Translations under genes and position numbers: made by a program | Virus record (IMG/VR): IMGVR_UViG_2606217106_000011 | Location: 1-9,411 of that record | Reading direction: 5' to 3' (one strand) | Length of the DNA stretch: 9,411 nt | Source of the DNA: a virus | Taxonomy: Duplodnaviria > Heunggongvirae > Uroviricota > Caudoviricetes | The notes under the pieces: model-generated | What the model was told of the DNA's origin: nothing | The model's input: only the letters and a program-made list of their open reading frames with translations | The model's database searches: none | Shown: positions 1 through 9,411 of the stretch, one piece after another | How positions within the stretch are numbered: the stretch's first letter is position 1 | Layout of the letters: every line of letters starts with the position of its first letter

Positions 1-1
1 C

Positions 2-29
2 AAAAAAATCCCGCGCTGGGAGACGCGGG
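2..29 (-). terminator. Intrinsic-terminator-like hairpin, oriented for leftward (minus-strand) transcription
   Basis: On the + strand an A7 tract (2-8) precedes the inverted repeat CCCGCG (10-15) / CGCGGG (24-29) with an 8-nt loop. Read on the minus strand this is a GC stem followed by ATTTTTTTG. Close to the window edge; stability not computed. Confidence 0.3.
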
Positions 30-98
30 CGGCAAGGAATAAACAACAAAACGTGAAGTAATATTTCAGCTGGCGAATAATATCCGACAGTAATCACT

Positions 99-121
99 CT
101 GCGCAATAGCGCGGCCTTTTT
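99..121 (+). terminator. Intrinsic-terminator-like hairpin upstream of the esterase gene
   Basis: Stem CTGCGC (99-104) / GCGCGG (109-114) including one G-U pair, loop AATA, then CC plus T5 (117-121). Short stem; no folding energy computed. Confidence 0.3.
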
Positions 122-223
122 CGTATTGCGGGCTGTTGTCTATCTTCTGCCATTATCCTGTAACTTCCGGACTTCAGCCCGCTCCTCATTTTACTCACAA
201 TATTATCCAGGCCGGGAGGATTC

Positions 224-1450
224 ATGGCATTTAAACACTATGACGTGGTCAGGGCGGCGTCGCCGTCAGACCTTGCGGAGCGACTGACACAAAAACTGAA
301 GGAGGGGTGGCAGCCATTTGGCAGTCCGGTGGCCATCACGCCTTATACCCTGATGCAGGCCATTGCGGCGGAAGGTGATGTCACCACACCTGTGGTGGTG
401 AAGCCGTCGGATGGAGAAGGCGCAGTTATCAGCACCACCAGCAACTCGGAGTATTACTTTGTTGTTGCCCTGGCCGGGCAGTCAAACGGTATGGCGTATG
501 GTGAAGGGCTTCCGCTGCCGGAGACATATGACCGTCCGGACCCGCGCATTAAACAGCTGGCGCGTCGCAGCACTGTCACGCCGGGTGGTGCGTCCTGTAA
601 CTACAATGACATTATTCCTGCGGACCACTGCCTGCATGATGTTCAGGATTTGAGTAAGTTTTCACACCCGAAAGCCAGCGCAGCTCAGTATGGATGCGTG
701 GGGCAGGGATTACATATCGCGAAGAAATTGTTGCCGTTTATTCCGGCGAATGCCGGTATTCTTCTGGTTCCGTGCTGCCGTGGTGGTTCTGCATTTTTGG
801 CGGGCGATGAAGGTACCTTCAGCGAATCCACCGGCGCAAGCGAGACCTCGGCACGCTGGGGTGTAGATAAGCCACTGTACAAGGACCTGCTTACCCGTAC
901 TCAGGCCGCACTGAAGGCTAACCCTAAAAATATTCTGCTTGCAGTGGTCTGGATGCAGGGCGAGTTTGATTTGAAACAGGGTGCATACGCCACTCAGCCG
1001 GGGCTGTTTGATTCCATGGTGGAAAAATATCGTTCTGACCTGTCGGAATTCGGAGGTCAGTGTCTCGGGGGCTCTCCGTCATCGGTTCCCTGGATTTGTG
1101 GCGACACGACCTACTACTGGAAGCAGACTTATTCTTCGCAATACGATGCGGTGTATGGTGCATACAAGACGAAATCCGCAAAAAAAATCTTCTTTGTGCC
1201 GTTTAGACGGATGAAAACGGGCGAAATGTGGGTACCAACGAGCCGTCAGAAGATCCGGATGTTGCGGATATTGGGTATTACGGAGCCGGTGGTCGAACGG
1301 ACGCCAAAACCTGGACGACGGCCGACCGTAAAACGCATTTTGGATCATGGGCACGTCGTGGGATTATTTCCGACCGTCTGGCAACGGCGATTCTTGTGCA
1401 TGCCGGGAGAACCGCTGAATTCATTACCGGAAAACAGCCTGATACGGTGA
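224..1450 (+). CDS. nanS-p: Prophage NanS-p-like sialate 9-O-acetylesterase, N-terminal and catalytic part; frame lost near 1204-1220, so the 3' tail of this ORF is probably out-of-frame read-through
   Basis: ORF 224-1450 with SD GGGAGGA (214-220) before the ATG. The N-terminus (MAFKHYDVVRAASPSDLAERL...) resembles the DUF1737-type module of these esterases, and ALAGQSNGMAYGEG carries the GQSN block of SGNH/SASA esterases. Position upstream of S-R-Rz matches Stx-type lambdoid prophages. The final ~80 codons are arginine-rich and look non-native. Confidence 0.7.
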   Translation: MAFKHYDVVRAASPSDLAERLTQKLKEGWQPFGSPVAITPYTLMQAIAAEGDVTTPVVVKPSDGEGAVISTTSNSEYYFVVALAGQSNGMAYGEGLPLPETYDRPDPRIKQLARRSTVTPGGASCNYNDIIPADHCLHDVQDLSKFSHPKASAAQYGCVGQGLHIAKKLLPFIPANAGILLVPCCRGGSAFLAGDEGTFSESTGASETSARWGVDKPLYKDLLTRTQAALKANPKNILLAVVWMQGEFDLKQGAYATQPGLFDSMVEKYRSDLSEFGGQCLGGSPSSVPWICGDTTYYWKQTYSSQYDAVYGAYKTKSAKKIFFVPFRRMKTGEMWVPTSRQKIRMLRILGITEPVVERTPKPGRRPTVKRILDHGHVVGLFPTVWQRRFLCMPGEPLNSLPENSLIR

Positions 1451-2184
1451 AGCCCACCGGACCTTCCGGTGAAGGTACGGAGAGAGAGCCGGAAGCCCCG
1501 GTCAGTAACCGAACCCTGATGAGTCTGCTGGCGTCCGGCGAAGACCTGGCATCACAGGGCTGGCGCTATTATCACAAACCGGCGAGCGGAGACAATGTTA
1601 ACAAAAACATTGCTGAAGCGGTGGTCAGTGATGCGGGGGCTACGGGAGGTAAGGCCCTGCAACTGAATAAACCGGAAAACCACATCTGGTTTCTGGAGCA
1701 TGATGCAGCCGGACAGGGAGTGGAGTTACTGAAGAAGGGGGGACGTGTGAGCGTACGGTTTAAGTTGCCGGGTTCACTGGTGCCGAATCGGTTTGCCCTG
1801 GGCATTTACTGGCAGTTGTCGTCCCTGCCGGAGGGAGTGACGCTGGCAGAGGAAGGCAACGACATGCTGATGTCCTTCTTCCTGCAGACGGATGCGACGA
1901 ACCTGAACGCGATGTACCACAAGAAGCCGAATGCGAAGCTGGATACGTTCGGGGTCTTTGATAACGGATGGCACACACTGGCTTTTGAGTTTGCCGGAAA
2001 CAACAGCATTCAGGTGACGCCGGTACTGGATGAGAAACGGGGGACGCCGTTCACACTGGTGAAATCTCCGGCATCAGGGGCGGCGGACAAACTGCAACTG
2101 ACAGGCATATCAAAGGCGGCGACATATACGCTGCTGATTGACAGTGTGAAGGTGGAAGTGAACAACGCGGATGCCGCGGCATGA
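1207..2184 (+). pseudogene. C-terminal portion of the same NanS-p-like esterase, in a different frame (frameshifted remnant, or continuation if the shift is a sequencing error)
   Basis: This frame is open from 1207, directly after an in-frame TAG at 1204-1206, to the stop at 2182-2184. The translation (TDENGRNVGTNEPSEDPDVADIGYYGAGG...) looks protein-like. Span 224-2184 is 1961 nt, one nucleotide short of a multiple of three, consistent with a single-base deletion. Confidence 0.65.
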
Positions 2185-2319
2185 TAAAAAAAGCCGCCAG
2201 CGGCAGGAACGGAAGCTGGCGGAGGTAATCCCAATGGAGAATGTAAAGAAAAGATGCTTTCGTATATCGGTTTTTTAAATGAAAGCAGTTCTCATTGTCA
2301 ACCATAACGGTAAGAAACT

Positions 2320-2502
2320 ATGACATTTATTCATCAGGTGATGCTGTACTTCTGTACGGCGGTCTGTGTGCTGTATCTTCTTTCGGGTGGGTACAGGGCA
2401 GTGCGCGATTTCTGGCGCAGGCAGATTGATAAAAGGGCCGCAGAGAAAATCAGTGCCAGTCAGTCAGCCGGAACAAAACCCGAAGAGCCTCTCATTCCGT
2501 AG
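2320..2502 (+). CDS. Hypothetical small membrane protein (60 aa)
   Basis: ORF with ATG start and one hydrophobic segment (VMLYFCTAVCVLYLL) followed by a basic/polar tail. Weak SD. No motif recognised. Confidence 0.3.
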   Translation: MTFIHQVMLYFCTAVCVLYLLSGGYRAVRDFWRRQIDKRAAEKISASQSAGTKPEEPLIP

Positions 2503-2539
2503 CAACTTTCTTAACAACACCTTTCAACGAGAAAATACC

Positions 2540-2809
2540 ATGTCAGAAATAAAATCGCTGGTCACTGCTGAAGCAGTGAAGGAAGTCCTGCGCTCTGAAG
2601 AAGTCAGAAGCGCACTGAAACAGCAACTTCGGCAGAACCTTGAGGCGCGTCTTGATGCAGAAGTGGATGCCATTCTGGATGAACTGCTGGGCGCACCGAC
2701 TGTTCCGGAGCCGGAAGGCATTGCGGATGACAGTGCTGTTTCAGATGGCGTCGGGTCTCAGCCTGATGGTAGCAGTGAGCCTCAGCCTGACGGCGAAATG
2801 ATGATGTAA
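2540..2809 (+). CDS. Hypothetical acidic protein (89 aa)
   Basis: ATG at 2540, starting MSEIKSLVTAEAVKEVLRSEE; predicted helical N-terminal half and a D/E/P/S-rich acidic C-terminus. Weak SD (GAGAAA). The longer ORF-track version from 2366 has no better start signal. Confidence 0.45.
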   Translation: MSEIKSLVTAEAVKEVLRSEEVRSALKQQLRQNLEARLDAEVDAILDELLGAPTVPEPEGIADDSAVSDGVGSQPDGSSEPQPDGEMMM

Positions 2810-2884
2810 CCATGCGCAGGGGCTGTCGGTGTGAGCTGATGCCCCTCTTGTTGTTGTGAGCTTCCGGATTGCGGGAGACGGGGT

Positions 2885-3100
2885 ATGTACCAGATGGAAA
2901 AAATCACAACAGGTGTGTCATACACCACGTCAGCGGTGGGGACGGGCTACTGGTTCCTGCAGCTGCTGGACAGGGTTTCCCCGTCTCAGTGGGCGGCAAT
3001 AGGCGTACTGGGGAGTCTGCTGTTTGGTCTGCTGACGTACCTGACGAACCTGTATTTCAAAATCAGAGAGGACCGTCGTAAGGCGGCTCGGGGAGAGTAG
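2885..3100 (+). CDS. S: Class II holin, phage-21 S21-type pinholin with dual-start motif
   Basis: 71-aa product with close identity to the S21 pinholin as recalled ([23 protein letters not shown]...[22 protein letters not shown]). Two Met codons (M1, M4) as in the S21 antiholin/holin pair; two TM segments; SD GGGAGA (2873-2878). Confidence 0.9.
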
Positions 3101-3103
3101 ACG

Positions 3104-4096
3104 ATGAATAAAAAATATGAACTGGTTGTAAAAGGGATAAATCATTACCCGGATAAGATAGCTGTTACTGTGGCACTGGAAATTGGTGGGTATCCGCCAC
3201 TGTTGTTGCCAAATGTGGCGATTAGTCTTGACCGTACTGAAGGTGCCACGCTGGAGTTTTACGAAGCTGAGGCGAAAAAGCAGGCGAAGCAGTTTTTCAT
3301 GGATATTGCTGCCGGGTTATGTGAAGGGGATGAACCGTTGCCAGAAAAGCGCCCCATAATTTTAGAGGCGCAGGATGTGTTGATAACCTACAAAGGAAAG
3401 CTACCGGGAAGAATTACTGATGCTCTGAAGATGCCGCCGTCAACACTGCGGTCAGAAAAAGATGATATTGAATCACGCATTGAAAAACTGGAGTGCTGTG
3501 TTACTGAATTGAAAAAAAGCACCCCAACAAAAAATGAGGTGCTTGCAGCAGATGAAATGAAAGAAACTATTCTTGAATTAGCTGCGCGCCTGAACTGCGC
3601 TTCACTGTTGAAAGAGCATTTTCAGCAGCCTGAAAAAAAACGCCGCGATGAGCAGCAGTTTGCGGCGTTTTACGATTATTGCCGGAAAGTGATGAGCAGA
3701 AATCTCGCAGAGTGTTTCAGTATTCATAATGATAATTTCAGTGAGCTGGAATGGGAGTGTAACCGGCCATCCTTTGTTGTATCCGGTGATGGTGGGAAAA
3801 TAACCATCTCAGAAAATGGGAAAGTAACACCTCCATCGCACCAGCACAGTGAGGAGCTCATTGAATTTGCCATTGATTACCTGAAGAACAATAAAAAGCA
3901 GGGGCTGATGAAGCGCGTTGGCCGTTGCATGGGATATCTGCAGGTAGCTGCTGAGATTGAAGCGCTTGCCAGTGGTGCAGACAGGGATACTGCGGTGCGG
4001 GAGGTCCTTCTTCGTGATTTCAATACTCCGCCCTTTAAGAAAGAGCCTGATGGCTGGCTCCAGCCGGGGCTGAATTATCTCAAAGGGCGGATATAA
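3104..4096 (+). CDS. Hypothetical protein (330 aa), AT-rich insertion between holin and endolysin; function unknown
   Basis: Long uninterrupted ORF. ATG 3104 lies 3 nt after the holin stop and uses the SD GGGAGAG (3091-3097) inside the holin 3' end. Visibly lower GC than the flanking lysis genes (by eye). No Walker A, HExxH, HNH, lipobox or signal peptide seen; charged, partly coiled-coil-like middle region. Confidence 0.75.
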   Translation: MNKKYELVVKGINHYPDKIAVTVALEIGGYPPLLLPNVAISLDRTEGATLEFYEAEAKKQAKQFFMDIAAGLCEGDEPLPEKRPIILEAQDVLITYKGKLPGRITDALKMPPSTLRSEKDDIESRIEKLECCVTELKKSTPTKNEVLAADEMKETILELAARLNCASLLKEHFQQPEKKRRDEQQFAAFYDYCRKVMSRNLAECFSIHNDNFSELEWECNRPSFVVSGDGGKITISENGKVTPPSHQHSEELIEFAIDYLKNNKKQGLMKRVGRCMGYLQVAAEIEALASGADRDTAVREVLLRDFNTPPFKKEPDGWLQPGLNYLKGRI

Positions 4097-4102
4097 GTAC
4101 TG

Positions 4103-4417
4103 TTATCTGTTACCTGATAATTGTCTGAACAGGCGATCTTTTTGTGATTTGGCGTAATGATTATCCCATTCGCAATCAAGGTAACTTAATTCTTCATTTA
4201 ACCAGTCATCTATATTGTCTTTCAGGCGAAGGAGCAAGGTTGGTGTTAATGCTCCGGATATAATACTGAGAGTTGCAGTAGTGAGAGCTCCATACGGTTC
4301 AGCCTGAATGGCCTTTACTGCTTCGTGTTCTTGCGGGAGGAGTAAAAGGCATTCCGATTTTACCCGCTCATTTATGGCTTGCAGGTATAAATCATAATTA
4401 TGTTGATGGTTATGCAT
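4103..4417 (-). CDS. Hypothetical protein (104 aa), convergent partner of the 330-aa ORF; function unknown
   Basis: Minus-strand ORF starting at the ATG complementary to 4415-4417, with SD GAGGA 7 nt upstream on that strand. Its stop (4103-4105) lies 6 bp from the stop of the 3104-4096 gene. AT-rich like its neighbour. The longer ORF-track version (to 4669) overlaps the endolysin start and has no SD. Confidence 0.6.
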   Translation of the reverse strand: MHNHQHNYDLYLQAINERVKSECLLLLPQEHEAVKAIQAEPYGALTTATLSIISGALTPTLLLRLKDNIDDWLNEELSYLDCEWDNHYAKSQKDRLFRQLSGNR

Positions 4418-4545
4418 AGTTAATCCTCGACTGGAATTGTCAGATATATTTTCAGCCAGCAGATAAAACGCCAGTGCCCACCACTGGCAGGCTGAAGACT
4501 TAACATATCCAGGGGGCCGGAACCGATAAATCCTGATAAATATCC

Positions 4546-5079
4546 ATGAACGCAAAAATCCGATACGGCCTGTCGGCTGCCGTTCTGGCGCTGATTGGTG
4601 CAGGGGCGTCTGCGCCTGAAATCCTCGACCAGTTTCTTGACGAAAAAGAAGGCAACCACACCACGGCATACCGTGATGGTGCGGGTATCTGGACCATCTG
4701 CCGTGGTGCCATCATGGTGGATGGCAAACCTGTCGTTCCGGGCATGAAGTTGTCGAAGGAAAAATGCGACCAGGTTAACGCCATTGAGCGTGATAAAGCG
4801 CTGGCGTGGGTGGAGAAAAACATCAGAGTGCCGCTGACCGAACCCCAGAAAGCGGGGATCGCGTCATTCTGTCCGTACAACATTGGTCCCGGTAAGTGTT
4901 TCCCGTCGACGTTTTACAGACGAATTAATGCAGGTGATCGCAGGGGAGCATGCGAAGCGATTCGCTGGTGGATTAAGGACGGTGGCAGAGACTGCCGTAT
5001 TCGCTCAAACAACTGTTACGGTCAGGTATCCCGTCGCGACCAGGAGAGTGCGCTGGCGTGCTGGGGAATTGACAGATAA
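4546..5079 (+). CDS. R: SAR endolysin (T4-lysozyme-like muramidase with N-terminal signal-anchor-release domain), R21-like
   Basis: N-terminal Gly/Ala-rich weakly hydrophobic segment (YGLSAAVLALIGAGASAP), then the catalytic E-x8-D-x5-T arrangement in EGNHTTAYRDGAGIWTICRG. Sits in the lysis cassette with pinholin and Rz/Rz1. No recognisable SD directly upstream. Confidence 0.9.
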   Translation: MNAKIRYGLSAAVLALIGAGASAPEILDQFLDEKEGNHTTAYRDGAGIWTICRGAIMVDGKPVVPGMKLSKEKCDQVNAIERDKALAWVEKNIRVPLTEPQKAGIASFCPYNIGPGKCFPSTFYRRINAGDRRGACEAIRWWIKDGGRDCRIRSNNCYGQVSRRDQESALACWGIDR

Positions 5080-5169
5080 GCAGAATATTTTGCTGAAAAA
5101 TGCGGTTTGCTCACACGGACGGATAACACGAAATCCTGCGAACTGACAAAAACTAAGTGAATAAAAGTA

Positions 5170-5210
5170 AAAACCCCGTTTGTTGGCTGCAAGCGGGGTT
5201 TTGTGTTTCT
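5170..5210 (+). terminator. Intrinsic-terminator-like hairpin (possibly bidirectional) between R and the small-peptide/Rz genes
   Basis: Stem CCCCGTTTG (5174-5182) / CAAGCGGGG (5190-5198), 9 bp with one G-U pair and a 7-nt loop, followed by TTTTGTGTTTCT (5199-5210) and preceded by an A-rich tract. Confidence 0.5.
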
Positions 5211-5235
5211 GACCTTGGATAAGGCAAGGGAGAAC

Positions 5236-5418
5236 ATGGAAAAGTATAAACGAATTCTGTTGAGGTTGACTATGAAAAACGGCCTTGAACTGAAAGCGCC
5301 AGTAACTGATGACATCAGCAGAGCGCTGGCTTTTGCTATTAAGTGGGTGGCGGTTGGTATCGCTGTGTCTCCGATACTGTATGGGCTGGCAAAACTGGTC
5401 ATTGCGCTGAAATCGTGA
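5236..5418 (+). CDS. Hypothetical small membrane protein (60 aa)
   Basis: ATG 5236 preceded by SD AGGGAGA. The C-terminal half is a hydrophobic helix (ALAFAIKWVAVGIAVSPILYGLAKLVIAL). Paralogous to the following 28-aa ORF. Confidence 0.4.
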   Translation: MEKYKRILLRLTMKNGLELKAPVTDDISRALAFAIKWVAVGIAVSPILYGLAKLVIALKS

Positions 5419-5429
5419 ACTTTAAAAAG

Positions 5430-5516
5430 ATGAGTGCTGAACTTATTCGGGCAATGGCATTTGCCATTCGTATTGTGGCCATTGCTGTTCTGGTCTGGGC
5501 AATCCGTTGGTGGTGA
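5430..5516 (+). CDS. Hypothetical hydrophobic peptide (28 aa), paralogue of the preceding ORF
   Basis: ATG 5430 to TGA 5514-5516, product [28 protein letters not shown]. Aligns with residues ~38-55 of the 5236-5418 product (RALAFAIKWVAVGIAV vs [16 protein letters not shown]). Its stop is 1 nt before the Rz ATG (5518). Below the ORF-track size cutoff; weak SD. Confidence 0.3.
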
Positions 5517-5517
5517 T

Positions 5518-5985
5518 ATGAACCGTGTTCTGTGTGTGGTGATTATTGTCCTGCTGGTAGCCTGTGGTGTGCTTAGTCTGGGGCTGAATCATTACCGCGA
5601 TAACGCCATCACCTACAAAGCGCAGCGCGATAAAAAAGCCAGAGAGCTGGAGCTGGCAAACACAACCATTACTGACATGCAGCAGCGTCAGCGTGATGTT
5701 GCTGCGCTGGATGAAAAATACACAAAGGAGTTAGCCGATGCGAGAGCTGAAAATGAAACTCTGCGCGCTGACGTTGCCGCTGGTCGCCGCAGCCTGCGTA
5801 TCAACGCCACCTGTCCAGGTTCCGTGCGTGAAGCCACCGGCACCGCCCGCGTGGATAATGCAACCGGCCCCCGACTGGCAGACACCGCTGAACGGGATTA
5901 TTTCACCCTCAGAGAACGGTTGATGACAATGCAGAAGCAACTGGAAGGGGCGCAGGACTATATCCGCACTCAGTGTATTAACTAG
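5518..5985 (+). CDS. Rz: Rz i-spanin (inner-membrane spanin subunit)
   Basis: Strong similarity to lambda Rz as recalled ([61 protein letters not shown]...[27 protein letters not shown]). N-terminal TM helix. ATG 5518 chosen over the GTG-extended ORF-track start at 5434. Confidence 0.9.
5738..5923 (+). CDS. Rz1: Rz1 o-spanin (outer-membrane lipoprotein spanin subunit), embedded in Rz in another frame
   Basis: Embedded ORF with SD AAGGAG (5725-5730); lipoprotein signal ending in Cys (LPLVAAAC) and the proline-rich block [30 protein letters not shown], as in lambda Rz1. Confidence 0.85.
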
Positions 5986-6008
5986 TATTTTTGTTATCCG
6001 GAGAATGC

Positions 6009-6233
6009 ATGAAGAAATTACTGGTAACCGTAAAGCCTTTTCAGGGAACAATTCCGTTCCGTATTTTGCAGCGTGGTCGTGTTCTTGTTGAAGGTTCGTT
6101 CAGTGGTAAATGTACGCAATTACACTCCCGGACCTTTCAGGTGAATGCCACGAATGAAGAGCTAACCGTTGAGTGTACGATGAATGCCGCTAAATGCCGC
6201 ATGGTATCCGCTGCATTACAGCCAGTGTCTTGA
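6009..6233 (+). CDS. Hypothetical protein (74 aa)
   Basis: ATG 6009 with SD GGAGA 5 nt upstream, immediately after the Rz stop. No motif recognised; not lambda Bor. Confidence 0.45.
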   Translation: MKKLLVTVKPFQGTIPFRILQRGRVLVEGSFSGKCTQLHSRTFQVNATNEELTVECTMNAAKCRMVSAALQPVS

Positions 6234-6267
6234 GCGACCTTATTAACCATGCGCGGTATTGTCGCCG

Positions 6268-6380
6268 TATCCCCGCATTAACAGAGACCGCAGCCCGACC
6301 GGGAGACTCCTCTGCGCGAGTGTGCGGGGATAATCAAAAACGATACACACCGGGGTTTACCGCGTTAACGGAGCGCGGCG
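6268..6380. repeat. Structured non-coding segment: 10-bp perfect inverted repeat plus a direct-repeat motif CCGC(A/G)TTAAC(A/G)GAG
   Basis: TATCCCCGCA (6268-6277) is the exact reverse complement of TGCGGGGATA (6323-6332), 45 bp apart. CCGCATTAACAGAG (6273-6286) recurs as CCGCGTTAACGGAG (6360-6373). No convincing ORF in this ~330-bp gap; overlapping ORF-track entries look like noise. Confidence 0.4.
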
Positions 6381-6571
6381 TTGTCCCCTCATGGTCGCTG
6401 GTCCGGTGCGATGGTGGAAGAAACCGGACGATGTGTTACCTCGCAAGCTCTGTTATGTCATGTGTCTGATTTGTGATTTAAGTCGGATAATTGTCGTTGC
6501 CATTAAGCAGAGGATTGATGACCGACAGGGTGGCATTGTTAGAATAAGACGTATTCTTATCTGTGCCGGGA

Positions 6572-9411: not shown

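Follow-up and report, generated by a model that had tools for sequence, protein, structure and literature searches.

A single-base deletion in a prophage nanS-p gene of Escherichia coli: a probable null allele with the catalytic histidine codon out of frame

The chromosomal protein NanS (YjhS) is a single-domain protein of 326 aa with an atypical active site, a Ser-His dyad without an Asp. A passage of PMC9063846 that cites Rangarajan et al. 2011 gives the two catalytic residues as Ser19 and His301. The NanS-p esterases are well documented, as is their occurrence in multiple copies in E. coli genomes (PMC8065619, PMC10462455); among them are 933Wp42/z1466 of 933W, vb_24B_21/gp84 of phi24B and the five alleles of O104:H4. 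In NanS-p the histidine block is the conserved SGNH "block IV", which reads RSSH or RASH in Stx-phage alleles (PMC10462455).

The DNA analysed here (the window, 9,411 nt) is the entire contig JNRB01000114.1 of E. coli 2-460-02_S3_C1. It carries a gene that shares with the E. coli prophage NanS-p genes both the DUF1737, SGNH and DUF6645 layout and the place in the late region, upstream of DUF1378, DUF826 and a holin-endolysin-Rz cassette, and that is 99.8% identical at the nucleotide level to the gene for WP_000874454.1 of O104:H4. It differs from them in a deletion at codon 328, which cuts the start codon off from the His block and the C-terminal domain, and also in its surroundings, as the window has no stx genes and the host prophage appears defective. 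The likeness to chromosomal NanS (PDB 3PT5) extends over residues 73-391, with the GQSN serine and the last-block histidine aligned, whereas NanS has neither the DUF1737 nor the lectin-like domain and the window gene is unable to encode the His-containing part in frame. The features of the gene are as follows, with residue numbers referring to the intact protein.

224-1450, plus strand: 5' ORF of the disrupted nanS-p, 408 codons, of which 1-327 are native and the following 81 are out of frame, ending at the stop TGA 1448-1450
230-373, plus strand: DUF1737 N-terminal domain, residues 3-50, intact (Pfam PF08410, E = 6.9e-16)
440-1395, plus strand: region homologous to NanS/YjhS, SGNH fold, residues 73-391 (phmmer against PDB 3PT5, E = 1.4e-118), interrupted at 1205/1206
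482-484, plus strand: codon of the catalytic Ser87 in the GQSN motif, equivalent to NanS Ser19, which stays in frame
1180-1187, plus strand: A8 homopolymer, the same in intact alleles and, by alignment, not the indel site
1205-1206, plus strand: single-base deletion site, the T of codon 328 (ATG) being gone between these two bases by alignment
1207-2184, plus strand: 3' remainder in the original frame, codons 329-653 and the stop, detached from the start codon
1336-1338, plus strand: codon of the catalytic His372 in the RKTH block, equivalent to NanS His301, now out of frame with ATG 224
1447-1450, plus strand: GTGA overlap of the stop TGA 1448-1450 with GTG 1447 of the original frame, with a weak Shine-Dalgarno sequence
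1612-2166, plus strand: C-terminal lectin-like jelly-roll domain, homologous to the crystallised C-terminal domain of phi24B NanS-p (PDB 6YP6, E = 9.5e-61)
about 1729-2070, plus strand: DUF6645, residues 503-616 (Pfam PF20350, E = 4.7e-44)

The 408-aa ORF from 224 to 1450 and the open frame that runs on to 2184, where it closes with TGA TAA (2182-2187), are offset by one nucleotide, and the span from 224 to 2184 measures 1961 nt; both observations had been made in an earlier note on this DNA and both hold. The intact nanS-p gene of O104:H4 and many other strains has 1962 nt and 653 codons, which agrees with the frame of about 653 codons estimated in that note and with the 653 aa of WP_000874454.1. 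The two halves together match one 653-aa protein (DUF1737, SASA/NanS-like domain and DUF6645), so that they are, as had been supposed, parts of one gene and not two unrelated genes. When the window gene is aligned with intact 1962-nt homologues (the WP_000874454.1 genes at loci L001 and L002), a single gap is found, which confirms that a NanS-p-like esterase gene has been split by the deletion of one nucleotide. The lost base is the T of codon 328, between window positions 1205 (A) and 1206 (G), which agrees with the earlier note, where it had been placed at or after 1204 and probably within 1204-1220; the intact codons CCG TTT ATG ACG GAT stand against CCG TTT A-G ACG GAT in the window. The surrounding sequence TTTA(T)GACG, with the lost base in parentheses, is not a homopolymer, and the TAG at 1204-1206 was created by the deletion itself (TATG to TAG). 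The site reads TTTATGACG in the intact form and TTTAGACG in the deletion form. The A8 run was also considered as the lesion site and is ruled out, being unchanged in the intact alleles, in agreement with the earlier note. Besides the gap there are 2-3 substitutions relative to L001 and L002, at 446, 547 and 676; that at 446 (C to T, P75S) is present in 5/5 frameshifted copies and in neither of the two intact alleles compared.

How much of the enzyme is spared by this deletion depends on where the catalytic domain is taken to end. The Pfam SASA match (PF03629, E = 1.8e-9) covers residues 83-274 (window 470-1045) and is partial, with profile positions 7-157 of 226. Because it stops at residue 274, the catalytic domain looks untouched by a frameshift at codon 328, and the earlier note accordingly held that the first ORF encodes the whole SGNH catalytic region. 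This does not stand, as the homology to 3PT5 runs to residue 391 and His372 lies past the shift, its codon being 44 codons downstream. In the alignment, positions 30 and 312 of the 337-residue 3PT5 chain, which are native Ser19 and His301 if the chain carries an 11-residue tag, pair with Ser87 and His372, and the block IV equivalent of the window reads RKTH. Pfam-based domain maps of NanS-p make the catalytic domain more than 100 residues too short. Taken feature by feature, the 408-aa ORF retains the N-terminal DUF1737 and a central SGNH/SASA domain with the GQSN nucleophile Ser; the His block is not in the same polypeptide as this Ser, and the lectin-like domain, although encoded, is in the other frame and is not fused to the esterase.

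The proposed consequence of losing the T of codon 328 from this prophage gene, whose intact form would encode a sialate 9-O-acetylesterase, can be followed along the reading frame. Translation from ATG 224 would yield 327 native residues, which take in DUF1737 and SGNH blocks I-III with the nucleophile Ser87, and then 81 foreign residues up to the stop at 1448-1450. Such a product would be without the last ~64 residues of the SGNH fold, without the general base His372 and without the entire lectin-like C-terminal domain. The earlier note had suggested that a truncated esterase could still be made; as an active enzyme this is not borne out, because the 408-aa product, while keeping Ser87, lacks both the catalytic His372 and those last ~64 fold residues and is predicted to be inactive. 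Homology to NanS argues strongly that it would be enzymatically dead, and, the NanS dyad being atypical, residual activity of a His-less fragment is formally possible. Judged by its sequence, the DNA is a NanS-p family member by descent whose encoded product is not a complete enzyme.

One way in which a full-length esterase might nevertheless be made is programmed recoding, either by -1 ribosomal frameshifting or by transcriptional slippage at the A8 run. It is true that 19 nt upstream of the deletion there is a perfect A_AAA_AAA heptamer (1180-1186) and that -1 is the direction required, but a shift at the A8 run leads directly into the TAG at 1204-1206, and the same run is present in intact alleles, where no shift is needed. 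A scan for slippery X_XXY_YYZ heptamers between 1205 and 1450 found none, so that there is no heptamer at the junction, and the relatives are read in a single frame. The frameshift is moreover limited to one clonal allele, while 484 contigs carry the intact form. When the 81-aa out-of-frame tail was used as a protein query to look for conserved use of the alternative frame, only two fragments came back, P0031 and P0032 (81 aa each), from loci L011 and L012; since both come from copies with several frameshifts, they give no sign of a conserved alternative frame. We regard recoding as extremely unlikely.

The two loci that supplied these fragments are decayed nanS-p copies (L011, 3023-4979 of OZ039457.1; L012, 350-1493 of Logan SRR30949601) that resemble the window gene in being broken into several ORFs, some of which run into the alternative frame of the window ORF and share its stop. 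They differ from it in being in three or four ORFs with several frameshifts elsewhere, whereas the window allele has a single lesion. Their breakage reflects either heavier decay or error-prone (long-read) assemblies.

A second possibility is that the split gene is functional, an N-terminal piece (DUF1737 and partial SGNH) and a separately initiated lectin-like domain serving in non-enzymatic roles. DUF1737 and the 6YP6-like domain each lie complete inside a single ORF, and the phi24B homologue gp84 is proteolytically processed, with the DUF1737 domain alone decorating the capsid (bioRxiv 10.64898/2026.04.10.717836). The GTGA overlap could permit translational coupling, at a level that may be low, and GTG 1447 is taken as the start of a 245-aa ORF by some metagenome gene callers (L007, L008). 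The signals for initiation speak against this reading, as the native start has a strong Shine-Dalgarno sequence (GGGAGG, -10.3 kcal/mol) and that of every start in the downstream frame (GTG 1228, GTG 1396, GTG 1447, ATG 1519 and GTG 1621) is weak, at -3.5 kcal/mol or weaker. Further points against it are that only one clonal allele is split, with no indication of selection for the split, that a prophage deprived of its capsid genes by the terL-J deletion described below would have nothing to decorate, and that the 81-residue foreign tail would likely destabilise the N-terminal piece. A functional split gene, with GTG 1447 or ATG 1519 as the candidate second start and capsid decoration or glycan binding as possible roles, is thus highly improbable. 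That the split is tolerated or used, the DUF1737 fragment or a GTGA-coupled lectin-like domain still serving a purpose other than catalysis, for instance in decorating particles or in binding glycans or mucin, seems to us highly improbable as well; if true, the locus would be a natural domain-separation variant of NanS-p and not a dead gene.

The distribution of the two forms is markedly uneven. Megablast of the 1961-nt span against 5426 complete E. coli genomes, at a coverage of at least 80%, gave 371 records in 369 genomes, with a median of 4 matching places per genome for nanS-p. Among the matches listed (40 of the 371 records), all are 1962 nt long and 99.3-99.8% identical, and they underlie genes annotated as "SASA family carbohydrate esterase" or "DUF6645 domain-containing protein"; WP_000874454.1 of O104:H4 strains is among the megablast matches, and the 484 contigs mentioned above are those on which this intact protein is recorded. 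The frameshift junction, as a 51-nt query, has 0 matches in the same 5426 genomes, and the exact junction pattern was found in none of the GTDB representative genomes, in none of the JGI metagenomes and, in IMG/VR, on one contig, the sister-colony contig JNRD01000120. The frameshifted allele is rare and lineage-specific. The WGS accessions JNRB, JNRC and JNRD gave no results in a literature search.

This rarity raises the question of whether the strain truly has an intact 1962-nt gene from which the T was dropped in the consensus. Only one base separates the window gene from a very common intact allele, and the junction is in 0 complete genomes. The identical 1961-nt allele is nevertheless present in five assemblies, namely JNRB01000114.1, JNRC01000170.1, JNRD01000120.1 and the ENA metagenomes ERZ27275984 and ERZ28581214, all five copies being identical over the gene including the linked SNPs 446T and 547C. 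Judging by their consecutive accessions and the strain name, JNRB, JNRC and JNRD are probably colonies from one stool sample. With one sample and one sequencing project and pipeline behind them, these three isolate assemblies are not mutually independent, which leaves room for a shared error, and any independence would have to come from the two metagenome contigs. The latter overlap the window by 2606 and 2543 nt at 99.96-100% identity, and their names point to different assemblers (k141_, MEGAHIT-style, and scaffold-style). One of the two has a single-base difference from the window outside the gene and therefore does not represent the same data. The non-homopolymeric site also argues against an error, as does the rest of the contig, on which no further gene is frameshifted. 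DUF1378 (60 aa), DUF826 (89 aa), holin (71 aa), lysozyme (177 aa), Rz (155 aa), HNH (121 aa) and TerS (187 aa) are all of normal length, and the assembly is therefore not indel-ridden. In light of the recurrence of the deletion with its linked SNPs in two differently assembled metagenome contigs, the statement in the earlier note that it could equally be a sequencing error is not supported; a consensus error is very unlikely, and the deletion appears to be real and inherited.

The prophage in which the allele resides was examined from the same contig. Downstream of nanS-p are genes for DUF1378, DUF826, a class II holin, a DUF1327 ORF, lysozyme, Rz, TonB_C, HNH and TerS, a set that reads as the usual late region of a lambdoid prophage. 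The upstream side of this setting is known from relatives only, as the window starts 223 nt before the gene; in L001, L002 and L009 the Q and tRNA-Ile/Arg genes precede the intact homologue. This position is the site of the stx genes in Stx phages. Two terminator-like hairpins were noticed upstream of nanS-p, one at 10-29 on the minus strand (CCCGCGTCTCCCAGCGCGGG then ATTTTTTT) and one at 99-114 on the plus strand (CTGCGCAATAGCGCGG then CCTTTTT), the second about 110 nt before the start codon. A scan of 1-2400 for promoters and terminators gave no plus-strand promoter-like site within the gene.

At 8949-8954, near the far end of the window, nt 1-462 of terL are fused to a middle part of the tail-tip gene J, the two matches overlapping by 6 nt (window 8494-9411). 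The J portion corresponds to J nt ~2189-2651 and is 99.4% identical to gpJ of O104:H4, and the junction is found in no complete E. coli genome. If it is real, it looks as though all head genes and most tail genes have been deleted and the prophage is cryptic, and a frameshifted accessory gene fits this picture of decay.

Several other observations concern the region between nanS-p and the lysozyme gene. A 330-aa DUF1327 ORF (3104-4096, plus strand) lies between the holin (2885-3100) and the lysozyme (4546-5079), at a place where the closest relatives have shorter or different genes (YdfR family, hypothetical), and is followed by an antisense 104-aa ORF (4103-4417, minus strand) with no Pfam match. 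The sister contig JNRD01000120.1 (L005), which carries the identical pseudogene, diverges from the window from about 2941 (compared over 2941-6332), first by 8 SNPs in 2941-3102 and then in mosaic segments only 92-94% identical. Either two prophages share the allele or recombination moved it between prophages.

Taken together, the gene is very probably a real, inherited null allele (pseudogene) in a prophage that appears also to have been stripped of morphogenesis genes, and we infer neutral decay rather than selected loss. The gene family is a known one; this null allele is previously undescribed and is an ordinary lineage-specific pseudogene. Strains with nanS-p usually carry several copies, so that losing one of them probably changes the phenotype little. 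For annotation, the two ORFs deposited as "hypothetical proteins" (KDY47262.1 and KDY47263.1) are better read as one nanS-p pseudogene. For the family as a whole, the end of the Pfam SASA match (residue 274-276) is used in the literature as that of the "catalytic domain", whereas the SGNH fold reaches ~391 and holds the catalytic His. Because of this extension, a protein truncated between residues 276 and 372 seems undamaged on a domain map but is predicted to have lost the catalytic His.

Follow-up and report, generated by a model that had tools for sequence, protein, structure and literature searches.

The question raised by this locus is what occupies the interval between the pinholin gene S and the gene for the SAR endolysin R in an E. 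coli prophage. In the 9,411-nt stretch of DNA analysed here (the window), the gene order is S, a 330-aa ORF on the plus strand, a 104-aa ORF (X104) on the minus strand, and R. The first-pass annotation had assumed that a holin gene is normally followed directly by the endolysin gene, and had taken the low GC content of the interval as a sign of recent horizontal acquisition. The coordinates that it gave for the two ORFs were correct, as was the distance of 6 nt (4097-4102) between their stop codons:

2885-3100, plus strand: pinholin S, an S21-type class II holin with M1/M4 dual start (Pfam Phage_holin_2_1 PF04971, E 9e-33)
3104-4096, plus strand: ydfR-family gene, full-length protein of 330 aa (phrog_1085, E 5e-172)
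4103-4417, minus strand: X104 gene, 104 aa, convergent with the ydfR-family gene (phrog_1853, E 2e-42)
4546-5079, plus strand: SAR endolysin R, the direct 3' neighbour (Pfam PF00959, E 3e-24)

The S-R interval is very probably the place where S21-type lysis cassettes ordinarily carry ydfR, here holding a full-length and probably ancestral YdfR/DUF1327 form plus X104. The order of class II holin, ydfR and endolysin within a lambdoid late operon was found here, and it also occurs in K-12 Qin (essQ-ydfR-rrrQ), H-19B, BP-4795 and many Stx phages. The S-R interval has a match in 2918 of 5426 complete E. coli genomes. In this lineage a ydfR-family gene normally stands between S and R, which contradicts the assumption of directly adjacent holin and endolysin genes. 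The following elements belong to the 330-aa gene:

3090-3097, plus strand: Shine-Dalgarno sequence GGGGAGAG of the ydfR-family gene, within the 3' end of S (sequence reading)
3104-3403, plus strand: N-terminal DUF1327 domain, aa 1-100 (Pfam PF07041, E 3e-40)
3449-3748, plus strand: module B, a variable helical linker, aa ~116-215 (BLASTP segment map)
3770-4093, plus strand: module C, the conserved C-terminal domain, aa ~223-330 (HMMER homologues, alignment)

The ATG at 3104 is located 3 nt past the stop codon of S, and a spacing of 3-4 nt was seen in all 46 related loci scored. A Shine-Dalgarno sequence embedded in the holin gene is thus real, but its proposed takeover by a newcomer is not, since this is the native ydfR start in every relative scored. 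DUF1327 (Pfam PF07041) matched with a score of 136.6 bits against a cut-off of 25, and the core of this domain consists of three beta strands and a long helix (aa 5-73). Module B, for which helices are predicted at low pLDDT, is present in the 183-, 211- and 305-aa forms and missing from the 268-aa forms according to the BLASTP segment map. Module C carries the motifs GRCMGYLQVAAEIEA and NPPFK..W..PG..YLKGRI; an exhaustive HMMER search recovered homologues at 33-47% identity, and G273, R274, Q280, P310, K312, W318, P321 and Y325 are invariant in the alignment. This module is found in 789 of the 5426 E. coli genomes. The match to phrog_1085, a family listed by PHROG as of unknown function, spans the full length of the 330-aa protein, and its E. 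coli homologues have 268-333 aa. Because the AF2 model is poor except for aa 1-73 and 220-262, no fold was assigned to the linker or to the C domain.

Both ORFs are real genes, as had been proposed: every part of the 330-aa gene has a dN/dS ratio of 0.18-0.47, the frames and lengths of both ORFs are kept across relatives rather than disrupted, and the upstream ydfR-family ORF is intact in 37 of 42 scorable loci with X104. We rejected a pseudogene reading, which PGAP suggests for strain B1-56 ('missing C-terminus'): the 330-aa frame is intact in that strain and purifying selection acts on the C-terminal parts. The YdfR family is a two-domain protein of which Pfam and PGAP model the N-terminal third only, and long forms are at present labelled as pseudogenes or left unannotated.

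As claimed earlier, both ORFs are AT-richer than the flanking genes. The GC content of positions 3101-4545 was computed as 45.0% versus 55.2% for S plus R, and this interval is the GC minimum among all stretches of 1445 nt in the 9.4 kb. X104 has the lowest value within it (40.3%), compared to 46.2% for the long ydfR gene and 41.7% for module B; GC3 is 0.46 for the 330-aa ORF, 0.35 for the 104-aa ORF and 0.60-0.69 for R and S. A drop of 10 points relative to S and R could mean that a recent foreign two-gene cassette was inserted between them, captured the Shine-Dalgarno sequence within the holin gene, and specifies a new system of abortive infection, exclusion or toxin immunity. The absence of a functional annotation for either protein would fit this, and so would a presence/absence polymorphism of about 1 kb. 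Alignment with relatives, which had been recommended for defining the boundaries, placed the edges of the segment missing from short-YdfR phages at ~3440 and 4482:

3440-4482, no strand: ~1.04-kb segment missing from 114-aa short-YdfR phages (window aligned with Stx2_EH2201, L004)

This segment spans aa 113-330, X104 and the left half of a palindrome, and CTGAAGA is repeated near both of its edges (3425-3431 and 4492-4498). Against an insertion, the 5' third of the supposed cassette codes for the N-terminal domain that is universal among ydfR genes, and its start context is identical everywhere; the architecture is common to Salmonella phages at about 30% identity; and the low GC content is family-wide, as it is found in most relatives, the Salmonella homologues too, and extends to the universal N-terminal domain. 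In addition, the R leader is unchanged in relatives, and no defence models matched. We consider such a recent insertion highly improbable. The two genes do form a unit in the sense of a conserved pair of AT-rich, uncharacterised genes, but not as a foreign insert.

The long form looks ancestral on sequence grounds, since the architecture of N-terminal domain, linker and C domain is common to homologues of only 26-34% identity, and the short YdfRs of 103-114 aa are probably truncations or deletions. These distant homologues, from Salmonella prophages, have both end domains in common with the 330-aa protein, and hhalign aligned the N-terminal domains with 89% probability (E 2e-6). The junction seen in the short forms, at about 3440/4482 and close to the repeated CTGAAGA, also speaks for an ancestral long form. 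A scan of GTDB species representatives yielded 3 loci only and was hence little used.

The spacer between X104 and R contains the elements listed here, and X104 has a ribosome binding site of its own on the opposite strand, in agreement with the first-pass annotation:

4424-4428, minus strand: Shine-Dalgarno sequence GAGGA of X104, 6 nt before the ATG at 4417
4469-4489, no strand: palindrome CGCCAGTG-N5-CACTGGCA, 53 nt ahead of the X104 ATG (found once in the window; chance expectation 0)
4490-4545, plus strand: native leader of the endolysin gene R, without canonical SD (comparison with relatives)

R indeed has no canonical Shine-Dalgarno sequence, but it was not lost by an insertion: the weak site is R's own, because the leader is near-identical in relatives with short ydfR and no antisense gene. 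It is likewise near-identical with or without X104 (L003, L004, L007). In the short-ydfR relatives the near-identity covers the ~55 nt that directly precede the R start, in relatives with other antisense genes the conserved stretch reaches the palindrome, ~75 nt upstream, and the final ~10 nt are common to K-12 Qin and an O157 prophage. The palindrome is also the right edge of the variable segment. In the Salmonella loci checked it precedes the X104 ATG by 52-54 nt, so that the distance is kept between E. coli and Salmonella; five of these loci (L059, L061, L063-L065) have a single substitution in one arm. A function as RNA hairpin was considered and dismissed, as folding z-scores were unremarkable (-0.5 to -2.3); such a role is unproven because compensatory changes are lacking and the strand on which a single arm mismatch falls varies from locus to locus. 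A consensus scan of the 128-nt spacer (4418-4545) revealed no sigma-70 consensus promoter for X104; the region upstream of the palindrome has weak hexamers only. Between the two stop codons no terminator was detected, downstream of X104 no conserved one, and Rfam gave no match in the interval.

Sequence conservation and modelling indicate that X104 is a real gene. Its AF2 model is a five-helix bundle (pLDDT 88.3), dN/dS is 0.09-0.56, and full-length alleles have no indels. The phrog_1853 match covers the C-terminal 102 positions of a 159-position profile, with function unknown in PHROG, and X104 falls into 42 protein clusters, all of those with a source name stemming from E. coli or Salmonella enterica. 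Hydropathy points to a soluble protein. A transmembrane or SAR character of aa 45-63 was examined and discarded: homologues have charged residues there, and the segment lies within predicted helices of the bundle.

X104 is closely associated with module C. It adjoins this module in 43 of 43 IMG/VR loci. Forty-two of them have a convergent arrangement with 6-11 nt from one stop codon to the other, counting loci in which only a frameshift disturbs it; at locus L051 the two genes overlap after a deletion. The same tail-to-tail arrangement was found in 13 Salmonella-type loci from 6 lineages, where the stop codons either overlap or are separated by at most ~20 nt. Among the 60 E. coli genome matches listed, X104 never occurred without module C; of all 5426 E. 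coli genomes, 789 have C and ~95 have both C and X104. One could imagine that the C domain is a harmful late effector and X104 an inhibitor or modulator, made in the lysogen against leaky late expression and shut off by convergent late transcription. The constancy of the pair speaks for this idea: C occurs without X104 but X104 was never seen without an adjacent C-domain gene, in about 4 E. coli and 6 Salmonella lineages and despite divergence to 41-52% identity, the tail-to-tail layout is maintained throughout, and a decayed Salmonella prophage that has lost holin and lysozyme still has both genes intact. However, most C-domain genes have no X104, including the common 185-aa and 296-aa forms, and neither protein has a recognisable toxin or antitoxin fold. 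Pairwise divergences of C and X104 correlate with r = 0.89 overall and 0.47 within E. coli, no better than C versus R, with no clear signal of co-divergence beyond phylogeny, and a recombination junction lies within X104 itself (L011). Linkage alone could explain the association, because the genes are 6-11 nt apart. Overproduction of short YdfR is non-toxic, which is uninformative on the C domain. An antagonist pair of this kind appears unlikely to us.

Linkage is also the core of a second view, in which X104 belongs to a set of alternative cargo genes that can occupy the antisense position downstream of ydfR, is expressed by the prophage for the benefit of the host (exclusion or defence), is functionally unconnected with YdfR and stands next to C by linkage only. 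The palindrome is also seen ahead of unrelated antisense genes in this position, namely an 86-aa ORF in PhiR5_1, a ~210-aa ORF in Stx1_14744 and a DUF1883 ORF in L057 (loci L003, L007 and L057), and the patchy distribution of X104 (~95 of 5426 genomes), its GC content as the lowest of the interval, its own Shine-Dalgarno sequence and its opposite orientation are all in line with independent cargo. Free cargo should, on the other hand, sometimes adjoin a short ydfR or one ending with module B, and this never occurred in the loci examined; nor did X104 match PADLOC, or show a detectable promoter or terminator of its own. This view, too, we regard as improbable.

The locus is a catalogued but uncharacterised late-region module. 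PADLOC 2.0 contained no family for the 330-aa protein or X104 and gave only a 10-bit chance match to aa 101-330; at permissive E-values Pfam, NCBIfam and PADLOC returned nothing for X104 or for aa 101-330. The earlier statement that neither protein has an assignable motif is valid for X104, which has no Pfam or NCBIfam match, but not for the 330-aa protein with its DUF1327 domain. PDB profile searches with both proteins produced coiled-coil noise only. No type II toxin fold or antitoxin DNA-binding fold was recognised in either protein, and the genes are convergent and not co-directional as in a type II toxin-antitoxin operon. Together with the lack of matches in PADLOC, Pfam and NCBIfam and the harmless overproduction of K-12 YdfR (PMC13232886), this argues against the defence, abortive-infection or toxin-antitoxin role suggested by the first-pass annotation. 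Features of lysis regulators or effectors (antiholin, spanin, LydB-like; transmembrane segment, SAR, signal peptide, lipobox) were found in neither protein. The 330-aa protein is slightly acidic and soluble, its gene has the orientation of the late operon, and the maximum 19-aa hydropathy is 1.14, compared to 1.49 for X104, 1.70 for S and 1.67 for the SAR domain of R. Since no transmembrane segment, signal sequence or lipobox was found in it, the 330-aa protein would take no part in membrane or wall lysis.

The sole functional lead is the published binding to the catalytic half of RNase E, demonstrated for the 103-aa K-12 YdfR only. The region of aa 1-74 of that protein binds RNase E 1-597 in a two-hybrid assay, co-purifies with RNase E and pulls down DNase-resistant nucleic acid, for which a contaminant as RNA carrier was not excluded by the authors (PMC13232886). 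Its overproduction altered few transcripts and did not impair growth (PMC13232886). The 330-aa protein is 42% identical to K-12 YdfR aa 1-74.

From these data we tentatively propose a mechanism with a late, RNase E/RNA-directed long YdfR and a prophage-phase X104. The 330-aa protein would be translated late from the Q-dependent transcript via the Shine-Dalgarno sequence inside the end of S, and would thus be made alongside the lysis proteins. By homology with K-12 YdfR its N-terminal domain may engage the catalytic half of RNase E and/or RNA, and the protein may tune RNA decay or processing late in infection. X104 would be transcribed in the opposite direction from the spacer beside R, with a leader starting close to or directly at the conserved palindrome. 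As only 6 nt and no terminator separate the two stop codons, each transcript is expected to run antisense into the other gene, and strong late transcription could silence X104; this would make X104 most likely a product of the prophage phase and the 330-aa protein one of the lytic phase. For the explanation as a whole, identity and mechanism together, we see it as the best available and place our confidence slightly above even. Going further, long YdfR and X104 might constitute a hitherto unrecognised phase switch with two components in lambdoid prophages, among them those of Stx and ArtAB toxin phages, in which X104 controls the C-terminal domain of the late RNase E/RNA-directed effector, and convergent overlapping transcription and the 5' palindrome decide which one is made; this extension is speculative and we give it little weight.

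More than half of the complete E. coli genomes contain prophages, Stx-converting phages among them, whose lysis cassettes include a gene of the ydfR family, and it is new that in part of the family both a convergent partner gene and a palindrome are conserved. Should the RNase E lead prove true, temperate phages would possess a late-phase modulator of RNA decay, with possible effects on late transcripts, to which stx belongs in Stx phages.

Among known systems, YdfR of K-12 Qin (P76160; DUF1327; NCBI 'YdfR family protein') occupies the same slot, between the class II holin gene essQ and the endolysin gene rrrQ. It has 103 aa, with no linker, C-terminal domain or antisense partner, and its gene overlaps rrrQ by 4 nt. 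The layout of Stx2-converting phage 86 is the same as here (S, long ydfR, convergent 104-aa gene, R), with gp05 (YP_794052, 'YdfR family protein', 268 aa) and gp06 (YP_794053, hypothetical, 104 aa). Module C is 83% and X104 77% identical between phage 86 and the window; gp05 lacks module B and consists of the N-terminal and C domains only. Salmonella lambdoid prophages (L055, L059-L070) encode a protein of 192-297 aa and a convergent gene of 105-111 aa, at 26-34% identity to the long protein and 43-52% to X104. They have in common with the window a DUF1327-like N-terminal domain, the C domain, a convergent X104 homologue and the palindrome 52-54 nt upstream of the ATG. Where the neighbours are visible, the Salmonella pair has Q/HicAB (or an ArtA-like toxin gene) on one side and the holin gene on the other, which puts it upstream of S and not between S and R.

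Phage factors that bind or modify RNase E, and thereby retune RNA decay in infection, are T4 Srd, T7 gp0.7 and phiKZ Dip, and Srd also targets the N-terminal half of RNase E. We know of no sequence relationship between these proteins and long YdfR. They are products of early or middle genes of virulent phages, whereas long YdfR is encoded by a late gene of temperate phages. Morons of lambdoid phages such as bor and lom, a concept of Hendrix and Juhala, are AT-rich accessory genes set in the late region. No promoter/terminator pair could be shown for X104, and ydfR itself runs in the direction of the late operon, directly adjoining S. In base composition both X104 and the long ydfR gene deviate from their neighbours as morons do; X104 is AT-rich in the late region like bor and lom, and like bor it is oriented against the late operon.

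The window is late region of an E. coli lambdoid prophage, with the following arrangement of genes and signals:

224-2184, SASA/NanS-type esterase gene, ahead of the lysis cassette and first in window order
2885-3100, S21-type pinholin S
3090-3097, within the 3′ end of S, Shine-Dalgarno sequence (SD) of the 330-aa ORF, GGGGAGAG
3104-4096, + strand, 330-aa ORF (long YdfR)
4103-4417, - strand, 104-aa ORF (X104)
4469-4489, palindrome CGCCAGTG-N5/6-CACTGGCG, in both E. coli and Salmonella 52-54 nt ahead of the X104 start codon
4546-5079, SAR endolysin R
after R, in this order: Rz, TonB_C protein, HNH endonuclease, small terminase subunit

The two ORFs between S and R, their convergent order, the 6 nt between their stop codons and both SDs had been described in the first-pass annotation, and all were confirmed in the sequence. 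The ATG of the 330-aa ORF lies 3 nt past the S stop, and X104 has a GAGGA SD 6 nt ahead of its ATG.

The esterase gene (224-2184) is broken into two overlapping frames (ORFs of 408 aa and 318 aa). Homology to intact 617-648-aa relatives changes frame at ~1204-1207, shortly past an A7 run (1181-1187), so that either the gene is a frameshifted pseudogene or the homopolymer was misread in sequencing. The R-Rz spacer (5080-5433) holds a strong terminator-like hairpin (5170-5202, + strand, 14 pairs and a T run) as well as a 71-aa ORF (5203-5418) that has a hydrophobic stretch at its C-terminus; the spacer is a second variable slot, since relatives have ant or other genes there. Downstream of Rz, a 113-aa ORF (6563-6904) combines a lipobox-like N-terminus (LVMGC) with a TonB_C domain at the position where bor sits in lambda. 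The unrelated locus L056 likewise has a TonB_C ORF after Rz (L-numbers denote loci compared with the window).

The 330-aa protein opens with a Pfam DUF1327 (YdfR family) domain (aa 1-100, E 3e-40). The Qin prophage of K-12 has the order essQ-ydfR-rrrQ-rzpQ, and a ydfR-type gene lies at the same site in Stx phages (H-19B, BP-4795, many Stx1a/2a/2c phages, phage 86), so that the expectation of S being followed directly by R fails in this lineage. Part of the interval was matched in 2918 of 5426 complete E. coli genomes, at a median of two places per genome. It had also been proposed that the 330-aa gene took over an SD embedded in the holin gene and left R without one. The ATG lies 3-4 nt past the S stop in all relatives scored, so there was no takeover. 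The last ~55 nt ahead of R hardly differ in relatives with just a 114-aa YdfR and without an antisense gene, and K-12 Qin as well as an O157 prophage also have the final ~10 nt; in relatives with other antisense genes the conserved leader extends to the palindrome, ~75 nt upstream. Because this leader is conserved, the SD-poor start of R is its native state. We therefore consider it very likely that the interval is the ydfR slot of this phage lineage.

The GC content of 3101-4545 is 45.0%, versus 55.2% in S plus R, a measurable drop that makes it the lowest of all 1445-nt windows within the 9.4 kb. GC3 is 0.46 for the 330-aa ORF and 0.35 for X104, versus 0.60-0.69 for R and S. Among all loci examined, Salmonella included, ydfR-like genes have 44-48% GC and X104 homologues 41-50%, and the universal N-terminal module itself has 46%. 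Low GC is a trait of the whole ydfR family. The description of the interval as compositionally foreign is thus sound in an old, moron-like sense, but not as a sign of recent insertion.

BLASTP against 120 homologues divided the 330-aa protein into three modules:

A, aa 1-~115, DUF1327 domain
B, aa ~116-215, helical linker, common to 183-, 211- and 305-aa forms
C, aa ~216-330, common to 268-aa A+C forms, e.g. phage 86 gp05

Module C also occurs without A in 185- and 213-aa forms, as in O157 prophages. An exhaustive HMMER search with aa 116-330 retrieved proteins 33-47% identical in module C; the longer ones share a divergent N-terminal domain with the alignment pattern EG..LE.Y..E....A.........C.GE, and hhalign matched the two N-terminal domain sets with 89% probability (E 2e-6). 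Since divergent homologues share both end domains, the A-linker-C architecture appears to have existed before these phages split between E. coli and Salmonella. On the best reading, the 'YdfR' proteins of 103-114 aa are truncations; in the comparison with a short-form phage, the junction lies at ~3440/4482, close to a repeated CTGAAGA.

In 37 of 42 scorable X104-carrying loci the upstream ORF runs unbroken from the ATG adjoining S to its ...YLKGRI terminus, and dN/dS of the three parts of the 330-aa ORF is 0.18-0.47. X104 is soluble, and a mildly hydrophobic stretch (aa 45-63) has charged residues in homologues. Full-length alleles are constant in length without indels down to 66% identity, with dN/dS of 0.09-0.56. 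Both ORFs behave as genes. In E. coli B1-56 (L005, NZ_AP040249), PGAP labels 9004-9339 a pseudogene ('YdfR family protein, incomplete, missing C-terminus'), a label that we reject, the 330-aa frame being intact there. In many genomes, e.g. ATCC 25922, PGAP annotation is absent over module C; evidently its family model spans the short form only.

X104 belongs to phrog_1853, listed as of unknown function, and searches of Pfam, NCBIfam, PADLOC and PDB gave no match. Its profile retrieved 42 clusters, all source-named ones from E. coli or Salmonella enterica. The low GC of the interval had suggested a recently acquired foreign cassette, an undescribed defence or toxin-antitoxin-like pair. This is very improbable: K-12 Qin gene order, the native R leader, the architecture shared by homologues and the constant ATG context contradict its structural claims, and no PADLOC defence model was matched.

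In all 43 IMG/VR loci found with X104, it is flanked by R and by a gene that ends in module C, with a fixed spacer of ~128 nt to R. Wherever the upstream ORF is intact the two genes converge with stops 6-11 nt apart, with one exception (L051) in which a deletion makes them overlap. The partner can be A+B+C (330 aa), a 311-aa A...C form (L036), A+C (268 aa) or A-less (213, 185 aa). In six lineages of Salmonella-type prophages (L055; L059/60; L061/62; L063-65; L066-68; L069/70), an X104 homologue (43-52% identity) stands tail-to-tail with an A-like/linker/C protein, the stops overlapping by 4 nt or lying up to ~20 nt apart. Unlike the E. coli pairs, these do not lie between S and R: where neighbours are visible, the holin gene is on one side of the pair and Q/HicAB (or an ArtA-like toxin gene) on the other. 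In L061/L062 the pair (2157-3469) is just downstream of a pertussis-toxin-S1-like (ArtA-type) gene, at the late-region cargo position held by stx in Stx phages. The decayed Salmonella prophage L066-L068, without holin or lysozyme, retains intact X104 and 260-aa YdfR-like genes, which hints at selection in the host; it also has truncated Q and Rz, with RelB/ParE nearby.

Module C was found in 789 E. coli genomes and C plus X104 in about 95, and X104 without C in none of the 60 genome matches listed. Taken with the IMG/VR and Salmonella loci, X104 therefore implies C, and C does not imply X104. The outbreak strain O104:H4 C227-11 of 2011 (NZ_CP011331, 1478627-1479298) has a phage-86-type C + X104 pair with 85.9% identity. 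Two readings fit the rule: X104 may depend functionally on the C domain, or the two may simply be tightly linked. Divergence of C and X104 is correlated overall (r = 0.89), within E. coli no better than that of C and R, and in the recombinant L011 the junction falls inside X104. That the C domain and X104 form an effector/antidote pair seems unlikely to us.

The palindrome occurs once in the window (0 expected by chance), with one substitution in one arm in some loci. In every locus examined it stands immediately ahead of an antisense gene adjoining a ydfR-family gene, whatever product the antisense gene has; besides L066 (~2929-2950), it precedes unrelated antisense ORFs at the same position:

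PhiR5_1 (L003), 2354-2614, - strand, 86 aa, weak DUF1823-like match; palindrome 2649-2669
Stx1_14744 (L007), ~2044-2680, - strand, ~210 aa, no family match; palindrome 2730-2750
L057, 5098-5388, - strand, 96 aa, DUF1883; palindrome 5417-5438

These three ORFs had no PADLOC match. The X104 site behaves as a cargo hotspot, with the palindrome as right edge of the variable segment. X104 might then be independent cargo, a reading to be set against its constant pairing with C and one we find doubtful. The palindrome could be an operator, a 5′-terminal mRNA hairpin or a recombination boundary. Compensatory substitutions were absent across the loci compared, single arm mismatches would disrupt a hairpin on different strands in different loci, and folding z-scores were unremarkable. 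A scan of the X104-R spacer for consensus sigma-70 promoters found none; immediately ahead of the palindrome there are only weak hexamers.

For K-12 YdfR, a two-hybrid assay showed binding of residues 1-72 to RNase E 1-597; the complete protein was co-purified with RNase E 1-598 and pulled down nucleic acid that resists DNase, and its overproduction is non-toxic and alters few transcripts (PMC13232886). The first 74 residues of long YdfR are 42% identical to K-12 YdfR; the protein is soluble, and its gene has late-lysis orientation and abuts late lysis genes. Long YdfR may be a late-phase factor aimed at RNA or RNase E, and would not be a membrane or cell-wall lysis component. Since no terminator fits into the 6 nt between the stops and no conserved one was found downstream of X104, the two transcripts would have to overlap. 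A minus-strand terminator-like hairpin in module B (3517-3544), ~560 nt downstream of the X104 stop, is probably due to chance, as it is absent from the phage 86 and Salmonella loci. Strong Q-dependent late transcription would silence X104, which would make X104 a prophage-phase and long YdfR a lytic-phase product. We offer this mechanism as a whole as a tentative possibility.

Databases already list the two proteins (Pfam DUF1327, NCBI 'YdfR family', PHROGs 1085 and 1853), and near-identical DNA (99.9%) is present in E. coli B1-56. In the searchable literature, functional data on the YdfR family were found only in the 2026 RNase E interaction paper (PMC13232886), and DUF1327 is otherwise merely mentioned in one other paper. 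Three points appear to be new: the ancestral architecture of two domains, a convergent partner that is conserved, and the palindrome. This account of long YdfR and X104 better describes a known, uncharacterised kind of system; the pair is not a new kind.

Follow-up and report, generated by a model that had tools for sequence, protein, structure and literature searches.

The window, which is the whole 9,411-nt stretch of DNA that was analysed, carries the lysis cassette of an E. coli-type prophage, with an S21-type holin gene at 2885–3100 (Pfam/NCBIfam profile search), gene R at 4546–5079 (plus strand; Pfam Phage_lysozyme, 3.3e-24), whose product begins with a SAR-like hydrophobic segment, and the i-spanin gene Rz at 5518–5985 (plus strand; Pfam Phage_lysis, 1.6e-50), in which Rz1 is embedded (5738–5923, plus strand). 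The prophage of the window looks defective. Between R, the left border, and Rz, the right border, lies a gap of 438 nt (5080–5517) that holds a 90-nt spacer after the R stop codon, a hairpin at 5170–5210, a short leader and two small open reading frames, ORF60 and ORF28. A re-reading of the sequence and of the ORF list recovered the coordinates of the original prediction for the hairpin, both ORFs and the spacing between the last stop codon and Rz. The spacer (5080–5169, plus strand), compared over 47 distinct spacer sequences, had conserved ends and a hypervariable patch at about 5100–5120 between prophages. A 3′-UTR sRNA within it was considered and rejected, given that RNAalifold on 20 variants returned a covariation term of -0.17, with none outside the terminator. 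The core motif of AsxR/AgvB-type anti-sRNAs was absent from the window.

ORF60 (5236–5418, plus strand; 60 aa) is a full-length member of a narrow and uncharacterised protein family of enterobacterial prophages, termed the C/D family here. Its profile matches were to phrog_1115 (6.6e-42), phrog_4493 (3.5e-29) and phrog_3246 (8.6e-19), all PHROGs of unknown function, and searches of Pfam, NCBIfam, PADLOC and PDB sequences gave no match. All 119 homologues came from Escherichia or Salmonella, the family made up only 21 clusters among 1.84 billion representative proteins, and a scan of species-representative genomes gave zero confirmed loci. ORF60-like DNA was found in 1550 of 5426 complete E. 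coli genomes. The variable sites of 19 alleles were distributed 3/4/20 over the three codon positions, and pN/pS was 0.13 in the frame of ORF60 versus 1.2 and 2.3 in the off-frames. The comparison of synonymous with non-synonymous change proposed in the original prediction thus revealed purifying selection and, judged by this signature, ORF60 is a real gene. Copies of genes of the ORF60 and ORF28 types were annotated as ‘hypothetical’ throughout, and no paper mentioning the two peptides was found in the literature; their strings were also absent from the supplements of a ribosome-profiling paper on Sakai small genes.

The ORF60 product is laid out as a basic N-terminal stretch of 12 residues, an internal Met13, a loop and a C-terminal predicted transmembrane helix. 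This corresponds to the family pattern, in which a basic segment (x-Y-K/R-K/R-hydrophobic-R-L-x) leads to an internal Met that is invariant (MKNG or MKDG), and the C-terminus is one hydrophobic helix ending in LK(S) or RWW. The best 19-residue Kyte–Doolittle window scored 2.04 for ORF60 and 2.21 for ORF28, and the AF2 model of ORF60 placed a helix at residues 23–59 (pLDDT 90–94). Together with the family alignment, these values agree with the view that both ORFs encode predicted single-helix membrane peptides of one family. Two in-frame starts are candidates in ORF60, at 5236 and at 5272, giving 60-aa and 48-aa forms. The first is preceded by AAGGGAG at 5226–5232 in the leader (5211–5235, plus strand), which is too short for a sigma-70 promoter and shares a CAAGGRA motif with the leaders of distant family members. 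The second, the codon of Met13, follows a Shine–Dalgarno-like GAGG at 5262–5265; GAGG or GGAGG was located 5–6 nt upstream of the internal ATG in seven of eight contexts, even where the encoded residues differ, and in the D-long form at a distance of about 10 nt.

ORF28 (5430–5516, plus strand; 28 aa) starts 11 nt past the ORF60 stop. It corresponds to a D-type paralogue without its N-terminal part, beginning about nine residues before the AFAI core, devoid of the basic N-terminal segment and the invariant Met, and ending its predicted transmembrane helix in RWW. The hydrophobic core that the original prediction had seen in both ORFs reflects real homology: BLASTP of ORF60 against ORF28 gave E = 1e-4, a full-length D-type relative shared 45% identity with ORF60 across 49 aligned aa (E = 8e-15), and ORF28 matched the profiles of phrog_4493 (3.8e-6) and phrog_3246 (9.2e-5). 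The full-length D form is 50 aa and was found in other prophages. On these alignments ORF28 is a diverged paralogue lacking the conserved N-terminal 20-odd residues. ORF28-like DNA was detected in 1145 of the 5426 genomes. Genomes with ORF60- or ORF28-like DNA include those of O157:H7 and ST131-type strains.

It is rather unlikely that ORF28, and possibly short copies generally, represent recombination debris whose frame has been kept for the Rz ribosome-binding site or through recent spread. Such an origin would agree with the missing N-terminal part and with the absence of a Shine–Dalgarno motif before ORF28. In several prophages, neighbouring small ORFs are present in frameshifted form, and the ORF28 copy of one genome is marked as an incomplete pseudogene in the NCBI annotation. 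Within the A-B-C-D gap type ORF28 has just three variable sites, so that selection on it cannot be tested separately there. However, pN/pS of the D region over 10 alleles was 0.32 versus 0.86 and 1.41 in the off-frames, the ORF28 ATG is conserved and in another gap type overlaps the upstream stop as ATGA, and the D-type helix with its RWW end is nearly invariant among otherwise diverged members, all of which argue against debris. The ORF28 stop codon (TGA, 5514–5516) is separated by 1 nt from the Rz ATG at 5518, the junction reading GGTGGTGATATG. This packing is tight enough for the translational coupling to Rz that had been suggested, and in related loci small ORFs are joined by ATGA and GTGA overlaps. 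Since the retained 3′ end of ORF28 carries both the Rz ribosome-binding sequence and the stop–start junction, translation of ORF28 would pass ribosomes on to Rz.

R and Rz had been taken to be normally adjacent. This holds for K-12 Qin, which is without a gap and in which rrrQ overlaps rzpQ, but an occupied gap proved common, with matching DNA in 2085 of the 5426 complete E. coli genomes. The R–Rz gap is a mosaic hotspot, with 21 gap lengths, at least seven architectures and at least six types of gene for small single-helix peptides. The architectures included C-B (67 loci), A-B-C-D (39), D-long alone (27) and C-D (12), and some gaps contained insertions of antirepressor or methylase genes. 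The window itself is recombinant, its positions 5080–5419 matching the C-B type and 5300–5520 the A-B-C-D type, and hybrid C/D proteins exist. Its arrangement, as read from these matches, arose by recombination between two common gap types. The R–Rz junction is a clear and easily sampled case of small genes being shuffled by recombination in short conserved cores and at terminator hairpins.

This origin bears on the model that follows from the original prediction, in which a recent local tandem duplication would have produced two holin or antiholin modulators specific to the lysis cassette. The two ORFs do share a core motif and both lie between R and Rz, yet their cores are identical at only 41 of 78 nt (53%), many prophages carry just one or just the other of the two types, and the arrangement is recombinant; ‘local duplication’ has to be given up. 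A specific tie to the lysis cassette was not supported either. Divergent family members were located after tail-fibre genes, after a capsid gene or before a portal gene, and family members were also seen next to three different endolysin types. The occurrence of the family outside lysis cassettes weakens a lysis-specific role. A holin-family identity was rejected, as neither ORF60 and ORF28 nor peptides A and B of the related gaps had a match in Pfam or NCBIfam, and the sequences gave no support for spanin, holin or SAR-domain homology of the peptides. The duplication model as a whole is extremely improbable.

In every context the neighbouring genes were late genes on the same strand, in favour of the late-operon reading given below. 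The family also occupies classic moron sites, after tail-fibre genes and at the prophage end, and terminators flank the gene on both sides at loci L208, L213 and L214, the flanking units of L214 being direct repeats. These sites and flanking terminators, with the variable presence of the cassette and a mosaic gap between otherwise adjacent genes, would be expected of an ordinary moron expressed from the prophage, that is, of a membrane protein that benefits the lysogen (e.g., through superinfection exclusion or an envelope change) and whose proximity to lysis genes is incidental. We consider this very unlikely. The promoter consensus scan returned no plus-strand promoter-like site between the R stop and Rz, nor one between hairpin and start in the other scanned contexts, where only 30–45 nt are available. 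No terminator, moreover, separates the cassette from the gene to which it is chained, either Rz or a lipoprotein gene further downstream, and PADLOC gave no match.

The hairpin at 5170–5210 (stem 5170–5202), analysed by RNA folding and consensus scan, has a stem of 14 bp, six of them G-C, and a loop of 5 nt; TTTTGTGTTT follows directly. It had been called strong, and the folding energy bears this out (-21.6 kcal/mol, z = -4.5, with none of 200 shuffles folding equally well). Because the spacer ends in an A-run that precedes the stem, the minus strand likewise shows a terminator-like arrangement, its corresponding run being TTTTTACTTTTATT, and the hairpin is therefore bidirectional by sequence. 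An Rfam scan of the whole window with E up to 1 returned just one sub-threshold match, to a rimP leader, which simply reflects the minus-strand reading of the hairpin. In different prophages the same post-R position is filled by three unrelated hairpins with energies of about -22 kcal/mol. Across eight genomic contexts, a terminator-like hairpin ends 30–45 nt before the start of the long family form; seven of them pass a strict rule (spacing 30–40 nt), and at L210 the hairpin was found with RNAfold and placed about 45 nt upstream by eye. The chance expectation for a hairpin before the gene is about 0.05 per context. In the window, 33 nt separate the RNAfold stem end at 5202 from the ORF60 ATG at 5236, and the spacing of hairpin and gene is fixed. 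Stems of the family-linked hairpins, read by eye, show paired changes (AACCCCG/CGGGGTT, AAGCCCC/GGGGCTT and ACGCCCG/CGGGCGT). Owing to shifts in the alignment register, a formal stem-pair count gave a weak signal (score 0.079 versus 0.045, with 7 of 500 shuffles scoring as high). The hairpin is accordingly described as terminator-like, with the stem-loop and U-run of a Rho-independent terminator and a structure that has apparently been kept in evolution.

A single promoter-like match was obtained between 4400 and 6400, and it lies on the minus strand within ORF60 (5243–5272). This predicted sigma-70-like promoter has a -35 element TAGTCA (5272–5267), an 18-nt spacer and a -10 element TATACT (5248–5243). 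A homologous minus-strand site, with TATACT or TATAAT as its -10 element, was the only or nearly only match in all six contexts scanned (the window and five others), where shuffling led to an expectation of 1.9 matches for the 2-kb region of the window and 0.2–0.8 per 420–490-nt region for the other five loci. Outside the promoter scan, by eye, L213 has a poor -10 element and L210 a plausible one (TACAAT) with no -35 element at workable spacing. If the promoter is active, an antisense RNA of about 74 nt is predicted to run from 5236 to about 5163, covering the ORF60 ribosome-binding site and ending at the hairpin. The predicted fold of this RNA comprises an anti-Shine–Dalgarno stretch CUCCCUU, a small stem and the terminator with its U-tail.

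Such an RNA would fit an antisense-guarded module resembling type I toxin–antitoxin systems, in which the hairpin mainly ends the minus-strand RNA that pairs with the ORF60 ribosome-binding site, and a membrane-toxic peptide stays untranslated until late transcription swamps the antisense RNA. We regard this as a doubtful but credible alternative. In addition to the recurrence of the minus-strand site in all six contexts, the -35 elements of L208 and L214 pass the scan despite changes in both sequence and encoded residues, and an A-run upstream of every family-linked hairpin makes each of them bidirectional by sequence. Family genes that otherwise diverge retain the rare codons CGA and AGG together with the string TATAAACGAAT, and type I toxins typically come as tandem paralogues with a restricted taxonomic distribution. 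On the other side, the -35 elements are weak (4 of 6), and the -10 element sits on conserved Tyr-Lys codons, so that protein constraint could explain its conservation. The poor or incomplete promoters of L213 and L210 also count against the module, as does the absence of visible synonymous depletion in codons 1–13 among the E. coli alleles. No separate promoter for a toxin mRNA was found in any scanned context, and Rfam gave no match above noise.

The Hfq-CRAC peak table of O157 Sakai is a further point against an antisense RNA, showing nothing in the two R–Rz gaps that could be placed, neither of them confirmed as carrying a family member (Sp9 has a small ORF and an antirepressor in its gap, and the sequence examined for Sp6 stops inside R). 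The Sakai candidates from the same source lie elsewhere, EcOnc12 lying 75 nt past Rz, EcOnc33 within the 3′-terminal part of the esterase gene, and EcOnc05, EcOnc08 and EcOnc21 at a tRNA/moron site, none of them in an R–Rz gap. The same applies to PasA and PasC, which map between the esterase and holin genes, and to PasD nearby.

The reading we prefer, with a probability of roughly 45%, is that the gap is a promoter-less late-operon cassette behind a travelling terminator, silent unless Q antitermination occurs, so that its peptides are made late. The ORF60 product would be a small inner-membrane protein whose basic N-terminus faces the cytoplasm and whose only helix is C-terminal. The N-terminally shortened ORF28 would have come to lie beside ORF60 by recombination within the core that both share, and ORF28 translation would hand ribosomes to Rz. 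The hairpin would act as an intrinsic terminator that travels with the gene and, in the lysogen, halts stray transcription from the S–R side. After induction, Q-modified RNA polymerase would read through it, and the peptides would be made together with Rz/Rz1 and the structural genes. For the role of the peptides, our best guess is a late membrane-active accessory protein that acts on lysis timing or the envelope and is harmful if made early. Read-through by Q cannot be the general mode of expression of the family: one context (L215) is a P2-like phage, and P2 late genes are not known to be expressed via Q-type antitermination. A simple insulator model leaves the bidirectionality of the hairpin and the conserved internal minus-strand promoter-like site unexplained.

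The late-operon cassette and the antisense-guarded module are compatible, the latter then serving as a second lock. It is conceivable, albeit improbable, that hairpin and gene form one mobile unit under both locks, in which the terminator blocks sense transcription unless it is antiterminated, the same hairpin ends a constitutive antisense RNA masking the ribosome-binding site of the long form, and the membrane-toxic 60-aa and 48-aa products have different activities, in the manner of holin/antiholin pairs. If true, this would be an undescribed phage late-operon counterpart of type I toxin–antitoxin systems that roughly one E. coli genome in four carries. A real antisense lock would mean an additional class of prophage small RNAs and toxin-like peptides, one overlooked by standard annotation. 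If the peptides alter lysis timing or membrane integrity, phage release would be affected, and in Stx prophages with related gaps toxin release as well.

The cassette can be compared with several known systems. A typical moron is expressed in the lysogen from a promoter of its own. The term follows the definition that Juhala, Hendrix and colleagues gave for HK97 and HK022 (cited in PMC4104026). Like lambdoid morons, the cassette is extra DNA between genes that are adjacent in relatives, variable, mosaic, bounded by intrinsic terminators, situated in a Q-dependent late operon and found at classic moron sites. Unlike them, it has no detectable plus-strand promoter, its terminator lies upstream at a fixed 30–45 nt, and in the window it is fused to the Rz start.

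Among lysis accessory proteins, P2 LysA is encoded between endolysin K and spanin LysB, and lambda S107 and phage 21 S71 are antiholins. Mu gp25, the releasin, is an accessory membrane protein of the lysis cassette (PMC9239132). With these proteins ORF60 would share a small membrane product, a position between endolysin and spanin, and predicted late co-expression, and its two possible in-frame starts, which differ by a basic N-terminal extension, recall dual-start holin/antiholin genes. In contrast, it shows no homology to any of them, has one C-terminal helix rather than N-terminal or multiple helices, has starts 12 codons apart rather than 2–3, and belongs to a family that also occurs far from lysis genes.

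Type I toxins (Hok/Sok, Ibs/Sib, Zor/Orz, TisB/IstR) are hydrophobic single-helix peptides of at most 60 aa, often tandem paralogues, carried on prophages and of narrow host range. ORF60 and ORF28, at 60 and 28 aa, are likewise predicted to be small hydrophobic single-helix peptides, tandem paralogues on a prophage and narrow in host range, with a possible cis-antisense RNA over the ribosome-binding site. They differ in that the locus matches no known toxin or antitoxin RNA family, has neither a toxin promoter nor a long folded leader, and lies within the late operon and co-oriented with it. P22 sar is a short, experimentally proven antisense RNA on ant that starts just inside the gene and covers its ribosome-binding site. 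The predicted ORF60 antisense RNA would start and extend in the same way, whereas sar belongs to the immI region and to other genes, and its activity is proven rather than predicted.

PasB of EPEC E2348/69 (Pearl Mizrahi et al., 2021, PMC8550237; Zhu, Shabalina and Storz, 2026, bioRxiv 10.64898/2026.05.13.724894) is an 83-nt minus-strand RNA between tail genes I and J, verified as a trans-acting sRNA that depends on Hfq. It terminates at a hairpin just past gene I and lies antisense to an ORF of 22 aa. PasB has no sequence similarity to the window, its 22-aa ORF is not hydrophobic, and the window RNA is predicted from a promoter consensus only. Both, however, lie in a gap of a lambdoid late operon in which a late gene is immediately followed by a hairpin and then by a short plus-strand ORF, and in both the minus-strand RNA, verified for PasB and predicted for the window, begins within this ORF and extends to the hairpin, so that PasB offers the antisense-guarded module a verified precedent of the same layout.

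R and Rz were separated by 438 nt in the window (5080–5517), and the gap, hairpin and two small ORFs of the original prediction were all found where it had placed them. ORF60 occupied positions 5236–5418 and ORF28 positions 5430–5516, starting 11 nt past the ORF60 stop and ending with a TGA one base from the Rz ATG. Among 19 distinct ORF60 alleles from IMG/VR prophage loci, variable sites were distributed 3/4/20 over codon positions 1/2/3, and the comparison of synonymous and non-synonymous change that the original prediction had suggested gave a pN/pS of 0.13 in the ORF's own frame, versus 1.2 and 2.3 in the other two, strong evidence at the sequence level that ORF60 is a translated protein. 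Its 119 database relatives, all unnamed, came from Escherichia or Salmonella only. For the region common to ORF28 and its relatives (10 alleles), the variable sites were 10/5/17 and pN/pS was 0.32, a value derived partly from full-length relatives and not from the short form alone, versus 0.86 and 1.41 off-frame; the gap type carrying the short form had only 3 variable sites, too few to judge selection on that form.

The window corresponds to the late region of an E. coli-type lambdoid prophage. An apparently split sialate esterase gene (224–1450 and 1228–2184) was followed by DUF1378 and DUF826 genes, an S21-type class II holin (2885–3100), a DUF1327 protein of 330 aa (3104–4096), a minus-strand ORF (4103–4489) with no Pfam match, lysozyme R with a SAR-like N-terminus (4546–5079), and Rz (5518–5985) with an embedded Rz1 (5738–5923). 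Rz was followed by an 80-aa ORF and then by genes for a TonB_C lipoprotein, a DUF3950 protein, an HNH endonuclease and the terminase subunits, in that order. The split in the sialate O-acetylesterase looks like a frameshift, with DUF1737 and SASA in 224–1450 and DUF6645 in the overlapping 1228–2184; in a close relative (L004), DUF6645 lies within one CDS of ~645 aa (1,935 nt). In the region 8494–9221, the large terminase ORF is 158 aa long up to its stop at 8970, and a different frame (8967–9221) carries on from there. Because of these two interruptions, the prophage is probably defective. The DUF1327 (YdfR-like) protein is 330 aa long versus 103–213 aa in K-12 Qin and related prophages, and the domain match is limited to residues 1–100. 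Just upstream of the likely start of the minus-strand ORF is a minus-strand terminator-like hairpin (4489–4469), so that a layout of hairpin then gene also occurs on the opposite strand. Two probable further morons follow Rz: the 80-aa ORF (5991–6233), whose homologue lies after a lipoprotein gene in a Salmonella-type locus (L050, 2062–2409), and 6563–6904, whose 113-aa product has a lipobox-like N-terminus (LVMGC) as well as the TonB_C domain.

ORF60 matched PHROGs 1115, 4493 and 3246, all of unknown function, and ORF28 matched 4493 and 3246; Pfam, NCBIfam, PADLOC and PDB sequences gave no match for the family. Searching 1.84 billion representative proteins with a profile returned only 21 clusters, indicating a narrow family. 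In its members, a basic N-terminal segment (x-Y-K-R-I-L-x-R-L-T) and an invariant internal Met (MKNG, MKDG or MKG) are followed by a short loop and a single hydrophobic helix ending in -LK(S) or -RWW. The AlphaFold model had a weak helix at 3–14 and a confident one at 23–59, and hydropathy and charge fit an N-in protein anchored C-terminally. ORF60 belongs to the C type and is full-length; ORF28 is a remainder of the D type, reduced to the helix. The full-length D form (50 aa, 45% identity to ORF60, E = 8e-15) occupies the gap by itself in O157:H7 and other strains. In loci with this 335-nt gap (L108 and others), a mini-ORF of 8 codons (MGREVLSL) that has a good Shine-Dalgarno motif ends in a TGA overlapping the GTG start of the D form (GTGA), and the NCBI annotation gives a 37-aa form from an internal ATG. 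Of 5426 complete E. coli genomes, 1550 contained ORF60-like DNA and 1145 ORF28-like DNA; the family was present in only 14 of 50,697 phage records, none of them a model phage.

The gap is a mosaic. Among 153 loci having both R and Rz, 21 different gap lengths were found, and the main architectures were C-B (67 loci), A-B-C-D (39), D-long alone (27) and C-D (12). A, B, E and F are single-helix peptides of other types (31–50 aa), of which B is kept across divergent DNA, Salmonella-type loci included, and E and F are small membrane ORFs seen in one gap type; some gaps carry inserted antirepressor-like (189–231 aa) or Dam-like methylase genes. The paralogous pair had been taken for a local duplication, but it is not a recent one: the cores are identical at only 41 of 78 nucleotides. 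Positions 5080–5419 matched the C-B type at 97.4% and 5300–5520 the A-B-C-D type at 97.7%, so a crossover within the C gene explains the arrangement. Databases also hold hybrid proteins with C and D halves joined at the AFAI core. Unlike its parts, which are common, the exact arrangement is rare: among complete E. coli genomes two carry it, as do a few IMG/VR contigs. Just past the R stop, a patch of ~20 nt (5100–5120) differs strongly between prophages, with nearly fixed flanks (GCAGAATATTTTGCTGAAAAATG ... GGATAACACGAAATCCTGCGAACTGG) and some palindromic variants (CGTTGGCCAACG); RNAalifold found no covarying structure in this patch.

The small ORFs of the gap are packed as in translationally coupled operons. 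Stop and start overlap between B and the short C form, which starts with GTG (GTGA), and between F and the ATG of D (ATGA); the distance from the end of D to the Rz ATG is always 1 nt, inside GGTGGTGATATG. With no Shine-Dalgarno motif and a distance of 11 nt from the ORF60 stop to its start, ORF28 would most likely be translated, if at all, via re-initiation after ORF60. ORF28 may be a mere translational bridge. In three other loci (L050 1825–2022, L051 1692–1874, L215 3150–3356), a lipoprotein gene of 60–68 aa (lipobox LVGC or LAGC) occupies the place of Rz/Rz1 directly after the family gene, or the family gene and B, often overlapping or 1 nt apart.

The window hairpin has a 14-bp stem (5170–5202) and a 5-nt loop, followed by TTTTGTGTTT. 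Its folding energy of -21.6 kcal/mol, versus a shuffle mean of -10.9 (z = -4.5), bore out the strength originally ascribed to it, and a consensus terminator scan also called 5170–5202; the preceding A-run makes it terminator-like on the minus strand too. Two independent lines show that the hairpin is a selected feature. Three unrelated hairpins, each of about -22 kcal/mol with a T-rich run, occupy one site in different prophages, directly past the conserved AAGTGAATAAA downstream of R. Divergent family members in other genomes lie outside R–Rz, always in the orientation of the late genes. L208 and L214 have the gene behind tail-fibre and DUF4376 genes, and L211 and the P2-like phage L215 behind tail-fibre and assembly genes; in L213 it follows the major capsid gene, in L210 it precedes the portal gene, and in L212 it lies upstream of tail genes, among them one for a distal-tail (Dit-like) protein. 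A terminator-like hairpin ended 30–45 nt upstream of the long-form start in 8/8 contexts; seven passed a strict rule (spacings 30–40 nt, chance ~0.05 per context) and the eighth was recognized by folding, the contexts sharing descent and so not being fully independent. The stems vary through paired changes, and a formal pair count on a MAFFT alignment was only weakly positive, owing to register shifts. In L213 (2937–3400) the hairpin–gene unit is tandemly repeated after the capsid gene, and in L214 (2890–3310) direct repeats of a double terminator, with stems differing by a compensatory pair, flank the gene. The fixed spacing and the repeated units indicate that hairpin and gene move together. 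Tandem paralogues occur in the metagenomic phages L210 (325–737), L213 and L214; the second one in L210 ends in AAIRWW, 2 nt before the next gene, probably that for the portal.

The best-supported reading is that the gap content is a late-operon cassette without a promoter; like all regulatory statements here, it is based on consensus matches and comparative anatomy. The hairpin would halt transcription lacking antitermination, and Q-modified polymerase would pass through it; ORF60, perhaps as two products, would be translated with ORF28 in a chain ending in Rz, giving a small inner-membrane protein, probably harmful when made early. A moron expressed in the lysogen is less likely, as no promoter for it is visible; plus-strand promoter-like sites upstream of the family gene were absent in every scanned context. 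That the family is found beside three different endolysin types and also at a distance from lysis genes speaks against a dedicated S21/SAR-endolysin partner; a general role in the membrane or in lysis timing would still fit.

Signals within the first 13 codons bear on the number of products and on the main rival. GAGG or GGAGG precedes the invariant internal ATG by 5–6 nt in 7/8 contexts, and by ~10 nt in the D-long form. The window motif uses a rare AGG codon, and L208 and L214 keep the motif despite encoding V-E-A-N versus L-R-L-T. Gene callers often pick the internal ATG, hence many 48-aa entries among the 119 relatives. Because the 12–18 codons upstream of it are open, with whole-codon changes and conservative residues, it is plausible that long and short products are both made. 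A consensus promoter scan placed a minus-strand promoter-like site at the homologous position in 6/6 contexts, as sole match in five, L215 adding one plus-strand match downstream of the gene; shuffled sequence gave 0.2–0.8 matches per region in the other five loci, and 1.9 in the 2-kb region taken from the window. Its -10 (TATACT or TATAAT) is complementary to the x-Tyr-Lys codons and its -35 overlies the internal ATG. If active in the window, it would yield a predicted ~74-nt RNA (5236 to ~5163), complementary to the ORF60 ribosome-binding site and ending in the bidirectional hairpin and a U-tail. An antisense lock on ORF60 translation is the main rival, compatible with the late-operon cassette. 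Rfam gave no match for an antisense RNA. The post-R hairpin is also present in the A-B-C-D and antirepressor gap types, which lack the nearby minus-strand site, so this hairpin has a role independent of the antisense promoter.

The Hfq-CRAC table of O157 Sakai had no peak in the R–Rz gaps that could be placed, a weak test, since neither gap was confirmed to contain a family member: an antirepressor and a small ORF are present in the one of Sp9, and the Sp6 sequence examined stops inside R. Closest was the peak EcOnc12, 75 nt beyond Rz (L216 2523–2570; Sakai 1779522–1779569), on the 3' side of a minus-strand DUF3950 (YnfO-like) gene, equivalent to a place near 7000 in the window. EcOnc11 and EcOnc12, both abundant Hfq-bound peaks, each lie ~5.0 kb downstream of an anti-sRNA (AgvB1, EcOnc03), and EcOnc10, of similar peak size, is probably the Sp12 counterpart. 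The EPEC RNA PasB, which is verified and has no sequence in common with the window, has the layout proposed here: it is 83 nt long, lies on the minus strand, flanked by tail genes I and J, and is antisense to a 22-aa ORF, with its end at a hairpin just past gene I. In the PasB locus (L219 2262–2372; E2348/69 1466261–1466371), this unannotated plus-strand ORF (MKINVKELFLLLGQKNTNAAKL) starts 5 nt past the hairpin.

Follow-up and report, generated by a model that had tools for sequence, protein, structure and literature searches.

A conserved non-coding module between the lysis and packaging genes of lambdoid phages, a candidate structured RNA, is followed by the upstream region of a lipoprotein moron

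Long polycistronic transcripts of phages carry cis-acting structures between blocks of genes, among them the RNase III sites of the T7 R1.1 type and the sib hairpin of lambda, which lack promoters and terminators and are built of two stacked helices with an asymmetric internal loop. A second kind of intergenic element, the lambdoid 'boundary' or 'linker' sequences of the modular theory of phage evolution, is thought to be conserved as a recombination substrate only. The known small RNAs (sRNAs) of lambdoid phages come from two other places, the early left operon and the moron site at pR', which precedes the lysis genes (PMC4104026; PMC7547250; doi 10.1101/2024.10.31.621285; doi 10.64898/2026.05.13.724894). 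Here we analyse a 338-bp gap downstream of the lysis genes in a 9,411-nucleotide stretch of phage DNA, the whole of which is referred to as the window.

In a preliminary description, the gap was taken as one unusually long, structured non-coding feature between the ORF distal to Rz and a lipoprotein gene. The gap is indeed non-coding and structured, but that description had merged two unrelated units, which the homology borders separate into a conserved module at 6249-6431 (unit A) and the region upstream of the lipoprotein gene at 6432-6571 (unit B, Table 1); the spacing itself is normal architecture for phages of this family. The absence of a credible ORF was borne out, since the mechanical ORFs at 6194-6469 (91 aa) and 6391-6642 (83 aa) have no coding signature, and neither Pfam matches nor frames, stops or codon positions revealed a credible protein-coding gene spanning the gap. 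The likeness of the 74-aa ORF upstream of the gap is limited to the C-terminal part of a longer family of moron proteins (phrog_2571), and the long homologue at one locus, L021, shares 34% identity with it over that C-terminal part.

Table 1. Features of the window from the end of the lysis cassette to the DUF3950 gene
Feature	Position	Strand	Description
Rz (i-spanin) gene	5521..5985	+	Pfam Phage_lysis, E = 1.6e-50; last gene of the lysis cassette
74-aa ORF	6009..6233	+	SD GGAGAA; phrog_2571, E = 2.3e-28, profile positions 100-172 of 291
Conserved non-coding module (unit A)	6249..6431	+	Sharp homology borders, covariance model; candidate structured RNA
Helix P0	6256..6346	+	GTATTGT 6256-6262 / ACGATAC 6340-6346; closes the 5' domain
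Helix P1	6268..6332	+	TATCCCCGCA 6268-6277 / TGCGGGGATA 6323-6332; 10-bp perfect inverted repeat, 45 nt between the arms
Helix P1b	6289..6316	+	CGCAG 6289-6293 / CTGCG 6312-6316; within the P1 loop
Most conserved stretch	6330..6351	+	ATAATCAAAAACGATACACACC; part unpaired P1-P0 internal loop, part 3' arm of P0
Helix P2	6352..6388	+	GGGG 6352-6355 / CCCC 6385-6388 outer pairs, CCGCG 6360-6364 / CGCGG 6374-6378 inner pairs; loop TTAACGGAG
Helix P3	6401..6429	+	GTCCGGT 6401-6407 / ACCGGAC 6423-6429; 15-nt conserved loop, GCGATGGTGGAAGAA
Lipoprotein moron upstream region (unit B)	6432..6571	+	Common only to phages carrying that gene
Sigma-70 promoter-like site	6518..6545	+	ATGACC, 16-nt spacer, TAGAAT (6540-6545); TG directly upstream (extended -10); consensus scan
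Palindrome, possible operator	6541..6557		AGAATA 6541-6546 / TATTCT 6552-6557, arms of 6 bp in the window; over and just past the -10
TonB_C-domain protein gene	6578..6904	+	Pfam TonB_C, E = 1.3e-14; lipoprotein-like signal peptide (…LVMGC)
DUF3950 (YlcI/YnfO family) gene	7036..7236	-	Pfam DUF3950, E = 4.2e-20

The module would be similar to the R1.1-type sites and to sib in its predicted succession of a 7-bp helix (P0), an internal loop of 5 x 7 nt and a 10-bp helix (P1). P0 and P1 together amount to 17 bp, compared with the approximately two helical turns with an internal loop that define an R1.1 site, a likeness that is one of resemblance only. Similarity in sequence or to a covariance model is absent, the upper helix of the module caps a branched loop of 45 nt while the loop of the known sites is small, and the module also includes a long invariant linker and another two hairpins. 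It is also like the lambdoid linkers, being a short conserved non-coding stretch at a junction of exchangeable modules with mosaic breakpoints around it, but it differs from them in that base pairing is maintained in a strand-specific manner.

The module was found in 398 phage records, with sharp mosaic borders on both sides. In ASU11-type phages the homology ends at 6428/6429, and in JLK-2012 and Lys8385Vzw it begins at 6248-6252 and continues into the lipoprotein gene, 6249-6431 being the part common to all these phages. Of 5426 complete E. coli genomes, 1911 carry it, with a median of 2, a maximum of 9 and a total of roughly 4,500 copies, and in these genome copies there was never any annotation under the module. 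The copy of phage lambda lies at 46,867-47,037; the identity to the lambda and 434 counterparts (approximately 80-83%) is similar to that of the flanking coding sequence. Few genomes have been studied as thoroughly as those of lambda and the Shiga-toxin phages, yet this element of about 180 nt is unannotated or mislabelled as protein, despite its presence in lambda itself and in roughly one in three complete E. coli genomes. The family is confined to phages of Escherichia and Shigella at 72-100% identity, a shallow divergence, and when the core motif was searched for more widely, in a single genome of each species, genuine matches were limited to Escherichia. Core-motif matches outside Escherichia were due to chance or to lambda control DNA contaminating assemblies.

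Both the orientation and the upstream context of the module are fixed. In the window, the covariance model detected one copy (6247-6434, 219.8 bits), on the plus strand only. Among 73 loci chosen by Rz homology, and so drawn independently of the presence of the module, 71 had it, all on the plus strand and 12-1738 nt past Rz. Each of 125 module copies had Rz upstream on its own strand, Rz being the invariant upstream landmark of the module; the nearest upstream neighbour varies and may be Rz, bor on the minus strand (28 copies), Rha or KilA-N. Downstream of about 141 copies, the nearest gene was DUF3950 on the minus strand in 53, one of three terminase types in 50, the TonB lipoprotein gene in 24 and phrog_2571 in 4; DUF3950, the commonest of these, adjoins the module in phage 434. 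This variety of downstream neighbours is not what is expected of a riboswitch or 5' leader, which would keep a constant position before a single, co-oriented gene family. At the 5' edge of the module, a mini-ORF of 10 codons (ATG 6249 to TAA 6279-6281, MRGIVAVSPH*) was rejected as a leader peptide: it has no SD, the variants begin it with ATG, GTG or CTG or lack a start altogether, and in the lambda/933W type it is cut to 2 codons.

On the plus strand, the module is predicted to fold into a 5' domain (P0, P1 and P1b), a conserved linker, a variable hairpin (P2) and a last hairpin (P3) with a conserved loop. Two of these helices had been noticed before as a 10-bp perfect inverted repeat (P1) and a second stem-loop (P2), and both were found as described; only 8 of 1000 dinucleotide shuffles of the gap contained a perfect inverted repeat that was 10 bp or longer and enclosed no more than 60 nt. 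The direct repeat noted with them is present as well (CCGCATTAACAGAG at 6273-6286 and CCGCGTTAACGGAG at 6360-6373), but a 14-mer repeated with at most two mismatches occurred in 16 of 200 shuffles, which is not significant, and relatives lack it, so it is probably due to chance.

Each helix is kept among the variants in its own way. P0 is predicted independently by RNAalifold and is paired in 99.2% of cells, with pair 11/99 present as UA, UG and CG. P1 is paired in 98% of cells and shows double changes at 25/83, 26/82 and 30/78 (C-G to G-C, lambda type), and P1b, paired in 98.4%, survives a 9-nt deletion in its loop at four loci. The most conserved stretch, at 6330-6351, is also kept in lambda, 434 and 933W-type phages, as judged by BLAST matches, which are independent of the search pattern. 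The position of the P2 hairpin is fixed but its sequence varies, the stem being formed by CUGUG/CGCAG in phage 434 and by UCUCAU/AUGGGA in the 933W type, and three of its inner pairs have double changes in the model-based alignment. In P3, pair 165/187 is the best covarying one (GC 47, UA 21, GU 11). Unaided, RNAalifold finds P0, P1 and P3. Three tertiary pairings, namely a UUAA/UUAA loop-loop contact, CAUG at the 5' edge with CAUG in the P2-P3 spacer, and CACC with GGUG of the P3 loop, were dropped, as the variation gives them no support.

When the five helices were scored in 86 variants, 97.3% of cells were paired, compared with 33-62% when the partners were slid. Double changes were present at nine pairs, a number equalled in 1 of 500 shuffles, and the result was replicated in the Rz-selected, model-aligned set (8 double-change pairs, 0 of 500 shuffles). 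As in a conserved structured RNA, the helices are kept, with compensatory and wobble changes beyond those of the controls. G.U cells (264) far outnumbered A.C cells (25), and among variants present in at least three sequences G.U occurred at 18 pairs and A.C at 3, with no bias of C>T vs G>A in unpaired columns. The excess of G.U over A.C indicates folding of the plus strand, that is, in the sense of the late transcript.

Covariation across homologues, proposed in the preliminary description as a check of the structure, gave a divided answer: the paired positions are kept in the 86 variants, but the unbiased all-against-all scan was weak, with a single helix pair placed high (165/187, rank 21 of 18,528), because haplotype linkage dominates. 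The minimum folding energy of the module was no better than that of shuffled sequences (z = -0.04 for the plus strand and -0.72 for the minus strand), and single-sequence folds recovered P0 and P1 for roughly one variant in two, and P3 for 16 of the 86. Uncompensated mismatches also occur in common variants, as U-C at 29/79 in 11 sequences and as G-A at 165/187 in 5. Taken together, the alignments suggest that the module is likely to be a plus-strand RNA, a reading that is unproven since the unbiased covariation is weak and the folding energy unremarkable.

A consensus scan found no promoter-like site in or just before 6249-6431 and no terminator-like site in the module, where P3 is followed in the window by GATGTGTTACC, with no U-tail; the only terminator-like match in 5900-7300 lies at 6045-6060, within the small ORF. 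Rfam 15 gave no matches at the gathering threshold in the whole window, and at E <= 10 only mir-1421 and ceN70 in 5900-7300, which is chance level, while a scan for tRNA and tmRNA returned nothing. Resemblances to Chi, ops, boxB and CsrA sites were judged by eye to be too weak or not conserved.

With moderate confidence, we propose that this conserved non-coding element forms a plus-strand RNA structure which acts within the late transcript. In lambdoid phages of Escherichia it follows the lysis cassette and precedes the packaging genes, always in the sense of the late operon; since the module itself lacks a promoter and a terminator, it would most likely be made within the Q-dependent late transcript and act there in cis. 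More tentatively, it is possible that the element serves in RNA processing or stability between the lysis and packaging genes. As such it would mark where the lysis-gene segment ends on its 3' side, in the manner of an intercistronic site that is of the RNase III type or blocks exonucleases, and would uncouple the fate of the lysis-gene RNA from the long, partly untranslated run toward the packaging genes. We consider it quite unlikely that the module represents a new functional RNA class in lambda-type late transcripts, lambda included, either self-cleaving or a docking site for a specific nuclease or protein, which splits the transcript where the lysis genes give way to the packaging genes; if true, such an RNA would determine how much of the lysis proteins is made relative to the virion proteins, and when. 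Should the module function as RNA within the late transcript, lysis vs virion production would come under a further, post-transcriptional layer of control, in Stx phages on a transcript that also bears the toxin genes. Its recognition would then also correct an annotation error that keeps recurring, and the sites of moron insertion on both of its sides would gain a precise landmark.

The preliminary description had also listed a recombination or operator site; the operator idea now attaches to the palindrome at 6541-6557 in unit B, a possible operator, and the recombination site survives as the most probable alternative. According to it, the module would be a mosaic joint at the DNA level, a 'linker' for recombination between co-resident lambdoid prophages, at which exchange swaps lysis, moron and packaging modules, frequent homologous exchange or gene conversion maintains the similarity, and the hairpins are incidental. 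The sharp breakpoints on both sides with differing neighbours are consistent with this, as are the presence of up to 9 copies within one genome and the dominance of haplotype blocks in the covariation. Furthermore, L021 has two copies on either side of a moron gene, the arrangement expected of recombinational exchange or deletion, and three other loci with mismatched P3 arms are recombinants within the module. A neutral linker, however, should not favour G.U over A.C (18 vs 3 pairs) while unpaired columns are unbiased, should not retain 97% pairing with compensatory transversions, and should not swap P2 for other hairpins at the same site, and we regard a joint with incidental hairpins as unlikely. 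The orientation lock is expected of a mosaic joint too, as the flanking modules are co-oriented. The joint and the late-transcript RNA are mutually compatible readings, and if the module were a recombination joint only, it would be a concrete and testable example of the linker sequences long postulated in modular phage evolution.

Of the small RNA that was suggested, the reading as an RNA structure is supported, in that the module is widely conserved, locked in orientation and shows evidence of selected plus-strand pairing; an independent sRNA gene is unsupported, because the module is without a promoter or terminator and its upstream flanks are not conserved. It could instead be a trans-acting sRNA cut from the late transcript, with the invariant, partly unpaired AAUCAAAAACGAU(A/G)CACACC as the seed, targeting mRNAs of host or phage or sponging host sRNAs. 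In keeping with this, the linker and not the helices is the most conserved segment, and lambdoid phages do encode regulatory sRNAs, namely AgvB and AsxR (PMC4104026), StxS (PMC7547250) and PreS/LPR1 (doi 10.1101/2024.10.31.621285). On the other hand, the module has no promoter, terminator hairpin or U-tail, its length of about 180 nt with five helices is atypical of an Hfq-dependent sRNA, and neither the invariant linker nor the P3 loop has a complementary site elsewhere in the 9.4-kb window. The Hfq-bound RNAs of lambda in RIL-seq are LPR1, LPR2 and 6S only, the module being absent, and the Hfq-CRAC peaks in O157 Sakai lie beside the module and not on it, EcOnc11 being about 25-75 nt past it on the opposite strand (coordinates calibrated). 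Hfq-CRAC and RIL-seq were not designed for cis elements of the late transcript, and since the late operon is silent in lysogens, absence of the module from these data is weak evidence. Identity with the EcOnc peaks of Tree 2014, StxS, PreS/LPR1, LPR2 or the Pas sRNAs was excluded by position. Like the module, AgvB/AsxR (RF02702, RF02703), StxS, 6S/LPR2, PreS/LPR1, Pas and STnc100 are non-coding and lambdoid, and some belong to the late operon; unlike it, the known lambdoid sRNAs are short, end in terminators and map elsewhere, and the Rfam models matched AgvB and STnc100 in Sakai Sp10 but nothing on the module there. A trans-acting role is improbable.

Regulatory DNA for accessory genes on the minus strand is a still less probable function. 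The records of HK630 and HK629 annotate a minus-strand promoter, TGGACA-15-TACAAT, within the module and upstream of bor, at the position of lambda 46,882-46,908; it is presumably P_bor, and bor precedes the module in the 28 copies mentioned above. These hexamers, however, are restricted to the variant of the lambda/933W type, CGGTCT-15-TACGGC standing in their place in the window and in most variants, the window has no bor gene, and a promoter of 27 bp would leave 183 conserved bp and the plus-strand G.U bias unexplained, which makes a promoter or operator role of the module very unlikely.

Finally, it is hardly credible that the module is a small protein gene, or the frameshifted remnant of one, of the 81-aa family phrog_6954 'Rz-like spanin': an intact 81-aa ORF annotated by RefSeq and PHROGs does span this same DNA in 933W-type phages (e.g. 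ArgO145 gp69), the window translation matches the profile (E = 1.3e-13) and a plus-strand frame is free of stops in 38 of 86 variants, but profile positions 4-48 lie in one frame of the window and 53-80 in another, 48 of the 86 variants have stops in all three plus-strand frames, 1-nt indels separate widespread lineages of the module, and the frame is not conserved beyond the 933W-type lineage. Nor is there a coding signature, as the mean minor-allele frequencies at codon positions 1, 2 and 3 are 0.093, 0.098 and 0.054, the third being the least variable; a start codon or SD is absent in many contexts of the module, and the two mechanical ORFs spanning it gave no match in Pfam. The name 'Rz-like spanin' appears to derive from the place beside the lysis genes and not from any feature of a spanin.

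The role of the gap as the regulatory region of a lipoprotein moron, proposed for the whole of it, applies to unit B, with its promoter-like site and palindrome, and not to the module. Judged from the sequence, unit B provides the TonB_C lipoprotein moron with its putative promoter, a possible operator and a leader. Phages that carry the lipoprotein gene have 97-100% identity to one another in this region, and its TGT(T/C)AGAAT motif and RBS are also present in the moron of Perceval, which has diverged. The short inverted repeat reported to overlap TAGAAT was confirmed. In relatives, T in place of G at 6551 gives AGAATAAG-A-CTTATTCT (alignment, 11 distinct versions), while the 3' half of the palindrome is absent from the diverged Perceval version.

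The TonB_C gene, the nearest downstream gene in the 24 copies counted above, is a moron whose insertion separates the module from the DUF3950 gene; together with unit B it has a promoter-like site and a variable presence among relatives, as morons do. No terminator-like site was found from 6904 to 7036, past the lipoprotein gene, in which it differs from the lambdoid morons bor and lom. Unit B and the lipoprotein gene are otherwise like these two, in that an autonomous promoter-like site precedes an accessory envelope protein, and the gene is, as they are, inserted between conserved landmarks of the late region in only some relatives.

The window covers the late region of an Escherichia prophage that is lambdoid and resembles Stx phages. 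The preliminary description had treated the space between its 74-aa ORF and its TonB_C lipoprotein gene as one structured non-coding feature; the observation was real, but the gap comprises two units. BLAST comparison with annotated phages revealed nested mosaic borders around it: ASU11-type Stx2a phages were homologous over positions 5581-6428 and then diverged into a different terminase, and in Lys8385Vzw and JLK-2012 homology began at 6252 or 6248, with a Rha or a KilA-N gene upstream in place of the small ORF. The overlap of these homologies defines a discrete module, which is followed by unit B. The interesting part of the gap is the module, a widespread and unannotated element, probably of the RNA level, whose carriers include phage lambda itself.

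Window coordinates of genes, units, proposed helices (P0 to P3) and promoter-like sites
Feature	Position	Strand	Remarks
Rz	5521-5985	+	
74-aa ORF	6009-6233	+	Own SD and ATG
Gap between 74-aa ORF and TonB_C lipoprotein gene	6234-6571		
Module	about 6249-6431		
P0	6256-6262 with 6340-6346	+	RNAalifold, unaided
P1	6268-6277 with 6323-6332	+	RNAalifold, unaided
P1b	6289-6293 with 6312-6316	+	Added to the RNAalifold helices
P2	around 6351-6388	+	Added to the RNAalifold helices
P3	6401-6407 with 6423-6429	+	RNAalifold, unaided
Unit B	6432-6571		
Promoter-like site ATGACC-16-TAGAAT	6518-6545		TG directly upstream
TonB_C lipoprotein gene	6578-6904	+	
Promoter-like site TTCACA-16-TATAAT	6705-6732	-	11/12 positions
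DUF3950/YlcI-family gene	7036-7236	-	
HNH endonuclease	7278-7643	+	
Small terminase	7934-8497	+	

The module was present in 398 phage records (72-100% identity) and in 1911 of 5426 complete E. coli genomes (median 2, maximum 9 copies), where none of its 4547 places had an annotation beneath it. When one genome per species was searched, genuine matches were confined to Escherichia; the remaining ones were fortuitous or came from lambda control DNA within assemblies from unrelated sources. In phage lambda it occupies 46,867-47,037, with bor on one side and lambdap78 on the other (nhmmer E = 1.4e-38; 127 bits with the covariance model); in phage 434 it lies between bor and a DUF3950 gene, and in 933W-type phages 113 nt ahead of the terminase gene. 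Among about 141 copies surveyed, Rz lay upstream on the same strand in all 125 where it was visible; the nearest upstream neighbours were Rz (75), bor on the minus strand (28), Rha (16) and KilA-N (9), and the nearest downstream ones DUF3950 on the minus strand (53), ASU11-type terS (29), the TonB lipoprotein (24), Nu1 (15), 933W terS (6) and phrog_2571 (4). A sample chosen by Rz similarity, independent of the module sequence, contained it in 71 of the 73 loci with enough downstream DNA, always on the + strand and 12-1738 nt past Rz; in Sakai Sp10 it begins 9 nt past the Rz stop codon. Natural truncations were seen in L243, L246 and L247 (~3973-4058), in which the module ends exactly at the end of the P1 3' arm (window 6332) and unrelated sequence follows, and in L232 homology with the window stops at 6208, within the small ORF. 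In many assemblies from genera unrelated to Escherichia (among them Cohnella, Arcanobacterium, Pseudomonas, Flavobacterium and Pedobacter), contigs, often of ~3.5 kb, gave the same module score as lambda (127 bits); these copies (L139, L141, L150, L152, L160, L161, L163, L177, L182, L183, L185, L186, L193, L195, L202-L205, L210, L219, L224 and others) are almost certainly lambda control DNA contamination.

The module is not coding. Single-nucleotide indels separate its lineages, stops occurred in all three + frames in 48 of 86 distinct variants, an excess of third-position substitutions was absent in the annotated-ORF frame (0.093, 0.098 and 0.054 at the first, second and third codon position) and Pfam gave no match. 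The PHROGs family phrog_6954 ('Rz-like spanin') corresponds to an 81-aa ORF called over the module in 933W-type phages; the window matched the two halves of its profile, each in a different frame. In our view the family reflects an artefact of ORF calling, or is specific to the 933W-type lineage at the most. In PHROGs and RefSeq the same label is attached to two unrelated things close to the lysis genes, phrog_6954 over the module (L005 1976-2221, ArgO145 gp69) and phrog_1267, the TonB_C lipoprotein, and both names look positional, not functional.

All the repeats listed in the preliminary description were found at the positions given there. The 10-bp inverted repeat is uncommon by chance (among 1000 dinucleotide-shuffled versions of the gap, 8 contained a perfect inverted repeat of 10 bp or more whose loop did not exceed 60 nt), the direct repeat CCGC(A/G)TTAAC(A/G)GAG proved unremarkable (14-mer seen in 16 of 200 shuffles), and folding energy from sequence alone was not better than that of shuffles on either strand. 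Using an alignment of 86 distinct module copies, RNAalifold unaided returned P0, P1 (the inverted repeat) and P3, to which we added P1b and P2 (the second stem-loop described earlier). Standard pairs occupied 97.3% of 3136 cells, as compared with 33-62% when partners were slid by 1-3 columns, and both-sided changes, a measure rarely fooled by relatedness in the tool's own trials, occurred at nine pairs, a count matched by 1 of 500 shuffles. The Rz-selected set, aligned with the covariance model, was 97.5% paired with eight such pairs (0 of 500 shuffles), although this alignment leans towards the structure because it was fitted to it. Compensated changes included C-G to G-C (lambda type) and C-G to U-A (PhiR46_1 type) in P1, G-C to U-A in P3 with G.U intermediates present, and the exchange of the P2 arms CCGCG/CGCGG for CUGUG/CGCAG in 434 and for another hairpin in the 933W type.

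Paired positions held 264 G.U cells versus 25 A.C cells, the latter being G.U if read on the opposite strand; counted per pair (variants in at least three sequences), G.U occurred at 18 pairs and A.C at 3 (one-sided binomial ~7e-4). Since the unpaired columns had no matching mutational bias (C>T 17/25, G>A 20/30), pairing appears to be kept up on the + strand, the strand with the same sense as the Q-dependent late transcript. Haplotype linkage, however, dominated an unbiased scan of all 18,528 column pairs (G-test, APC-corrected), only the P3 pair at alignment columns 165/187 ranking high (21st). Some frequent variants contained uncompensated mismatches; when the variants were folded one at a time (MFE), roughly half showed P0 and P1, and 16 of 86 showed P3; and divergence among copies was shallow. 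Overall, selection on a + strand structure is fairly probable.

The module would be made only within a longer + strand transcript. It always comes directly behind the lysis genes or behind morons on the + strand, and ahead of DNA that in the late sense often goes untranslated, bor, p78 and DUF3950 being encoded on the opposite strand. Its predicted fold combines two hairpins with stacked helices that have an asymmetric internal loop. Together these properties would suit a cis-acting signal for RNA processing or stability, dividing the lysis-gene RNA from what comes after and perhaps working as T7 RNase III sites or 3' stabilising hairpins do.

A processed trans-acting RNA is an alternative. 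Promoter-like and terminator-like sites were absent from the module on both strands; it is therefore not an sRNA gene complete in itself. It matched no Rfam family. Identity with published lambdoid sRNAs is excluded, as those map elsewhere: AgvB, AsxR and STnc100 at the pR' moron site (found by Rfam in Sakai Sp10, 4-5 kb upstream of the module), LPR2 and 6S near pR', the Pas sRNAs adjoining the holin operon, and PreS/LPR1 between ea10 and ral (doi 10.1101/2024.10.31.621285). The abundant Hfq-CRAC peak EcOnc11 lies just past the module on the minus strand of Sakai Sp10 (old and new coordinates calibrated with AgvB). It falls on an intrinsic terminator that follows the DUF3950 gene, and this terminator sequence is not in the window. 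EcOnc10, EcOnc11 and EcOnc12, all very abundant (Tree et al. 2014), have identical read mass in Sp12, Sp10 and Sp9; after calibration they fall just 3' of the module (L230, O157 Sakai Sp10, NC_002695.2, 1946940-1947010, minus strand), at a minus-strand intrinsic terminator (CTGCTGTGACTCCAACACGGCAG then T7) downstream of the DUF3950/YlcI-like gene, and look like an sRNA that this gene's 3' UTR gives rise to.

The module might alternatively be a recombination linker. One record (L021) has two copies (5058-5242 and 6005-6184), ~950 bp apart around a phrog_2571 gene and upstream of lambda-type Nu1/A, an arrangement that would allow moron loss or gain by recombination between them. Leftward regulatory DNA is a further alternative. 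Inside the module, at the equivalent of lambda 46,882-46,908, the records of HK630 (L311 924-950) and HK629 mark a promoter on the minus strand, TGGACA-15-TACAAT, which overlies the P1 5' arm and its loop; as it lies upstream of bor, it is presumably the bor promoter, and in bor-carrying phages the module is therefore also promoter DNA on the other strand. This accounts for 27 bp in a single lineage rather than for the module in full; the window type has CGGTCT-15-TACGGC at that position and lacks bor.

Regulation of the lipoprotein moron, as previously suggested, applies to unit B but not to the module, which is found in many other contexts. The earlier interpretation was partly right. Unit B is common only to phages with the TonB_C lipoprotein gene and nearly invariant among them, and its sequence is that of a predicted ordinary moron control region, the -10 plus RBS and start region being kept in the diverged Perceval copy. 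All relatives have an 8+8 palindrome, AGAATAAG-A-CTTATTCT, of which the AGAATA/TATTCT repeat is a weaker version: position 6551 is G in the window and T in all 10 other distinct moron-upstream versions, which shortens the palindrome over the putative -10 to 6+6. On the other side of the gap, the likeness of the 74-aa ORF to phrog_2571 is limited to the C-terminal part of the family (positions 100-172 of the 291-position profile), and the ORF is either a domain-only mini-gene or a deletion remnant whose upstream module copy was also removed. The best promoter-like match of the region, TTCACA-16-TATAAT, is antisense within the lipoprotein gene and directed at the gap.
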